The position numbers and the translations under genes are program-made. Shown piece by piece: positions 1 through 64,000 of a DNA stretch of 64,000 nucleotides. This stretch comes from an uncultured Candidatus Poseidoniales archaeon (GTDB lineage Archaea > Thermoplasmatota > Poseidoniia > Poseidoniales > Thalassarchaeaceae): contig CABXDN010000006.1 in the NCBI GenBank assembly GCA_902511005.1, positions 7,846 to 71,845 on the forward strand, given 5' to 3'. The notes under the pieces are model-generated. The model was not told the origin of the DNA. It made no database searches and was given only the letters and a program-made list of their open reading frames with translations. Positions within the stretch are counted from its first letter, which is position 1. Each line of letters begins with the position of its first letter.

Positions 1-2
1 AA

Positions 3-3000
3 GTTTCATGGACAAAGAATGGCGAAAATTTCAATGGCATAATATTCGGTAGTTGGACAGATCTTAATGAAAATGGCCCACGTCCTTTTGACGCTTGCGA
101 AGATTTCGATAATAATGGATATGACGAAGTTGAATATTTCGGGGATTTCTCAGATAGAATAAATTCAGTAGTTTGGTTTGATTCTGAGCAAATTGTCAAG
201 TCTGTAACTGTAGATATGTCAAATATATTCTTACAAAATCAGACTAGCGAAAATACCTTTGAATGGCAAGAAGAATGCACTTCGCTTTCAGGATCTGATG
301 TCACTTTAACTTGGAGATTTTTATCCAATGATGATGGAGTCAATGGTAATGCAGGCTCAGCTGGATTCGCTATAGATAATATTAGAATTGAAGAATTTAC
401 TTTCGAGGACGATGGAATCTATACAGTTGACGTTAATGGTATGGATGCATCCGAAAAACAACTAGTTACAGTTGGAAATCATGATTTCCAAAGTGGTATT
501 TATCGTATTGACGTCAAGACTCTATTCGATAATACTGATCCTTTAGATAAATGGTACAACCAATCTGAAGTTACTCCTGCAAATAACTTTACTACAATAA
601 TGTTTAGCATAGCTAGTGCAGATATCACTCTGATGCAACCAGATATATTAGATTGTACTACTGACATAACTTATGCTTGTGTTTACTCTACAAATAAAGA
701 TCAACAAGGAGCCTATGGGGCCTCTTCTCATGACTTTGTCCTTCCATTGTTGAATGGAGTAATAGAAGCAGAATATCAACTAACTATGAAAATCGTGGAT
801 TTAGAAACTGGACAAACAGTCTTTGAAGAAAATTCTGATAATGGACCTTTTGACTTAGTTCCTCATGAGAGGTCATGGGCTAATTGGACCGCACCCTATT
901 CGAATTGGTACGATTCTCATAAGTACAATATTAGTTTCTTTGCTACTTTCACAGATGATGGTAATAGTTCAGGTAATGAGAGATTCTTCGAGATAGAATT
1001 TTATGATCAAATAGATGTGGCAATATTATCTAACCCAACAGATCAAAATCGACTTCAACAAGTGAAGAAAGATCTTGATGCTATGAATCTGACCTATACT
1101 CAATTGAGAGTAGGGGATTGGGATACGTATGCGACACCAGATTGGATTGAACATTACAATAAGGTATTACTTCCTTGGCAAACTGATTATAACGTAGTTT
1201 ATGGGGATTATTATGAGATAATGGATACAACTAGAGATAGTGATGGCCTGAGTGTTGTTGATGTTCTAGAAAATTTCATGGTTAATGGAGGTACAGTGCA
1301 AATGCACTTAGGCCCATATCAAAATGAGTATGATCCGGGTAGGTTAATCTTCGATATGGCTATTAAAGATAGAAATCAGTATAATTTCTCTACGGATAAT
1401 AGAATTAATTATGAAAATCTTTCAATTGATGACCCATACCACCCTATACTGTTAGGTATCGATAAAGTGACATTTTCTGGGATTCATGCTGGTAATTACG
1501 TTGCAACAGCAGGAATAGATGTAGCATCTCAAGTACAAGCGAATCAGATACCTGCAACTTGTGGTGGCCGAATCAGCGTTACAGGAGGTACTTTCCACAC
1601 ACTGCTTAGAGATACAGATCAAGGGCATTCTCTAATGTCTCTATGTAACAAAGGAGCTGGTGGCTTAATTGTTACAACTATTGACGTTGAGAATCCTAGT
1701 GTGTCCGAATCTTTTGGTGGAGAGAATATACCTCTTCTTTCTAATATGCTTTCATATCATCTAACTCCATACCCTATTGATTTTGGAATTGCAGGTACTG
1801 ATTTCGATTTGATAATTAATGGTGAATCCGTAGATATTAATCCTACTACTGCTGCATACCGTGATAAATATATCAAGAGTAATGCAGATTTAGAATTCAA
1901 TTATCAATCTACTATCCCTGGTCTAACTGCAGATTGGGATTTAGAATCTGGAAATAATGATTCTGTTACTGGATGGGATGGTGAAGTTCTTGATTCGGGC
2001 CTAGTAAGCCATACTAACCAGATCAATCCTTCGATACCAACTATGGGTTCATTCTGCGCTGCTGGTGTAGATGAACCTTGCCGAATTGGTGCTGAATGGT
2101 TATTGACACTATATCTTCATGATGATGCAGGTCACACTAGAATTACTTACATTCGTCTAATTACAAATGATACACTTGCAGATGACTTTTATCCAATTTC
2201 TGCTGCAACTATTATTCACGACCCTTTAACTTCTGAATTCATAACTCCTGCTGGCACTAAGCCAATAGCAGGTGTAGACTGGCCGGTCTACAGAGTTAGG
2301 CTATCAGAAACTGGAGAGACAACAATCCAGTTTACTGGAGAGAATAGTACTGATCCTGACGCACCTCAGGGCGAATCAGGTATTGCTCTATACGAATGGA
2401 GAGTAATCAATGATATGCCTGTTGGTGAATTCAATGATGAACAACACGTTTGGCAGAACCCTGCTGCAGTGACCGATGAATGGAGTTATACCTTCAGAAA
2501 TATCACTACTAGTTCAACAATTGAGAAAGATGTTCGTGTTGAGTTGATTGTGTATGATTTAGCAGGTAAACAAACTCAAAATAAATATCGTATGTATTTC
2601 ATAATAGTTGGAGAAGATGATGGCGATGCTCAACCTGTATGGTCATTTACTTCACCAAGACCCAGTGACTCGCAGTCTTCTGATGACGTGACAATTGTAG
2701 GTAATATTGTTGGTGGTGCTGAAAATAGTGATGTAATGATTGAAGTATCATTAGATCCATTAATTTTAGATTATACTCCTACTCAGAAAATAACTCAAAA
2801 ATCTATTGGTAAGTATAATGTATCTAATAGCTTAGGTGATGGTGATGGGTTTTCAATGTCTTTAGATATATCTGAACTTTATTCAACTAGCGGTGTCAGT
2901 GCTACTCTTTACTTTAGAATTACTGAGGCTGATGGAAGTAGATATGTATTGAGTGAGGAAATAGTCATCAATTTACTTCCTAAAGATGAGTGTGTTCTTG

Positions 3001-3299
3001 ATCCTTCTTCGTCAGGTTGTAATGTCTCAGAAACCGGTGGTTTAAATCCAATTATTATTGGAATTGGTAGTTTAATCGCTGTTTTAGCAATAGTTGGAGT
3101 AACTCTTGTAGCTAGAGGTAGAGGCGGTAAAGATACTGATTCAGACACAGTCGAGCAGTTTGGTGGTGTCGAGCAAATGGATCCAGTTGAAGCATATGTC
3201 CAACAGATGGTTGCATCAGGTTATGATGAACAAACTGCCAGACAGTATGCTGAGCAATACTACGCATCCTACTATGCCCAACAAAAAGGCGGAAATTAA
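3..3299 (+). CDS. large secreted/cell-surface protein, 5'-truncated by the window edge; C-terminal TM anchor plus cytoplasmic tail
   Basis: The frame of the listed 216..3299 ORF stays open back to nt 3 with no stop codon, so the gene begins upstream of the window. Hydrophobic helix IIIGIGSLIAVLAIVGVTLVA lies near the C-terminus, followed by RGRGGK and an acidic/Q-rich tail. No catalytic motif recognised. Confidence 0.6.
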   Translation, partial: VSWTKNGENFNGIIFGSWTDLNENGPRPFDACEDFDNNGYDEVEYFGDFSDRINSVVWFDSEQIVKSVTVDMSNIFLQNQTSENTFEWQEECTSLSGSDVTLTWRFLSNDDGVNGNAGSAGFAIDNIRIEEFTFEDDGIYTVDVNGMDASEKQLVTVGNHDFQSGIYRIDVKTLFDNTDPLDKWYNQSEVTPANNFTTIMFSIASADITLMQPDILDCTTDITYACVYSTNKDQQGAYGASSHDFVLPLLNGVIEAEYQLTMKIVDLETGQTVFEENSDNGPFDLVPHERSWANWTAPYSNWYDSHKYNISFFATFTDDGNSSGNERFFEIEFYDQIDVAILSNPTDQNRLQQVKKDLDAMNLTYTQLRVGDWDTYATPDWIEHYNKVLLPWQTDYNVVYGDYYEIMDTTRDSDGLSVVDVLENFMVNGGTVQMHLGPYQNEYDPGRLIFDMAIKDRNQYNFSTDNRINYENLSIDDPYHPILLGIDKVTFSGIHAGNYVATAGIDVASQVQANQIPATCGGRISVTGGTFHTLLRDTDQGHSLMSLCNKGAGGLIVTTIDVENPSVSESFGGENIPLLSNMLSYHLTPYPIDFGIAGTDFDLIINGESVDINPTTAAYRDKYIKSNADLEFNYQSTIPGLTADWDLESGNNDSVTGWDGEVLDSGLVSHTNQINPSIPTMGSFCAAGVDEPCRIGAEWLLTLYLHDDAGHTRITYIRLITNDTLADDFYPISAATIIHDPLTSEFITPAGTKPIAGVDWPVYRVRLSETGETTIQFTGENSTDPDAPQGESGIALYEWRVINDMPVGEFNDEQHVWQNPAAVTDEWSYTFRNITTSSTIEKDVRVELIVYDLAGKQTQNKYRMYFIIVGEDDGDAQPVWSFTSPRPSDSQSSDDVTIVGNIVGGAENSDVMIEVSLDPLILDYTPTQKITQKSIGKYNVSNSLGDGDGFSMSLDISELYSTSGVSATLYFRITEADGSRYVLSEEIVINLLPKDECVLDPSSSGCNVSETGGLNPIIIGIGSLIAVLAIVGVTLVARGRGGKDTDSDTVEQFGGVEQMDPVEAYVQQMVASGYDEQTARQYAEQYYASYYAQQKGGN

Positions 3300-3366
3300 C
3301 GCGTATGAAATTATACGGGTGCGTTAAAACGTACCTTGAATAACCAGTTGCGAACGCCTTAGTTTT

Positions 3367-4632
3367 ATGGATACATCAGGACCCTACACTGTTGCAGATC
3401 TTTCCTTGGCAGACGCAGGTGAAAAAAGAGTTGCGTGGGCAAGAAGTAGAATGCCTGCTTTAGCCGCTCTTAGGAAGCAAGCGGAGATAGATAAACCTCT
3501 TACTGGACAGAAAGTTTCTGGCTGTCTTCACGTAACTAAAGAAACAGCAATATTAATTGAAACCATAGTTGCTGCCGGTGCAGAAGTTTCATGGTCTGGT
3601 TGTAATCCTCTTTCAACACAAGATGATGTGGCTGCTTGGTTAGCAAGAGAAGGTTACGGGGTTCATGCTTGGTATGGTCAAAGTAACGACGGTTTTTACG
3701 AATGTATTGATCGTACTTTAGATTTCAAACCGACTCTGACGCTTGATGATGGTGCTGACTTAATTTACAGAGTACATAGTAAATATCCCGAATTATCTGA
3801 ATTTATTATTGGTGGTACTGAGGAAACTACAACAGGTGTTCACCGACTTCGAGCAATGGCAGATGCGGGTGAATTGTTATATCCTGTAATAGCAGTTAAT
3901 GATGCTGAGACTAAGTGGGATTTTGATAATGTTCATGGAACGGGACAGTCAACTATTGACGGTATAGTAAGATCAACAAGTGTTCTTCTTGCAGGTAAAG
4001 TGTTTGTAGTTGCAGGATATGGACATTGTGGGCGTGGTCTTGCTAATAGGGCACGAGGATTGGGTGCTAATGTAGTGATTACAGAAATAGATCCAATTTG
4101 TGCTTTAAAAGCCATAATGGATGGTTTTAGGGTAATGAAAATGGATGATGCCGCATCAATTGGTGATATATTCTGTACAGCCACTGGGATGAAAGACGTG
4201 ATAATCGGTCGACATATAGATTCAATGAAAGATGGTGCAATTGTTAGTAACACTGGGCACTATGATTGTGAAATAAATATTCCTGACTTAGAAGAAAGAG
4301 CAGTAGAAGTTTTTACAATTCGCGAAAATAATGAAGCATTTACTTTGAGTAATGGGAGGACAATTCATTTACTTGCGCGAGGACGTTTAGTGAATTTAGC
4401 TGCTGCCGAAGGACATCCTAGTGAGGTTATGGATATGTCCTTTGCAAATCAATTCCTCGCACTTTGTAGATTAGCTAAAGAGGGTAAATCATATTCTAAC
4501 AACGTCTACGATATCACAACAGAACAAGACCGTGAATTAGCGGCATTGAAATTATCTACGACCGGAATTACAATAGATGAACTAACTGATGAGCAAGTAA
4601 ATTATTCTACAGATTACAGTGCTGGAACCTAA
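3367..4632 (+). CDS. ahcY: S-adenosyl-L-homocysteine hydrolase
   Basis: Motifs HVTKETAILIETI, LDDGADL, GGTEETTTGVHRL, AVNDAETKWDFDNVHGTGQS and NAD loop VVAGYGHCGRGLA are characteristic of adenosylhomocysteinase. Confidence 0.93.
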   Translation: MDTSGPYTVADLSLADAGEKRVAWARSRMPALAALRKQAEIDKPLTGQKVSGCLHVTKETAILIETIVAAGAEVSWSGCNPLSTQDDVAAWLAREGYGVHAWYGQSNDGFYECIDRTLDFKPTLTLDDGADLIYRVHSKYPELSEFIIGGTEETTTGVHRLRAMADAGELLYPVIAVNDAETKWDFDNVHGTGQSTIDGIVRSTSVLLAGKVFVVAGYGHCGRGLANRARGLGANVVITEIDPICALKAIMDGFRVMKMDDAASIGDIFCTATGMKDVIIGRHIDSMKDGAIVSNTGHYDCEINIPDLEERAVEVFTIRENNEAFTLSNGRTIHLLARGRLVNLAAAEGHPSEVMDMSFANQFLALCRLAKEGKSYSNNVYDITTEQDRELAALKLSTTGITIDELTDEQVNYSTDYSAGT

Positions 4633-4642
4633 AATAATGATT

Positions 4643-5641
4643 CTACTCTTCCTCTAAATTCCACAGGGGGATTTTCAGTATAAATTTAGAACTCATCTTT
4701 TCATCTGCTTCAATTAGAAGTTCTAGTCTTTGTATAACTGCAGGGCTACGGTTTTTAATCATTGAATTATAAACAATACTCCCTCTTATTGATTCAGGTA
4801 TACATATTTTTCCTGATGAAGTTTCATAATCAATAGCCCGATCAACATCTAGTGCATGTCTATTTCTTCTTTGTAAGAGTCCCATCGATGCCCTTGTTAA
4901 GAAACCAAAAGCCCCGAGTATCATTAAGAAAACAAGTATGAAACCAGGTATGCTTCCTCCTAAAAATGTCATAGATATGCTGCCGAAAATAAATACGACA
5001 GGGGCTATGAAAGCAATTAACCAGAAAGTTGAACTCAATGGCTTGACCTTTTTCATTTTTTCAATTACATCCCATCTTGGATGTGTAGGTTCTTGAGGCC
5101 TGAAAATTTCTTCTTTTTCCATATTAGCGGCTCTTTCAACCATTCTTTTCACACCATCAATCCTTACTGCTTGCTGACTGGACAGTTCATCTAAATCTCC
5201 ACTGAATAATTCTGATAATTTTATGCCACATTCTTCGTATAATCCAAATCTAACTAGTATTGAAATTTGTTCTATCAACGGGTTGACATCTTTGGGGAAT
5301 TGATTTCTATATTCTTCCCACCATTGAAGGGCATCTTCAAGCATACCCAGATTATCTACTAATATCCAGCCACCTATTTTCCATGCTTCAATATTTTTTG
5401 GATTATATAATACAACTTTCCTTAAAGCGGCCATTGCTTTAGCCGATTGTCCGAGGGTAGGTTGTATTTGTTTCCCTCTAGACGGAGGGGGTAGTGACCA
5501 GGTGGCTATTGCCATCCAAGCATCAGTATGATCTTCATTCATATGAACAACATCTTTAGCAAGTTCAATTGCAGATTCAATATCTCCCTTTTCTCTTGAA
5601 TCTAAGGCGTCGAGCCAAATCGTTTCTGGGTCCTTCGACAT
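4643..5641 (-). CDS. TPR-like repeat protein with two central transmembrane helices
   Basis: The N-terminal half has helical-repeat character (AWMAIATW, EAWKIGGW, ALQWWEEY). Hydrophobic segments are FWLIAFIAPVVFIFGSISMTFLGG and IPGFILVFLMILGAFGFL. Function unknown. Confidence 0.5.
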   Translation of the reverse strand: MSKDPETIWLDALDSREKGDIESAIELAKDVVHMNEDHTDAWMAIATWSLPPPSRGKQIQPTLGQSAKAMAALRKVVLYNPKNIEAWKIGGWILVDNLGMLEDALQWWEEYRNQFPKDVNPLIEQISILVRFGLYEECGIKLSELFSGDLDELSSQQAVRIDGVKRMVERAANMEKEEIFRPQEPTHPRWDVIEKMKKVKPLSSTFWLIAFIAPVVFIFGSISMTFLGGSIPGFILVFLMILGAFGFLTRASMGLLQRRNRHALDVDRAIDYETSSGKICIPESIRGSIVYNSMIKNRSPAVIQRLELLIEADEKMSSKFILKIPLWNLEEE

Positions 5642-5703
5642 AAACAGCGGTAATAGTTCTAAGAAATTAAGCCTCGGGTAGAAGGACGTCTGTTAAATGG
5701 GAA

Positions 5704-6558
5704 TTATCTTCTTGAATTGAATTTCTTTCCACTTCTATTATTATCTCTTCTTCTGCTATTTCCAGAACTCGATGAACTTTGACGACTTGTTTGTCTTCGA
5801 GATGAATGATTATTCCCTCGTCTTTCAGTAGATTTTCTATCAGGTCTTCTTGCTCTAGCCTGTGTATTTCTACTGCCTTTGGAACTGTCTGGACCTCCGG
5901 GTTTTCTAACGTCACAACTTGAGCGATTACAGAAATTTTTGCTTGCATAGTTATGATTTTTACATTTCGGACAGATCCAGTCACCTGGTTTTATATTGGA
6001 AACATCACGATTATCTCTTCCTCGATTATTGTCCCTTCCTCGATTATTGTCCCTTCCTCGATTATTATCTCTTCCTCGATTATTATCTCTTCCTCGATTA
6101 TTATCTCTTCCACTTGGTTTCTTTTCATTACAAGTTGATCGATTACAGAATTCTTTATTCGCATAGTTGTGGTTTTTACATTTTGGGCAACGCCAATCAC
6201 CTGGTTTCATGTGAATATCTCTATCGAAACTTCGTCTATCATTTCTACCTCGATTATTATCTCTTCCTCGATTATTATCTCTTCCTCGATTATTTCCGTT
6301 TCTATCATTACGTGGCCTTCTATCTCTTGGTGCAATTTCAACAGGTGAACCCACAGCATTTTCTGCAACTACACCTTCTGCTAGTGGTTTGATATGAATG
6401 AATGCACCGTTTATAGATCCAATTACTGAATCAACCCTTCCGAGGAATTTTCCACCAACAATTCTGATACCTGTATACAGTCCAGGAGCTCTACCTTCGA
6501 AAGATACCAACAACCCCCCTTCATGAGATGGTTGACTGACACTCCCGGAGAAACTCAT
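5704..6558 (-). CDS. Gar1-like (H/ACA RNP) domain protein fused to two RanBP2-type zinc fingers and Arg-rich RGRDNN repeats
   Basis: The N-terminal about 80 aa (KFLGRVDSVIGSINGAFIHIKPL) resembles the archaeal Gar1 core (xGxVxDVFGPVxxPYVxIKP). Two GDW-x-CPKCKNHNY-x5-CNR-x2-C-x3-KP modules are each preceded by a run of RGRDNN repeats. The tail is R/S-rich. Confidence 0.65.
   Translation of the reverse strand: MSFSGSVSQPSHEGGLLVSFEGRAPGLYTGIRIVGGKFLGRVDSVIGSINGAFIHIKPLAEGVVAENAVGSPVEIAPRDRRPRNDRNGNNRGRDNNRGRDNNRGRNDRRSFDRDIHMKPGDWRCPKCKNHNYANKEFCNRSTCNEKKPSGRDNNRGRDNNRGRDNNRGRDNNRGRDNNRGRDNRDVSNIKPGDWICPKCKNHNYASKNFCNRSSCDVRKPGGPDSSKGSRNTQARARRPDRKSTERRGNNHSSRRQTSRQSSSSSGNSRRRDNNRSGKKFNSRR
6005..6112 (-). 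repeat. in-frame 18-bp tandem repeat (about 6 units, CCTCGATTATTATCTCTT on + strand) encoding RGRDNN
   Basis: Direct reading of near-identical 18-nt units, entirely inside the 5704..6558 CDS. Confidence 0.9.
6246..6300 (-). repeat. second block of the same 18-bp coding repeat (about 3 units)
   Basis: The same unit as at 6005..6112 precedes the first zinc finger, indicating duplication of a repeat+ZnF module. Confidence 0.85.
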
Positions 6559-6561
6559 AGT

Positions 6562-8580
6562 TCATTCGCGTCGGGTTGAGTATATGAGACCGATAGTTAG
6601 GGCTAAAATAGTCAAAACAATACTCGACCCAGGTAAAAAACCAGTTTCCTTAGAGTTTTCAACGGGAAGAGTAACCATATCTTCGAATAAATGAGAATTA
6701 TTTACCAACACAACAACTTCGTTACATTTCATTGAAATATCGCAACCAATAACTTTCACTTCATGGATTCCTTCATCCCATAATCCAAAATTTATTATTG
6801 GAGTACTCCAAGAATCTCCTGAAACAGATATACTGCCAGCAGATAGATTATCTATGGATAATGAAAATAGGACCTCTTCTCCGTCTGGGTCGCTAAATTG
6901 ACCTTGTGCCTTCCAAGTATCTACTTCCCATCCATATTCAGAAAGAGTGATCGTTGGTGGCGAACTTTCTTTCATTATATCCAGATAAAATATCCTATTC
7001 ACTGGATATATATTTGCGCCATAAATTTCAATCCATAGATTAACTAAGCCTGGATTTAATCCAACTGATTCGACCATTAGTGTTGTATCGGATATTATTG
7101 TGGTTGTTTCAACTGTAGCCATATTAATATTTCCAGTTTGTGTGAAACTATAATCTAAATTTAATTCGGACCATCCCTGGTTTAGCTCAATTTTTATCGG
7201 ATGTGGGCTTTGGAGAATACTGGAATCTGTCGATACAGAAATCGGAATTCCAAGGTGCCATGTCCTATTTCCAGAACTCTGTCCGGCCACATCAATCGCC
7301 TCACAGGTAACGTCCACAACCCCCTCACTGGGTACAATTCCTGAGAATGATTTATCAGGTCTTTGGAGTATATTCGCAGAATCATCAGCATCACAATTAA
7401 TCTCTAATTGAGTAAGTGGTTTTTCATCGGTAAACCATGACGAAACACTCTCCCATTCGGCCCATACTATTTCTCCACTTTCTAATGAAGGAAACCATGA
7501 TTCATCAAGAGGCGCATTTTCGGTCCAAGCTGGTGGTTCATCAATTGGTATAGGCGCAATTGTAAAATCTGCAAAAATATCTTCTCCACTAGGCCAAATA
7601 CTTTCACTTCTATGAGGGAATAGAGTATACTTGATATTTTCATTATTTTCGAATGTATACGTGGATGAGCCGTCTCCTACGCATGTCCCTCTTAGTGGGG
7701 CATCTTCATGAGTCATAGGCTCGAATTCAACATCTCTTCCTTCGCATTCTTCCCACATGTCTAATCTTAAATCTGGATTACTAGGGAATGTGAAATCTAG
7801 AACAGCATTGGTCATATTAGACGCATTAAATGCGAGAGTAAATTCCTCCCCTTGGGCCATATTAGGTATAACCATCGTAGCATTCATCCATAGTTCAAGT
7901 CTACATTCATCTACTCCCTCAGAAGTTTCAATCAAGATATTGCAATCTCTTTCTGAATTGGGATAAACCGGAACTTCTTCACAATCATTACTAGATCCTA
8001 TAGCAGTGCAATCTCTTATGTCTGCATGATTAGAAGGGACTAAATTCCACTCTTCTATTATGACGCCATTATCTTGCCAAGTAGCATTCTTCCAATCTAA
8101 CCCTACGCCTCCCCTATGGGGTGAAGACTCTCTCAATCCTATTCGAGTCATCGCATATTCTATACATTCTGAAGCAACAGCCTCAACGGCTGATTTTTCG
8201 TCAGTTGAAATCCAACCGTCCCCTCCACTAGGATACAACTCTTCCAAATATGAATCAAGTTTTTCTCTCAACAAATCAACACTGCTGCCATTTATCCATG
8301 CTCTCGCTTCTACCTCTGCAGAATTCCAGTCGTCATCGACTACAATGTCAAAATGTGCATGGGTGTAAGGTAGAATATCTTCGAAAGTAATAGAACTGCA
8401 CCTATCTTCTATACTCCCACCTCCACCTCCCAGTTGATTTTTAGTTATTATTTCTGTATCTAGTTGATTATCTTTATTTTCTAATGGAAAAAACATTGAA
8501 AACATAAGAATAACGCAGATTGTCGTCAAAATTCCCGTTCGTCCAGAATAACTCACAATATATCGAGAAGGTATACTCAC
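6562..8580 (-). CDS. secreted/surface protein of unknown function (N-terminal signal anchor, C-terminal LPGSS-TM-RRE tail)
   Basis: N-terminal hydrophobic segment ILTTICVILMFSMFF. C-terminal GFLPGSSIVLTILALTIGLIYSTRRE. No catalytic motifs recognised. Confidence 0.5.
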   Translation of the reverse strand: MSIPSRYIVSYSGRTGILTTICVILMFSMFFPLENKDNQLDTEIITKNQLGGGGGSIEDRCSSITFEDILPYTHAHFDIVVDDDWNSAEVEARAWINGSSVDLLREKLDSYLEELYPSGGDGWISTDEKSAVEAVASECIEYAMTRIGLRESSPHRGGVGLDWKNATWQDNGVIIEEWNLVPSNHADIRDCTAIGSSNDCEEVPVYPNSERDCNILIETSEGVDECRLELWMNATMVIPNMAQGEEFTLAFNASNMTNAVLDFTFPSNPDLRLDMWEECEGRDVEFEPMTHEDAPLRGTCVGDGSSTYTFENNENIKYTLFPHRSESIWPSGEDIFADFTIAPIPIDEPPAWTENAPLDESWFPSLESGEIVWAEWESVSSWFTDEKPLTQLEINCDADDSANILQRPDKSFSGIVPSEGVVDVTCEAIDVAGQSSGNRTWHLGIPISVSTDSSILQSPHPIKIELNQGWSELNLDYSFTQTGNINMATVETTTIISDTTLMVESVGLNPGLVNLWIEIYGANIYPVNRIFYLDIMKESSPPTITLSEYGWEVDTWKAQGQFSDPDGEEVLFSLSIDNLSAGSISVSGDSWSTPIINFGLWDEGIHEVKVIGCDISMKCNEVVVLVNNSHLFEDMVTLPVENSKETGFLPGSSIVLTILALTIGLIYSTRRE

Positions 8581-8627
8581 ATCATTATATCGTTTTTATA
8601 TTCATAGATTTTTCGAATATAATCACT

Positions 8628-8647
8628 AATTTAGGTGAGCCTAAATT
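8628..8647. promoter_or_regulatory. palindromic operator candidate AATTTAGG-TGAG-CCTAAATT (site 1)
   Basis: Perfect 8+8 inverted repeat in the divergent intergenic region between the 6562..8580 (-) and 8706..10355 (+) genes. The core TTTAGG-N4-CCTAAA recurs at 8673, 12745 and 16952. Confidence 0.55.
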
Positions 8648-8672
8648 TGATATACTCCATCCTACTCCGAAG

Positions 8673-8688
8673 TTTAGGGCGACCTAAA
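8673..8688. promoter_or_regulatory. palindromic operator candidate TTTAGG-GCGA-CCTAAA (site 2)
   Basis: Ends 17 nt upstream of the ATG at 8706. Same core as the other three sites. Confidence 0.55.
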
Positions 8689-8705
8689 GATACGGAGATA
8701 GAAAT

Positions 8706-10355
8706 ATGAAAAATAATAAAATAATTGCTATAATGATGACATTAAGTATGTTAGCCGCAGCTTTTGCTGGCTGTTTATCAGACGATACTGATAATAACTT
8801 TGACGAAGTAGATGGCGGATATGAATATGCTTCAAATGTTGATAATCACAGAATGCTAGTTGAAGATGTTTGTGATATCAAAGATCTAGCGGAAGCGCAT
8901 GACTGGGATGGAGTAAAAGACATCTACATGAATGGTAAGCACGCAGAAAAGAATGACGGTTCATACAGAACATTACAAGGATTTGCAGATGCTACAGGTA
9001 AGCAACATGGATTAGATACCTTTTACGGCACCGATTCGCCTTTAGATGACTATTTGATGTCAGCACTAGATGGAACCGGTATGTTTGCAGGTGCATCAGA
9101 TAGTGTTCGAGAGCAAGCTGTTGAGAAAGGGGTTCAAAATCAGATTATGGTTGCATATGCAATACATGAATTAAATGCGGCTATTAACAAAGCAGCAGCG
9201 GGGAACTTCGGTACCGATGATGCACAACACGCATGGGACGAAGGTTGGGCATTTTATCATGGTCTAGATGAGTATGCTTCATGCTCTCCATATGCTACTG
9301 GAGACAAGAGAGCAGGTAACTATGCAACTGCAAATGCAGATGGTACTGCTGTAGCAAATGCAGCAATTCTTCAAGCAATGAATGATGGTCTTACAGCTCT
9401 AAAAGCTGAAGATCTTGAAGGAGCAACTGCTGCAAGAGACGATATTGTTAAGAATTTAGTAATAATTTACTCTCAAGCAACAATTCGTTATGCTCACAAG
9501 ATGAACACTGATGATACTATCGAAAAAGCTCAAACACACCAAGCAGAGGGATATTCTTTCTGGAGAGTAATTGAAAAATACATTGCTGAAGCGAATCCAT
9601 CACCAGGTGACGATTGCTACAACGGCGTTACAATGACTGTTAGTGCAGCAGCAGCAGATGAATGTGCGGGATACATGTACATGACTGATTACGATATGGG
9701 TGACGGTTCAGATATCTGTTACAATATGAATACTCACACTGTCTCAGCAGATACTGACGAGAATTCTTGTCTTGGATACATGTTTTTAGAGAATTATGGT
9801 GAACAAACTTACACAGGTTGTTACAACAGTGCATCTCATGATATGAACAGTTCTTGGAATCAATCAATTTGCGAGTCATGGGATTACTATGATAATGCTT
9901 CATGGGGTTCCACTACTTTCACTGGATGCTACAACATGGTGTCTCATGAAACATCAAGCGATGATAATGCTACATGTATATCATACATGTGGGTTGAAGA
10001 TTATGTAACAGTTGCTGGACAAGACGGTTGCTACAACAGTGTGTCTCACTCATGGGATACAGCAGTAGATCAGACTACATGTGAATCTTATGGTTGGTAT
10101 GTAAATTATGGTGCTACTATATTTACTGGATGTTACAACATGGTATCTCATACAACTGATACAGATATGACTGAAGCAGAGTGTAGTGCTTTTACGCACT
10201 TCGATGTTTTCGGAACAACTGGAATTAATGGAATCTACGATTTCAATAATGTTCCAGTAGCAGGTACTGATTATCAGGCTGCTGTCCGTGCACATCTCCA
10301 ACCTGCTTGGGATATGCTCGGAATTACAGCTGAAGATATTGGAACACTCCAATAA
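8706..10355 (+). CDS. lipoprotein: helical N-terminal domain (QHAWDEGWAFYHG motif) plus six C-terminal Cys/His repeats (CYN-x2-[ST]H-x8-9-C-x-[SG]Y)
   Basis: Lipobox-like FAGC followed by an acidic linker. Six roughly 33-36-aa repeats start at Cys304 (nt 9615). Family unverified; an FEA1/ISIP2a-like or DUF4856-like iron-associated domain is only a guess. Confidence 0.6.
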   Translation: MKNNKIIAIMMTLSMLAAAFAGCLSDDTDNNFDEVDGGYEYASNVDNHRMLVEDVCDIKDLAEAHDWDGVKDIYMNGKHAEKNDGSYRTLQGFADATGKQHGLDTFYGTDSPLDDYLMSALDGTGMFAGASDSVREQAVEKGVQNQIMVAYAIHELNAAINKAAAGNFGTDDAQHAWDEGWAFYHGLDEYASCSPYATGDKRAGNYATANADGTAVANAAILQAMNDGLTALKAEDLEGATAARDDIVKNLVIIYSQATIRYAHKMNTDDTIEKAQTHQAEGYSFWRVIEKYIAEANPSPGDDCYNGVTMTVSAAAADECAGYMYMTDYDMGDGSDICYNMNTHTVSADTDENSCLGYMFLENYGEQTYTGCYNSASHDMNSSWNQSICESWDYYDNASWGSTTFTGCYNMVSHETSSDDNATCISYMWVEDYVTVAGQDGCYNSVSHSWDTAVDQTTCESYGWYVNYGATIFTGCYNMVSHTTDTDMTEAECSAFTHFDVFGTTGINGIYDFNNVPVAGTDYQAAVRAHLQPAWDMLGITAEDIGTLQ

Positions 10356-10367
10356 ATAAATTAACGA

Positions 10368-10396
10368 TTCGATGTGGGTTTTTTACTCACATCGAA
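10368..10396 (+). terminator. stem-loop after the lipoprotein gene (12-bp stem, T5 loop)
   Basis: TTCGATGTGGGT-TTTTT-ACTCACATCGAA has 11 Watson-Crick pairs plus one G-U. It lies 13 nt after the stop codon. Confidence 0.4.
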
Positions 10397-10412
10397 GGAC
10401 ATACTTAAACGG

Positions 10413-10509
10413 TAACGGGAGGCGCTGATTTATCTGGCTCACAGCAGGTAATCATTAGCTTCATCATAGTTAAAATGGGACTCACATTCAATTTTAGCGT
10501 CTCCCGTTA
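10413..10509 (+). promoter_or_regulatory. long-range inverted repeat enclosing 69 nt (possible structured leader/ncRNA upstream of the bilobal gene)
   Basis: TAACGGGAGGCGCT (10413..10426) pairs with AGCGTCTCCCGTTA (10496..10509), with 13 of 14 complementary and the mismatch G-U compatible on the + strand RNA. Confidence 0.3.
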
Positions 10510-10587
10510 ACCCAATGCTTAGTTTCCTGAAAACTCACATTAAATTACTAGTATCTATTCGAATGCACATGGGAATAGGGTATTAGT

Positions 10588-12687
10588 ATGGCTAATAGTA
10601 AGATAATCACTATTCTAATCACTTCAATCTTGATAATGACTTATGTTTCAGGGTGTATCAGTAATGATAGTGATGAAGGTAGTCTAGGTACTCTAGTAAT
10701 TGCATATGAGATCAAAGATAATCTAGATGACATTGATTCAAACCCTCAGGTTTTCGCAGAATATCTTTCTGAGAAATTAAATTATGATATTTCTCTGTTC
10801 AGTGTTGACTCAGAGGGTGCCATGGTTGAAGCTTTGAGATTTGGTAATGCCGATATTGCATTGATGGATGCAGGAGCCGCATGGGTCGGTTGGCAACAGT
10901 ATGGCTTAGAAGTTTTAGCTGCAGATCTTAATGTAGATGGAAGGACATATTACAATGCTAATGCATGGGTGAAATCAGATAGTAACGTTGCTAGTGCTCA
11001 CCTAGATGATAACTCCCTCACAGATCCTTTTGCACTTTTATCTGGTAAAACATCTTGCCATACAGGATGGCTAAAATCAGTAGGTATGCTTCTCCCAATG
11101 GGTTACCTAATTGGCCTAGGTTATGCAAATATTATCGGAGACCCGAATGATGTAGAGACCATAAGAAATACTATACATGGATTTTTTGACTCTAACTCTT
11201 CAATTCCAGATACTGGAACTCCATATTACGGTTATTCGGGTGCTTTGAAATGTTTATCGGAAGGGAAGGGAGATGTTGCCTTTTTAGAAGAAAATAGTGT
11301 AGATATTCTTTGTAATAATGAGGTTTCTTCTCTCAATCAAGAGTGGTGCCTTGATATTGAGGAGTATACCGCATTACCTGCTTTTGGAAAATCCCCTAGC
11401 CATCCAGTGATGTATAATCCTAATTTTTTAGATTCAGAAATTACAAGTAAAATCACAAATGTGTTAGTTGAAATGAGTAGTGACCCCGAAGCGACTAATA
11501 TTCTCGAGAATATCCTAAATACCCCTGGTTTCATTGCAACAAATACTTCAGTACACCTGGGTAGTTATTCATCACTAATTTCTAATATACCGGGTATTTC
11601 CGCTTACTATGAAGATAAATTTTCTTTGAATACTTCAGTTTCTCCAGATATTGATAAAATTAAGATTGCTTTTGATTCAGATAAATTGTCTGATGATGTA
11701 GATAAAAATCCAGAACTCTTAGCTGATTTTCTCTCTCAGAAATTAAACATTGATGTTGAACTATTTATTGTTAATTCTCAAAACGAATTAATCAATAGTT
11801 TAGTAGACGGCCATGCCGATATTGCAATTGTTAACTCAGAATTAGCATGGGTTGGATGGAAACAATATGACTTGGCTGTAATGGCAGCAGTAGAAATGGA
11901 AGATAGTAGGACATATTCAGATATTTTAGCTTGGGTTAATTCGAACAGTTCAATCGCAGCGAGTCATTTAGACAATGATCCTTCGACTAATCCTTTTGAT
12001 TTGTTGGAAGGAAAAACATCCTGTCATTCTGATCCTTCAGATGTGGGAAGTATGATGCTTCCAATCGGTTACTTAGCCAAAAATAATTATCTTGAATTAG
12101 ATCAAAGTAATGATATAGATTATTTGTCAGAAATAGTTTATTCTTTTTTCAATTTTAATTCATCAATACCTAACCAAAATGATACATATTTTAGTGATTT
12201 AGGTGCCCTAAGATGTCTTTCTGAGGGCGAAGGAGATGTTGTATTTTTAGAAGAAAACACTGTTAATATGTATTGCGATAATACCGTTATTTCAGAAAAT
12301 ATGGATTGGTGTCTAGATATTGAAGAATATACTTCTCTCCCTGCTATTGCTCCTATTCCAAGCGATTCTGTAATCTATAATCCTGATTTGCTGGATATAC
12401 AGACAAGAACAGCCGTCTTGAATGCTTTAATTTCACTTAACTATGAGATGTATCTGGAAAATTTCAGTACACGAGGATCGGTCTATACGGGTTGTTATGA
12501 TATCTCAGTACACGTAATTGATGAAGAATCTCAGAAAAATACTTGTGGTTCTGAGATAATGGATAACATATTAGGTACGTCCGGATTAACCAGAGCAACA
12601 TCTCAAGAACATCTAGGGCAATATTCATCATTCGTAGCAATTATTCCTGGCATTTCTTCTTATTATTATGGTATCTTTGCAAACTAA
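10588..12687 (+). CDS. bilobal transferrin-like lipoprotein (two tandem transferrin/PhnD-fold lobes), putative Fe(III)-binding protein
   Basis: Lipobox VSGC. Lobe 1 motifs [73 protein letters not shown] and SPSHPVMYN parallel the human serotransferrin N-lobe ([73 protein letters not shown]). Lobe 2 repeats the architecture with substituted ligand positions. Confidence 0.8.
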   Translation: [699 protein letters not shown]

Positions 12688-12744
12688 TTATTTATTGAAA
12701 TTAATTTTTGAGTTTTTACTTCAATCCGTCAATACCAAATAGGG

Positions 12745-12760
12745 ATTAGGGTCGCCTAAA
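12745..12760. promoter_or_regulatory. palindromic operator candidate ATTAGG-GTCG-CCTAAA (site 3)
   Basis: Ends 29 nt upstream of the ATG at 12790 (8 nt upstream of the TTG at 12769). Same core as the other sites, with one mismatch in the left arm. Confidence 0.5.
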
Positions 12761-12789
12761 CTTAGTGATTGAGTGTGGGAGGCGAGTCT

Positions 12790-13740
12790 ATGGAAGAAAT
12801 TCCTTGTAAGATAGAACCAATTATACGCTTAAATGACGTTTCGATAGGATACAAGGAAGATCAGCCTTTAGTTCAGATACCAAATCTTGAAATATTCCCT
12901 GGAGAAATTGTTGCAATTGCTGGTCCTTCAGGAGTCGGCAAATCAACTTTATTGAAAACTATTGCAGGATTAATGAGGCCAATCTCAGGAAGCGTTGAGG
13001 TATGTGGCAAGATTAGCCCGAAGCGTGTCAATCGAGGAGAACTAGGATACGTCCCTCAGAGTCTTGGTTTAGTAAGACACGCTAGTGTCCAACATAACGT
13101 GATGTTAGGGGCTAATGCTGGTCATAATTATTTTTATTCATTTTTAACAGTGTTTAGGGCATATATACTCAATTCCCCGAAGGTAGAAAAAATAGTGTAT
13201 CCTGGACTCACGGTTCTCCTACTACTGAGTTTATTTGGAAATCTACTCCTTCTCACACAAGGACAATTCTTGTCAACCGGCCAATCTCTATTCGGAATCG
13301 TGTTTTTGGCTATGATTCTAACTATGGTCGAATTTGTTTTTCTCATGCTACTTGTTGTCCTTGGTATTCGTTTTCCTTCATCATTTGCCAAGAGAAAGGC
13401 ATTAGATTCCATTAAATCTATGGGCCTAGAAGAAAAAATTAGTGAACCAATTAGGAGACTCTCCGGTGGACAACAAAGAAGAGTAGCAACTGCTAGAACT
13501 CTTGCTCAATCTCCAAACTTGATACTAGCTGATGAGTTTCTAAGTGAATTAGATCAGGAAACGATAGACATGGTTCTTGGAGAGGTTACTGAATATGTCA
13601 GATCTAATAATGCCGCTCTTTTAGTGGTAGAACATGATATTTCTCGTGCAAAAATGATGGCGGATAGATTACTAGTAATCGATGACGGTCGTGTGAATCC
13701 ATTTATCACTGAACCAACTGCAATGGAGGTTAAAATATGA
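12790..13740 (+). CDS. PhnC-like ABC transporter ATPase with a roughly 85-aa hydrophobic insertion
   Basis: Walker A GPSGVGKST, Q-loop YVPQSLG, signature LSGGQQRR, Walker B LILADEF, H-loop VVEHD. Two or three predicted TM helices (about nt 13120..13385) are inserted between the Q-loop and the signature. The ORF track starts at TTG 12769, but the in-frame ATG at 12790 is preferred. Confidence 0.8.
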   Translation: MEEIPCKIEPIIRLNDVSIGYKEDQPLVQIPNLEIFPGEIVAIAGPSGVGKSTLLKTIAGLMRPISGSVEVCGKISPKRVNRGELGYVPQSLGLVRHASVQHNVMLGANAGHNYFYSFLTVFRAYILNSPKVEKIVYPGLTVLLLLSLFGNLLLLTQGQFLSTGQSLFGIVFLAMILTMVEFVFLMLLVVLGIRFPSSFAKRKALDSIKSMGLEEKISEPIRRLSGGQQRRVATARTLAQSPNLILADEFLSELDQETIDMVLGEVTEYVRSNNAALLVVEHDISRAKMMADRLLVIDDGRVNPFITEPTAMEVKI

Positions 13741-14627
13741 AAAAACTTTTTTCGAACAGTTATTCTTTACTCCTTTTTTTCCTTTTCATCTTTTTATTTG
13801 CAGTTCTAATTTTAGATGGGATGATTAGCGATTGGGGAAGGTTATCTGGAAGTCTTGGTAATCTTACTAAATTTATTCAAGAGTCATTATGGCCACCTGA
13901 ATGGAGCGTGGTTGAACCGCAAGCATATCCTGTTTGTACTGTATATCCTAAATTTATGGATTTCACATGCTCAACTGCTTGGATAGGGTTGATAGAGACT
14001 ATAAAAATTGCATTTGTATCTACTGTATTTGGAATGATTCTATCTCTCCCTTTTTCATTGTTAGCTGCACGAAATTTGAATCCTTTATGGGTATCTTATT
14101 CCTCTAGATTTTTACTAGCAGGATTTAGAAGTTTACCAAGTCTTATCTGGGCTATATTTTTTGTTATACTGATTGGTTTTGGCCCTTTAGCCGGAGTTTT
14201 AGCCATGACTGTTTACACAGTAGGGTATCTTGGTAAACTCCAGTATGAGGCTATTGAAGGTATGGCTAAAACTCCTCTAGATGCTGCAGAGGCAATGGGC
14301 CTTTCGAAATTTGAAACTGCTTTCGAAGTAGTGATACCGGAATCAGCAAATGATCTAATTTCACAGGCGATTTTTATGTTTGAATATAATTTTCGCCATG
14401 GAACTGTAATTGGAATTGTGGGGGCAGGAGGAATAGGATATTACATTAATTTGTATCTTAAATTTTTACAATATGATAAAGTAATTGCATATCTTATTAT
14501 TATTTTCATAGTAGTTTTAATCATTGATTTCATTTCGATTAAAGCACGTTCATATTTCACAGAAGAAATAGTTCAAAAACGTTCATCTTGGAAAAGTATC
14601 TTCTTACCGTCTAGTATGGATAAATGA
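13737..14627 (+). CDS. PhnE-like ABC transporter permease
   Basis: Polytopic membrane protein with the PhnE-type C-terminal motif EAMGLSKFE...NFRHGTVIGIVGAGGIGY. A 4-nt ATGA overlap with the ATPase gene suggests translational coupling. Confidence 0.8.
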   Translation: MKKLFSNSYSLLLFFLFIFLFAVLILDGMISDWGRLSGSLGNLTKFIQESLWPPEWSVVEPQAYPVCTVYPKFMDFTCSTAWIGLIETIKIAFVSTVFGMILSLPFSLLAARNLNPLWVSYSSRFLLAGFRSLPSLIWAIFFVILIGFGPLAGVLAMTVYTVGYLGKLQYEAIEGMAKTPLDAAEAMGLSKFETAFEVVIPESANDLISQAIFMFEYNFRHGTVIGIVGAGGIGYYINLYLKFLQYDKVIAYLIIIFIVVLIIDFISIKARSYFTEEIVQKRSSWKSIFLPSSMDK

Positions 14628-14637
14628 TAGTTTTTAA

Positions 14638-15831
14638 TTACTCAATTAGTACTATATCACCAGTCCAATGAAAAATTAATACTTCATCAGCAATTCCTCT
14701 ACCAAAACCGACAATCATTCCACCACTTGAACCGACATAGTTTTCTTTCCATCTCCCGTCATCAGTTTCTTTCAATAACCAAATCTCCCCACTGCAAAAA
14801 TCTCCATATAAATATCCATTTTGTAGTGATTCCGGCCCCCAATCCATCCAAAATCCTCCTGTGATTGAACAATTCCCATTTTCATGACCATAAGCAACAA
14901 CTGGGGAAGTCAGGTCATCATCACTATGGTCATCATGGTCATCTTCTTCATAACAATCTCCATCCTTGTCAAAATATTGGAAACCTTCTTTTAATGACCA
15001 ACCAAGATTCTTTCTTTCAAACAATGGAACTAAATTTATTTCTTCCCAACAATTTTGTCCAACATCTCCAATCCAGATCATATTATCTTCGCCAAGCGAA
15101 AATCTCCATGGATTTCTCAGACCATGATGTAAGATATATGGGTCATCTTCTGAGTTGTTGAGTACGGGAGAAATTTCCCCATTTTGGTATGAAAAAAAGT
15201 TTATAGTTCCAAGTGAGTTATTCCTATTTTGGCCATTATTTTCAGGGTCATTTGCGCTACCTCCGTCACCTATGCCCCAAAGATATTGATTATCTCCAAT
15301 ACTAATCAGGTGTCCTCCATTATGATTCCTGTAAGGTTGTTCTACGGATCTTAAAGGAGAAATAGTAGAAGGATCTAGTAATCCACTTTCTCCCATTTTT
15401 ATTGATGCTAATATCAAGTCTGAATCATTAGGGCCATCACAATTTCCTTCCTCTATATATGATATCAGCACTGTTTTTGAGGCATTGAAATCTTCATCGA
15501 AGGCCATTCCTAGAAGCCCCTGTTCCATGTGGCAGCGACTTACAAATGAACTTAAGTCGGCGATTTCTTCCAGCTCCTCTCCGTCCCATGACTTAACAAA
15601 ACCGTTAAGATAAATAATCCATATTTCCTCATTTTCAGGATTGGAAATTGAGTGATGTGGGGTTTCGAATCCTTCCATATACAATTTACATTCTAGATTT
15701 AAATCTAGGGATAATTCACAATTAAATTCTGTTGGTTCTGGCCATTCAAATTCGTCCTCAGAATCTGAACTAATACACCCCGTCAATCCTGAACAAAGAA
15801 TTATTAGAACAAATATAGCAAAATACTTCAT
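14638..15831 (-). CDS. PQQ-dependent sugar (glucose/sorbosone) dehydrogenase-like beta-propeller lipoprotein
   Basis: Lipobox LTGC. Motifs HNGGHLISIGDNQYLWGIGDGG and HGLRNPWRFSL are typical of the soluble GSDH family. Confidence 0.65.
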   Translation of the reverse strand: MKYFAIFVLIILCSGLTGCISSDSEDEFEWPEPTEFNCELSLDLNLECKLYMEGFETPHHSISNPENEEIWIIYLNGFVKSWDGEELEEIADLSSFVSRCHMEQGLLGMAFDEDFNASKTVLISYIEEGNCDGPNDSDLILASIKMGESGLLDPSTISPLRSVEQPYRNHNGGHLISIGDNQYLWGIGDGGSANDPENNGQNRNNSLGTINFFSYQNGEISPVLNNSEDDPYILHHGLRNPWRFSLGEDNMIWIGDVGQNCWEEINLVPLFERKNLGWSLKEGFQYFDKDGDCYEEDDHDDHSDDDLTSPVVAYGHENGNCSITGGFWMDWGPESLQNGYLYGDFCSGEIWLLKETDDGRWKENYVGSSGGMIVGFGRGIADEVLIFHWTGDIVLIE

Positions 15832-15870
15832 ATTTCCCCTCTCATTTTAAGTAACCATGTGATTTTATGT

Positions 15871-16941
15871 TTATTCAAAATAAGCCTGAATTCCAGGTAC
15901 ATTGGATATAGCTGCTGCGTAAGTCCCCAAGTGATCTTCGGAGTTAGCAACAACCATTCCATCCGTATTCAATAAGTCATTGAGGATTTCTCTTCCTTCA
16001 TCATCATCTCCAAGTTTTGCCAATCCTTCTTGAACAATAATAACGGTTTCTTCATCCATCACTTCTGAATTATACATGGCAGGGTGGCTGGGAGCTTGCC
16101 CAAATGCAGGTAACATTACATATTCATCAATATCTAAGCACCAATCGTAGCGATCTTCTCCAGTACAGTATGAATTTACTACTGAATCTTTAGCCAGTGC
16201 CACATCTCCCGTTCCATCAGATAGGCACCTAAGTGCTCCTTTGTAGGAGGAGTAAGGCGTTCCTCCCTCAGGGATACTAGAATCATCTGAGAAGAAACCA
16301 TACACTGTATCTCTTAGAGACTCAATTTCATTTTCATCACCTACAACTTCTGCATATCCATTACCTATCAAATAGCCCATAGGGATGAGCATTCCTGCAC
16401 TTTTTAGCCATCCTGTATGACAAGATTTTTTTCCTTCCATTAGTGCAAATGGATCTGTAGTGTCATCATCATCGAGGTAAGCTTCCGCCATGTCCGAGTC
16501 TGCTTTTACCCATGCAGTTGCATTGTAGTATACTCTACCATCTGCTTTCTCTTCAGCAGCCAAGACATCTAATCCGTATACTTCCCATGCTAGCCATGCC
16601 GCTGCACCATCCATGAATGCAATATCTGCGTTACCTAGTCTGACAGCTTCAATTGCAGCTCCCGAATCAGAGACTGGAAATATCTCAACATCCATTCCTG
16701 TTATGGTACTAAGTTTATCCGCTAAATGTTGTGGATTTTTATCCCAAATTAAGTACGTATCTTGAACTTCAAAAGCAACAATAAGGCAATTATCTTGATC
16801 GTCACATTCTTCATAATTAACGTCAAAAATCATGTATATAGTCCCTGCACATAGTAGAACTCCTACCATCAATATTGCCTTATTTTTTACTGCCCAGTCT
16901 GTAACCGTAGCCGCCTTCATACCTTTACCGAGTAATAACAT
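15871..16941 (-). CDS. monolobal transferrin-like substrate-binding protein (membrane-anchored)
   Basis: [66 protein letters not shown] and APSHPAMYN are all close to lobe 1 of the 10588..12687 protein and to transferrin motifs. N-terminal TM anchor. The start may be M8 at 16920. Confidence 0.78.
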   Translation of the reverse strand: [356 protein letters not shown]

Positions 16942-16951
16942 ACAAATAATA

Positions 16952-16967
16952 TTTAGGGTGACCTAAA
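16952..16967. promoter_or_regulatory. palindromic operator candidate TTTAGG-GTGA-CCTAAA (site 4)
   Basis: Lies 10 nt upstream of the listed start at 16941 (31 nt upstream of the alternative ATG at 16920) of the minus-strand monolobal gene. Confidence 0.55.
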
Positions 16968-17011
16968 ACTATTAATGTTCAAGAATTTATTCAGATTTAT
17001 AAATTTATTAA

Positions 17012-17599
17012 TCAGAATCCAAATAGCCATTTTGGTTTTGCCATTTTCCATCTCCAATAAGACTCCGCTGCTTTAAAAAGTTCAACTCTATGTCTACCAA
17101 CTCTCACAAATTTAATTTCTAATTCTTGAATTTCTTTTCGCCAAAAGGCTCTCGATTCTTTGGGAAATGATTTCTCGAAACGTTCAGGTGTAGCCATAAT
17201 TTTCCAATTTTCTAATTCTGAAATTCTATTAATAATTTCATTTCTAGCCTGATCTGAAAAAATCTCTTTTATTTCTACCATTACTCTTTCTTTACGAGTT
17301 TCTAATTCAATTACTACTTCCTCGAAAGTAGGTATCGGTATATCTAAAGTTTCACCAGCATCTTTGATTTCTAAAAAAGTCATTTTTGATATTTCTATTA
17401 TTTCTCCATTTAGATTTATTAAATCATCATGAAATACAAAAACAACTCCGTCAATTGATTCTCTAATATCAAACTCCCAGTATCTGAATTTCTTTTCGTC
17501 TAAATTATCTATTGAATTCCTCAATCCTTGAACAGTATTTTCCAAATTAGTCCCTGATGCTCCTAATCTGTGACCTGAATTTTTCATAGATTTCTCCAT
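17012..17599 (-). CDS. glycerophosphodiester phosphodiesterase (GDPD)-like protein
   Basis: HRLGASG..NLENTV followed by EFDIRESIDGVVFVFHDD matches the GDPD N-terminal catalytic motifs (HR..ENT..E.D..DG..HD). Confidence 0.6.
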   Translation of the reverse strand: MEKSMKNSGHRLGASGTNLENTVQGLRNSIDNLDEKKFRYWEFDIRESIDGVVFVFHDDLINLNGEIIEISKMTFLEIKDAGETLDIPIPTFEEVVIELETRKERVMVEIKEIFSDQARNEIINRISELENWKIMATPERFEKSFPKESRAFWRKEIQELEIKFVRVGRHRVELFKAAESYWRWKMAKPKWLFGF

Positions 17600-17619
17600 T
17601 ATTTTTTTCTATTTGATTA

Positions 17620-18642
17620 TTAATTTTGATACGAAGCAACCATTGCACGAACGGCATCTTCTACAGGTATTTCGCCATCTAGTAATTTACTTAATGACGC
17701 TAAGAAAGGTATTTCAATATTTAATTTAGGAGCGATTTTTACAAACATTCTCGTCGCTCTAACACCTTCTGCAACCATATGCATTTCATCTAGAGCTTCT
17801 TCTAATGATTTTCCATAGCCCAACATTTCACCTAAAGTTCTATTTCGACTTCTTGGGCTAGTTGCAGTGACATATAGATCTCCCAATCCTGCAGGTCCGA
17901 ATGCAGTTGTAGGTTCTGCTCCCATTGCATCCAGTAGCCTAATTCCTTCACTGAATCCTGCTAGAACTAATGCGGCCTTCAGATTATCTCCTCCTATACT
18001 ATTTCTAAGACCATCAACTAGACCGCAAGCAAGTGCGACCGTATTTTTGAATGCCCCCCATAATTCTGCCCCTTCTGGGTCATCTGCTGGAGTTAGTACT
18101 AATGTATTGGTAGAAAGCCTTCCAGCGATTCTTTCTGCAATCGACCTATCATGGCAAGCCACTAGAGCAGTAGTCATCACACCTCTTGCAACCTCTGGGG
18201 CAATTGTAGGGCCGGTCATTACAACTAGCGGATTAGATTTCTTTGCATCTTCTAATCTTTTTGTGATTGCTTTAGATATTATACCTGAACCTCCTTCTTC
18301 TTCAGGGGCTAATCCTTTGGCTAAATCTATTAGTAAATGTGATGGTCGTAAATATGGAATTATTTGGTCAACGACTCCTAGAATTATGCCACTAGGGACT
18401 GCTAAGACAATAATCTCACATTCTGTAGTGATATCTTCAATTTGCATAGTAGCCTGTAATTCTGGAATTTTTGTGTGCGGTAAATATTTTTTATTGATAT
18501 TTTCAGTCATTATTGACTCATATACTTCTTGTTCAATGGTCCATCCCATTACATTATGTCCATCTTCACACCATACTTTCGCAAGTGCTGTTCCCCAATT
18601 ACCCAAACCGATTATACCTATGCGAGCCATAGTACCACCCAT
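17620..18642 (-). CDS. gpsA: NAD(P)H-dependent glycerol-3-phosphate dehydrogenase (bacterial type)
   Basis: N-terminal Rossmann IGIIGLGNWGTALA. Typical GpsA blocks include NTVALACGLVDGL, GLGDLYVTATSPRSRNR and MVAEGVRAT. The start may be the internal ATG at 18630. Confidence 0.85.
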   Translation of the reverse strand: MGGTMARIGIIGLGNWGTALAKVWCEDGHNVMGWTIEQEVYESIMTENINKKYLPHTKIPELQATMQIEDITTECEIIVLAVPSGIILGVVDQIIPYLRPSHLLIDLAKGLAPEEEGGSGIISKAITKRLEDAKKSNPLVVMTGPTIAPEVARGVMTTALVACHDRSIAERIAGRLSTNTLVLTPADDPEGAELWGAFKNTVALACGLVDGLRNSIGGDNLKAALVLAGFSEGIRLLDAMGAEPTTAFGPAGLGDLYVTATSPRSRNRTLGEMLGYGKSLEEALDEMHMVAEGVRATRMFVKIAPKLNIEIPFLASLSKLLDGEIPVEDAVRAMVASYQN

Positions 18643-18734
18643 TTCAGTCGCTTTAACTCCCCGTTAAGACCCCTTGGGTATGAGAAGACGCCATCCGTTG
18701 CATTCTTGACTCAAATGCTCTCCCGAAGAACCAA

Positions 18735-18819
18735 GCAGGGGTACCCGAGTGGTCAAAGGGGCTGGGTTTAGGTCCCAGTGCGTAGTGCTTCGCAGGTTCA
18801 AATCCTGTCCCCTGCACCA
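18735..18819 (+). tRNA. tRNA-Leu (anticodon UAG), class II with long variable arm, CCA encoded
   Basis: Hand fold gives a 7-bp acceptor GCAGGGG/CCCCTGC, anticodon stem CTGGG/CCCAG, loop TT-TAG-GT, T arm GCAGG-TTCAAAT-CCTGT, a 13-nt variable region, discriminator A and CCA. Confidence 0.9.
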
Positions 18820-18909
18820 TTTTTAAAAAATGAATTAGTTGATTTATATTATTTTATTTTCTAACTTCATACCGTTGACTTAATGTCCCTCTCCTTCTCA
18901 TGAAGTAAT

Positions 18910-21009
18910 ATGTCTGTAGAGGACGCCTCATTGGTTGAATCTAGCGTTTCGTCAGAAATAGATAATTTAGTTGAAAAAGATAGTCTCGATAGAGAGCTTG
19001 ATAGAATAAGATTGAGACGAACAGATAAAGATAGGAGATTCCCTAAAACATTTGACGATGTTGTTTTAATTTTTGGAGTAATTGCTGGAATTGTATTCTT
19101 TGGAGGGGTGACCCTGCTTTCTTCGGGGATGTTTGCTGGAGATTCAATATTAATTGATCAGACGCTGTCTAAAACTCCTCTTGATACAGGAGGTGAATGT
19201 CGTGACATGCAAGGCGAATTATGGTATCAGATTTATTCAGAGCATCTTGAAATTTTCGTTGAAACCCATAATGCTCGAGATGATAATTCTTCAGTATTAG
19301 TTGTTAGATTCACCGATTTAAATAAGTCAGATATTGGTGAAGTTCATTACCAAAGTGGTCAAGGTGATATTGATATTTCATTTATCTTAAGTGGTGAAAT
19401 TAACCCTGGTGATTATTTGCTAATTGTTAGTTTTTATCAAGGGGATCTCGATAGTGGACTTTTGGTTACTAATTCAACAACATTCTCAGAAGTCTCTGAA
19501 AAACTTAAGATGGTCGGAAATGAAAAGATAGTAGACTTAGAAGTAACAACTCATTCATCAATCTATATTTCTGATCCTGATCCTAGAGCCTGCTTCACAA
19601 TGGAGATTCTTGGTGGTTGGGGATGGATTTTGATGGCCGCTGAATGGGCAGGTGGTAGAGAAACAGCAATGCTTACTGGAGGCAGTGCGAGCGTTCCTGC
19701 ATGGTGGATGGCATTCATTTCTTTGGGCATGTCTATATTTTTCTTATGTGTTCAATATCCTTTGATGCATCGTATGTATCACCGAGACACTGATGATTTG
19801 TTGACTGATAAACAACTGCGCAGACTTATTGAAAGGACTTTACGAAAATCTGAAAATGATCAGAGAATAACGATAAAATTTGAAGAAATGAAAATGCAAG
19901 AAAGAGCGATATCAATAGATGTCATAATTCCTTACAATACAACGAATAAAACTATTGGCCAAGCAACAGATATCCGTGCTGCTTTTACAAGAGATTTATT
20001 AGAAGAATTTGCAGTTTTTGGTGAAATGAGGCCACTACAAATAAAATCTATTTCTCTTGATGGCATTAATTCTAATTCGAATCCTGAATTTATACTTTCT
20101 AATGACCTTTCCATCATTGGTTCTGAGAGAAGTATTTTATCGGAAGATTATAGCTCGTTTTTCTCCGGTCTCAGCGCAAATGGTAAATTAGAAGATAAAA
20201 CCATTCATTTACTGGATAAATGGTTTAAGAAACACAATCTAATCGACTATGGTTCCGCCATAATTGTTGATGATGAATCTATATTAATTAGGGTGATATA
20301 TACTCCTATGATGCGTTTCTCATATTTTCTTTATCGAAAGTCATTTATTGACATGCAAGAAGATTTGAATGACTATCTTAGTGAAGTACTTGCTAAGAAT
20401 CTAGGTTCTCGTGAATTGATAATTAGCGCTAGAAATGAGAAAGCGACTCTTTCAGATAGAGCACTGGCAGGAAGAGTTGAATTGGGCTCGTCACGAGTTG
20501 ATTATCTTCTATTCGAAGGGAAATCAGAAGATACAGACCTAGTGGGTGAGGCTATGGTCGCTAAACAAGCAGGATTAACCGGAGTTCTATTGCAAAATCC
20601 ATTCATGGGGGATATTCTATCATCTGTCGAATATGTTGCATACTCAAATAGATCCAGGATAGATAAATATGGGTTTTGGGGATTGATTGTATTTGTTTGG
20701 ATCCCATTCATGGCGAGTGGTGTATTGGTAGGTGCTATGTTGGGTTTGGTAGCTAGAATGCGCTTCAGAAGAGTTCTACTTGCCTGTTTAGTTGGCGGCT
20801 CAGCAGCTTCAATAACTTGGGCATACACTGCTAGAGGGATTATCGAATTCATGGAAAGGTATCATGCTCAAACATTCATTCCATTCTTAATTTTACTTGC
20901 TTTTGTCTTTACCTTTCTTCATCTTAGAAGGAATAAAAGAAGAAGAAGAGAAGAATTATTCAGGGAATCTATGGCATTTTTTGCGGCATCAAGTAATTCT
21001 AATATCTAA
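18910..21009 (+). CDS. polytopic membrane protein of unknown function
   Basis: 699 aa with several hydrophobic helices (for example VVLIFGVIAGIVFFGGVTLL and a C-terminal cluster WGLIVFVWIPFMASGVLVGAMLGLV). No catalytic motif recognised. Confidence 0.45.
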   Translation: MSVEDASLVESSVSSEIDNLVEKDSLDRELDRIRLRRTDKDRRFPKTFDDVVLIFGVIAGIVFFGGVTLLSSGMFAGDSILIDQTLSKTPLDTGGECRDMQGELWYQIYSEHLEIFVETHNARDDNSSVLVVRFTDLNKSDIGEVHYQSGQGDIDISFILSGEINPGDYLLIVSFYQGDLDSGLLVTNSTTFSEVSEKLKMVGNEKIVDLEVTTHSSIYISDPDPRACFTMEILGGWGWILMAAEWAGGRETAMLTGGSASVPAWWMAFISLGMSIFFLCVQYPLMHRMYHRDTDDLLTDKQLRRLIERTLRKSENDQRITIKFEEMKMQERAISIDVIIPYNTTNKTIGQATDIRAAFTRDLLEEFAVFGEMRPLQIKSISLDGINSNSNPEFILSNDLSIIGSERSILSEDYSSFFSGLSANGKLEDKTIHLLDKWFKKHNLIDYGSAIIVDDESILIRVIYTPMMRFSYFLYRKSFIDMQEDLNDYLSEVLAKNLGSRELIISARNEKATLSDRALAGRVELGSSRVDYLLFEGKSEDTDLVGEAMVAKQAGLTGVLLQNPFMGDILSSVEYVAYSNRSRIDKYGFWGLIVFVWIPFMASGVLVGAMLGLVARMRFRRVLLACLVGGSAASITWAYTARGIIEFMERYHAQTFIPFLILLAFVFTFLHLRRNKRRRREELFRESMAFFAASSNSNI

Positions 21010-21033
21010 ATAAAAAAGTTCGGAGGTGAAATA

Positions 21034-21732
21034 ATGAATAAATTATTGCAAATGGAAAACTTAGAACGTCACTACAAGACTCCAGCAGGTGTAGTCAAAG
21101 CCCTCGATGGCGTGAGTTTTGAGATTCATGAAGGTGAGCGTATCATCCTTCTAGGTCCGTCTGGATCAGGAAAAACTACACTCTTGAATTGTCTTTCCGC
21201 ACTTGACAGTCCTACTAGTGGAAAATATAAATTTCTTCATGTCGAAGTTCCACGTAATAATTCTGAGAAGATGACATCGTTTAGAAGGCAGAATATTGGT
21301 TACGTGTTCCAATTTTTTAATTTACTTCAGGATCTCACAGTTCTTGAAAATATATTATTGATTCAGGAATTAGCAGGTAACAAAGATTCCTCTCGTGCGA
21401 AAGAATTGTTGAAACTTGTCGGCCTAGAAGCCGAAATCAATCGTTTCCCTGGAGAGATTAGTGGCGGTCAACAACAGCGTGTTGCTATCGCTCGTAGTAT
21501 AGCAAAGAGACCAACGCTCTTACTTGGAGACGAATTGACTGGTAACTTAGATACTGAAACTTCAAACAAAGTCATGGTGGCTTTAGTAGATGCGTGTAAA
21601 AAAGAAAATATTACCTCTGTTTTTGTTACTCATGATGAAGGGCTAGTTAAGTATGCTACAAGAGTCATTCGAATTGATAGTGGTAAAATCATCTCTGATA
21701 AAAAGATAGATAGTTTACATGATGGAGTCTGA
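21034..21732 (+). CDS. ABC transporter ATPase (MacB/LolD-like)
   Basis: Walker A GPSGSGKTT, signature ISGGQQQRVAIAR, Walker B LLLGDELTGNLD, H-loop VTHD. Confidence 0.9.
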   Translation: MNKLLQMENLERHYKTPAGVVKALDGVSFEIHEGERIILLGPSGSGKTTLLNCLSALDSPTSGKYKFLHVEVPRNNSEKMTSFRRQNIGYVFQFFNLLQDLTVLENILLIQELAGNKDSSRAKELLKLVGLEAEINRFPGEISGGQQQRVAIARSIAKRPTLLLGDELTGNLDTETSNKVMVALVDACKKENITSVFVTHDEGLVKYATRVIRIDSGKIISDKKIDSLHDGV

Positions 21733-21747
21733 TTGGAGGTCTGTTCG

Positions 21748-24198
21748 ATGTCGAATCTACTGAATAAACGCTTGGCACGCAGTCTTTGGCGTACAAAAAC
21801 TCGTCTTATTGCTGTTGTCTTGATGGTGTTTGTTGGTGTTTTTGCTGGAATCACCTTTGGCGGCTATGCGCACAATCTTGGCGGCATGTATGACACAATA
21901 CAAGCTGATGATGATAGAGGGGCTAATCTTGCAGATATTTGGATTGATAATAGGAGTGTAATTTGGACGCCAGAACAAGTTAATGCTTTCTGCAACTCCT
22001 TATTCTCAAATTGGGAATCAAACACCGTAAGCTCATTCTCTCTAGATTCATGTGAGGGGCGAACCATTACTCAGGGAGCGATGTTTTACAGTAACGAAGA
22101 TGGCGAACGTATCATTAATTCTCTTTGGCATGGAATACCTGCTGACGCCAATGCTGACCGCGTATGGATGCCTGAGAGTAATTCGGAAGGCCGTACAGCA
22201 GTTGCTGCCGATGAAATTGTCATAGACGCTCACGTCACTGATGCTCTAAACCTCAGTCTTGGAGATATCGTCAGTATAGGGGCAGGAAATGCAACTGTAG
22301 ATTTTACTCTCGTAGGATTAGGTTATCATCCATTGCATGTTCTTATGGCTCCTGAAGGTTCAATATTTCCTCCTGAATCTGGTGAATACGTTGTCGGCTA
22401 TCTTTCTGATACTGGAATGGCTAGACTTACCGGTAATGCGATAGGTGCCAGCAATACGATTGTTTTGGATGTCGAAGGCACACCTTTGTATGACTTACCA
22501 GACACTCAAGAGTATGAAGGTTCAGAAATCGATGCGGTGAAGGCGCTGGTTACAACATCACTCAATGCTACCGCATTGGATGCACGAATTAGAGATCGAG
22601 GTCAAAATGAACCGGTAGAAATTATGCGACAAGATTTGGCTGGTGCCGAGAGAACCACAGTTCCTTCCACCGTGATGATTGCCTCAATTGCAGCCATTAC
22701 CATTGTTTTGAGCCTGCAGCGTTTGGTACAAAGTCAATCTAGAGAGATCGCGGTATTACGTACCCTTGGCGTCGAACGCTCATCGCTTATGATTGGCTAT
22801 CTTTTTGCTCCTTTGGCCATTGGAGGAATAGGCTGTGCTTTAGGGGCGTTGGCTGGACCTTTGGGGATGAATGTAATGTTAGATTTCTACCAAGACCTTG
22901 TTGGTCTACCAATTGTTGAGAGAACAGTTCCGTCTTCAATCTATTTTTCTGTTCTCTGTTCAACCATGTTAGTTGTTTTTCTTTCAGGAGTATTTCCTGC
23001 ATGGAAAGCGAGTCGTCTTGATCCATTAGAAGTATTAAGTGGGCAAAATGAAATGCGTGTAGGTTCTAACAAACTCCGTAAACTTACTTCATGGATGCCA
23101 ACAACACTTGGACTTTCAATCCGATCAAGTGTTCGTAAACCCATTAGACTGATGATGACGTTTGTAGCAGTTGGAATTTCTCTGATGCTTTTTGGTTCGG
23201 TTCAAATGATGGGTGCAGGGCTGCAAGAAACTATGGTTGGTAGCCTTGAGAATGATCAGATATGGGATGCCCAAGTATACATTATATCTGATGCCGAAGG
23301 ACCTGTTTTAGATTGGGCAGAAAATAACTCAGCCAATTATGAAATTATTATTGAAATGCCCCTCGGTTCAGTTACTGATTCTGAAAATATTGAGCGTTTA
23401 TTCAATATTGTAGGTCTTGATTATTTCCAAAGTGGAATGCGACCAATCTCAGTTGTTGAGGGAGATTTCCCAAATGCCAACGGAGAGTTACCTGAAGTAA
23501 TTATGGATGAAGGCAGTATGGGATTTCTAGGATGGAGTGTAGGAGAACAACAAACTGTAGGTATTAATGGCGTTCAACAGGATGTTGAAATTGTGGGAGT
23601 ATCAAGTTCTGAGCTCGCCAGAACTATGTATTTTCTACGTGGAGATTTAAGTGAAATCCTAGGTGTCAATGCAACTTCCATTTATCTTCAGCTACCAGAA
23701 GGAGTAGAGGTTAATTCCGATTTAGGTAAGGCTTCTACTGGTATCGTAGAGCGGCAAACCCTTCTCGATGGCATTAACAGTTTACTTGATCAACAAACCC
23801 AAATCTTCCAGGGCATGATGTATCTTGGACTCCTGTTCACTATAGTGGTAATGTTCAACACGATGATTATGAATGTTGCAGAACGTGATTTTGAATTGGC
23901 AACATTACGAGTATTAGGAGCTTCAACACGTAGCCTTAGTCTGATGCTTCTGTTTGAAAGTCTTCTTATTGGTGTCATCGGGGGTATTGTTGGTGTTCTG
24001 TTTGCCTATGCTGGAGCAGTGGGCTTAGCAGCATCATTTTCATCCTGGCAGTTTATAGTGCCTGTTACTATTATCCCAAGCGTCGCCTGGCAGTTGATGG
24101 CAGGAGTGGTTCTTATTGCAGTAGCAATGACTCCATTTGGAGTTTGGAGATTAAGGCGTATGGATTTGGTAGAGAAAGTAAAAGACCTATCTCAATGA
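21748..24198 (+). CDS. ABC transporter permease with two FtsX-like domains and large extracytoplasmic loops
   Basis: About 816 aa with two 4-TM FtsX-type blocks, each followed by a RLDPLEVL / RRMDLVEKV type helix. The ORF track starts at TTG 21733, but the in-frame ATG at 21748 is preferred. Confidence 0.8.
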   Translation: MSNLLNKRLARSLWRTKTRLIAVVLMVFVGVFAGITFGGYAHNLGGMYDTIQADDDRGANLADIWIDNRSVIWTPEQVNAFCNSLFSNWESNTVSSFSLDSCEGRTITQGAMFYSNEDGERIINSLWHGIPADANADRVWMPESNSEGRTAVAADEIVIDAHVTDALNLSLGDIVSIGAGNATVDFTLVGLGYHPLHVLMAPEGSIFPPESGEYVVGYLSDTGMARLTGNAIGASNTIVLDVEGTPLYDLPDTQEYEGSEIDAVKALVTTSLNATALDARIRDRGQNEPVEIMRQDLAGAERTTVPSTVMIASIAAITIVLSLQRLVQSQSREIAVLRTLGVERSSLMIGYLFAPLAIGGIGCALGALAGPLGMNVMLDFYQDLVGLPIVERTVPSSIYFSVLCSTMLVVFLSGVFPAWKASRLDPLEVLSGQNEMRVGSNKLRKLTSWMPTTLGLSIRSSVRKPIRLMMTFVAVGISLMLFGSVQMMGAGLQETMVGSLENDQIWDAQVYIISDAEGPVLDWAENNSANYEIIIEMPLGSVTDSENIERLFNIVGLDYFQSGMRPISVVEGDFPNANGELPEVIMDEGSMGFLGWSVGEQQTVGINGVQQDVEIVGVSSSELARTMYFLRGDLSEILGVNATSIYLQLPEGVEVNSDLGKASTGIVERQTLLDGINSLLDQQTQIFQGMMYLGLLFTIVVMFNTMIMNVAERDFELATLRVLGASTRSLSLMLLFESLLIGVIGGIVGVLFAYAGAVGLAASFSSWQFIVPVTIIPSVAWQLMAGVVLIAVAMTPFGVWRLRRMDLVEKVKDLSQ

Positions 24199-24205
24199 GG
24201 CGCAT

Positions 24206-24988
24206 ATGATGAGGATTGTAACTTGGAATCTAAATGGCATCAGAGCCGCGCATCGTAAAGGACTTGATGATTTTATTAATAAAATAGATAGTGATGTTTG
24301 GCTATTTCAAGAAGTAAGGGCTTTACCTGAACAGATGCCAAAAAATTGGCAACCAATAGGTGGCCATGAAATTATTTGGCACCCCGCTGAGAAAAAAGGA
24401 TATTCAGGAGTCTCAACTTGGTCAAGAGTAGGGATTTCTGAAGAAGGTCGTGGCATATCTACGAATGTTGATATCAATGACTCTGAAGGACGTGTTCTTC
24501 ATACAAAACATGGAAATCTTCATTGTATCAATATTTATCTTCCAAATGGCGGAGCGAATATTGATAGACAGAAATTTAAAGATCAATGGTTAGAAGATTT
24601 ATTAATTTGGTCTAAAAAATTTATACAATTAGATGAACCGGTTTTGCTTTGTGGCGATCTTAATATAGCGCATACAGAAAATGATATTTGGAATCCTTCT
24701 GGCAATCGAAATACATCTGGTTTTCTTATTCATGAGCGAGAATGGTTTAGTAGATTCCTTTCCTTAGGTTGGCATGACTTACTTAGGAGAGAAGTTGGTG
24801 ATATTAAGGGACCATATTCTTGGTGGTCTAATAGGGGCCAGGCTAGAGCTTTGAATAGAGGATGGAGGATTGATTATGCTCTTGCTAATGAAGCAGCGTT
24901 AAAGATTTTCAGATCTGCTAAAGTTTTGAGAGAAGGAGGTCTTGTAGTCTCTGATCATGCGCCTCTTATCGTAGATTTGGATATTTAA
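24206..24988 (+). CDS. xth: exodeoxyribonuclease III / AP endonuclease
   Basis: VTWNLNGIRA, LFQEVR, GDLNIAH, RIDYAL and SDHAPL motifs of the ExoIII/APE1 family. Confidence 0.88.
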   Translation: MMRIVTWNLNGIRAAHRKGLDDFINKIDSDVWLFQEVRALPEQMPKNWQPIGGHEIIWHPAEKKGYSGVSTWSRVGISEEGRGISTNVDINDSEGRVLHTKHGNLHCINIYLPNGGANIDRQKFKDQWLEDLLIWSKKFIQLDEPVLLCGDLNIAHTENDIWNPSGNRNTSGFLIHEREWFSRFLSLGWHDLLRREVGDIKGPYSWWSNRGQARALNRGWRIDYALANEAALKIFRSAKVLREGGLVVSDHAPLIVDLDI

Positions 24989-25062
24989 GGCATATTTTTT
25001 GTGTGAATTGTCTGTTATTTCTATACGATACCTTTCAAGAGTAAGATAGCAGGCGGTAATTC

Positions 25063-25860
25063 ATGAGAGAAGGGCTTGTAGACCGTCTTGCTCGAATTCT
25101 TCCAGGTGGTAAAGGCGTATGGGTGCCTATGGATCATGGTATCTCAGGATATCCTGAGAAAGGTCTAGAACGAATGGATGAAGTAATATCATCTTGTATC
25201 TCTGGTGGTGCAGATGCTATAGTTTTACAGAAAGGCACTCTGAGCCATTTTGTTGAGACAACAGGATGGAGTAATTTCATTTGTCATGTATCAGTTTCTA
25301 CCGTGAACGCAGGTTCGAGAGACCAGTATAAAGTAAAAGTGGCAAATGCAGAAGAATGTCTGATTCGAGGTGCTAACGGTGTTTCTGCTCAGATAAATCT
25401 TGGTGATAAGAATGAGCCAGAGATGATTGAAGATATGGGGATGTTGACAAGTGAGGCTTTACCCCTAGGGCTCCCTACATTAGGGATGATATATCCAAGA
25501 GGTCCCAATCTGAAGATTGCTGAAGATGATACTACTAGAGGTGCAGCGCATGCAGCAAGAGTTGCCTGGGAATTGGGATGTGATGTAGTCAAGGTTCCTT
25601 GGACAGGAGACATTGATTCATTCAAATTAGTATGTCAAGCAGTCCCTATACCAGTTCTTATTTCAGGTGGGCCAAGAGGGATTTCATTTATTGATTTATT
25701 AGAAATCGTAGAATCCGCAATTTTGGCAGGTGGCTCAGGTGTTTGTATTGGTCGTCAAGTATTTGGTTCAGGGAATCCCGAATCTTGTATTCGTGCTCTT
25801 AGGGCAATAGTTCATGATGGCTTAACTGCTAATGAAGCTTCAAAGTTAATCGAAAGGTGA
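25063..25860 (+). CDS. aroA': 2-amino-3,7-dideoxy-D-threo-hept-6-ulosonate (ADH) synthase, archaeal shikimate pathway step 1
   Basis: Class I aldolase (DhnA-type) with PMDHGISG and GCDVVKVPWTGD (Schiff-base Lys context). It sits directly upstream of DHQ synthase II. Confidence 0.8.
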   Translation: MREGLVDRLARILPGGKGVWVPMDHGISGYPEKGLERMDEVISSCISGGADAIVLQKGTLSHFVETTGWSNFICHVSVSTVNAGSRDQYKVKVANAEECLIRGANGVSAQINLGDKNEPEMIEDMGMLTSEALPLGLPTLGMIYPRGPNLKIAEDDTTRGAAHAARVAWELGCDVVKVPWTGDIDSFKLVCQAVPIPVLISGGPRGISFIDLLEIVESAILAGGSGVCIGRQVFGSGNPESCIRALRAIVHDGLTANEASKLIER

Positions 25861-25864
25861 GTCT

Positions 25865-26803
25865 GTGGAACTTTGGCAAGATTCAGGTACAGAATCTCTT
25901 CGTAAATCTTGTTCTCGTATTTGGAAAGGTTCTGATTCTGATGTCGCCGAAGTTAATCTTGATGATGCATCATCACAGAAGGAAGCAATATCGCTTATTG
26001 GAATGATTCCTTGGATTCTTGTTAGATGTTCTGATTGGACAATGATTCCTTTGGAGAATTTAATCTCACATTCCTCGGGTAGTGGAACAAAAATCGCAGT
26101 ATCAATAAATAACGTTGTCGATCTTAATGGCGCTGCATTTGCTCTTGAACACGGAGTTGATGCTTTGCTACTACCTTCTCAAAATGAAGAAATATGGAAA
26201 GAAGCAGAATTGATAATTTCTAGTAAAAAATCTACTGATAAATATTCTAAACCTATTGTCGACTTATCAATTGCAACAATATTATCAATAAATTCTAGTG
26301 GGGTCGGGGAAAGAGTATGTATTGATTTAATAGAGCGTTTAGAAATCGGTGAAGGTATGGTAATTGGGTCCAATTCGTCGTCTCTGGCTTTAGTTCATGG
26401 AGAAACAATAGAGTCAGAATATGTCCCATCTAGGCCATTTAGAGTAAATGCTGGTTCAATTCATTCTTACGTTTTGATGTCCGATGGTTCAACTAAATAT
26501 CTTTCAGAATTATCAGCAGGTGATGAGGTATCAGTTATTTCTCATTCTGGTGTATTTAGGAAATCTATCATTGGTAGACTAAAAATAGAAAGAAGGCCAT
26601 TTTTGATAATACGTTTTAGATCTAAGTCTGGTAATGAAGGTCAGATAATGTTACAACAAGCAGAAACCGTAAGACTTGTTAATGCCTCAGGAAGTATAAT
26701 TTCTGTTACTAATTTAGAAATTGGAGATGAAATCATAGTACGTAATGATAATCAAATGAGGCATATAGGTAATGCGCTTGACGGGGAGATGAGGGAAAAA
26801 TGA
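25865..26803 (+). CDS. aroB': 3-dehydroquinate synthase II (archaeal type)
   Basis: DWTMIPLENLI, GERVCIDL..EIGEGMVIGS, VHGETIES.YV.SRPFRVNAGSIHSYV, KYLSEL.AGDEV, GRLKIERRPF and AETVRLVN closely follow the Methanocaldococcus-type DHQ synthase II as I recall it. GTG start. Confidence 0.88.
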   Translation: MELWQDSGTESLRKSCSRIWKGSDSDVAEVNLDDASSQKEAISLIGMIPWILVRCSDWTMIPLENLISHSSGSGTKIAVSINNVVDLNGAAFALEHGVDALLLPSQNEEIWKEAELIISSKKSTDKYSKPIVDLSIATILSINSSGVGERVCIDLIERLEIGEGMVIGSNSSSLALVHGETIESEYVPSRPFRVNAGSIHSYVLMSDGSTKYLSELSAGDEVSVISHSGVFRKSIIGRLKIERRPFLIIRFRSKSGNEGQIMLQQAETVRLVNASGSIISVTNLEIGDEIIVRNDNQMRHIGNALDGEMREK

Positions 26804-27654
26804 AAGTACTCGCAGAGGCTGAAGCCAACGCCGCAATTTCTGTTCTCCATGCTCTAGGATTAGGTAAAGGTTGTTCAATAGGTATTGATTTGAAAGTTTT
26901 AGTCAGGTTAGTATCTGAGCCTCAAGATGTAAAAGAGGATTTACATTCATTGTTAGATTCAGTTGAAATAATATGGAGCGAAGCTGGTCTTCCTTTACCT
27001 GATAATTTTGGATGGCAAATAGTATCTAATGTGCCAATGGGACAGGGACTTAAGTCTAGTTCAGCAATTTCTTGTGCCGCAATTAAAGCGTTAAATATCG
27101 CCACATGGACTGGATTGAGTGAATCTGAAATAATCGATTTGTCCGTTTCTTCACAACGACATGCCGGCTGTACTGTAACCGGTAGTATGGATGATTCATG
27201 GGCATCTATTTCTCCGGGTTGGAAATTAGTAGATCCATCTCAACCTGCCAAATATTCTATTCTAATAGAAGGCGGAATAAAGGAAGACTATTGTGTATTT
27301 ATTATACTTAGAGGGGCGCGTTCGAATGAAATTAATTCTCAAAAATTTAACGACCAATTAACAATTTTTGAACGCTCATTAAGTTCTCTATCAAACGGTT
27401 CAGTTTTCCACGCTATGTCAGCAAATGGTATGGCAGTTGCTGCAGCGACAGATGATGATGAGGCTCTCAGGATTTGCAATAATGTCATAGCGAACGGAGC
27501 TCTTTCAGCAGCAATAACTGGCTCTGGCCCTGCTATCTCAGTTGTTTGTTTTAAACAAGACAAAGCATTAATTGAAGAAGTTCTTAGTAGAACTCAATAT
27601 GAAATTATCGAGAGTAGTTTTCAGGAATCTGATTTAGCGGAGATGATTAAATGA
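26800..27654 (+). CDS. archaeal GHMP-type shikimate kinase
   Basis: GHMP motif PMGQGLKSSSAISCA. Position between aroB' and aroC, with 4-nt overlaps on both sides. Confidence 0.8.
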   Translation: MKVLAEAEANAAISVLHALGLGKGCSIGIDLKVLVRLVSEPQDVKEDLHSLLDSVEIIWSEAGLPLPDNFGWQIVSNVPMGQGLKSSSAISCAAIKALNIATWTGLSESEIIDLSVSSQRHAGCTVTGSMDDSWASISPGWKLVDPSQPAKYSILIEGGIKEDYCVFIILRGARSNEINSQKFNDQLTIFERSLSSLSNGSVFHAMSANGMAVAAATDDDEALRICNNVIANGALSAAITGSGPAISVVCFKQDKALIEEVLSRTQYEIIESSFQESDLAEMIK

Positions 27655-28748
27655 GTATGAAATTAGGAGATCGACTTCGAGTGACTCTTTTTGGAGAAAG
27701 TCACGGACGATGCGTTGGTGCGTTATTAGAGGGATTACCAGCGGGAACACCTATCAACAACGACGCATTAATTGAATTCATAGATAGAAGAAAACCAGGT
27801 AGGAAAGGACTTTCATCGAGAGCAGAAATCGACAAATGTGAGATAATGTCTGGTGTTCATGAGGGTATTGCTACCGGTTGGCCAATACTTCTACTGACTC
27901 ACAACTCGGATATACGTTCGAAAGACTATTCATTTCTTCCAGATCATCCCAGACCAGGTCACGCAGATATGGTTGAACATGTAAGGTCAGAAGGTGTAAG
28001 TGATTTGAGAGGGGGTGGGGCACAATCTGCAAGATTGACATTCGGACTTGTTGCTGCAGGTAGTCAAGCGCGTAGTTTACTAGATTCAGTGGGTTGGAGT
28101 TGTAATGCCCATCTAGCCAGTGTTGGAGAGATTCGTTCTAAGCCTTTATTCCAATTAGATAGATCATCTCCTTTAGATAATGGTACTGATATGTCTCGTT
28201 TGAATTGTAGAGATCCAGATGCAGTCGTTAAAATGTCTGAATTATTAGAGAATATAAGACGTGATCTTGACTCTATAGGTTCATCAGTAGAGTTATTGAT
28301 TGAGGGATTACCTATTGGAGTTGGAGAACCATGGTTCGATGGTATTGAGCCAGCATTAGCTAGAGGTATGATGGCCATACCTGGTGCCAGAGCTATTGAG
28401 TTTTCTCATGGATTTGAGACCTCTAAAATGAGAGGTTCTGAGAATAATGATGCATGGGTACTAGAAGATGATGAGTTTTCTTTAGCAGGTTCTAAATCTG
28501 GAAATGCTGATGGTTCATTAGGTGGACGTTCAACTAGTGCTGCAGTCAGAGTTGTTGTTCACTTCAAACCACCGAGTAGCCTTGCTAGAGAACAATCTAC
28601 GCTACATCTACCAAGTGGTGAACAGAGACCACTTCGGGTTCTTGGTCGTCATGATCCCGTTTTAGGACCAAGAGCTGTGCCTGTAGTCGAATCTGTAGCG
28701 ATATTAGTTATGGCGGACTTAGGAATTATTGGCGGATATATCGAGTAG
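27651..28748 (+). CDS. aroC: chorismate synthase
   Basis: RVTLFGESHG, RPGHAD and GGGAQSAR motifs. Confidence 0.9.
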   Translation: MSMKLGDRLRVTLFGESHGRCVGALLEGLPAGTPINNDALIEFIDRRKPGRKGLSSRAEIDKCEIMSGVHEGIATGWPILLLTHNSDIRSKDYSFLPDHPRPGHADMVEHVRSEGVSDLRGGGAQSARLTFGLVAAGSQARSLLDSVGWSCNAHLASVGEIRSKPLFQLDRSSPLDNGTDMSRLNCRDPDAVVKMSELLENIRRDLDSIGSSVELLIEGLPIGVGEPWFDGIEPALARGMMAIPGARAIEFSHGFETSKMRGSENNDAWVLEDDEFSLAGSKSGNADGSLGGRSTSAAVRVVVHFKPPSSLAREQSTLHLPSGEQRPLRVLGRHDPVLGPRAVPVVESVAILVMADLGIIGGYIE

Positions 28749-28753
28749 ATCTT

Positions 28754-29677
28754 TTATTTACTGCCATTTTCTCTCATTTGAGCTAACCTTACTGGTAGAT
28801 TCACTGCAAATGCAGATGCAACAATCATAAAAACAACTGCGGTTCCTAAAGCTACACCATAAACTGAAGTTAATTCTACACTTTCTGCTAATCTATCTGC
28901 AGCCGCATCACTGCCTAGTAATCCAACTATTGATGGAATAATTAGATTAATCATTAATGTGACCAAAGCAACTAATCCTGCTACTATTGGGGTAATTAAT
29001 AATGACCTGTAATATTGCGAAGTTATTTTCTTGACATTCATGACATAAACTTCACCTGTTCTAATCGACTTGTCTAGCATAGAGAAACGTATGATTCCAC
29101 TAGTTATTTCAATGTACATCACAAGGAAAAGTGCATAAGAAATTAGGAGTAGTTTTTGTGAAATTTCACCATCTGGTAACAGATCAATACCGAATTCAAC
29201 CTTACTTCCCGCAAATCGAATTGTAACTAATATTAGAACTACATAAGATATCAATATAGCGCGTTGATCTCTTTGAAATACACCGTACATTCCTCCAATA
29301 AATCCTATTCCTATTAGTAGGAGATGAATTGCTACTCCCAAGATGGGTATTTCCATGAGGTCACTCAGCCAGAACCATGCTGTACCGGAAACTGGTGTAA
29401 CTGTAAATGTAACAATACATAATAATGTTAGAATAATTGCTGCTGACATTTGTAGAGTTTGGACTACTCTATCTGGAGGGAGGAATTTAGTTCTAGTTAC
29501 AATTGGACCTCCAAAGAATGACTCAATAACTGAAGGTACATGCACTTCTGGAATTGCATCTTTAGGGATTTCACTACTACCTTTCATCTTCCCAGCAGCT
29601 TTTTTCCTACTAGGTGCTGATGATCTGATAGTTTTCCCATCATACAAATGAGCAGTATCTGATTTTTGTTCTGCCAA
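28754..29677 (-). CDS. polytopic membrane protein, last gene of the MoxR/DUF58 module
   Basis: Six or more hydrophobic helices. Lies 12 nt downstream of the DUF58 gene on the same strand. Confidence 0.5.
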   Translation of the reverse strand: MAEQKSDTAHLYDGKTIRSSAPSRKKAAGKMKGSSEIPKDAIPEVHVPSVIESFFGGPIVTRTKFLPPDRVVQTLQMSAAIILTLLCIVTFTVTPVSGTAWFWLSDLMEIPILGVAIHLLLIGIGFIGGMYGVFQRDQRAILISYVVLILVTIRFAGSKVEFGIDLLPDGEISQKLLLISYALFLVMYIEITSGIIRFSMLDKSIRTGEVYVMNVKKITSQYYRSLLITPIVAGLVALVTLMINLIIPSIVGLLGSDAAADRLAESVELTSVYGVALGTAVVFMIVASAFAVNLPVRLAQMRENGSK

Positions 29678-29689
29678 TTAATCAACTCC

Positions 29690-31015
29690 TCAAAATCCTC
29701 TAGCTCCAGACAAAGCTGTATTTAGTAGCATATCGGGTTCCCAATCCATTACATTAGCCCCTAGTCCTCTTAACTCGCTCATTAGGATATCCCTTTCTGT
29801 TTTGAGTAATTCGTAACCAGTTCTATCCAATCTTCTTGCATCAAATTCGAATTGTAAACTACTTGGCGATAATATGGTAACGTCAAAGTTTCTTGATCTT
29901 AGATCTCTAACTGCTTCAATTATTGTCGGGTCATCTTCTAATGGACTCAGAATAATAATCGGGCTACCTCTATTTATGTGCGGCATGATTCTATTTGTAA
30001 CGACTTTAAGTGGAGTATTTCCTTTAGCCATTGCTCCTGCCAGTTTTGTCAAAATAACATATAATTGCTTTTTACCAGTATCTCTGTCAACTGAAACAAT
30101 TTCATCGCTGTAAACAACTAATCCTACTGAATCTCTTCTTGAGAGGAAATATTGTGCGAGACTTGCCGCTGCTCTTGTGCTATAAACTAATGAATTACGA
30201 CTTACTGGGCCTGTTTCTGAAACTGATCTACTATCTACTAATAGTATGATGTCGCTTACCGCATCTCTTTCAAACTCATTTACCATTAGTTTTCCACCTG
30301 AACGGGCCGTAGCCTTCCAGTTGACTTTCTTCATAGCATCCCCTGGTACATATTCTCTAAGGTTATAGAAATTTGACCCTTCTCCAGGATTTCTAATATT
30401 CACTGCACCAGTAAATATTTTTGGTACACGACTTTTAATCAGTGCATCTTTAATATCTTCCATTTTTGGAAATACAAGAAAATCATCATATAAGTGTATT
30501 TCTCTTTCATTATGAAATAGTCCAAATGTATCTTGTATCCTGATACATACAGGGCCTATAGTATAAAATCCTCTTAATGGGGCTTCAATAGTGTATGCAA
30601 TTTCTGTTTCTCTTTGAGGTCCCAATTCCATTAAAACATAGTTTGCTCCTTTCTTTATTCTCATTACTTCAGGAACACGGTCTCTAACTTCCAGAACCTT
30701 GGAGAGGTTTGATTTATTCTGGATTCTAATAGATACGTCGACTTCACCGTCTTCAAAGACACGTGCTGAAGAAAGTCTCCTTAATGCTACGAGATTTTGT
30801 AGTGCTACACCACCTGAGTTCACTTCTTCATCCATTCTTCTACCGGATGACGAGACATCAGCATTTGTAGTTCTGAATGCTGCCCAAGTAAGGAAGGAAA
30901 GAAGAACTACAGCTACTGTTACTAACTGCTGGTTACGTAAAACTAGGCCTAGAAGATACAGAGCTATCGCTAAAGAAGCGAACATCGCTGATTTTCTACT
31001 CCATGCCACAAGCAA
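29690..31015 (-). CDS. DUF58 (vWA-like) protein
   Basis: N-terminal TM pair, then LREYVPGDAMKKVNWKATARSGKLMVNEFE, the hallmark DUF58 motif. Adjacent to MoxR. Confidence 0.85.
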   Translation of the reverse strand: MLVAWSRKSAMFASLAIALYLLGLVLRNQQLVTVAVVLLSFLTWAAFRTTNADVSSSGRRMDEEVNSGGVALQNLVALRRLSSARVFEDGEVDVSIRIQNKSNLSKVLEVRDRVPEVMRIKKGANYVLMELGPQRETEIAYTIEAPLRGFYTIGPVCIRIQDTFGLFHNEREIHLYDDFLVFPKMEDIKDALIKSRVPKIFTGAVNIRNPGEGSNFYNLREYVPGDAMKKVNWKATARSGGKLMVNEFERDAVSDIILLVDSRSVSETGPVSRNSLVYSTRAAASLAQYFLSRRDSVGLVVYSDEIVSVDRDTGKKQLYVILTKLAGAMAKGNTPLKVVTNRIMPHINRGSPIIILSPLEDDPTIIEAVRDLRSRNFDVTILSPSSLQFEFDARRLDRTGYELLKTERDILMSELRGLGANVMDWEPDMLLNTALSGARGF

Positions 31016-31038
31016 ACCTCCTTAGATCTGTCTTCTAT

Positions 31039-32094
31039 TCAAACCGTTGGGACAGGAACTTGCCTAAGGATATCTGCAACGACTTGATCAGTCTCAAGAC
31101 CCTTTATTTGATGTTCTGGTTTCAAAATTAGTCTGTGTGAAACTGCTAATGTAGCTACGGCCTTCACATCGTCAGGTGTGACGAAATCTCTTCCGCGCAT
31201 AGCGGCTGCAGCACGACTTGTCTTCAGTAATGCTTGAGAACCACGAGGAGAGGAACCGACCAATACACGTGGGTCTTCTCTAGTTCTGGACACAATTTCT
31301 ACCATGTACATTCTCACTGCTGGGTCTACGTACACATCCTCGATTGCTTGTTGCATAGCAACAACTCTAGCAGGGTCGGTGATTACATCAACTTCAACTG
31401 CATCTTTCTTTCTTTCAATCCTTCTTCTTAGAATCTCATCTTCATCCGCTCTGTCAGGATATCCCACTGACATCTTAAACATGAAACGGTCTAATTGAGC
31501 TTCTGGCAGAGGATAAGTTCCTTCTTGTTCTACTGGATTCTGTGTAGCCATTGTCAAGAATGGTGAGGGTAATTTGTGAGTGATTACACCAATGGTGACT
31601 TGCTTTTCCTGCATCGCTTCCAGCAAAGCAGCTTGTGTCTTTGGAGGTGCTCTATTTATTTCGTCAGATAGAAGTAGGTTACAGAAGATAGGCCCTGGTT
31701 TGAAACTAAATTCTCCTTTCTTTGCATCATAGATATTTGTGCCAGTAATATCTGCTGGAAGCAAATCCGGTGTAAATTGTACACGCTTGAAATCACATCC
31801 TAATGCGTCTGCGAAAGTGTTGGTCATCAGTGTTTTTGCAAGTCCAGGATAATCTTCGAATAGAAGATTACCGTTAGATAAAATGTTAACCATAACATTG
31901 TCAATTACATGGGCCTTTCCAATAATAACTTTCTGAACCTCTAGGCTAATCGCTTCTGCGATCGCCCCTACAGCTTCGAGTTTGTCACTCATTTTCTTAG
32001 TTCCACGAACGGTTTCGGCTTTCTTTGCATATCCCTGACTGACCGCGTCTGCTTGCGGTGCTGCTGGTTTTTCTGCTGGTGGTGTTGCGTTCAT
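31039..32094 (-). CDS. MoxR-family AAA+ ATPase
   Basis: Walker A-like YPGLAKTL and Walker B / sensor block LLSDEINRAPPKTQAALLEAMQEKQVT, typical of MoxR. Confidence 0.9.
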   Translation of the reverse strand: MNATPPAEKPAAPQADAVSQGYAKKAETVRGTKKMSDKLEAVGAIAEAISLEVQKVIIGKAHVIDNVMVNILSNGNLLFEDYPGLAKTLMTNTFADALGCDFKRVQFTPDLLPADITGTNIYDAKKGEFSFKPGPIFCNLLLSDEINRAPPKTQAALLEAMQEKQVTIGVITHKLPSPFLTMATQNPVEQEGTYPLPEAQLDRFMFKMSVGYPDRADEDEILRRRIERKKDAVEVDVITDPARVVAMQQAIEDVYVDPAVRMYMVEIVSRTREDPRVLVGSSPRGSQALLKTSRAAAAMRGRDFVTPDDVKAVATLAVSHRLILKPEHQIKGLETDQVVADILRQVPVPTV

Positions 32095-32112
32095 TTTTCA
32101 TCTCTCCAATTT

Positions 32113-33711
32113 TTAATTCTTACCCCATTTCCTAATAGCTACCATAAGTTGCCTTAGTTCTTGGGGTGAGTATGTACGTGTTTGGCTGTAGGCTAGTTCG
32201 ACTAGCCTAGGGTCGCCTATCATTGCTTGGACTTCTGCTGGTGGTTTTGAAGCCATTTGGTCGCGAGTCAGGTCATGGTGAACTCTAACCTTAGTAAATA
32301 ACGCCTGTTTGACTCTTAATTTATATGTGCTAGAATCCAATTTATTTGGTCTTTGATTAAATCTAGTCAAATCAAATACATGCCTCCAATTTTCTTTCTG
32401 TGGTATAACCATCATTGACACTAGTAGCAATAAACCTACGTTGAGAACTACGAGCCATTTAAGGAATGTATTAGATGTAAGCAATACAACAGTAGACATA
32501 GCTGCTACGAATGGCGCAGAAATAGTACCCGTTACATGCCTGCTCTCATCGAAAACAATTTGAAAATTACCAGTATCCTGCCTAATTTGGCTTGAAAGTT
32601 GAGTATTATCAAATTCCATCATTGAATGTATTAGCATCTGGAAATAGACGCTATTGCCATTCCAGTCATTGTTATCATTAATTTCATTCATCCAACATTT
32701 TGATTCTACAATTCCTTCACAAGAACTTCTCATCCCAGTTTCAGCAGCCGTAGATATATCCCATAGCCTATTTGAAAATGCTTCGTCATCAGAAACGAAT
32801 ACGATACTACCTGTGACTCTTATTTCTTCTAATCCACTATTTAATCCACTCTTTCCTGTTACTCTATCATAAACAGGGACATTAGGATAATCGACACGTA
32901 TCATTAGCGACAAATCTCCTGGTGCAGGGTTTTCAGCATTACTGGAATCTCCATCTCCTACGATGTCTATGAATGCTGACGAAGATGCAGATGCTAGAAC
33001 ACTGACTTGTCTCTGACTATCTGGGTTCTGTTGTGGCAAATCCTCTGATGTCGGTTCAAATCTTATTCCAGTAGGGGAACGAAACATTACTGGAATTCTA
33101 CATGACTTAGGATCATTATTTGAAATTTGAAATTCAGAACAACCTTTCCTGGCAGCACCTGCTTCCATTTCATTAACGTCGTTTTCAACACTTGCAACGC
33201 TCCAAACATTCTGCCAGACAGGATATTTTGTTGATCCATCTTCATTATATTCTAGCCAATGTTGATTTTGATCCAATAGTGGTGAATCAAAATATGATAC
33301 TCCAAATTTAGAAGCTAGTCTATTTGCATTAGTATTGTCGGCAGCAACTATTACCTTTCCTCCTTTTTCGGTTACAAATTCATAAATTGCATCTGCAGCA
33401 GTTTCATCAATTGGTTTCTCAGGTGAGATAATAACTAACATTGTACGATGAGGGTCTTTCCAATCATTAACTAGCATTGGAGTTGACATTGTATTTGCAA
33501 TGAAGTAACTATCAGGTAGTCCTGTAGGGTCTGACATGTCTGCTCTCATTTCACTAAGTTGTGCTAAATCATTTGATTCGTACGCAGAATATGAGGTATC
33601 TTTTCCGATAACCATAATCATAGGTGCGAGTAAAAGAAGTACAACAGTTACGGCTATAGAGCCTATCACCACTGTATTGAAATCGAAATTATTTTCACTT
33701 TCTTCAGTCAC
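32113..33711 (-). CDS. membrane-anchored protein (N- and C-terminal TM helices), possibly DUF4350-like partner of MoxR/DUF58
   Basis: GTG start. TM helices VVIGSIAVTVVLLLLAPMIMVI and LVVLNVGLLLLVSMMVI flank a large extracytoplasmic domain. The family assignment rests on context only. Confidence 0.5.
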   Translation of the reverse strand: MTEESENNFDFNTVVIGSIAVTVVLLLLAPMIMVIGKDTSYSAYESNDLAQLSEMRADMSDPTGLPDSYFIANTMSTPMLVNDWKDPHRTMLVIISPEKPIDETAADAIYEFVTEKGGKVIVAADNTNANRLASKFGVSYFDSPLLDQNQHWLEYNEDGSTKYPVWQNVWSVASVENDVNEMEAGAARKGCSEFQISNNDPKSCRIPVMFRSPTGIRFEPTSEDLPQQNPDSQRQVSVLASASSSAFIDIVGDGDSSNAENPAPGDLSLMIRVDYPNVPVYDRVTGKSGLNSGLEEIRVTGSIVFVSDDEAFSNRLWDISTAAETGMRSSCEGIVESKCWMNEINDNNDWNGNSVYFQMLIHSMMEFDNTQLSSQIRQDTGNFQIVFDESRHVTGTISAPFVAAMSTVVLLTSNTFLKWLVVLNVGLLLLVSMMVIPQKENWRHVFDLTRFNQRPNKLDSSTYKLRVKQALFTKVRVHHDLTRDQMASKPPAEVQAMIGDPRLVELAYSQTRTYSPQELRQLMVAIRKWGKN

Positions 33712-33876
33712 AATTAATCAATCCATTTTTCTGATATAGAACATAGCAAACGCTGACAGTAACCCAACCCACTAATGAATGATAGTTATATGTTGCTGCC
33801 ACTAGTTCAGGTCGATAACTCATTTATAATGCCTGAAGTTTATTTTTAGCACTACTACAATCAGTCTCTTTTCAGA

Positions 33877-34842
33877 CTAAATATATCTTTTTTTACTATT
33901 TATTCCTACATAAAATAGGGCCAAGATTGATGACAGTAGAATCATACCTATTCCTGAAGCTGGAAGGCTAGAATCTACCACTTCTGAAACACTGTTTTCA
34001 TCATCATCATCATTTTGATTATCTACTGGTTTAGCAAGTGGAGGCTCTACTGTAATCGAAGTCTCATCTTCTGATATTTTTGAGTTTCCAGTATTCATTG
34101 CTCCGTTAGAATATATTGAGACTTCTAATTTACAATTTTTTCTCGGATGACTATTCGATGCAGTTATTTTCAAGTCTGCATTTGTTGATTGACCTCTCTC
34201 AAGATCAGTTACAAGTAACTTGTCTAACCCATTATCTGATGTCATTAAGGGACAATTATCCGATAAATCAATTTCACCCACTTTATCTTTTATATTTCCA
34301 TTATTGGTCACAGTAACTCTCAGAATCATATCTGTTCCTGCGTTCATTGGCCCCACAGGATCTGCTATGTCCACTGCGATTGAGTGTATTGTTGGGATTT
34401 CAATATCTGCTACTGCCTCTTGATTTTCTGGAATAATTACAGCAATTCCGGCTCTCGATACTAAAGTCGCCGTAATTTTCATTTCTTCTTTGGACATAGC
34501 TGCAAAATTGAAAACATTTACGTCTTCTATAATTAAATCGAATGTTTCATTGTCTCCTGCTTGTATTTTTTCTGACTCAGGCCCATCCGCAAGTCCTTCA
34601 AAGGGTAATTCATATTCAAAACTAATCTCAACTTCAAACATTTGAGTATTATGGACATAGAATTGTATTACTCGTTCCCCATTTTCATTTAGAACAAACG
34701 CTTTCCCCTCATCGTCTGCAATATATTTTATCCCTAAATCCCAATTACCTAACTCTGGTTCCTGTGCGTAAGTAAGCATAGCAGAGTTGGAAAATAAAAA
34801 CGTAAATACAACAAAATAAACAAATTTCTTCATCTTACTCAC
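33877..34842 (-). CDS. secreted protein with C-terminal LPASG-TM-KKR tail
   Basis: Signal peptide FVYFVVFTFLFSNSAMLTYA, a beta-rich body (CARDB-like impression) and tail SSLPASGIGMILLSSILALFYVGINSKKRYI. Confidence 0.5.
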   Translation of the reverse strand: MSKMKKFVYFVVFTFLFSNSAMLTYAQEPELGNWDLGIKYIADDEGKAFVLNENGERVIQFYVHNTQMFEVEISFEYELPFEGLADGPESEKIQAGDNETFDLIIEDVNVFNFAAMSKEEMKITATLVSRAGIAVIIPENQEAVADIEIPTIHSIAVDIADPVGPMNAGTDMILRVTVTNNGNIKDKVGEIDLSDNCPLMTSDNGLDKLLVTDLERGQSTNADLKITASNSHPRKNCKLEVSIYSNGAMNTGNSKISEDETSITVEPPLAKPVDNQNDDDDENSVSEVVDSSLPASGIGMILLSSILALFYVGINSKKRYI

Positions 34843-35815
34843 CTAATAGACCCTTACAGGCTCTCTTTGTTAAGACCTTCACCATTTTTCTTCTATATGA
34901 GGGGGTAAACCATGTGTTTTGGACAGGTTTCACTGCTTTTCTAATTTGTTCTGATAGAATTTTAATACTTTCTTTTCCGTTCCAATCTTTGACTAGTTCT
35001 GAAGATATATCTTCATGGTATCCAGGTATTGATTCTAAACCTGTGGTTGCTACTCTTAATTGCTCTAGATTCTCGCCTTCCTTTTTCCAAAGAACTGCAA
35101 CGCCTGCTTCGGGAAAGTCCCATGATTCACGTTGACGTAATTTTTGATAATCTCCTTCCCATTGCAGAGTTTCTTTTGGTATGGTTATATGAGTTAGTAA
35201 TTCTCCAGGTAATAATTTATTCTTTTTCATCCCATCTAATTCAAAAAAGTCGTTCAATAACATTTCTCTCTTTCCAGATATAGATATCAAGTGCACTTTA
35301 GCGCCCATACACATCAATACCGGTGCTAAATCTGCTTGATACGTAGCTACACATAATGTATTTTGATTGGGTATAACTCTACAATCCGCACCTGTTCCAC
35401 AGTCACATTTATGGCACCAATCTATTGATTCTCTCCAATCTTCTGTTTGATTATACCAGTAACAACGAGTATCCAAACAAATGTTCCCGCCGACTGTCCC
35501 TGAACGTCTAATCATGATACTGGCTATTGAATTAGCCGATTTTGCTAGAACGGGATGAGTTAATTCTGAGTCAGCTAAATCTTGTAGTCTTACCATTGCT
35601 CCAATATGCGTTTCGGATAGTTCATTTAATTGTGAGATTTTAGCCAATGAAATTACATTTTTCTTTGAATTTAGGTGCCATTTATAGTTCGGAAGTAAAT
35701 CAGTACCTCCTGCAACCCAATCAAATTCTTCTTCATTTGAATGCATATGTTTGGCAATTTCTATAGCCTCATCTATACTGGTTGGTATATGTAACTTAAA
35801 CGGAGGCATTTTCAT
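34835..35815 (-). CDS. molybdenum hydroxylase FAD-binding (medium) subunit, CoxM/XdhB-like
   Basis: WVAGGTDLLPNYK FAD-binding motif. The start is moved to M15 (MKMPPF), which removes a 41-nt overlap with the large-subunit gene. Confidence 0.78.
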   Translation of the reverse strand: MKMPPFKLHIPTSIDEAIEIAKHMHSNEEEFDWVAGGTDLLPNYKWHLNSKKNVISLAKISQLNELSETHIGAMVRLQDLADSELTHPVLAKSANSIASIMIRRSGTVGGNICLDTRCYWYNQTEDWRESIDWCHKCDCGTGADCRVIPNQNTLCVATYQADLAPVLMCMGAKVHLISISGKREMLLNDFFELDGMKKNKLLPGELLTHITIPKETLQWEGDYQKLRQRESWDFPEAGVAVLWKKEGENLEQLRVATTGLESIPGYHEDISSELVKDWNGKESIKILSEQIRKAVKPVQNTWFTPSYRRKMVKVLTKRACKGLLGE

Positions 35816-35816
35816 C

Positions 35817-38615
35817 TCATTCACCTCTTTTCCTTCTCTCAGTGTGCAACCATGCACTTCCTGCTAAACGAGGTACTTCCAAATATTCTTTTGAGGGTAT
35901 TACAGTAACCTTCCAAGATTCATCAACCTCATCTGGAGGGATTGTGGGGTCCATTCCAAATAACGCTCCGTTATGGTAAGGTTTGATATCTGATTTTAGT
36001 CTCCTTTCCCTATCTCTTACAGAATGCCGTTCTGCTCTTTTTTCTAAAATATCTTGTAATTTTGAAATTTCCAGGCGAGGTGACGGTAAATCAGTAGGGT
36101 CATCGATTTTCAATTCCCTACATTTCTTTTCAATGTCTTTGTATAGCCTATCAGGTGTTATAGGAAGTTCATTACTTCGGACACCTATTGCATCATAAAC
36201 CGCATTACAAACTGCAGGCAAAATAGGTAAAAGAGGCCCTTCACCTGCTTCCTTAGCTCCGAAAGGGCCCTCTGGGTCATTTGATTCTACAATTATTGGC
36301 GTCACTTCTGGCATTTCATGTATACTTGGAATCTTGTAATCTAGAAGATCTGTATTCATTAAATTACCAGTTCTTCCATATCGCATTTCTTCAGATAAAA
36401 CTTGCCCCATACCCATATGGCAAGAACCAATTATCTGTCCCTTAACTGCAAGTGGATTCAATGCCTTACCGCAATCATGTGCTGCCCAGACTTTCTCAAC
36501 TTTTGTCTGACCAGTCTCTACATCAACTTTCACTTCTGCAACATATGCAGAGAATGAATAAGCAGGCGCTAAACCTGCTGCTGCACCTTTGTGGGCACGG
36601 CCCATTGGCGGGGTTCTATAAGCGCCCGAAGCGACTAATGCCCCTATCTCTTCTTGTGCTTTATGCAATGCTTCTAGGTATGATACGCCGACTGCCGGGT
36701 CATCCTTTCTGAAAATTCTTCTATCTCCGATTACTAATTTTTCTACTGGTGCATCTGTAATCTTTGAAGTCGCATTAAGTAAATCTTCTCTGATTTTCAT
36801 TGCCGCTGATATTGCTGCATTTGCATTCATGAAAGTAACTCTGGAAGAATATGATCCTAAATCTACTGGAGAAGTATCGGTCTCTCTAGATTTTATTCTA
36901 ATCATATCAAGTGGTAATCCAAGTACTTCTGCAACCGACTGTGCAACTACAGTATCTGAGCCCTGTCCAATATCAGCAGCACCTGTATGTACTGTCACCC
37001 CTCCATCCATGTCAATTTTCAGATGTACAGTTGCATGAGGGAATTTATTTGGGTCCCAATGTATAGGTAATCCACTCCCCGAAATGAAGAAACCACATCC
37101 TATACCTATTCCGTGTCCTAATGGCATTTTTCTAAATTTATCTTTCCAACCAGACTCTTCCATTACTCGTTCTAAACATTCTCTCATGCCAATGCTTGTT
37201 ACCCTAAAACCAGTTATTGTAGCAGAATTTGGTGGTAGTAGGTTTGCCAATCTAAATGAAATCGGGTCTACTTGTAGTTTTTCAGATAGGTCGTCTATTC
37301 CAACCTCTACTGCACACCTAGAATTTACAGCGCCATGCCCTCTCATTGCTCCACTTGCTGGTTTGTTTGTCCAAACTCTCGCTCCTGTGTAATGAAATGC
37401 GCCAATTTCATAAGGTGCTGTATGTAATACTCCATTATAGTACGTAGTAACATGACCGAAAGAGGCAAATGCTCCGCCATCAATAAGAGCATCAGTCTCA
37501 ATACCGCAGAGTCTTCCTTTCTTATCTGCATGCAGATTCATTTCGATATGAGATGGGTGTCTCCCCCTATTTATCCAATATACTTCTTCTCGGTCAAATG
37601 TAATTCTTACCGGTCTACCAGATTTTCTAGCTAATATTGAAGCACACATTTCATGTGGAAATGGATCTGATTTACCTCCGAACCCTCCTCCTACAAATGT
37701 CCTATGCACATTTATCTGATGCATGGGTATCTCTAGTACATCTGCTAATGCTCTGTGTACATAATGAGGTACTTGTTGCGGCGTGTATAGTGTCAATCTA
37801 CCTGATGGGTCCCAATCAGCAACTACTGCATGTGGTTCTGTAGCGGCATGATTTACGCCATTGAAAAACCAATTATTTTTATGACTAACAACTGCATTTT
37901 CTTGCATAGACTCTACATTTCCAAACTCTTGAAAAACTCTCTTTTGAACATTCGCTTCACCGATATGGTATTCCCCTCTGTCATGAATGGGATATTTTGA
38001 GTCTTTGAGGCCATCTTTCATGTCATGTATCGATTCTAAAATCTCATATTCAACATCAATTAGTCGCACTGCTTCCAAAGCTGTAGCCTCATCTTCTGCT
38101 GCAACACATGCAACTAAATCTCCGATATGCCTTACTTTTTCTACTGCCATAGCGTGTTCATCCTTAGTTACCGGAAGGACGCCAAACTTGTTGCTTGCAT
38201 CATCTCCAGTTGCTATAGATACCACACCCGGTAATTCTAATGCTTTAGATAAGTCAATAGACAATACTTTTGCATAATGATATGGGGACCTTACTATTTT
38301 ACCTATTAATTCATTTGATAATCTTATGTCGTCACCATATTTTGCCCTACCTGTGACTTTCCATTTACTATCGATGAGTGATGTTGGTTTGCCTACTATC
38401 CTTCCTGTAATCAATTTATCATGCCTATGGTCGCCCCAAGGTTGCTCTTTTTGCCCTCCTTGACTTTCAGGAATCATTTCTTCATCTCGAGGTTCGCTGA
38501 ATGGGCTTTTCCCGCCGGAACCAGGTCTAGAAAAAGAGATTTTACCTGGTTGCTGTCTGTAGCCAACCATCTCTTTCTTTTCTTTTTCAGTCATTAAAAA
38601 TCCCTCATTCATCAA
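35817..38615 (-). CDS. molybdopterin-binding large subunit of an aldehyde oxidase/xanthine dehydrogenase-family enzyme, with N- and C-terminal extensions
   Basis: FVGGGFGGKSD and GAMRGHG motifs and typical a/b-hammerhead and MoCo-binding blocks. A roughly 70-aa Lys/Gly-rich N-terminal and a roughly 110-aa C-terminal extension lie beyond the canonical end. Confidence 0.85.
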   Translation of the reverse strand: MMNEGFLMTEKEKKEMVGYRQQPGKISFSRPGSGGKSPFSEPRDEEMIPESQGGQKEQPWGDHRHDKLITGRIVGKPTSLIDSKWKVTGRAKYGDDIRLSNELIGKIVRSPYHYAKVLSIDLSKALELPGVVSIATGDDASNKFGVLPVTKDEHAMAVEKVRHIGDLVACVAAEDEATALEAVRLIDVEYEILESIHDMKDGLKDSKYPIHDRGEYHIGEANVQKRVFQEFGNVESMQENAVVSHKNNWFFNGVNHAATEPHAVVADWDPSGRLTLYTPQQVPHYVHRALADVLEIPMHQINVHRTFVGGGFGGKSDPFPHEMCASILARKSGRPVRITFDREEVYWINRGRHPSHIEMNLHADKKGRLCGIETDALIDGGAFASFGHVTTYYNGVLHTAPYEIGAFHYTGARVWTNKPASGAMRGHGAVNSRCAVEVGIDDLSEKLQVDPISFRLANLLPPNSATITGFRVTSIGMRECLERVMEESGWKDKFRKMPLGHGIGIGCGFFISGSGLPIHWDPNKFPHATVHLKIDMDGGVTVHTGAADIGQGSDTVVAQSVAEVLGLPLDMIRIKSRETDTSPVDLGSYSSRVTFMNANAAISAAMKIREDLLNATSKITDAPVEKLVIGDRRIFRKDDPAVGVSYLEALHKAQEEIGALVASGAYRTPPMGRAHKGAAAGLAPAYSFSAYVAEVKVDVETGQTKVEKVWAAHDCGKALNPLAVKGQIIGSCHMGMGQVLSEEMRYGRTGNLMNTDLLDYKIPSIHEMPEVTPIIVESNDPEGPFGAKEAGEGPLLPILPAVCNAVYDAIGVRSNELPITPDRLYKDIEKKCRELKIDDPTDLPSPRLEISKLQDILEKRAERHSVRDRERRLKSDIKPYHNGALFGMDPTIPPDEVDESWKVTVIPSKEYLEVPRLAGSAWLHTERRKRGE

Positions 38616-39201
38616 ATCCAGGGTTTGGATTACTCTTAGGTTCCGTAGAATTATCGATATTTTGTCCTGAGTTTAATAATTCACTTGCTGCTCTGACGGA
38701 GTCAACAATCTGTTGATAACCTGTACATCTGCATAGGTTCCCCTCAATTGCTGTTTTAATCTCAGAATCGCTAGGGGATGGATTTTCATCTAATAAAGCA
38801 GAGATTACCACTAAAAAACCAGGTGTACAGAATCCACATTGACTGCCTCCATATTCTCCGAACATTTCTTGAATAGGATGTAGATGATGGCCGTCTGCTA
38901 ACCCTTCGACGGTTGTGATTTCGCAGTCGCTGACTTCTTGAGCTAGAACAAGGCATGAAAGTTTTGGTTTTCCGTTAACTAATATCGAACAACAACCGCA
39001 AGTACCCATGTCACATCCTCTTTTTACACCAAGAGTCCCAACTTGATCTCTTAAAACATCAAGGAGTATTGCATTGCTTTCAATTGGTTTGGCAATTAGT
39101 TTGCCATTTATGGTTGCTTTCCAAGGTATTTTTTCCGACCCCGGGAGCATTGGAAGACGTATGACACTCATGCTAACAACGTCACCACAAGGGGTTTCCA
39201 T
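38605..39201 (-). CDS. [2Fe-2S] small subunit of the molybdenum hydroxylase (CoxS-like)
   Basis: GCDMGTCGCCSILVNG (plant-type cluster) plus CGFCTPGF and CRCTGY (second cluster). Confidence 0.9.
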   Translation of the reverse strand: METPCGDVVSMSVIRLPMLPGSEKIPWKATINGKLIAKPIESNAILLDVLRDQVGTLGVKRGCDMGTCGCCSILVNGKPKLSCLVLAQEVSDCEITTVEGLADGHHLHPIQEMFGEYGGSQCGFCTPGFLVVISALLDENPSPSDSEIKTAIEGNLCRCTGYQQIVDSVRAASELLNSGQNIDNSTEPKSNPNPGFDE

Positions 39202-39229
39202 TTTAGCATTCGGTTCAAGACTTTCTGAC

Positions 39230-39880
39230 TTAGTTCAAATCATTGAATATTTTTTTCATTATTTCAACTTCTGCTCTTCGTATATGTTCGCCATATGTGC
39301 TTCTAGCCATTTCCATCTCATCTGCAAGTTGTTTTAGCGTTACATTTCTATCCATACTATAGAACCCCTTCCTTATTGCATGAGATAATACTTCTACTTG
39401 CCTTTCAGTAAGAATCGTTTTCCAAACATTATCATTATTTTCTTTCTGAAATGTTTGAACCGAAATATTATCAGGAGGTAAAACAATTCTGATTAGTTGA
39501 ATAAATCTTCTAACTGAGTTTGATAGTCCCGAAATTCTCATCTCCATCCCATTTTTTTCAGAAATACCATAAGGTGGGTGGATATGAATATTAGATAATT
39601 CTATTGCAGTAACGGCTAAGTTATGATTGCAGAAAAGACTAATCAAAACGCCATCTTCATTTTCTTCATGAACTTTTATAACTTCAAAGTTATCTAAATC
39701 ATTGAATTCTTCAATCTTTTTCCCTTCTTTCAATTTAACTTCAGCTAACTGAGTTACTCCCTGATCAGTAATTGAAAGATGTCCTAAAATTTCTATTCTT
39801 TCACAAATTTCTAAAATCCCTGAAATTTCTTTCGAACCACGCAAAGAACTGGTCTTCCATCTTAGAATGACCCTACGCAT
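39230..39880 (-). CDS. HTH_10 (bacterio-opsin activator-type) transcriptional regulator
   Basis: C-terminal LTERQVEVLSHAIRKGFYSMDRNVTLKQLADEMEMARSTYGEHIRRAE is the archaeal HTH_10 signature. Confidence 0.7.
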   Translation of the reverse strand: MRRVILRWKTSSLRGSKEISGILEICERIEILGHLSITDQGVTQLAEVKLKEGKKIEEFNDLDNFEVIKVHEENEDGVLISLFCNHNLAVTAIELSNIHIHPPYGISEKNGMEMRISGLSNSVRRFIQLIRIVLPPDNISVQTFQKENNDNVWKTILTERQVEVLSHAIRKGFYSMDRNVTLKQLADEMEMARSTYGEHIRRAEVEIMKKIFNDLN

Positions 39881-39924
39881 AATAGTATGCAGTGCCTTTG
39901 TCTTATTGAATCCGCCGATACTGA

Positions 39925-41139
39925 CTAATTCCAGTACGACTCTCTAATTTGTTGATTTGTTTCCATACATGTAGTTACATCAGAAGGTCTGTTAGGTTGT
40001 GCACTCATGCCATTAAGATGATTGATGATTGGCTGTACGTTTGATTCGTTAACAACTCCCCATCCAAGTTGTGTACAAGGGGCTACAGGAGATACGGGGG
40101 TTGTTCCTGACAATGGGTCCCATGTGCTGAATGAGGGATACCAAGCAGAAAGATTCAGTGCATCTCTTATTTGTGCTTGTGAAATATTTAGGTTATTTCC
40201 ATTAACTAAGAAACCACCTCTTGTATCCGGACTAGCGCCAGAAGAGTAATCTCCTGTTTCTGTTCTAAGTTGTTGGATAATTTTTGATAGAAGCCCGGCA
40301 GTCCTAGGTGTCGCAAAAGAAGTACCACTAGTTTCATGATAGCCATCAATGTCATCATGATTTGGTAATACTTGAGTCCAATCTGCTGCTATGTCAGGAT
40401 ATGAACCACTCATAGTTTCTTTCTGATCATCGCCTTCTTCAGCATATCCTGAGATACCTATACTCCAAGGCGGACCTGCTGTAGAATCTTGAACTGCTGG
40501 TGACGGGGAATTATCGGCAGCACCTGTATGAATTTTCTTTTCTTGGACTACTGCAACTTTTGTTGCATCTTCAATACCTGGCACTGGTATTGAACCAATA
40601 GGTCCGAAACTTGTTGTTATTATGTCTACCAATGGTTGATTTGCTGCAGCTAGTACTGCAGCATCGCTGAATCCTTCGACAAAGAATATTATTGCATCTG
40701 GATTCGCATCTAATACAGCCCCTGTGACGGCTGACCCATGTCCATCTGAGGGGTCATCAAGTATTGGTATATCCGTTTCATCATCTGGTGTGGTGCCTAT
40801 TATCTTTGTACCAGGAAAATATACGATATCTGTTGAATTTATGATGTCCCAACATGCTTCTTTATCGGCATCATATCTTTCTTGCCAGGTTCCTACAAAT
40901 GTTAGTTCACAAGTCATTGTGACTCCTAATCCTTCTAGCAGCCACTGTGGATAAGTTTCATTTGTTCTAAAATGGTCATGATATACATTAATTCCAGTAT
41001 CAACTGGTGCAACAACCGAATAAGTTCTAAAGTCATATTCTGTTTCAATAATATCGTCCTTTTCAACTTCGTTAGCCAAACATCCACTAAATGATGCTAG
41101 TGTCATTACTAACACAAGAGCCACAGTCAGATTCTTCAT
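39925..41139 (-). CDS. subtilisin-like (S8) serine protease lipoprotein
   Basis: Lipobox FSGC. Catalytic triad contexts DTGINVYHDHF, GHGSAVTG and SGTSFATPRTAG. Confidence 0.8.
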   Translation of the reverse strand: MKNLTVALVLVMTLASFSGCLANEVEKDDIIETEYDFRTYSVVAPVDTGINVYHDHFRTNETYPQWLLEGLGVTMTCELTFVGTWQERYDADKEACWDIINSTDIVYFPGTKIIGTTPDDETDIPILDDPSDGHGSAVTGAVLDANPDAIIFFVEGFSDAAVLAAANQPLVDIITTSFGPIGSIPVPGIEDATKVAVVQEKKIHTGAADNSPSPAVQDSTAGPPWSIGISGYAEEGDDQKETMSGSYPDIAADWTQVLPNHDDIDGYHETSGTSFATPRTAGLLSKIIQQLRTETGDYSSGASPDTRGGFLVNGNNLNISQAQIRDALNLSAWYPSFSTWDPLSGTTPVSPVAPCTQLGWGVVNESNVQPIINHLNGMSAQPNRPSDVTTCMETNQQIRESYWN

Positions 41140-41179
41140 TAAGTAGCCGAGAGATGACTTCTTTTTCAGTTCTCCGTAT

Positions 41180-42010
41180 CTATGATTTTTTCTCTAATAG
41201 TAATATTTCTGCACACACAGCCAATCCAATTTCTTCTGGCGTTTCAGCACCTATGTCTATTCCTATTGGACATCTTGCTGATTCGAACCATTCTTCATTT
41301 ACGCCATAATTTATGGCGGCTTTTTTGAAAGCTTTCCATTTTGATTTTGAACCGATTGCACCAATCCTAGGTCTCATTTGTTCTCCTCTAATTGTAAGAG
41401 ATTTCAATAGAAGTTCTTGATCTACAGACCAATCATGACCAAGTAATAGAATATCAGAGAAACGTTGTATTGATTCATTATTCTCAGAATTAAGAAAATC
41501 TTCCACACTTGCTGAAATAGTATCTATGGCGAATGGATATTTTTCTGGATTAGAGTATTCACTCCTTACATCAAATATTGAATAATCCCAACCTAAAGAA
41601 TCAGCTACTAGAGCAACACATCTACCTACGTGGCCCCCACCAGCAATCAATATGTGTGGTACTGGTTCAATCACTTCCATACTCACTGTCACCTGTCCCC
41701 CACATAGGCTGTCAAGGGCTGTCACTTCTTTTCCCTTCGCATCTTTGTATAGCTGAAATATCTCTATTGAGCCCCCTTCCTTACGACTTAATTTCGAGTC
41801 TTTATTTAACAACCTCTTCAAATTATTTTGAATTCTCAATTCTAAGCCTGCACCTCCTACGGTTCCAAAATTTTGGTTGTCAGAAGTTACTGCTAGTTTC
41901 GCTCCTGGTTTTCCCGGAACACTTCCTTTAGCTGAGATTACTGTGGCTATAGCAACTCTTTTTCCAAGCTTTACCTGTTTCAAAGACCATGCTAGGACTG
42001 AAACAGACAT
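41180..42010 (-). CDS. XdhC/CoxI-family molybdenum hydroxylase maturation factor
   Basis: ATVISAKGSVPGKPGAKLAV N-terminal motif and Rossmann-like ILIAGGGHVGRCVA. Confidence 0.8.
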   Translation of the reverse strand: MSVSVLAWSLKQVKLGKRVAIATVISAKGSVPGKPGAKLAVTSDNQNFGTVGGAGLELRIQNNLKRLLNKDSKLSRKEGGSIEIFQLYKDAKGKEVTALDSLCGGQVTVSMEVIEPVPHILIAGGGHVGRCVALVADSLGWDYSIFDVRSEYSNPEKYPFAIDTISASVEDFLNSENNESIQRFSDILLLGHDWSVDQELLLKSLTIRGEQMRPRIGAIGSKSKWKAFKKAAINYGVNEEWFESARCPIGIDIGAETPEEIGLAVCAEILLLEKKS

Positions 42011-42069
42011 GAACCTGTGAGAAGGTTCTACTCTTCTTGATTTCGCTAATACAATTCACAATAATATAA

Positions 42070-42657
42070 TTATTTAATCATATTTTTTAGTATAGTTATG
42101 TCTTCTGGGAAATCAATATTCAAATGTAAATATTCGTCTTCCACTTCTATTTTCGATGGATTAATTAAATCTCTTAATGGAGTTGATGGTTGACTTGATA
42201 GAATTCTATCGCAATCTTCTTTTGTCAAAGCTACGGGGTGGCCTCCTTTCCCATTTTTACTGGGGCATGTTGTAATATCTGATTTGATTAATCGTTTGAG
42301 AGTCTGATCTGAGAAACCAGGTCTATCGATTGGTACAATTATACATCTTTTACCTTTAATTTCTCTTAGTCCACATTGTATACTCCCTGTTCTACCATTT
42401 TCAGGTTTTGGATTAATAACAACTTTCTCGCCAAAAGATTTCAGATATTGTTCTAAATTTGAGCGTGTAACTATGATTATATCTAGATTATGTTTTTTCA
42501 ATCTTTTAATTATTATTTCAGTCAGAGTTTCCCCATTAATCTCAACAAGTGCCTTGGGTTGACCTAATCTTTCACTAGCACCTGCTGCAAGTATTATTGC
42601 ATTTTTTAATTGCAAATTAATCACTGCTTTCATCATGGGAATCAATAACTTCTTCAT
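42070..42657 (-). CDS. MobA/MocA-like molybdenum cofactor nucleotidyltransferase
   Basis: AIILAAGASERLGQPKAL N-terminal NTP-transferase motif. The true start is probably internal (M8/M9), because the listed start overlaps the upstream protease gene by 41 nt. Confidence 0.72.
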   Translation of the reverse strand: MKKLLIPMMKAVINLQLKNAIILAAGASERLGQPKALVEINGETLTEIIIKRLKKHNLDIIIVTRSNLEQYLKSFGEKVVINPKPENGRTGSIQCGLREIKGKRCIIVPIDRPGFSDQTLKRLIKSDITTCPSKNGKGGHPVALTKEDCDRILSSQPSTPLRDLINPSKIEVEDEYLHLNIDFPEDITILKNMIK

Positions 42658-44632
42658 CCTGTTTTTTTACTAAGTTATCAAAAGAAGAAAAATCCTCATA
42701 TTCTTCCTCTCCCCAAAATCCTGTTTCTTTTAGTTTCACAGTTGCGATTGTTAAACCAGCAAATAAAATTAATACTAAAGCAGATAACAACCCGATTATT
42801 ATAGTTGAATTACTCGAAGAACTATCTTCAGAACTTATTTTTTCTTCACCTATGATTTGTATATCGACTGCTAAGTTAGTTGACGATTTTTCATTCGTAA
42901 TTGCTCTAACTAATAGTACTTGATCCCCTTCTACCGTATTATTAGGTAGATATTGTAATCTATCTACGAGTAATGAATGAGTTACTGTGAATGTCGTATC
43001 ATCGACATCAAAACCAGCGAGATCCATCCAATTATCTCTCATATCCCATGTTCTCCATTGAATTCTTGTAGCTCCTCCTTCAACATTAAACTGAACTCCC
43101 TCTTCTTGATTTAGGAGAACTCTATTATCCCTATCATAATCGCTAGCAAGAGTAATATTCAGTGTCAAAGATAATTCATAAACTTTGTTCGCTGCTTCCA
43201 TTACTGATGGTACTGAATTTACATGTCCATGTCCGTAAACGTTGTTTTGTCTATTTTTAGGGATATTATCTTCAGCACAGGGTTCATTTGCAAACATGTA
43301 GTCGCATCTTCGATAAGTTGCAGTTTCTTGCATGATATTTCTAATGTCAAATGGCGATAAGTCGGGGTTCGCTTGATACATTAATGCTGCTAATCCTGCA
43401 GCACCAGGTGTAGCCATACTAGTTCCGGACTTACTTGTGTAACCATCAACTGTGTTAAAATCAGGTGCCATGACACTACTTCCAACAAATGCTATGTTCG
43501 GTTTTACTCTCCCTTCTTCAGTCGGTCCTTGACTTGAGTAAACCGCTATTGCAGTATTTTTATCTAGAGCGCCTACAGTAATTACGTCTTCAGCAGAACC
43601 GGGTGTGCCTATCTGTGCACTAAAAGCGCTATTTCCTGCCGCTATGAAAAGTGCTACTCCTTCCCTCATCATCTCATTACCCATTCTGTTAACCGATTCT
43701 TCTTCCGAAGAAGTCCACTCAATAGCTCCAGGACCACCCAAGCTCATACTTGCTGCACGTATGTTGAATATGTGTCTCTTTTCAACAGTCCACTCCATAC
43801 CAGCCATAACAGTTGCGAATGAACCCGAACCCCCCGAATCTAGTACCTTCACTCCCACTAATTGCGCCTTAGGAGCTACTCCCTTATACTGAAAATCAGG
43901 TGCCCCTGTGCCAGCAGTTATTCCAGCACAATGTGTCCCATGTCCTTGGTCATCATATGCTTTAATTTCAGTGCCATTTGTCAATTCTGGAGAATTAACG
44001 GCGTCATAAAATGCAATTACTTTTGTGTCATTAGTGTAGTTTGAATCATCAATATCGTCTAAACCTACATGATCGCTATCTATCCCAGTATCAATTATTG
44101 CTACTACGCTCCCTGCCCCAGTATATCCGGTCTCTTCCCACACCTGAGTTACGTCATGAACCTCATTCACATCGTTCATTTGTATTTCTAGTCGGCCATC
44201 AAGTTCTACGAAAACAACTCCAGGTAATTCGATAATTTTTGGAATTAAATTTATATTTACTTTACCTGCTATACTATCAATAAGCCAATACCTGAATTGA
44301 ACTTCAAAGAGTACATTTTTTTCAAGCATTAATTCGTCTTCAATAGTAGGCGTGTGATCAAAATCTACAATTACACTTATCATATTATTTTCATCTAAAT
44401 ACTCATATCTGTTGTTCTCTGCTGCTATCCATATGGCATCATGTATGTAGTCATTATTCTCATCCATATTCGTATTTTCCCACCAAAGGACTTCATCTAC
44501 TTGATTATGAACTAATTTATCATTTTGTAATGGTACAGCACTAGACAATACTGGAAGTAGCATTAATCCCAGAATCATTATTGCAGTTAATCTCTTCAAC
44601 AAACCAACCCTATTGCGCATATTCACATACAT
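42617..44632 (-). CDS. subtilisin-like (S8) serine protease with C-terminal TM anchor and acidic tail
   Basis: Signal peptide. DTGIDSDH, GHGTHCAG and SGTSMATPGAAG. C-terminal helix IIIGLLSALVLILFAGLTIATV. Confidence 0.85.
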   Translation of the reverse strand: MYVNMRNRVGLLKRLTAIMILGLMLLPVLSSAVPLQNDKLVHNQVDEVLWWENTNMDENNDYIHDAIWIAAENNRYEYLDENNMISVIVDFDHTPTIEDELMLEKNVLFEVQFRYWLIDSIAGKVNINLIPKIIELPGVVFVELDGRLEIQMNDVNEVHDVTQVWEETGYTGAGSVVAIIDTGIDSDHVGLDDIDDSNYTNDTKVIAFYDAVNSPELTNGTEIKAYDDQGHGTHCAGITAGTGAPDFQYKGVAPKAQLVGVKVLDSGGSGSFATVMAGMEWTVEKRHIFNIRAASMSLGGPGAIEWTSSEEESVNRMGNEMMREGVALFIAAGNSAFSAQIGTPGSAEDVITVGALDKNTAIAVYSSQGPTEEGRVKPNIAFVGSSVMAPDFNTVDGYTSKSGTSMATPGAAGLAALMYQANPDLSPFDIRNIMQETATYRRCDYMFANEPCAEDNIPKNRQNNVYGHGHVNSVPSVMEAANKVYELSLTLNITLASDYDRDNRVLLNQEEGVQFNVEGGATRIQWRTWDMRDNWMDLAGFDVDDTTFTVTHSLLVDRLQYLPNNTVEGDQVLLVRAITNEKSSTNLAVDIQIIGEEKISSEDSSSSNSTIIIGLLSALVLILFAGLTIATVKLKETGFWGEEEYEDFSSFDNLVKKQDEEVIDSHDESSD

Positions 44633-44691
44633 CCGTCAAAGAACTTAGACTTGAATCAAACGGTTATTTGATTTCTTTATTCTGTATTTGT

Positions 44692-45855
44692 CTAAATGTC
44701 TTGTAGCATCTCTCTGCTTATGATTAATCTTTGAATTTGGCTAGAACCTTCAAATATTTGTACTACTTTTGCTCCTCTCATTCTTCTAGCAACCGGATAT
44801 TCTTCAGAGTACCCATATCCTCCGAATATTTGTACCGCATCTGTAGTAATTTCCATAGCCATATCTGCTGAGAATCTTTTTGCATGAGCAGCATCTAGTG
44901 TATTTCTTTTTCCAGAATCAGCTTTCAAAGCCGCCTTCCAGACAAGCATTCTTGCAGCTTCTATTTTTGTTGCCATGTCGGCTATCATAAATGAAATGGC
45001 TTGATGTCTAATAATAGGTTTATTGAATGCGTTTCTTTCACTTGCGTAATTAATGGCTTCTTCCATTGCTCCTCTTGCATTTCCTACTGCATGAGATGCA
45101 ATACTTGGTCTCGATAAATCAAAAGCCTTCATAGCATTCATCCAACCATCATTTTCTTTACCTCCTATTAAATTTTCAACAGGGACTCTTACGTTATTGA
45201 ATGTAACAGACCGCGTGTCAGAACAGCGTTGACCCATATTTTCTTCTTTCTTACCTAATTCCACTCCCTCTAGATGCGCCTCAACAATGAAACCACTCAT
45301 CCCCTTGTATCCCGCCTCTTTATTTGTGTAAGCTAATACGAAAAACCAGTCTGCATATCCTGCCCCTGTAATCCACATTTTTTGCCCATTAATGATATAT
45401 TCATCTCCCTGCCTGACTGCTTCAGTTTTAATTGCCTGAACATCACTGCCAGCTCCTGGTTCGGTAACACAATATGCGGCAATTTTACCCTCAGTAACCA
45501 TTCGAAGATACTTTTCTTTCTGCTCTTCAGTACCTCCCGTGATTATTGGATAAGATGCTAGCATTGAACTACCCGATGCAGTAGCAAATCCAGGGTCTCC
45601 GCAACCTAACTCTTCGAGAACAATTGCTTCTTCAAAAGATCCCATTCCTCCACCACCATATTTTTCAGGTATTTTGAGAGTCAATAATCCTAATTCATTA
45701 GCCTTAGATATAGCCTCTCTAGGGAAAGTACTGTCGCGATCCCAAGATGCAGCATTTGGCTTAATTTCTTCATTAGCAAAATCACGTGCCATTTCTCGCA
45801 ACATAAGTTGCTCATCGCTCAATTCTAAGTTAACCATGATGCCCGCAAGAAGCAT
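44692..45855 (-). CDS. acyl-CoA dehydrogenase
   Basis: YCVTEPGAGSD, QIFGGYGY and the catalytic-base context IFEGSSQIQRL. Confidence 0.9.
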   Translation of the reverse strand: MLLAGIMVNLELSDEQLMLREMARDFANEEIKPNAASWDRDSTFPREAISKANELGLLTLKIPEKYGGGGMGSFEEAIVLEELGCGDPGFATASGSSMLASYPIITGGTEEQKEKYLRMVTEGKIAAYCVTEPGAGSDVQAIKTEAVRQGDEYIINGQKMWITGAGYADWFFVLAYTNKEAGYKGMSGFIVEAHLEGVELGKKEENMGQRCSDTRSVTFNNVRVPVENLIGGKENDGWMNAMKAFDLSRPSIASHAVGNARGAMEEAINYASERNAFNKPIIRHQAISFMIADMATKIEAARMLVWKAALKADSGKRNTLDAAHAKRFSADMAMEITTDAVQIFGGYGYSEEYPVARRMRGAKVVQIFEGSSQIQRLIISREMLQDI

Positions 45856-45885
45856 TCAGACTTAGCAGTTCGCCTCTTATCAATT

Positions 45886-46851
45886 TCATATTGTGTAAAG
45901 AAATATCATGTAAAAAAGGTAACCAGCAACCATAGTTGCCCCTATTTTTTTTCCAATTCTTCTTTCACCAAGTAACATTGCAGCAATAAGTCCAGATGTA
46001 ATTAAAACAATCCAAATATCTCTTCCTGCAAATTCATTTGAGATTACTATTCCTCCTGCATAAGCAGAAGAAACTCCTAAAATTCCTAATATGTTGATGA
46101 CATTTGATCCTAGCACATTACCTATTGCGACTCCTTCATGTCCTCTCAAGGCAGCAATTATCGTCACTGCTAACTCTGGTAATGACGTCCCTAAGGCAAT
46201 TACGCTTAATCCGACTATAGTTTCGGATATCCCCATTGAATCCGCTATGCCAGTTGCTCCTTCAATCAAGAATTCCGCGCCTAAGAATATCATAATCCCT
46301 CCACTGATTGTAATTACAATTGCTAATATCATGTTTTCACCAATCCAAGTTTCGTCAATTTCCTCTTCTAATCCTAATTTCTTAGAATAATTATAAGAAT
46401 AAATGTAATAAAATATTAGCAATAGTAGCATTAGAGTTCCAGTTAATCCACTTATCTCTTCTTGTATTACTGTAATTAGAAGTATTACAGAAGCAACCAT
46501 TACTGCGATTGCATCTTTTTTGATCCCTAATCCGGGCTCATCACAAGCGCCTAGCATTGCAGCAGTCCCTAGTACAAGCATTATGTTAGCAACGTTTGAG
46601 CCTAAAACGCCACCTACTGCTAAGTTTACGAGTTCTTCGCTGTTACTACTAACTGCTTTGATTGTGACAGCTAATTCTGGTAGCGAAGTCCCAACTGCTA
46701 CTATGGTAAAACCAATTAGTAAAGGAGATACGTTGATTTTTCTAGCCAGAGTAATAGCTCCCTGGACTACGCTTTCTCCACCCGATATAAGAAGAATAAA
46801 TCCCAATAATACAAGTATTAAGTCAGGTAAATCTAACATGAAATCAAACAT
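45886..46851 (-). CDS. CaCA-family Na+/Ca2+ exchanger (YrbG-like)
   Basis: Two alpha-repeat motifs (GTSLPELAVT twice) in a 10-TM protein. Confidence 0.85.
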   Translation of the reverse strand: MFDFMLDLPDLILVLLGFILLISGGESVVQGAITLARKINVSPLLIGFTIVAVGTSLPELAVTIKAVSSNSEELVNLAVGGVLGSNVANIMLVLGTAAMLGACDEPGLGIKKDAIAVMVASVILLITVIQEEISGLTGTLMLLLLIFYYIYSYNYSKKLGLEEEIDETWIGENMILAIVITISGGIMIFLGAEFLIEGATGIADSMGISETIVGLSVIALGTSLPELAVTIIAALRGHEGVAIGNVLGSNVINILGILGVSSAYAGGIVISNEFAGRDIWIVLITSGLIAAMLLGERRIGKKIGATMVAGYLFYMIFLYTI

Positions 46852-46872
46852 TTAATATCTCCTTTTTCTAAT

Positions 46873-49752
46873 TTATTTGCACATTCTTCTTACGTGCCTT
46901 GCTACAAGTTCTACGGTTGGTATTGTATAGTCTTCTAGTGTTGGCGAGAACGGAACAGGCGTATCTAGTGCTCCTATGACTATAGGTGGAGATTCCATAT
47001 CCCAAAAAGTTTCTTCCATTACTCTACTGCTTACGGTATGCCCCAGACCTCCAGTGTATTGAGACTCTTGAAGCACAATCATTTTCTTTGTTCTCAAAAC
47101 TGATTCGATGCAAGTTGAGCTATCAAATGGTAGTATTGTTCTCAAATCAACAATTTCAATTTCAATATTTTCTCTACTCAAAATCTCAGCAGTCTTTAGG
47201 GCAATATGTGTCATGGCACCCCAAGTCAGAATCGTTAAATCACTACCTCCTCTGATAATTTTAGCTTTACCTATCGAAGTCTCACCATTCTCTAATCTCT
47301 TCTTCACTGATTCAGTGTCGATTACTTGATTAATTGATTCACCCCACCCTGTTTTTCCTCCTCCGAGGCCGTATAAACCCAAATGTTCAAGGAAAACTAC
47401 AGGGTCATTCATTTCATGAGACTCAATTAATAAATCATATGCATCTTGTGGATTACTTGGGAAAACTATAGTCAAACCAGGATCGTTCATGAACCATGAT
47501 TCAATCATATTTGCATGAAATGGTCCACTTCTAATTTTGGCGCCTAGAGGGATTCTTACTGTTAAAGGAACTTCTGCTCCCCACCGCCATCGTAATTGTG
47601 CAGCATTATTTACTAGGGCATTCATCGCTAATGCCGCGAATCCTCCGAATTGAATCTCTGCAACTGGTCTCATGCCTCCTAGAGCCGCGCCTGTGGCTGA
47701 ATGAATAATTATTGATTCTGACAGCGGCATATCGAGTAACTTATCTGAATGCCCTTTAGCTTTAAGTGGTATATTCATACCAAATGCTCCAGCAACTTCC
47801 ATGTCTTCTCCCATGAAAACTATCTGATTGCCATATTTTTCAGCTAAAACTACCATTGCATTCTGGATAGCTCTACTATATGTGGATGAGTTGGGTGCAT
47901 TGGAAAATTCTATTGACAATTCACCATCTTTTAGTGGCCCTAGTACCATGCTCTTATCGTCTTTCTCAAAACGATCATATTGTTGAGAGTGCGAATCTGC
48001 ATTATGCTTAGATGTTACACCTTGTGTTACGGTATTTCCTTCTGGCCAAGGCATCATTTCCATTTCTTTTCTTGCGTCATCGACATAGTACTGTTCTTCC
48101 TTTTCCATCGCAGCTAATTGTTTCTCATTAGCACCTAGTGAGATGCAAAATTCTCTATGTGTTGGCAAAGGGTCTTTTTCTGCCCAATATGTCAATAAAT
48201 CTCTTCCTACGTAACCTGGAGGGTTACCTGTCACTGACCCGAGATACAGGTCATCATGATGGTGTGCATGTCCACAACCTCTCATTGTTTCTACATGTAT
48301 TAATGTGGCGCCTCCTCCGTCGAGTGCATACTCCCTAGCTGTTGCAGTCGAAGCATGAAATTGCAGAGGGTCGGACCCATCAATAGACCATGAAGGAATT
48401 CCCATAGCATAGCCTTTGTCTCCAAAGGTTTCGGCTCCTGATTGTCCTACGGTAAATGTGTCTAAAGCTATTTGATTATTTTGAATCATGAATGCTATAG
48501 GTAAACCTCTTGCCCCTGCTAAATTCATTGCTTCCCAAAATTCTCCATTACTGCTGGTTCCCTCACCGACGGGGGCCAAATGAAATCGATTAATGTCTAG
48601 TAAATTAGCTGCTAAAGCAACTCCAGTGGCAGTCGCACTAGCTATTGGGAGAGGTGCAGTGGGGGGAAGAACTCCTTTCTCCCAATTTCCGATGTGTAAA
48701 TCCCGCCCACCTGAATCTAAATTGCCACCATCCATATATGATCCTGATTTACCCATCTGGGCTGCAAATATTTCCAGTGGGGTTTGACCAACTGCAAGTG
48801 CTAACCCTACGTCCCTAATCATCGGGGCGATTATATCTGCACGAAATTTTTCTTCGATAGGTAAGTCGATAGCTCTTGTTAAGGACGTTGCACACCCCAC
48901 GATTCCTTCTTGCCATGTAGATCTGAATCCTTTACCTCCAAACGTCCCTCCATCTGGAGTACTTATTCCATTAGTAAAAAGATCCTTTAAATGCTCGTCA
49001 ATAGCTCTAGTTCTTGTCATCCATCGTTGCCATTCTAAATGCGTGTCTAAGTCAACGCTGGATAAATGTGCGATTCTTCTAAGGCATAGTGACAAATCTC
49101 TCAAAAATCGTATATTTCTTCTGCCCAAGTATAATTCGGATTTCCTCCGAGGGATGATTTCATCATCACCTATTATTGCTAAATCCGTCGTCCATAGCCT
49201 TTCTTTAAGTGAATTAGATATTTTATCGCAAAACATTATGCTGAATTTATGAAATGTGTCTCCATTGAATTCAGAATGGGGCTCCATATTCTTCCACTCT
49301 TTCGATATAAATTCTAAGTATCCGTCATGTCTTTCAGCAACAAAACGTAATACTTCTTTACGTGCTTGAATTTCATTCAATTTTTTTGTAAAGACTAATG
49401 GTCCCTTTGGTTCCCATTTGGCTCCCCATATGGGTGGTAACTCCTCTTGACTAGATTTTTCTTTTGTGAACGGGTTAATAATGGAGGTATTTATATCTGT
49501 AGAATCATTTCTATTCCTTCTTTCCGCTTCTTCTTTGACCTCTTCGAAACTTATCGATAAATCTCTTTCCCATATCTGAAAATTTCTTTTCCGACCTTTC
49601 CCCGTATCTGAACGATCTAGTGTAACTCTCGCTCTTTTATTGCAATGACTGCATTTTCTATCTATTTGTTTTGTATCTACGTCTCTGGTTTTCCAAACTT
49701 CGTGATTATTACATTCTGGGCACAGCCAAATCCCTTGCCGTGCTATAGCCAT
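46873..49752 (-). CDS. fused 2-oxoacid dehydrogenase E1 alpha+beta with N-terminal zinc-ribbon extension
   Basis: N-terminus CPEC-x24-CSHC. E1-alpha ThDP motif APVGEGTSSNGEFWEAMNLA..FMIQNNQIA. E1-beta block FMGEDMEVAGAFG..PLSESIIIHSATGAALGGMRPVAEIQFGGF. 959 aa in one ORF. Confidence 0.8.
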   Translation of the reverse strand: MAIARQGIWLCPECNNHEVWKTRDVDTKQIDRKCSHCNKRARVTLDRSDTGKGRKRNFQIWERDLSISFEEVKEEAERRNRNDSTDINTSIINPFTKEKSSQEELPPIWGAKWEPKGPLVFTKKLNEIQARKEVLRFVAERHDGYLEFISKEWKNMEPHSEFNGDTFHKFSIMFCDKISNSLKERLWTTDLAIIGDDEIIPRRKSELYLGRRNIRFLRDLSLCLRRIAHLSSVDLDTHLEWQRWMTRTRAIDEHLKDLFTNGISTPDGGTFGGKGFRSTWQEGIVGCATSLTRAIDLPIEEKFRADIIAPMIRDVGLALAVGQTPLEIFAAQMGKSGSYMDGGNLDSGGRDLHIGNWEKGVLPPTAPLPIASATATGVALAANLLDINRFHLAPVGEGTSSNGEFWEAMNLAGARGLPIAFMIQNNQIALDTFTVGQSGAETFGDKGYAMGIPSWSIDGSDPLQFHASTATAREYALDGGGATLIHVETMRGCGHAHHHDDLYLGSVTGNPPGYVGRDLLTYWAEKDPLPTHREFCISLGANEKQLAAMEKEEQYYVDDARKEMEMMPWPEGNTVTQGVTSKHNADSHSQQYDRFEKDDKSMVLGPLKDGELSIEFSNAPNSSTYSRAIQNAMVVLAEKYGNQIVFMGEDMEVAGAFGMNIPLKAKGHSDKLLDMPLSESIIIHSATGAALGGMRPVAEIQFGGFAALAMNALVNNAAQLRWRWGAEVPLTVRIPLGAKIRSGPFHANMIESWFMNDPGLTIVFPSNPQDAYDLLIESHEMNDPVVFLEHLGLYGLGGGKTGWGESINQVIDTESVKKRLENGETSIGKAKIIRGGSDLTILTWGAMTHIALKTAEILSRENIEIEIVDLRTILPFDSSTCIESVLRTKKMIVLQESQYTGGLGHTVSSRVMEETFWDMESPPIVIGALDTPVPFSPTLEDYTIPTVELVARHVRRMCK

Positions 49753-49804
49753 ATGCGCTCCGAATCCATCTAAGTACTACAAGTAATCGCTTCCCATGAT
49801 ACAA

Positions 49805-49970
49805 ATGTGGTATTTTCTATCTAATTATGGTATTTCGGGATTAAAAAAAATCTTTACAAACAGTTTTTACCTTAATTATAAAGTAGACTGCTAATATTTA
49901 TACCTGAATTAAATTAAAATACCACATATTATCGTTTCAATCAGAGAATATCACTTAAATACCATAATTA
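49805..49970. repeat. four copies of TGGTATTT/AAATACCA arranged as two interleaved inverted-repeat pairs
   Basis: ATGTGGTATTTT (49805..49816) pairs with AAAATACCACAT (49916..49927). TAATTATGGTATTT (49822..49835) pairs with AAATACCATAATTA (49957..49970). Both pairs are perfect. Confidence 0.8.
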
Positions 49971-50017
49971 AAAAGTGCACTGCGAAAATTTAAACCACAA
50001 TTAACGAATAAATAAGA

Positions 50018-51220
50018 TTAATACTTAGGTATACTTGAATCTACTGTTTTTGACCATAAGTGAATGCCGCCAGAAAGATTGTATAGATTGTTGGAATATT
50101 TCCCCGACATTCTAAGGAACTTAACTACCATTGCTGACCTCATGCCACTTCTACAGTAAACTACAATATCTCTATCTGTTGGTATTTCTCCAATTCTAGA
50201 AGGTATTTCTGTATGCGTGATTCGGAGATTAGTATTTGGAAGAGTTACTATTTTCTCCTCTGCTTCACCTCTTACATCTAAGAAAAATGGATCCCAGCCC
50301 TGTTTCAGTTTTTCTACATAATCTGAAGGTTGAATTTCTCCCATGTATTCTTCGATTTGTGAGGAATCTAATGATTGTTGCTCATCCTGACTCACCGAAC
50401 AAGATATCGCTTCCTCAGAAAGCTGAGTTATTCTTTTTCTTTTTTTATCAGCACTATAACTAAGTTTTCTAATATTCATTGTTAGTGCATCTATTAATAA
50501 TAATTCATGATCTAGCGTATCTCCTATACCTAATGCGATTTTCAGTACTTCATTCGCTTGGAATGAACCCACAATTCCCGGCAGCACTCCTAGTACCCCC
50601 GCCTCAGCACAATTGGGTGCTAATTCAGGGGGAGGTGCCTTTGGAAATAAGTCTCTATAATTCGGACTTCCTTCCAAATTAAACACAGAAACCTGTCCTT
50701 CGAATCTATGTATGCTTCCAAAAACCCAAGGTTTCCCTAATATTTCACAACAGTCATTTATTGTGTATCTCGTTACGAAATTATCCGTCCCATCAACAAT
50801 AATATCGTAATTTTTGATTATATTCTCGATATTTTTAATATCTAACCTATAGTTGAAAACTTCAACTTTGACACTGGGGTTTATTTGATTAATTCTATTC
50901 TTAGCGGAATTAACTTTTAATTCTCCAACGGATGATGTCGAATGGATTACTTGTCGTTGCAAATTTGTAATATCGACAAAGTCATCATCAACTATTCCTA
51001 TTCTACCAATTCCTGCTGCTGCTAAATACATCAGTACAGGAGAACCTAAACCACCGGCTCCAACAACTAAAACAGAGGTAGAATTTATTTTCTCTTGTCC
51101 ACTTTCACCTACTTGTGGTAGCATTAGGTGCCTAGCATATCTCGCTTTCTGTTCTGACGTTAGACTTCCATCAGTAATCTGATTCGAAGTAGTATTTTTG
51201 TCTTGCATCTTTACCCTCAA
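50018..51220 (-). CDS. MoeB/ThiF-type E1-like adenylyltransferase fused to a C-terminal rhodanese domain
   Basis: VVGAGGLGSP nucleotide loop and DDDFVDITNLQRQ. C-terminal rhodanese active-site loop CRSGMRS. Confidence 0.82.
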   Translation of the reverse strand: MRVKMQDKNTTSNQITDGSLTSEQKARYARHLMLPQVGESGQEKINSTSVLVVGAGGLGSPVLMYLAAAGIGRIGIVDDDFVDITNLQRQVIHSTSSVGELKVNSAKNRINQINPSVKVEVFNYRLDIKNIENIIKNYDIIVDGTDNFVTRYTINDCCEILGKPWVFGSIHRFEGQVSVFNLEGSPNYRDLFPKAPPPELAPNCAEAGVLGVLPGIVGSFQANEVLKIALGIGDTLDHELLLIDALTMNIRKLSYSADKKRKRITQLSEEAISCSVSQDEQQSLDSSQIEEYMGEIQPSDYVEKLKQGWDPFFLDVRGEAEEKIVTLPNTNLRITHTEIPSRIGEIPTDRDIVVYCRSGMRSAMVVKFLRMSGKYSNNLYNLSGGIHLWSKTVDSSIPKY

Positions 51221-52146
51221 TGCTGATCTTCAAGCCATTTTTCTGTATCTATTGCTGCCTGACATCCCATACCTGCAGCAGTAATTGCTTGTCGATACCT
51301 TGTGTCGACAACATCTCCTGCGGCAAATACTCCAGGCACGCTTGTCATAGTATGCGTTTTCGCCAAAATATAACCCGATCCATCAGTTTCAACTTGCTCC
51401 TCTAAGAAATCAGTAATCGGTTTATGTCCTATAGCTATGAATGCTCCCGTGCATGAGATTTGTTCGATACTTCCATCTCTTGGGTCTTCAAGAATAGCGC
51501 CACTTAGTCCGGCATCATCGGAAAGCCAACTTTTTACAGATCTAAATGGTCTAATCTCAATTTTTGGATTGTTCAATGCTCTTTCATACATTACTTTAGA
51601 TGCTCTAAAAACATCCCTTCTATGCAATAAGGTGACTTTACTAGCAAATCTAGTCAAAAATGTTGCTTCTTCCATAGCGGAATCTCCTCCTCCTATTACC
51701 AATACTTCTTCTTCTCTGAAAAATGCTCCATCACATGTTGCGCATGTACTGATTCCTCTTCCTTTCTGCTCTTCTTCCCCCTCTGCTCCTAGCCATATAG
51801 ATTCAGCCCCAGTGCAAATAATAACAGATTTCGTCAAAAATAGTTCTCCTTCTACCCAAATTTTGAATGGTTGTTCTGAGAAGTCTACTTTCTCTACATT
51901 TTTATCTTGAACTTCTAGTCCAAACTTTTCAGCCTGTTCTCTCAAATGAATCATCATCTCGGGGCCACCTATTCCATCAGGGTATCCTGGGAAATTTTCT
52001 ATGTCTGAAGTTAGCATTAATTGGCCTCCTGACATATATCCTGCAAACATCAATGGCTCTAACAGAGCCCTAGCAGAGTATAGACCAGCAGTATAACCCG
52101 CAGGTCCGGAGCCTATGATTATCACATTGCGCACTTCATCGGTCAT
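51217..52146 (-). CDS. trxB: thioredoxin reductase
   Basis: GSGPAGYTAG, redox-active CATCDG and GGGDSAMEEA. Confidence 0.9.
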   Translation of the reverse strand: MTDEVRNVIIIGSGPAGYTAGLYSARALLEPLMFAGYMSGGQLMLTSDIENFPGYPDGIGGPEMMIHLREQAEKFGLEVQDKNVEKVDFSEQPFKIWVEGELFLTKSVIICTGAESIWLGAEGEEEQKGRGISTCATCDGAFFREEEVLVIGGGDSAMEEATFLTRFASKVTLLHRRDVFRASKVMYERALNNPKIEIRPFRSVKSWLSDDAGLSGAILEDPRDGSIEQISCTGAFIAIGHKPITDFLEEQVETDGSGYILAKTHTMTSVPGVFAAGDVVDTRYRQAITAAGMGCQAAIDTEKWLEDQH

Positions 52147-52239
52147 AGTTCTCGGAATGATAGGAATGCTTTGAACATTAACTTCAAAACAACACTATTG
52201 AGTGCTTATCTTTCAAATATAATCATGAATTCTAATAGG

Positions 52240-52635
52240 TTACTCAAACATTGTAATTACTGCCTCAACCGCGGCTCTAGCATGGGGTTCCAATCTTGGC
52301 TCTATATGGTGATATTCCGCACCTGGGCCAATAATCCCTAATCCGATTGGCTTGTTATGCTTTATTTGTAGATCAATAATTGCTCTAGTGACTGCTTGCC
52401 CCATAACCAAACCATGCTGTGTTTCTCCGAGTTCAATAATCCCCAGAGTAATCGCAGCATCTATATCCTTTCTTTTCAGAAGACGTTCTAGAGCTAAAGG
52501 CATCTCCATTGACCCTGGAACCCATACTATCTCGGAGATCTCACAATTTCTAGAATCTGCTTGATTTTCTGCATATTTCAACATTTTTTGTATTTCTTTT
52601 TTATGGAATGAACCACAAATCGCTGCAATTTTCAT
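52240..52635 (-). CDS. ribH: 6,7-dimethyl-8-ribityllumazine synthase
   Basis: VPGSMEMPLA..IDAAITLGIIELGETQHG..IGLGIIGPG parallels archaeal lumazine synthase (VPGVFDMPLA..GCVIEGETEH..LGISGPG). Confidence 0.8.
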   Translation of the reverse strand: MKIAAICGSFHKKEIQKMLKYAENQADSRNCEISEIVWVPGSMEMPLALERLLKRKDIDAAITLGIIELGETQHGLVMGQAVTRAIIDLQIKHNKPIGLGIIGPGAEYHHIEPRLEPHARAAVEAVITMFE

Positions 52636-53237
52636 TTCTTCACTTCCATACTTCTTCGAATTGTATCAACTACCGCTTGTGTTCTAGAATCGATTTCTAT
52701 ATTCACGTAATCACCTACTTTCTTATCGCTAATTGTTGTAATTCTCAATGTTTCAGGGATAATGTGTAGTGAGAAATTCTCCTCAGTTACTTTACCGATG
52801 GTCAAAGACATACCATCTATTGAGATAAAACCCTTCTCAAGTATATATGGACTTGCTTCAGATGGGTTTTCAATCAGAAAATTAGTACCTTCTCCTCGTT
52901 CTTCTCTAGAAATAATTCTTGCAGTCATCCATACATGTCCAGAAATCATATGCCCTCCTAGTTCATCACCCATTTTCAGAGATCTCTCTATATTAACCAA
53001 TGAACCTACCTTTAGATTTTCCAGAGTTGTACGACTCAGAGTCTCTTCAATAGCGTCAAACCTAACAAGATTATCTTCTATTGAAACAACAGTCATACAT
53101 ACTCCATCTAGAGCTACACTTGCTCCAATTTGTAAGTCTTCTAAAAATCCATTTAAATCAATAGTGAAACTACGTATGATTTCACCATCTTTAATCTCTA
53201 CAACGGGTGCAGTCCCTGCAACAATACCTGTATACAT
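52632..53237 (-). CDS. ribE: riboflavin synthase, eubacterial/eukaryotic alpha-chain type
   Basis: MYTGIVAG start, two lumazine-binding repeats (GASVALDGVCMTV and ISIDGMSLTI). The start is moved to M9, removing the overlap with ribL. Confidence 0.85.
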   Translation of the reverse strand: MYTGIVAGTAPVVEIKDGEIIRSFTIDLNGFLEDLQIGASVALDGVCMTVVSIEDNLVRFDAIEETLSRTTLENLKVGSLVNIERSLKMGDELGGHMISGHVWMTARIISREERGEGTNFLIENPSEASPYILEKGFISIDGMSLTIGKVTEENFSLHIIPETLRITTISDKKVGDYVNIEIDSRTQAVVDTIRRSMEVKK

Positions 53238-53238
53238 G

Positions 53239-53718
53239 TCAATCTTCCTCGTAAGGTCCACCAGTTTCGCCTGACCATAAACTTAGTATCCTAGCAATTA
53301 TTTTTCGGGTACCATCTAAATCATCAGCGAGTCCTTCTACTCTAATTACTTCTACTTGGCTCCATCCATTATTATCTAGTCCACTTTTTATTGAATCACG
53401 AGAATGTTTTTGATCATAACCAAGGGCAATGATATCTGGTTTTACAGTATTTAGAATATCAAATATTGGTTCGCTAGGTGGGTTTCCGACTATTGCCCTA
53501 TCGACCGGCTTTAATCCTTCAACCATCCTTCTCCGCAGTTCTTGATTTGTTACTGGTTCATGTTTTTGTTTACGCACGGTATCGTCATGAGCGACAACAA
53601 CAATTAATTCATCTCCTAGTGATTTTGCCTGTTCGACATAGTGTAGATGCCCTGCATGAAGTAAATCAAAAACACCTACAGCCATTACACGAACCATTTT
53701 CTTCCCTCCTGATGACAT
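53239..53718 (-). CDS. ribL: archaeal CTP-dependent FAD synthetase
   Basis: VGVFDLLHAGHLHYVEQAKSLGDELIVVVAHDDTV..RRRMVEGLKPVDRAIVG..KPDIIALGYDQ closely follows the RibL pattern (cytidylyltransferase HxGH). Confidence 0.85.
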   Translation of the reverse strand: MSSGGKKMVRVMAVGVFDLLHAGHLHYVEQAKSLGDELIVVVAHDDTVRKQKHEPVTNQELRRRMVEGLKPVDRAIVGNPPSEPIFDILNTVKPDIIALGYDQKHSRDSIKSGLDNNGWSQVEVIRVEGLADDLDGTRKIIARILSLWSGETGGPYEED

Positions 53719-53736
53719 ATAGTAAATCTTTTTCCT

Positions 53737-54450
53737 TTATTTATGCATGTTTAAAGCATTGATTAAATCGTCCCCGGTAATCATAGGAATATCATATTTA
53801 GCGGCGTAAATTCTTGCGTCTTCGACAGAAAGTGCGCCATCTCCATCTGGTTGAAGCATTTCAGCACCAATTGTTGCAGGGACTTGCCCAGCAAGCCTAG
53901 CAATAGCTACTGCTAACTCAGTATGTCCTTGTCTTGCTGAGAGACCGCCGGGTGATTCTCTACAAACAGGAATGTGACCCGGTGTTCTAAATTCAAGGCC
54001 TAATCTCTTGTATGCCTCTTCTCCAGTGACGGATTTATCCATTAATTCACCTGATAGTTCCCCAAATCTTTTGGTTGTTAGAGAACGATCTCTATCCGTA
54101 ATTCCAGTATATGTATCTCGATGATTTATAGATAAAGTAAATGCAGATCTTGTATCGTATTGTAAGTCATTTGTAATTAAATGTGAGAGTACAGGATTAT
54201 CATCTACTAATCCCTTATGAGTATGTAAATCTTGTAGCCATGGTAAATCAAACATTTGACCAATTTCATCTCCTATCGCTAAGAATAGTAAACCACCGCA
54301 ATCAGTTCTTAATCTCCTCATTACTTCAGGAGTTGCTGCTGTGGCTGGCCACAATAAATCAGTTTCTTTTTCACGAAAATCCGAGTCAAACACCATTACC
54401 GGTTTGCCTTTTGAAAACGCCAATATTGCATCGTCAACTGTGTCAGCCAT
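53737..54450 (-). CDS. ribB: 3,4-dihydroxy-2-butanone 4-phosphate synthase
   Basis: VFDSDFREKETDL, SAFTLSINHRDTYTGITDRDR, FRTPGHIP and RQGHTELAVAIARLAG. Confidence 0.9.
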   Translation of the reverse strand: MADTVDDAILAFSKGKPVMVFDSDFREKETDLLWPATAATPEVMRRLRTDCGGLLFLAIGDEIGQMFDLPWLQDLHTHKGLVDDNPVLSHLITNDLQYDTRSAFTLSINHRDTYTGITDRDRSLTTKRFGELSGELMDKSVTGEEAYKRLGLEFRTPGHIPVCRESPGGLSARQGHTELAVAIARLAGQVPATIGAEMLQPDGDGALSVEDARIYAAKYDIPMITGDDLINALNMHK

Positions 54451-54542
54451 ATGTCTCGGAGAAGGTACTCATATGGGTTGTTTTCGGTCAAACGGTTAGG
54501 CTATGGCGGAGGGTTCTCATGTGATTAAGCCTCGGCTCACCC

Positions 54543-55403
54543 ATGGTTGCACATACTGAAGTCAAAGTTCCCGTCCGTGTAGATTTAGCAGGAGGATGGA
54601 CAGATGTTAATCCATATTGTACTGATTTTGGTGGTGAAGTAGTCAATTTTACTATCAATAAGTATGTTACTGCTAAGTTCGAAGAATCGGGAGAGATAGC
54701 ATATGAATTTGATATTCCTATAAATTCAGGATTGGGAGCTAGTGGTTCACTTAATGTTGCTCGTATTACACTATTAGATGGAAATGATTCTCTTTCTCCT
54801 GATGAGGTAGCTGAGGCTGCTTATCAAGCAGAAGTATCTTCAGGTAATAGGTGTGGAAGACAAGACCAATGGGCAGCGACATATGGTGGTTTCAATCGTT
54901 TTATGTTCCATGGAGAAAATGTTGAGATAACTCCATTTCAACCTGCTCGTTCTGCAATAAAATGGATTAAAAAACATATGATAATAGCTCATACAGGAAT
55001 ATCTCGTAAATCGGGAGATTTGCAGGAGAATATTTGGGCAAGATATGAATCTGGAGATAAAGAGGTCATTGAAGGTCTACACAAAATTCGTCATGCAACT
55101 CGCAAGATAGTAGATGCTTTACAGAGAGATCAACGTCAATTATTTGTTGAATCATTTAATGAAATTTCTAATGGGATAGATTTGATTGATTCCGCAATAA
55201 ACGCCCCATTTAACTCAGTAATAGACCCTTTAAGAGAAAATGGCAGTATAATGGCGTGGAAAGCTTTGGGTGCAGGTGCGGGGGGTTGTGCAGCAGTTTT
55301 TTGCCATCCAATGTCAATTAAAGACGTTCGAAAAAAACTAACTGAATCTGGTTGGCAATTAATAGATTGGGATTATGATACTACTGGTATTCAGAGAAAA
55401 TAA
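54543..55403 (+). CDS. GHMP-family sugar kinase (COG2605-like)
   Basis: VRVDLAGGWTDV N-terminal motif and GHMP motif INSGLGASGSLNVA. Substrate unknown. Confidence 0.7.
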   Translation: MVAHTEVKVPVRVDLAGGWTDVNPYCTDFGGEVVNFTINKYVTAKFEESGEIAYEFDIPINSGLGASGSLNVARITLLDGNDSLSPDEVAEAAYQAEVSSGNRCGRQDQWAATYGGFNRFMFHGENVEITPFQPARSAIKWIKKHMIIAHTGISRKSGDLQENIWARYESGDKEVIEGLHKIRHATRKIVDALQRDQRQLFVESFNEISNGIDLIDSAINAPFNSVIDPLRENGSIMAWKALGAGAGGCAAVFCHPMSIKDVRKKLTESGWQLIDWDYDTTGIQRK

Positions 55404-55454
55404 TGCAGGTTATGCTGGGATAAGCCTCAAACGTTACTTATCATCCCTTTGCTT

Positions 55455-58118
55455 ATGCAGTCAACTAGTCGCAGTCTTTCTATTGGGGTTATATTACTTT
55501 TGACTATCAGTTGTTTTTCCCTATTTGCTGGTGCTCAATCTGAATCTGTTCAGAATCACCCAACGAATGATGACCCGTATATGTATATCTGGGGATCAGA
55601 AAATTTAGATGATTGTTGGACTAATTTCGATAATTTATCAGAAAGCTCAGCGCCAGAAGGATATGGTGAGATATTATTCCCGGAAGGTCAGGACGTAATT
55701 GTTGATATTTCTTGCGAACTTCAATCTGGATTTTCAGAGAATTTTATTCTGGAAATTAACGAATCAATCTCGATTAGAATGAAATTTAATATTGAATCAG
55801 GAAATTGTGGAGGTGATGAATGTGACCTTACACTAACTTTGTTAAGAGGTGACGAACAAATTTCTCAATTTACCCAACCTGCAAACTCAGTAAACAATGG
55901 AAACGATTACACTACCGGCTGGGATATCATAGTTGATGATTCTATCAGAACTTGGTCAAAAGATACTCGGACAACAATCACAGTATCTTATGCAGTTCCA
56001 GCCCAAACAAACGGTCCATGCGCAGTCCCTGATCCATTAGGTCAAGTAGATTGTTCAGGTAGTTTCAGAATGTACTATTCCGAAGAAGGAGGCGAACCGG
56101 GCGATGTTTATGTGGATTTTCCAATTTATATTTCGATTACTGACCCTGCTGCCAATATCGGAAAAACCTCTCTAGGCCCTATGTTTTTCATCATACCATT
56201 CCTAGCAGTTACTCTACTTCTGGCTTGGATAGCTTATCGTGAAGAATGGATGGCAGGAGATATATCTGAAGAAAAGGGTTCTTTTGATATCAATACTTGG
56301 GCATCTAATTCAGTAAAAAAGATTAATCCATTAATATGGGTTCCTTCATCGATTGAATTAACTAGGAATTCGTCTAAAGAATGGAGGCAAGGAGGCGATC
56401 TTACATCGAATAAAACTCGACGAATTGTTACTTTATGTATTATGTATTTCGCCCAAGGTCTCCCGTGGGGGTTCGCTAGTGTTGTATTTGCTGCATATCT
56501 TGTTGACAATGGCACTAGTGCAGCAGAAATTGCAACTTTATTCGCAACAGTTGCTTTACCTTGGACTTTCAAGTGGATTTGGGGACCTGTAGTAGACGCA
56601 GTATTTATCGAAAAGTATGGTCCACGTAGACAATGGATTCTTTTTGCTCAGACTGGAATGGCTCTGTCCTTAGGTAGTTTAATGTTTATACCCGATCTTA
56701 ATGGCCAAATTGAATTAGTGACTAGAATTCTATTCATACACAATATCTTCGCATCACTTCAAGATGTAGCAACTGACGCACTTGCAGTAGAAATTCTTCA
56801 ACCCGATGAAGTTGCTAAAGTCAATGGATTCATGTTTGCAGCTAAGAGGGGAGGAATTATTGTAGGAGGTGCTGCACTGGGTGTGCTAATAACAAAGATT
56901 GACATTACGGGCGTTATAGCTGCACAATTAGCCTTATTACTATTAATCGTCTTTATTCCTCTTACATTAAGGGAAAAACCGGGTGTTAAGTTATTCCCTT
57001 GGTCTAAGGTAGATGCAATCTTAGTCGATGTAGGAAATGATGAAGTAATTAATGATAAAGATGAAGATTCGCTTACTCCATGGGCCGATGAAGCAGAATT
57101 CCGAGTTGCTAAAAATGTAGGATACAATGTTTCAGCAACAAATGTTTCAATTACTGCTTTCTTTGTAATCATGGGTTTGTGTACATGGTTTATTGGATTT
57201 GCTGTCGATGTATTCACCATAGATTGGGAAGCAGGCGCAATTTTTAGTTCATTTACTTCTCCAATTGCTTACGGTTCTCTAGGATTGGCATTATTATTAT
57301 TCTTGATACAATTAGTATTGAAAAATTCAGATGATGAAAGTAAGTTACCGGAGATACCTAATCCATTTTCGGTCTTATCGGCAAATAGTAGAAATACAGT
57401 TGCAAGAACTTCTTTCTATCTTGTTAAAGCATTCTCTATAAAATCTGCTTTATTATTAATTGGACTTTGTCTTCTATCCGAGTTATATGTTTTCGTCATT
57501 CCAATAACGTTTGATATTTTCGTCAATGATGCCGGCTGGTCCCCTGCTAAATATAGTGGAATTGTTGGGGGGATAGTTGTTTTTGGTGGTATGTTTGGTC
57601 AGATTTTCGGAGGTCTTTTGGGAGATCGATATGGAACAAGAAGAGTTGCAATGGTAGGGTTCTTAGGTCTTGCACTTGCAAATGCTACTTTGGCTTTCCT
57701 CGAACCATTGTGGACTAGAACTACCCTGATGACAATTTTCCTTATTGTCCAGGCATTTATAGCAGGAATTGCATGGATTTGTATTATTTCATTAAGTATG
57801 AGGCTTACCTGGAGTAAGGTTGGAGGGACTCAATTTACTGCATATATGTCATTATTCAATTTATCTGGTGTAATTGCTTATGGCTTAACTGCAAGAATGA
57901 TTAGTATATTTGATTACTCTTCAGCTATATATTTAGGCGCTGTATTGACAATGATTACTGTTATAATGTTAATTTTTATTGATGAAAATGAGACTGACAG
58001 AGTCCTCGAGGGGCGGATTCAAGATGATGAAGAATGGGTAGAAGAAGATCCAGATACTGACCTAGGTGAACGGCCAGAATGGTGGACTCCTGAAGACCTT
58101 GAACCATCTACCTCGTAA
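55455..58118 (+). CDS. AmpG/SLC33-like MFS permease fused to a roughly 240-aa N-terminal extracytoplasmic domain
   Basis: Signal-like N-terminus, soluble domain and a TM helix, then YFAQGLPWGFASV...LPWTFKWIWGPVVDA (AmpG-family motif) and about 12 or more further helices. The ORF track starts at TTG 55449, but ATG 55455 is preferred. Confidence 0.65.
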   Translation: MQSTSRSLSIGVILLLTISCFSLFAGAQSESVQNHPTNDDPYMYIWGSENLDDCWTNFDNLSESSAPEGYGEILFPEGQDVIVDISCELQSGFSENFILEINESISIRMKFNIESGNCGGDECDLTLTLLRGDEQISQFTQPANSVNNGNDYTTGWDIIVDDSIRTWSKDTRTTITVSYAVPAQTNGPCAVPDPLGQVDCSGSFRMYYSEEGGEPGDVYVDFPIYISITDPAANIGKTSLGPMFFIIPFLAVTLLLAWIAYREEWMAGDISEEKGSFDINTWASNSVKKINPLIWVPSSIELTRNSSKEWRQGGDLTSNKTRRIVTLCIMYFAQGLPWGFASVVFAAYLVDNGTSAAEIATLFATVALPWTFKWIWGPVVDAVFIEKYGPRRQWILFAQTGMALSLGSLMFIPDLNGQIELVTRILFIHNIFASLQDVATDALAVEILQPDEVAKVNGFMFAAKRGGIIVGGAALGVLITKIDITGVIAAQLALLLLIVFIPLTLREKPGVKLFPWSKVDAILVDVGNDEVINDKDEDSLTPWADEAEFRVAKNVGYNVSATNVSITAFFVIMGLCTWFIGFAVDVFTIDWEAGAIFSSFTSPIAYGSLGLALLLFLIQLVLKNSDDESKLPEIPNPFSVLSANSRNTVARTSFYLVKAFSIKSALLLIGLCLLSELYVFVIPITFDIFVNDAGWSPAKYSGIVGGIVVFGGMFGQIFGGLLGDRYGTRRVAMVGFLGLALANATLAFLEPLWTRTTLMTIFLIVQAFIAGIAWICIISLSMRLTWSKVGGTQFTAYMSLFNLSGVIAYGLTARMISIFDYSSAIYLGAVLTMITVIMLIFIDENETDRVLEGRIQDDEEWVEEDPDTDLGERPEWWTPEDLEPSTS

Positions 58119-58196
58119 GTTTCATTGTTAAGAATAGCCAAATATCCTCAGGTTCATTAGTCCTTGTCTATTACGACTATTACGGGATGTGTAGTC

Positions 58197-58463
58197 ATGG
58201 ATAGATTTTCAGAGATATTAGAAGAATGCAATACTGATTTTTTACTTTTTACACAAACAATATGTGGTTACTGTAATCGAGCGAAGAATGTTTTAAAATC
58301 TAAGAATCTGACATTTTCTGAAGTGAATTTTGATCATGAAGATAATCTTCGTTCAGAAGTTGTCGGAGTCACAGGTCATCGAACAGTTCCTATTTGTTTT
58401 GATATGAGGGGCGAGAAACCAATTTTTGTAGGTGGTTCCGATCATCTAATTGATTATCTATGA
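58197..58463 (+). CDS. glutaredoxin-like protein
   Basis: CGYC redox motif, cis-Pro context RTVPICF and GGSDHL. In-frame ATG at 58197 is preferred over the listed TTG at 58164. Confidence 0.6.
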   Translation: MDRFSEILEECNTDFLLFTQTICGYCNRAKNVLKSKNLTFSEVNFDHEDNLRSEVVGVTGHRTVPICFDMRGEKPIFVGGSDHLIDYL

Positions 58464-59059
58464 ATCGAATTAGCCATATTTTGTATTTCCTGTCTTAATT
58501 CATCTAATTGGTTTAGATTAACCATATGACCCTTTTCATGTTGTAGTTTTGTAACTTCCCAATCAGCTTCTTCGAAGATTTCTATATGCTCTATTCCTTG
58601 TTTTAATGGAACAAGATGGTCACGAGAACCATGCATCCACACTACTTTCCTTGTTTTGATAAATGGTATTATTTCTCTAAGTTTATCCGGTCTAACAGTT
58701 TTAGTCCCAAGTAGTACTAACCCAACTATTCTTGTCTGTATATCATATTCAAGCATGGCTGAGGCAATAGCAGCACCTTGAGAAAATCCTCCTATTATTA
58801 TAGGGCCATCTGGAATCTCAGAGATAACTCTTGAAATTGATTCACTAACTTGCGATAATGATTCATCATCAAGTGGTTCAGTAGGATTATCTGAACGTAA
58901 CCACCAAGCATATCCTCCTCTGGTTGGATGAGGTATTTTTGCTTCCGGACAAATGATATTCCAACCGTCTGGGACTAATTGATTAGCCAGTGGCTGCATC
59001 TTTGCAGAAGTTCCAGTCATCCCATGCATCATTACAAACGTACCTGACATGAATATCAT
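58454..59059 (-). CDS. alpha/beta hydrolase (phospholipase/carboxylesterase family)
   Basis: Nucleophile elbow GFSQGAA. Conserved late Asp (GSRDHLVP) and His (EKGHMV). Confidence 0.65.
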   Translation of the reverse strand: MIFMSGTFVMMHGMTGTSAKMQPLANQLVPDGWNIICPEAKIPHPTRGGYAWWLRSDNPTEPLDDESLSQVSESISRVISEIPDGPIIIGGFSQGAAIASAMLEYDIQTRIVGLVLLGTKTVRPDKLREIIPFIKTRKVVWMHGSRDHLVPLKQGIEHIEIFEEADWEVTKLQHEKGHMVNLNQLDELRQEIQNMANSIHR

Positions 59060-60028
59060 CTAAAGATTCCAAGAATAAGTAATTCCACCTGCTAATAAAA
59101 TTCGTAGATGTGTATCTCCGGTGAAGGTTACAGTAAGCGTATAATCTTCACTTGGATATGGTATTGTTCCTAGGGTACCAGTTTCTTCTGCTCCTGGCCC
59201 CCAAAAGCGTTCAAGAGCAGAAACTGAAAAATGATCTCTTAAGGTTAGAGAAATTGTTGACCCTCCTCCACAAGATGCATCAAGAAAATATATCATTTCA
59301 TCCCATTCGCCGTCTTTGGGGTGATCATTAACGAGAAAAGTATCTACAAATTCTGCATCTGGTCCACTGTTATACCAGCTATTACTGTATAAATCGCCTC
59401 CTCTTACAAAATATACATCGCCTGTATGCCCAACTCCTTGGTCAGCATTTTTCATTTTCAATTGAATAATGCCTTCCGAATCAGTCCATATGAATGAAGA
59501 AAAGAAAGCAAGATTCCCATCGAATATATAGTCTATTGAAGAGCCATCATTTGCCGTTGCTCTTATTGATGCAATCGATGAATCAATTGAACTAACTACT
59601 GCATTCCATTCGTTACCGAATAGGTCAAAACTCCATGCTTTATTTTTTGTCAATGGGAAGTCAAGTACTGGCTGAGCTATACCATTCTCAAATGGGCTTA
59701 GTTGGTCATGAGTAATTCTTCCAAGAAATGGATTATGATTCAAAACAGCATGTCTTCTCGCTTCTCCAATACTTGAAATTGCAAGCATATATGCAGTTCC
59801 ATCTTCTTCAATATCAGTTGTTGCTACAACTAACTTTGTAGTATCATCACTGTAATCGGGAGTAGAAAATGTATACAACCAGTAGTCTCCAATTTCCCAA
59901 CTCGGTACTAGAATTTCTTCATTCGCAGAACTACCTGTTATTCCGCTGGTTATACTGCTACAGCCAGATAACGGCATAATCAGTATTATCATTATCATAC
60001 CAAATGTCGTGACCTTCGTCATGTCCAC
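59060..60028 (-). CDS. lipoprotein of unknown function
   Basis: Lipobox PLSGC and a beta-rich body. The gene abuts the downstream hydrolase gene with no gap. Confidence 0.5.
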   Translation of the reverse strand: MDMTKVTTFGMIMIILIMPLSGCSSITSGITGSSANEEILVPSWEIGDYWLYTFSTPDYSDDTTKLVVATTDIEEDGTAYMLAISSIGEARRHAVLNHNPFLGRITHDQLSPFENGIAQPVLDFPLTKNKAWSFDLFGNEWNAVVSSIDSSIASIRATANDGSSIDYIFDGNLAFFSSFIWTDSEGIIQLKMKNADQGVGHTGDVYFVRGGDLYSNSWYNSGPDAEFVDTFLVNDHPKDGEWDEMIYFLDASCGGGSTISLTLRDHFSVSALERFWGPGAEETGTLGTIPYPSEDYTLTVTFTGDTHLRILLAGGITYSWNL

Positions 60029-60068
60029 TCCTCCTATGTTCTGGTCAAGAGGCTAACGGTGTTTTGTT

Positions 60069-62150
60069 TCAGAGGATTCCATTCTGAGTTAATTCACCAG
60101 TTCCTGCTAGTACAACCGCAACTATTGACATTAACTTGATTAGAATATTCAATGAAGGTCCTGATGTATCTTTGAAAGGATCTCCAATTGTATCTCCAAT
60201 GACTGCAGCGTCGTGTGCAGCATCTCCTTTAGCAGCACCTTCAATATGTCCTTGTTCAATTGCTTTCTTTGCATTATCCCAAGCACCACCTGCGTTAGCC
60301 ATGAATAGTGCCATCAGTACTCCAGTTACTAGTGAACCGGCTAAGAGACCACCAAGTGCGTCCCATCCTAGGGTCATGCCTACGATTACAGGGGCAGAAA
60401 CAGCGACAATACCTGGTCCAACCATTTCTCTTAATGCAGCCTGAGTTGAAATATCTACGCACTTCTTCGAATCAGGTTTTACTCCTTCTTTTCCTTCTAA
60501 GAGTCCTGGTATTTCCTTGAATTGTCTTCTAATCTCTAGAACCATTTCTCCTGCAGCTTTTCCTACTGATGTCATTGTCATAGCTGCAACTACGAATGGT
60601 AATCCTCCTCCTATTAGAAGTCCTACAACTACCATTGGATTTGTTAATGTAAGATCAAGTGTGCTACCATCTGCAGTAATTGCAGCAGTATATGCTGCGA
60701 ATAATGCAAGTGCTGTTAATGCCGCTGAACCTATTGCAAATCCTTTACCTACTGCTGCTGTAGTATTTCCAATTGAATCAAGTTCGTCAGTTATTGCACG
60801 AACATCCTTTCCAAGAGCGCTCATCTCTGCAATTCCTCCAGCATTGTCAGCAACTGGTCCATATGCGTCTACAGTCATTGTTACTCCAACAGTCGCTAGC
60901 ATTCCCATAGCAGCCATTGCGATACAGTAGAGTCCATATTCCTCTCCACCGAAGTAGTTTGCTCCAAGAATACCAGCTGATATCAAGAGAATAGGTATGA
61001 AAGTTGACATCATACCTACTGAAAGACCAGCAATCGCATTTGTTGCTGGGCCTGTTTTTGACATTTCTCCAATATGTGGTATAGCTTTAGTTTTGATTCC
61101 AAAAACTGGTTCAATGCCAGTGTAGTATTCAGTAACCAGTCCAATCATAATTCCTACGATACTTCCTAACACTACTGAATGCATCACTCCCATATCTACA
61201 CTAATTAACTCTTGATTAATCGACAGGTAACCGCCTACCCAGAATAAAATAGCAGCAATGAATGTAGTATTTCTCAATGCAGCAGCAGCGTCAGATCCAT
61301 TTTTTAGGAAAGTCATTGAGAATACACCTATGATGGATGCTACATAGCCAATTAATCCAAGCATAATAGGCATCATTACATAATCAACGCCCATATCTTG
61401 GGAATTACTTGCAATTATCATAGCTGCAATTATAGATCCTACGAATGACTCAAAGATATCTGCCCCCATTCCAGCAACATCGCCAACATTGTCTCCAACA
61501 TTGTCTGCAATAACTCCTGGATTTCTAGGGTCATCTTCAGGGATACCTGCTTCCACCTTACCAACTAAGTCTGCTCCAACATCTGCGGCTTTGGTGTATA
61601 TTCCACCTCCAACACGTGCGAAAAGTGCTATTGATGAAGCACCCATACCAAAACCTGCCGCAGCAGAAAGGTTACTGTCTACATCATCAGCACCGAGCCA
61701 GAACGCAATTAATGAGATACCAAGTAAACCTAGTCCTCCTACTGAAAGACCCATTACTGCGCCTCCATTATATGAAACTGACAAAGCTCCAGCTTGACCT
61801 TCATTTTTTGCAGCCATTGCCGTTCTTCCATTTGCTGAAGTAGCAGCTCTCATTCCTGAGAATCCTGCCATTACAGATGCGATAGCACCAGCAAAGAATG
61901 CTACTGAAGTCTCAGTATCATTAACCAATGCTAGTATTACACCTACCAAAACAACAAATACGCTCAATACTCTATATTCAGCGTAAAGAAAAGCCATAGC
62001 TCCCTCTTGAATCTCTTCAGTTATATCTGCTACAACTTCATTATCTATCTCTACACTATTCACTTTTCTGTATAATACAAATGCAATTAACAGACCTAAA
62101 AGACCTGCTCCTGCTGCAATTAACGGTATATCATCTAACATGGTGTTCAC
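60069..62150 (-). CDS. hppA: membrane-integral pyrophosphatase (K+-dependent type by motif)
   Basis: [58 protein letters not shown] and [23 protein letters not shown]. Confidence 0.95.
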
Positions 62151-62219
62151 CTTTGTGACCCGCCGACCAAAGAGTTACTTATAATCAGAATCCCAATAAA
62201 CGCCCTCTAGATAAGTGGC

Positions 62220-63143
62220 TCAGGATGATTTCTCTAAGACGATTTTAGCGAAAGATGACAATATTCCTGCGCCATCATGTTCTCCTCTAAATGAATTATA
62301 TTCTTCCTCAGAGATATGACCCCAGCCATATGCACGTTCAATTCGTTTCCTGGCCGCCTCAGGGTGAAATTGAATTCCCCATGCAGGTAATGGTTTACCA
62401 GATTCATTGTTAACTCTCACAGCAGTCACTAAATTATGCGATGTTTTACTCAATAAAGTACAATTTTCAGGTATCGAAGCCACATGATCTTGATGACTAA
62501 ATAATCCTGATATTTCTTCATCATTTTGTTTATGTGAAGTGAGTAAAATATCAGTTTTTCCATCCACTGTTAGTTCTAAACTCCAGATTCCACTCGATAA
62601 TTCATCTGCCCGCTCAACATCTGAACCTAGCGAATGACAGAGCAACTGATGTCCAAAGCAAATACCTAATGTGGGCGTACCTGATTTTGCAGCGGCTCTA
62701 AACATAGTTTCAGTAGGCCCCATCCATTTTTCCCAAATACTGACATTTTTTCTAGAACCTGAGCAAACTACAGCATCGATTTTTAAGTTATTCAGCCAAT
62801 CATTCATTTTACTTTCATTTTCATGCATAGGCATAACAATTCTCTGAAAATTTATTTTTCTTCCTTCTAGAATTTCTTCAGTTTGGCTCCAAAATTCATA
62901 TTCATTATCCCAATGTGGAACGTCATTAATTTCTAGCTTAACTTCTGTTTCTATCTTATGCCCAGCATCAAAAGATTGCATCTGTGGTGTAATTAGTAGG
63001 ACTTCTACATCAGATAATGCAGCAATTGGCTTAATCACCTCCTGATTTCCTCCGTGGCCAAACTCTGCTCTTTCAACTAATAAATCAATCATTAGGACTC
63101 TAGAAGTAGCACTCATGTGTAGTTGAAAGAGCCTCAGGTTCAT
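62220..63143 (-). CDS. class I glutamine amidotransferase-like protein with N-terminal extension
   Basis: Nucleophile context LGICFGHQLL and the His/Glu pair in IQFHPE. Confidence 0.7.
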   Translation of the reverse strand: MNLRLFQLHMSATSRVLMIDLLVERAEFGHGGNQEVIKPIAALSDVEVLLITPQMQSFDAGHKIETEVKLEINDVPHWDNEYEFWSQTEEILEGRKINFQRIVMPMHENESKMNDWLNNLKIDAVVCSGSRKNVSIWEKWMGPTETMFRAAAKSGTPTLGICFGHQLLCHSLGSDVERADELSSGIWSLELTVDGKTDILLTSHKQNDEEISGLFSHQDHVASIPENCTLLSKTSHNLVTAVRVNNESGKPLPAWGIQFHPEAARKRIERAYGWGHISEEEYNSFRGEHDGAGILSSFAKIVLEKSS

Positions 63144-63184
63144 TAGTCCTCGGCCAGTAGGCTCAGGTAGAAGGGTGTGTAGAC

Positions 63185-63460
63185 ATGGTTGATGAACAGT
63201 TAATTCTAGATTCAGTAGGGCCTGTCCAAGCTATCCTCGACGCTCACGATGGTGTAGTTAATGTTGTAGATACAACTGATGGAATAATTATGATTTCTCT
63301 AGAGGGTGGCTGCACTGGTTGTAGTTCAACCCCTATGACTGCTATGCAAATTTATTATTCTCTCATGAAACTTGATGATGTAAATGATGTTATTTTCGTT
63401 AATGGAGAATTACCCGCATATATGCGGGCTTTTATTGACGAGAAGCTCGGTCAGCAGTAA
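63185..63460 (+). CDS. NifU C-terminal (Nfu)-like Fe-S scaffold/carrier protein
   Basis: LEGGCTGCSSTPMT CxxC motif in a roughly 90-aa protein. Confidence 0.65.
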   Translation: MVDEQLILDSVGPVQAILDAHDGVVNVVDTTDGIIMISLEGGCTGCSSTPMTAMQIYYSLMKLDDVNDVIFVNGELPAYMRAFIDEKLGQQ

Positions 63461-63817
63461 TCATTCGTCCCTCTCTGCGGCTCTCATTTTCATTATCTGG
63501 TGCGGATTTGATTCACCTTGAACATCTCTTCCTTTGATATTTAGCATTCCAGTTACAGCCACAATGATTGCAGTAACTGCCAGTGGTCTTGCTACAGTTG
63601 TAGATCCCCAAAGTTCTCCTCCTAAATAATGTAAAGAAAAAAGCATAATAGCCGAAATAATACAAAGTGAAGCCACAGCCTTTTGCGTGATAATTTCTCC
63701 TTTCTCAAATCTTGCTAAAGTACCAATTGCCATCCATAAAATAGTTGCAAAACCACAAAGTGTGATAGATGCGGATTCTAACAATGAAACTAACTCCATA
63801 ATTGATGCTAGGGGCAT
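63461..63817 (-). CDS. small integral membrane protein (4 predicted helices)
   Basis: Hydrophobic profile only. Confidence 0.4.
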   Translation of the reverse strand: MPLASIMELVSLLESASITLCGFATILWMAIGTLARFEKGEIITQKAVASLCIISAIMLFSLHYLGGELWGSTTVARPLAVTAIIVAVTGMLNIKGRDVQGESNPHQIMKMRAAERDE

Positions 63818-63827
63818 TCATTTGTTT

Positions 63828-64000
63828 ATGTTGGGGAACGTCAATCCTAATCTCAATGGTATGGTTCAAGACCTGTGGCTAGTTCATGCAAGCATGGCGA
63901 AGGTGGGTGGCTGGACTCTTCCTAAATCTCGAAGGCAACAAGCACCTTACGTCAGTAAGACTCAACTTGTTGATGTTTTAGAACAAATCGCAATATTATT
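63828..64000 (+). CDS. partial ORF running off the window end (N-terminal 57 codons)
   Basis: ATG at 63828 and a frame open to nt 64000. Too short to appear in the ORF track. No family recognised. Confidence 0.3.
   Translation, partial: MLGNVNPNLNGMVQDLWLVHASMAKVGGWTLPKSRRQQAPYVSKTQLVDVLEQIAIL

What the first reader, a model, noticed from the sequence alone, without database searches (positions are those of the whole stretch)
5704..6558. Archaeal Gar1-like protein with eukaryote-style RNA-binding add-ons: two RanBP2-type zinc fingers and RGRDNN repeats
- **Core domain:** the N-terminal about 80 aa look like the Gar1 beta-barrel of H/ACA pseudouridylation RNPs. Archaeal Gar1 is normally a bare protein of about 75-100 aa.
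- **Duplicated module:** here the core is followed by a duplicated module of [Arg-rich RGRDNN hexapeptide repeats + zinc finger].
  - The fingers are GDWRCPKCKNHNYANKEFCNRSTCNEKKP and GDWICPKCKNHNYASKNFCNRSSCDVRKP.
  - They closely resemble the ssRNA-binding zf-RanBP fingers of FUS/EWS/ZRANB2 (GDWxCP..C.N.N.....CN.C...KP), but with a C-x4-C last pair.
- **Tail:** the protein ends in an R/S-rich tail.
- **Parallel:** eukaryotic Gar1 carries Gly/Arg-rich flanks, so this looks like an analogous elaboration.
- **Repeat state:** the DNA repeats are near-perfect 18-mers, which suggests recent expansion and likely length polymorphism.
Basis: partly seen in the sequence, partly recalled or inferred. 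Interest (0 to 1): 0.66.

Follow-up and report, generated by a model that had tools for sequence, protein, structure and literature searches.

The report
Archaeal Gar1 with RanBP2 zinc-finger tail
This gene from a marine Group II archaeon encodes the Gar1 subunit of the RNA-guided pseudouridine machinery, fused to a long, arginine-rich, disordered tail that carries two zinc fingers of a type best known from eukaryotic RNA-binding proteins such as FUS and ZRANB2. The same design is found across the whole order Poseidoniales, yet I found no paper that describes it.

Summary
**Observation: confirmed.** ORF 5704-6558 (minus strand, 284 aa) has three kinds of parts:
- a Gar1 beta-barrel (aa 1-77);
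- two modules, each an RGRDNN-repeat linker followed by a zinc finger;
- an Arg/Ser-rich tail.

**The core is Gar1.**
- The Pfam Gar1 model misses it.
- The AlphaFold model's ten best PDB matches are all Gar1 (TM 0.79/0.84 to P. furiosus Gar1).
- Profile-profile comparison with canonical archaeal Gar1 gives 99% probability, E 3.9e-18.

**The fingers are RanBP2-type.**
- Pfam PF00641 scores above its curated cut-off.
- The best PDB matches are ZRANB2, TAF15 and FUS.
- The C-x4-C last pair is a derived subtype. Relatives carry canonical C-x2-C fingers, and C-x4-C always comes with Lys instead of Arg at RNA-contact position 20.

**Distribution.**
- The gene sits at a conserved locus in 78 of 80 Poseidoniales species genomes.
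- It occurs in both families of the order (MGIIa and MGIIb), with 0-5 fingers.
- Many relatives carry true RGG/GAR repeats.
- Repeat number differs between close relatives.

**Best reading.** It is this lineage's H/ACA Gar1 with an added RNA-binding tail, analogous to eukaryotic Gar1 GAR domains and to the RGG-finger-RGG module of FUS-family proteins.

**Not tested:** Cbf5 binding, RNA binding, and whether it is the only Gar1 in the genome.

**Verdict:** a new variant of a known kind, of moderate to high interest.

The parts
5704..6558 (-). Complete coding sequence of the Gar1-zinc-finger protein (284 aa plus the stop codon at 5704-5706).
   Evidence: ORF list and sequence. Found in 262 protein clusters. 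Orthologous locus in 80 Poseidoniales genomes.
6328..6558 (-). Gar1 core domain, aa 1-77, a six-stranded beta-barrel.
   Evidence: AlphaFold pLDDT 92.5. Foldseek top 10 hits are all Gar1; 2ey4_D gives TM 0.79/0.84, rmsd 2.2 A. hhalign against canonical Gar1: 99% probability, E 3.9e-18. A canonical-Gar1 HMM hits this ORF at 42.3 bits and nothing else in the window.
6202..6327 (-). Linker 1, aa 78-119. It is Arg/Asn/Asp-rich and disordered, and holds the first RGRDNN array (18-bp repeats at 6244-6294, 2.8 copies).
   Evidence: Tandem Repeats Finder. pLDDT below 50 for aa 86-112. pI 11.9. Its length varies from 25 to 42 aa among close relatives.
6115..6201 (-). Zinc finger 1, aa 120-148: GDWRCPKCKNHNYANKEFCNRSTCNEKKP. 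RanBP2-type, C-x4-C variant.
   Evidence: Pfam PF00641 above its cut-off, 2 stretches. Finger profile against the PDB: ZRANB2 1.9e-9, TAF15 4e-8, FUS 5.7e-8. pLDDT about 84-91.
5986..6114 (-). Linker 2, aa 149-191. It is disordered and holds the second RGRDNN array (18-bp repeats at 6010-6111, 5.7 copies).
   Evidence: Tandem Repeats Finder. Units differ only at synonymous sites. pLDDT below 50 for aa 151-186. Its length varies from 24 to 43 aa among close relatives.
5899..5985 (-). Zinc finger 2, aa 192-220: GDWICPKCKNHNYASKNFCNRSSCDVRKP. RanBP2-type, C-x4-C variant.
   Evidence: Best Pfam PF00641 stretch is aa 190-212, matching profile positions 1-23 of 30. pLDDT about 86-91. A finger in the same position and of the same sequence type is present in L001 and L004.
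5707..5898 (-). C-terminal Arg/Ser-rich disordered tail, aa 221-284. It includes the conserved motif KGSRNTQARARRPD.
   Evidence: pI 12.0, 16 Arg and 15 Ser in 64 aa. pLDDT below 50 for aa 226-284. The motif [KRG]G.[RK].[TS]..[RK].[RK]RP occurs in 77 of 102 MGIIb-type tails.

Best explanation
This is the Gar1 subunit of the box H/ACA pseudouridylation particle of a Marine Group II archaeon (order Poseidoniales, family Thalassarchaeaceae). It carries a lineage-specific C-terminal RNA-binding extension.

**Shown**
- The N-terminal 77 residues are a Gar1 beta-barrel.
- The remaining 207 residues are strongly basic and predicted to be disordered, apart from two RanBP2-type zinc fingers.
- The architecture is conserved, with variation, across the order.

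**Inferred: the core**
- The barrel docks on the catalytic domain of Cbf5, as in the P. furiosus complex, where Gar1 touches no guide RNA.
- There it controls the beta7/beta10 loop that governs loading and release of substrate RNA.

**Inferred: the tail**
- The tail reaches out from the particle and holds RNA.
- The RG-rich linkers bind by charge.
- The fingers bind short single-stranded stretches, using the stacking aromatic residue and the Asp/Asn contacts seen in ZRANB2 and FUS.
- This would raise the particle's affinity for long substrates such as pre-rRNA, or help RNA annealing.
- The number of fingers (0-5) and the linker length would tune avidity.

**Analogy**
- Functionally the tail is the counterpart of the GAR domains that flank eukaryotic Gar1.
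- It also resembles the RGG-finger-RGG module of FUS/EWS/TAF15.

**How the tail evolves**
- Linker length changes by slippage or unequal exchange in the 18-bp repeats.
- Finger number changes by duplication or loss of whole linker-plus-finger modules.
For: **The core is Gar1**
- A profile of the N-terminal domain hits only Gar1 chains among 177,635 PDB sequences.
- Foldseek top 10 hits are all Gar1, archaeal ones first.
- hhalign gives 99% probability, E 3.9e-18.
- Six of the seven invariant residues of canonical Gar1 are kept. The seventh is Pro in the family consensus.
- The exhaustive profile search reaches Methanothermobacter GAR1.
- JGI names relatives 'rRNA processing protein Gar1'.

**The fingers are RanBP2-type**
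- PF00641 scores 33.8 bits against a cut-off of 27.
- C-x2-C relatives score 74-98 bits over the whole profile.
- PDB hits are led by the ssRNA-binding ZRANB2, TAF15 and FUS.

**RNA-contact positions are conserved across 372 distinct fingers (positions as defined in PMC6384913)**
- Asp4: 370 of 372.
- Asn14: 357 of 372.
- Asn16: all.
- Phe/Tyr17: all.
- Arg or Lys at position 20: all.

**The tail**
- Disordered and with pI 11.6.

**One orthologous gene**
- Same locus in 78 of 80 genomes, including the versions without fingers.
- Present in both Poseidoniaceae and Thalassarchaeaceae.

**Role of Gar1 and of GAR domains**
- Taken from review PMC1865073.
Against: **The core**
- The window protein fails the curated Pfam and NCBIfam Gar1 thresholds.
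- Nothing here shows that it binds Cbf5.
- I could not test whether a second, canonical gar1 exists elsewhere in the genome. Only 64 kb were available; none is in the window.
- No H/ACA partner gene or guide RNA lies nearby.

**The fingers**
- The window's fingers are the derived C-x4-C type, with Asn or Ser at position 19 and Lys at position 20. The Arg pair at these positions makes the guanine contacts in ZRANB2.
- A finger with Lys19/Ser20 (ZRANB1) does not bind RNA (PMC6384913).
- So RNA binding and GGU specificity are less secure for this protein than for its C-x2-C relatives.

**The tail as a whole**
- Some orthologues have no finger at all, so the fingers are dispensable for the core function.
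Confidence: 0.62

Rival explanations
1. It is a Gar1-domain paralogue that works outside the H/ACA particle, for example as a free RNA chaperone or ribosome-assembly factor. In this reading the barrel has been re-used, and a separate canonical Gar1 serves Cbf5.
For: - The barrel is divergent enough to miss the Pfam and NCBIfam thresholds.
- The gene is not next to any RNA-modification gene. It follows a secreted or membrane protein by 3 nt.
- Eukaryotes do have a Gar1 paralogue, Naf1, which appears among the fold matches.
Against: - The fold and profile matches are closest to archaeal Gar1, not Naf1 (TM 0.79 versus 0.65-0.68).
- Canonical invariant residues are kept.
- Searches with the canonical Gar1 profile returned 73 proteins. 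None that carries a name is from Poseidoniales, although that order is very heavily sampled.
- No second gar1 is in the window.
Confidence: 0.13
2. It is Gar1, but the fingers bind something other than RNA: a protein partner or DNA. RanBP2-type fingers in Nup153, RanBP2, Npl4 and ZRANB1 bind Ran or ubiquitin. In this reading the fingers recruit or localise the particle.
For: - Protein-binding fingers (Nup153, RanBP2, RNF31, TRABID) are also among the PDB matches.
- The window's fingers lack the Arg19/Arg20 pair.
- A Lys19/Ser20 finger does not bind RNA.
Against: - The best matches are the RNA-binding members (ZRANB2 1.9e-9, TAF15, FUS). The Ran- and ubiquitin-binding fingers score E 1e-3 to 0.5.
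- The aromatic residue at position 17, which PMC6384913 used to pick out putative RNA-binding fingers, is present in all 372 fingers. Asp4 and Asn14 are nearly invariant.
- The fingers sit in strongly basic RG/RGG linkers.
- From my own knowledge, the Thr-Phe pair of ubiquitin-binding NZF fingers is absent. I did not test this with a tool.
Confidence: 0.1
3. The tail is largely neutral low-complexity growth. An AT-rich genome drives slippage that expands Asn/Asp/Arg repeats on a pre-existing basic Gar1 tail, and the fingers are a tolerated insertion that contributes nothing.
For: - Repeat number varies freely among close relatives.
- Orthologues without fingers exist.
- Canonical Gar1 already has short basic tails.
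- The window is 38.5% G+C.
Against: - Finger residues are invariant or nearly so across 372 distinct fingers and both families of the order.
- Repeat units differ only at synonymous sites.
- A linear motif after the last finger is conserved in 77 of 102 tails.
- 244 of 324 family proteins keep at least one finger, although many of the rest are fragments.
Confidence: 0.05

Closest known systems
Archaeal Gar1 (for example P. furiosus Gar1 in PDB 2EY4, 2HVY, 2RFK; Methanothermobacter GAR1)
   Same: - Same six-stranded beta-barrel (rmsd 2.1-2.2 A, 25-26% identity).
- Same conserved Gly/Pro positions.
- Position at the N-terminus of the protein, followed by a basic tail.
   Different: - Canonical proteins are 76-109 aa with only the Gar1 domain. 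This one is 284 aa, with two RanBP2-type fingers and repeat linkers.
- The barrel is too divergent for the curated Pfam and NCBIfam thresholds.
Eukaryotic Gar1 (yeast Gar1p, human GAR1) with flanking Gly/Arg-rich (GAR) domains
   Same: - A Gar1 core plus Arg-rich disordered extensions thought to contact RNA (PMC1865073).
- Relatives of the window protein carry real RGG arrays, for example P0141 and P0081.
   Different: - The extension is only C-terminal. As I recall, eukaryotic GAR domains lie on both sides of the core; the review says only 'terminal GAR domains'.
- The window's repeats are RGRDNN with no RGG.
- As far as I know, eukaryotic Gar1 has no zinc fingers.
- The barrel is nearer to archaeal than to eukaryotic Gar1.
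ZRANB2/ZNF265 (two RanBP2-type ssRNA-binding fingers plus an Arg/Ser-rich tail)
   Same: - Best PDB match of the fingers (E 1.9e-9).
- Two fingers followed by an Arg/Ser-rich C-terminal tail.
- Asp4, Asn14, Asn16, aromatic 17 and the Asn after Cys3 are conserved.
   Different: - ZRANB2 has Arg19/Arg20 and a C-x2-C last pair. The window has Asn or Ser at 19, Lys at 20, and C-x4-C.
- ZRANB2 is a splicing factor with no Gar1 domain.
FET proteins (FUS, EWS, TAF15): the RGG-finger-RGG module
   Same: - A RanBP2-type finger embedded between Arg/Gly-rich disordered segments.
- TAF15 and FUS fingers match at E 4e-8 and 6e-8.
- Many Poseidoniales fingers have Phe or Trp at 19 and Arg at 20, like the Trp-Arg of FUS and EWS.
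   Different: - FET proteins also have an RRM and a prion-like domain, and only one finger.
- Here one to five fingers hang on a Gar1 barrel.

Membership tests
Gar1 (H/ACA RNP subunit; Pfam PF04410, COG3277) | Six-stranded beta-barrel with the Gar1 fold | tested here: met
   AlphaFold model pLDDT 92.5. Foldseek ranks 1-10 are all Gar1. TM 0.79/0.84 and rmsd 2.1-2.2 A to P. furiosus Gar1.
Gar1 (H/ACA RNP subunit; Pfam PF04410, COG3277) | Score above the curated family threshold (Pfam gathering score; NCBIfam equivalog cut-off) | tested here: not met
   No PF04410 hit for the window protein even at E 10. NCBIfam NF009629 scores 11.3 bits against a cut-off of 132. The relative P0047 reaches 20.6 bits against 29.3.
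Gar1 (H/ACA RNP subunit; Pfam PF04410, COG3277) | Statistically supported sequence homology to bona fide Gar1 proteins | tested here: met
   hhalign: 99% probability, E 3.9e-18 over 74 columns. A canonical-Gar1 HMM scores 42.3 bits, E 2e-12, on the window ORF. The family profile retrieves Pfam-positive Gar1 in 1.84 billion proteins at E 3.5e-7 to 5e-4. Six of seven canonical invariant residues are kept.
Gar1 (H/ACA RNP subunit; Pfam PF04410, COG3277) | Binds the Cbf5 catalytic domain and is part of the H/ACA particle | not testable with these tools
   No complex prediction or biochemistry is available. No cbf5 or nop10 gene in the window.
Gar1 (H/ACA RNP subunit; Pfam PF04410, COG3277) | Is the genome's Gar1 orthologue (no other Gar1 gene) | tested here: inconclusive
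   No second Gar1 in the 64-kb window. No Poseidoniales-named protein among 73 canonical Gar1 hits. Whole genomes could not be scanned.
RanBP2-type zinc finger (Pfam PF00641, Zn_ribbon_RanBP) | Score above the Pfam gathering threshold, and better than generic zinc-ribbon families | tested here: met
   33.8 bits against 27, with 2 stretches. Zn_ribbon_3, Zn_Ribbon_1, DZR and others score 6-14 bits against cut-offs of 23-28.
RanBP2-type zinc finger (Pfam PF00641, Zn_ribbon_RanBP) | Consensus W-x-C-x(2-4)-C-x3-N-x6-C-x2-C | tested here: not met
   W, Cys1-3, Asn and all spacings up to Cys3 fit. The last pair is C-x4-C in both window fingers, so Pfam aligns only positions 1-23 of 30. Relatives at the same locus have the full consensus with C-x2-C. 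The window's form is therefore a two-residue insertion variant.
ssRNA-binding subclass of RanBP2-type fingers (ZRANB2, FUS, EWS, RBM5/10) | Aromatic residue at position 17, plus Asp4, Asn14 and Arg19/Arg20 contacts (PMC6384913) | tested here: inconclusive
   Tyr17, Asp4, Asn14 and Asn16 are present in both fingers. Position 19 is Asn or Ser, and position 20 is Lys instead of Arg. C-x2-C relatives have FR, RR, WR or KR, as the RNA-binding eukaryotic fingers do.
ssRNA-binding subclass of RanBP2-type fingers (ZRANB2, FUS, EWS, RBM5/10) | Zinc coordination and binding of GGU-like single-stranded RNA | not testable with these tools
   Needs metal analysis and RNA-binding assays.
GAR / RGG domain (as in eukaryotic Gar1, fibrillarin, nucleolin) | Arrays of RGG/RG repeats rich in Gly and Arg | tested here: not met
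   The window has 9 RG dipeptides but no RGG. Its linkers are RGRDNN units with more Asn and Asp than Gly. The feature is met in relatives: 46 family proteins have 6 or more RGG, and 17 have 10 or more.

The most novel reading that the evidence does not exclude
**The reading**
The Poseidoniales H/ACA particle has independently acquired, or inherited from an ancient exchange with eukaryotes, the eukaryote-style RGG-plus-RanBP2-finger RNA-binding module.

**Consequences if true**
- The tail gives Gar1 its own sequence-aware grip on single-stranded RNA.
- The tail drives multivalent clustering of modification particles on nascent rRNA, as a condensate. This would be a prokaryotic counterpart of nucleolar organisation by GAR domains.
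- The C-x4-C/Lys20 fingers would be a new specificity class of RanBP2-type finger.
Probability: 0.12. Interest if true: 0.8.

Novelty: new variant of a known kind. Interest (0 to 1): 0.56.

Why it matters
**It contradicts a textbook statement**
- Reviews state that archaeal Gar1 proteins lack the GAR domains of their eukaryotic homologues (PMC1865073).
- Here a whole, globally abundant archaeal order carries Gar1 with Arg-rich tails, which in many members are true RGG tails.
- On top of that come RanBP2-type zinc fingers. To my knowledge (not checked with a tool here) this domain is regarded as essentially eukaryotic, and it is best known from splicing and FET proteins.

**What it offers for study**
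- It is a natural experiment on what RNA-binding tails add to an H/ACA particle. Orthologues at one conserved locus carry 0 to 5 fingers and linkers of very different composition.
- It supplies hundreds of natural RanBP2-type finger variants, including a new C-x4-C/Lys20 class. This is of interest because these fingers are used as scaffolds for designed RNA-binding proteins (PMC6384913, PMC11789483).
- It bears on where eukaryotic RNA-binding modules came from.

**Annotation**
- Public annotation is inconsistent. NCBI calls these proteins 'zinc finger protein' or 'hypothetical protein', and only IMG adds Gar1.

Tried and rejected
**Searches that found nothing or too little**
- Pfam and NCBIfam scans of the protein for Gar1: no usable hit.
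- Single-sequence phmmer of the N-terminal 88 aa against the PDB: no hit. Profiles were needed.
- Literature searches: Gar1 + RanBP2 + archaea; Poseidoniales + zinc finger; RanBP2-type zinc finger + archaea; Gar1 + Marine Group II; archaeal Gar1 + GAR domain. None found a description of this architecture.
- Cluster look-up to get the taxonomy of divergent family members: almost no names returned.
- Rfam scan of the window: only a tRNA, no H/ACA guide RNA.

**Searches with a negative but limited result**
- Six-frame pattern search for other proteins carrying this finger, in the window plus 80 related loci (882 kb). All 62 ORFs with the finger are the gar1 gene itself. Three exceptions are the same gene, either frameshifted, masked or missed by my pattern. 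The sample is biased towards this locus.
- Search for a second gar1 in the window with two HMMs: none.
- Pfam on ten neighbouring genes: no RNA-modification context.

**Considered and rejected**
- A chance ORF or an assembly or fusion artefact. Rejected because the architecture is conserved across hundreds of assemblies and 80 species-level genomes.
- The plus-strand ORFs across the repeats. These are by-products of the repeats.

**Not run**
- A third large protein search with the finger alone. The several hundred Gar1-finger clusters would have filled the 120 rows shown.
Full report
**1. What is in the sequence**

The minus-strand ORF 5704..6558 starts with ATG and encodes 284 aa. Its parts are as follows:
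- aa 1-77: a compact domain.
- aa 78-119: a basic linker containing RGRDNN units.
- aa 120-148: finger 1, GDWRCPKCKNHNYANKEFCNRSTCNEKKP.
- aa 149-191: a second linker with more RGRDNN units.
- aa 192-220: finger 2, GDWICPKCKNHNYASKNFCNRSSCDVRKP.
- aa 221-284: an Arg/Ser-rich tail.

Tandem Repeats Finder reports 18-bp arrays at 6010-6111 (5.7 copies, 95% matches) and 6244-6294 (2.8 copies, 96% matches). On the coding strand the units differ only at synonymous sites.

The region after the core has pI 11.6 and net charge +38. A full-length AlphaFold model gives high confidence for the core and both fingers. It gives pLDDT below 50 for aa 86-112, 151-186 and 226-284, that is, beads on a string.

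**2. The core is Gar1**

- Pfam PF04410 gives nothing.
- NCBIfam Gar1 gives E 0.28, although the alignment is end to end.
- Single-sequence phmmer against the PDB is empty.

Deeper tests are unambiguous.

*Sequence profiles.*
- I built a profile of 19 diverse N-terminal domains of the family (A1).
- Searched against the PDB, it hits five sequences, all of them Gar1. Four are from P. furiosus and one from yeast.
- In an exhaustive HMMER search of 1.84 billion representative proteins, the same profile finds 130 proteins.
- At the weak end of that list are short proteins of 75-101 aa. Most of these match Pfam Gar1, four of them above its threshold.
- One of them is Methanothermobacter 'snoRNP protein GAR1'.
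- Profile-profile comparison of A1 with nine of these canonical proteins (A3) gives 99% probability, E 3.9e-18 over 74 columns.
- Six of the seven invariant Gly/Pro positions of the canonical set are kept in the window protein. The seventh is Pro in the family consensus.
- An HMM of the canonical set hits this ORF at 42.3 bits and nothing else in the window.

*Structure.*
- The AlphaFold model of the domain has pLDDT 92.5 and six strands.
- Its ten best PDB matches are all Gar1: P. furiosus first (TM 0.79/0.84, rmsd 2.1-2.2 A, 25-26% identity), then yeast, human and insect Gar1.
- Naf1 and the F1-ATPase and RimM barrels score lower.

**3. The fingers are RanBP2-type**

- Zn_ribbon_RanBP is the best Pfam family and passes its cut-off (33.8 versus 27 bits). 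Generic zinc ribbons score far below theirs.
- A profile of 16 fingers from the family (A2) finds the following in the PDB:
  - ZNF265/ZRANB2 at E 1.9e-9;
  - TAF15 at 4e-8;
  - FUS at 5.7e-8;
  - then Nup153, RBM10, RBM5 and RanBP2.
This spacing explains why Pfam aligns only positions 1-23 of 30.

The family shows what the C-x4-C form is:
- Among the distinct fingers collected in the first protein search, 43 have the canonical CNRC and 57 have CNR-xx-C.
- One protein can have both kinds (L030, L063).
- C-x2-C relatives score 74-98 bits over the whole Pfam profile.

I then looked at 372 distinct fingers from both families of the order. I used the position numbering of PMC6384913 for the RNA contacts seen in the ZRANB2-RNA structure:
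- Asp4, Asn16, an aromatic residue at 17 and a basic residue at 20 are invariant or nearly so. Asn14 is kept in 357 of 372.
- C-x2-C fingers have FR, RR, WR or KR at positions 19-20, as in FUS/EWS, ZRANB2 and RBM5.
- Of the 73 C-x4-C fingers, 72 have Lys at 20 (the exception has Arg) and all have Asn or Ser at 19.
- All but one of the 299 C-x2-C fingers have Arg at 20.

So the window's fingers are a derived subtype. A two-residue insertion in the second zinc knuckle goes together with Arg20-to-Lys. They are almost certainly homologous to the ssRNA-binding fingers. Their RNA binding and specificity are less certain than for the ancestral type.

**4. Distribution and evolution**

*Protein searches.*
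- The first protein search gave 262 clusters.
- A second search, started from a divergent member, gave 301 more hits.
- Sources name these Poseidoniales, Poseidoniaceae, Poseidonia alphae, Thermoplasmatota, 'zinc finger Ran-binding domain-containing protein' or 'rRNA processing protein Gar1'.

*Genome scan.*
- A scan of one genome per species found 116 loci. All 80 retained loci come from marine archaeal bins whose titles read Poseidoniales, Thalassarchaeaceae/Thalassarchaeum, Marine Group II, or generic labels such as Euryarchaeota, Methanobacteriota or Thermoplasmatota archaeon. One bin is labelled Rhodobacteraceae.
- The closest locus is a single-cell genome, AG-319-P11. Its neighbouring genes are 90-96% identical at protein level to those of the window.

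*Synteny.*
- The gene follows a gene for a 672-aa secreted or membrane protein in 78 of 80 loci; the gap is 3 nt in the window.
- It faces a TPR membrane protein in 71 of 80.
- Fingerless versions of about 150 aa occupy the same locus, so this is one orthologous gene.

*Variation in the tail.*
- Finger number ranges from 0 to 5.
- Many relatives have genuine RGG arrays. 46 proteins have 6 or more RGG. P0141 is a Gar1 core plus a pure RGG tail.
- In the window's clade, fingers 1 and 2 are positional orthologues in L001 and L004. L003 has duplicated the second module.

*Repeat number.*
- Linker lengths differ among proteins that are 78-93% identical overall by alignment: 25-42 aa for linker 1 and 24-43 aa for linker 2.
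- The window has the most RGRDNN units of those compared.
- This confirms the predicted length polymorphism, at least between strains and species.

*Canonical archaeal Gar1.* By contrast, the 73 canonical hits are 76-109 aa with only the Gar1 domain.

**5. How it most likely works**

*Established knowledge (review PMC1865073).*
- Archaeal Gar1 binds the catalytic domain of Cbf5 independently of Nop10.
- It makes no contact with the guide RNA.
- It acts on the beta7/beta10 loop that controls loading and release of substrate RNA.
- It is needed for full activity.
- Eukaryotic Gar1 adds GAR domains. These are thought to account for cross-links between Gar1 and RNA.

*Inference for this protein.*
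- The barrel plays the canonical role.
- The 207-residue basic tail, disordered apart from its two fingers, extends from the particle and binds RNA. The RG-rich linkers bind non-specifically. The fingers bind short single-stranded motifs.
- This would increase the particle's affinity for, or residence on, long substrates such as pre-rRNA, or aid annealing.
- Finger number and linker length would set avidity.

*What is shown and what is not.*
- Shown: the domain identities, the predicted disorder, the charge and the conservation.
- Inferred: Cbf5 binding, RNA binding and the functional consequence.

I put 0.62 on this composite statement. That breaks down as roughly 0.85 that it is the lineage's Gar1, and roughly 0.7 that the tail binds RNA.

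*Rivals.*
- A paralogue working outside the H/ACA particle (0.13).
- Fingers that bind protein or DNA (0.10).
- A largely neutral low-complexity tail (0.05).

**6. Comparison with what is known, and novelty**

- It works like eukaryotic Gar1, that is, a core plus Arg-rich RNA-contacting extensions.
- Its tail is built like ZRANB2 (two fingers plus an Arg/Ser tail) and like the RGG-finger-RGG module of FET proteins.
- By homology it belongs to the Gar1 family and to the RanBP2-finger family.
- It fails the curated Gar1 thresholds, the strict C-x2-C consensus and the strict RGG definition.
- I found no paper describing a Gar1-RanBP2-finger protein, or RGG tails on archaeal Gar1, in five targeted full-text searches.
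- A standard review states that archaeal Gar1 lacks GAR domains.
- Automatic annotation has partly seen it. IMG lists both a Gar1 and a Zn-ribbon assignment. NCBI says 'zinc finger (Ran-binding domain-containing) protein'.
- I therefore rate it a new variant of a known kind. It is real, order-wide, undescribed in the literature I could search, and experimentally tractable.

**7. Limits**

- Only 64 kb of the genome was available, so a second Gar1 elsewhere cannot be excluded.
- The origin of the fingers (transfer from eukaryotes or older) was not resolved.
- No biochemical property was tested.

Noticed in passing
window 8706-16941: An iron-uptake-like cluster sits next to gar1. It holds a Fea1-family protein (a low-iron-inducible periplasmic protein known from algae, 89.6 bits), two proteins combining Phosphonate-bd and Transferrin domains, and an ABC ATPase with its permease. 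Homologues of the Fea1 and transferrin-like genes recur beside gar1 in many Poseidoniales loci.
   Followed up: partly
window 6562-8580 (minus strand): This 672-aa ORF has no Pfam match and has hydrophobic N- and C-terminal segments. It ends 3 nt before the gar1 start codon. The pair is syntenic in 78 of 80 related loci, which suggests co-transcription of two functionally unrelated genes.
   Followed up: partly
window 5830-5880 (aa 227-243 of the protein): A conserved linear motif follows the last finger: KGSRxTxxRxRRP[DN]. It occurs in 77 of 102 Thalassarchaeaceae-type tails and in none of 131 Poseidoniaceae-type tails. Its function is unknown.
   Followed up: partly
family-wide; window fingers at 5899-5985 and 6115-6201: There is near-strict coupling between two finger features. 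Fingers with C-x4-C as the last pair have Lys at contact position 20 (72 of 73 distinct fingers) and Asn or Ser at 19. Fingers with C-x2-C have Arg at 20 (298 of 299). This suggests a coordinated remodelling of the RNA-binding face.
   Followed up: yes
proteins P0222 (2456 aa) and P0233 (1199 aa): These two giant proteins match the Gar1-barrel profile in 13 and 10 separate stretches. They appear to carry tandem arrays of a Gar1-like or related small barrel. Their origin and function are unknown.
   Followed up: no
proteins P0146, P0155, P0157: A divergent Thalassarchaeaceae subgroup of the same Gar1 family has a single, different finger (PTWVCxxCxxxNSxTxKCxxCG) in place of the GDW-type finger.
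   Followed up: no
window 46873-49752 (minus strand): This 959-aa ORF begins with a zinc-ribbon-like CPEC...CSHC motif. It does not have RanBP2-type spacing. I did not characterise it.
   Followed up: no
locus L007 (contig PARX01000028.1): This contig carries a typical Poseidoniales gar1 locus but is deposited in a bin labelled Rhodobacteraceae bacterium. P0354 is likewise labelled Woesearchaeota. Both are probably binning or labelling errors in public records.
   Followed up: no
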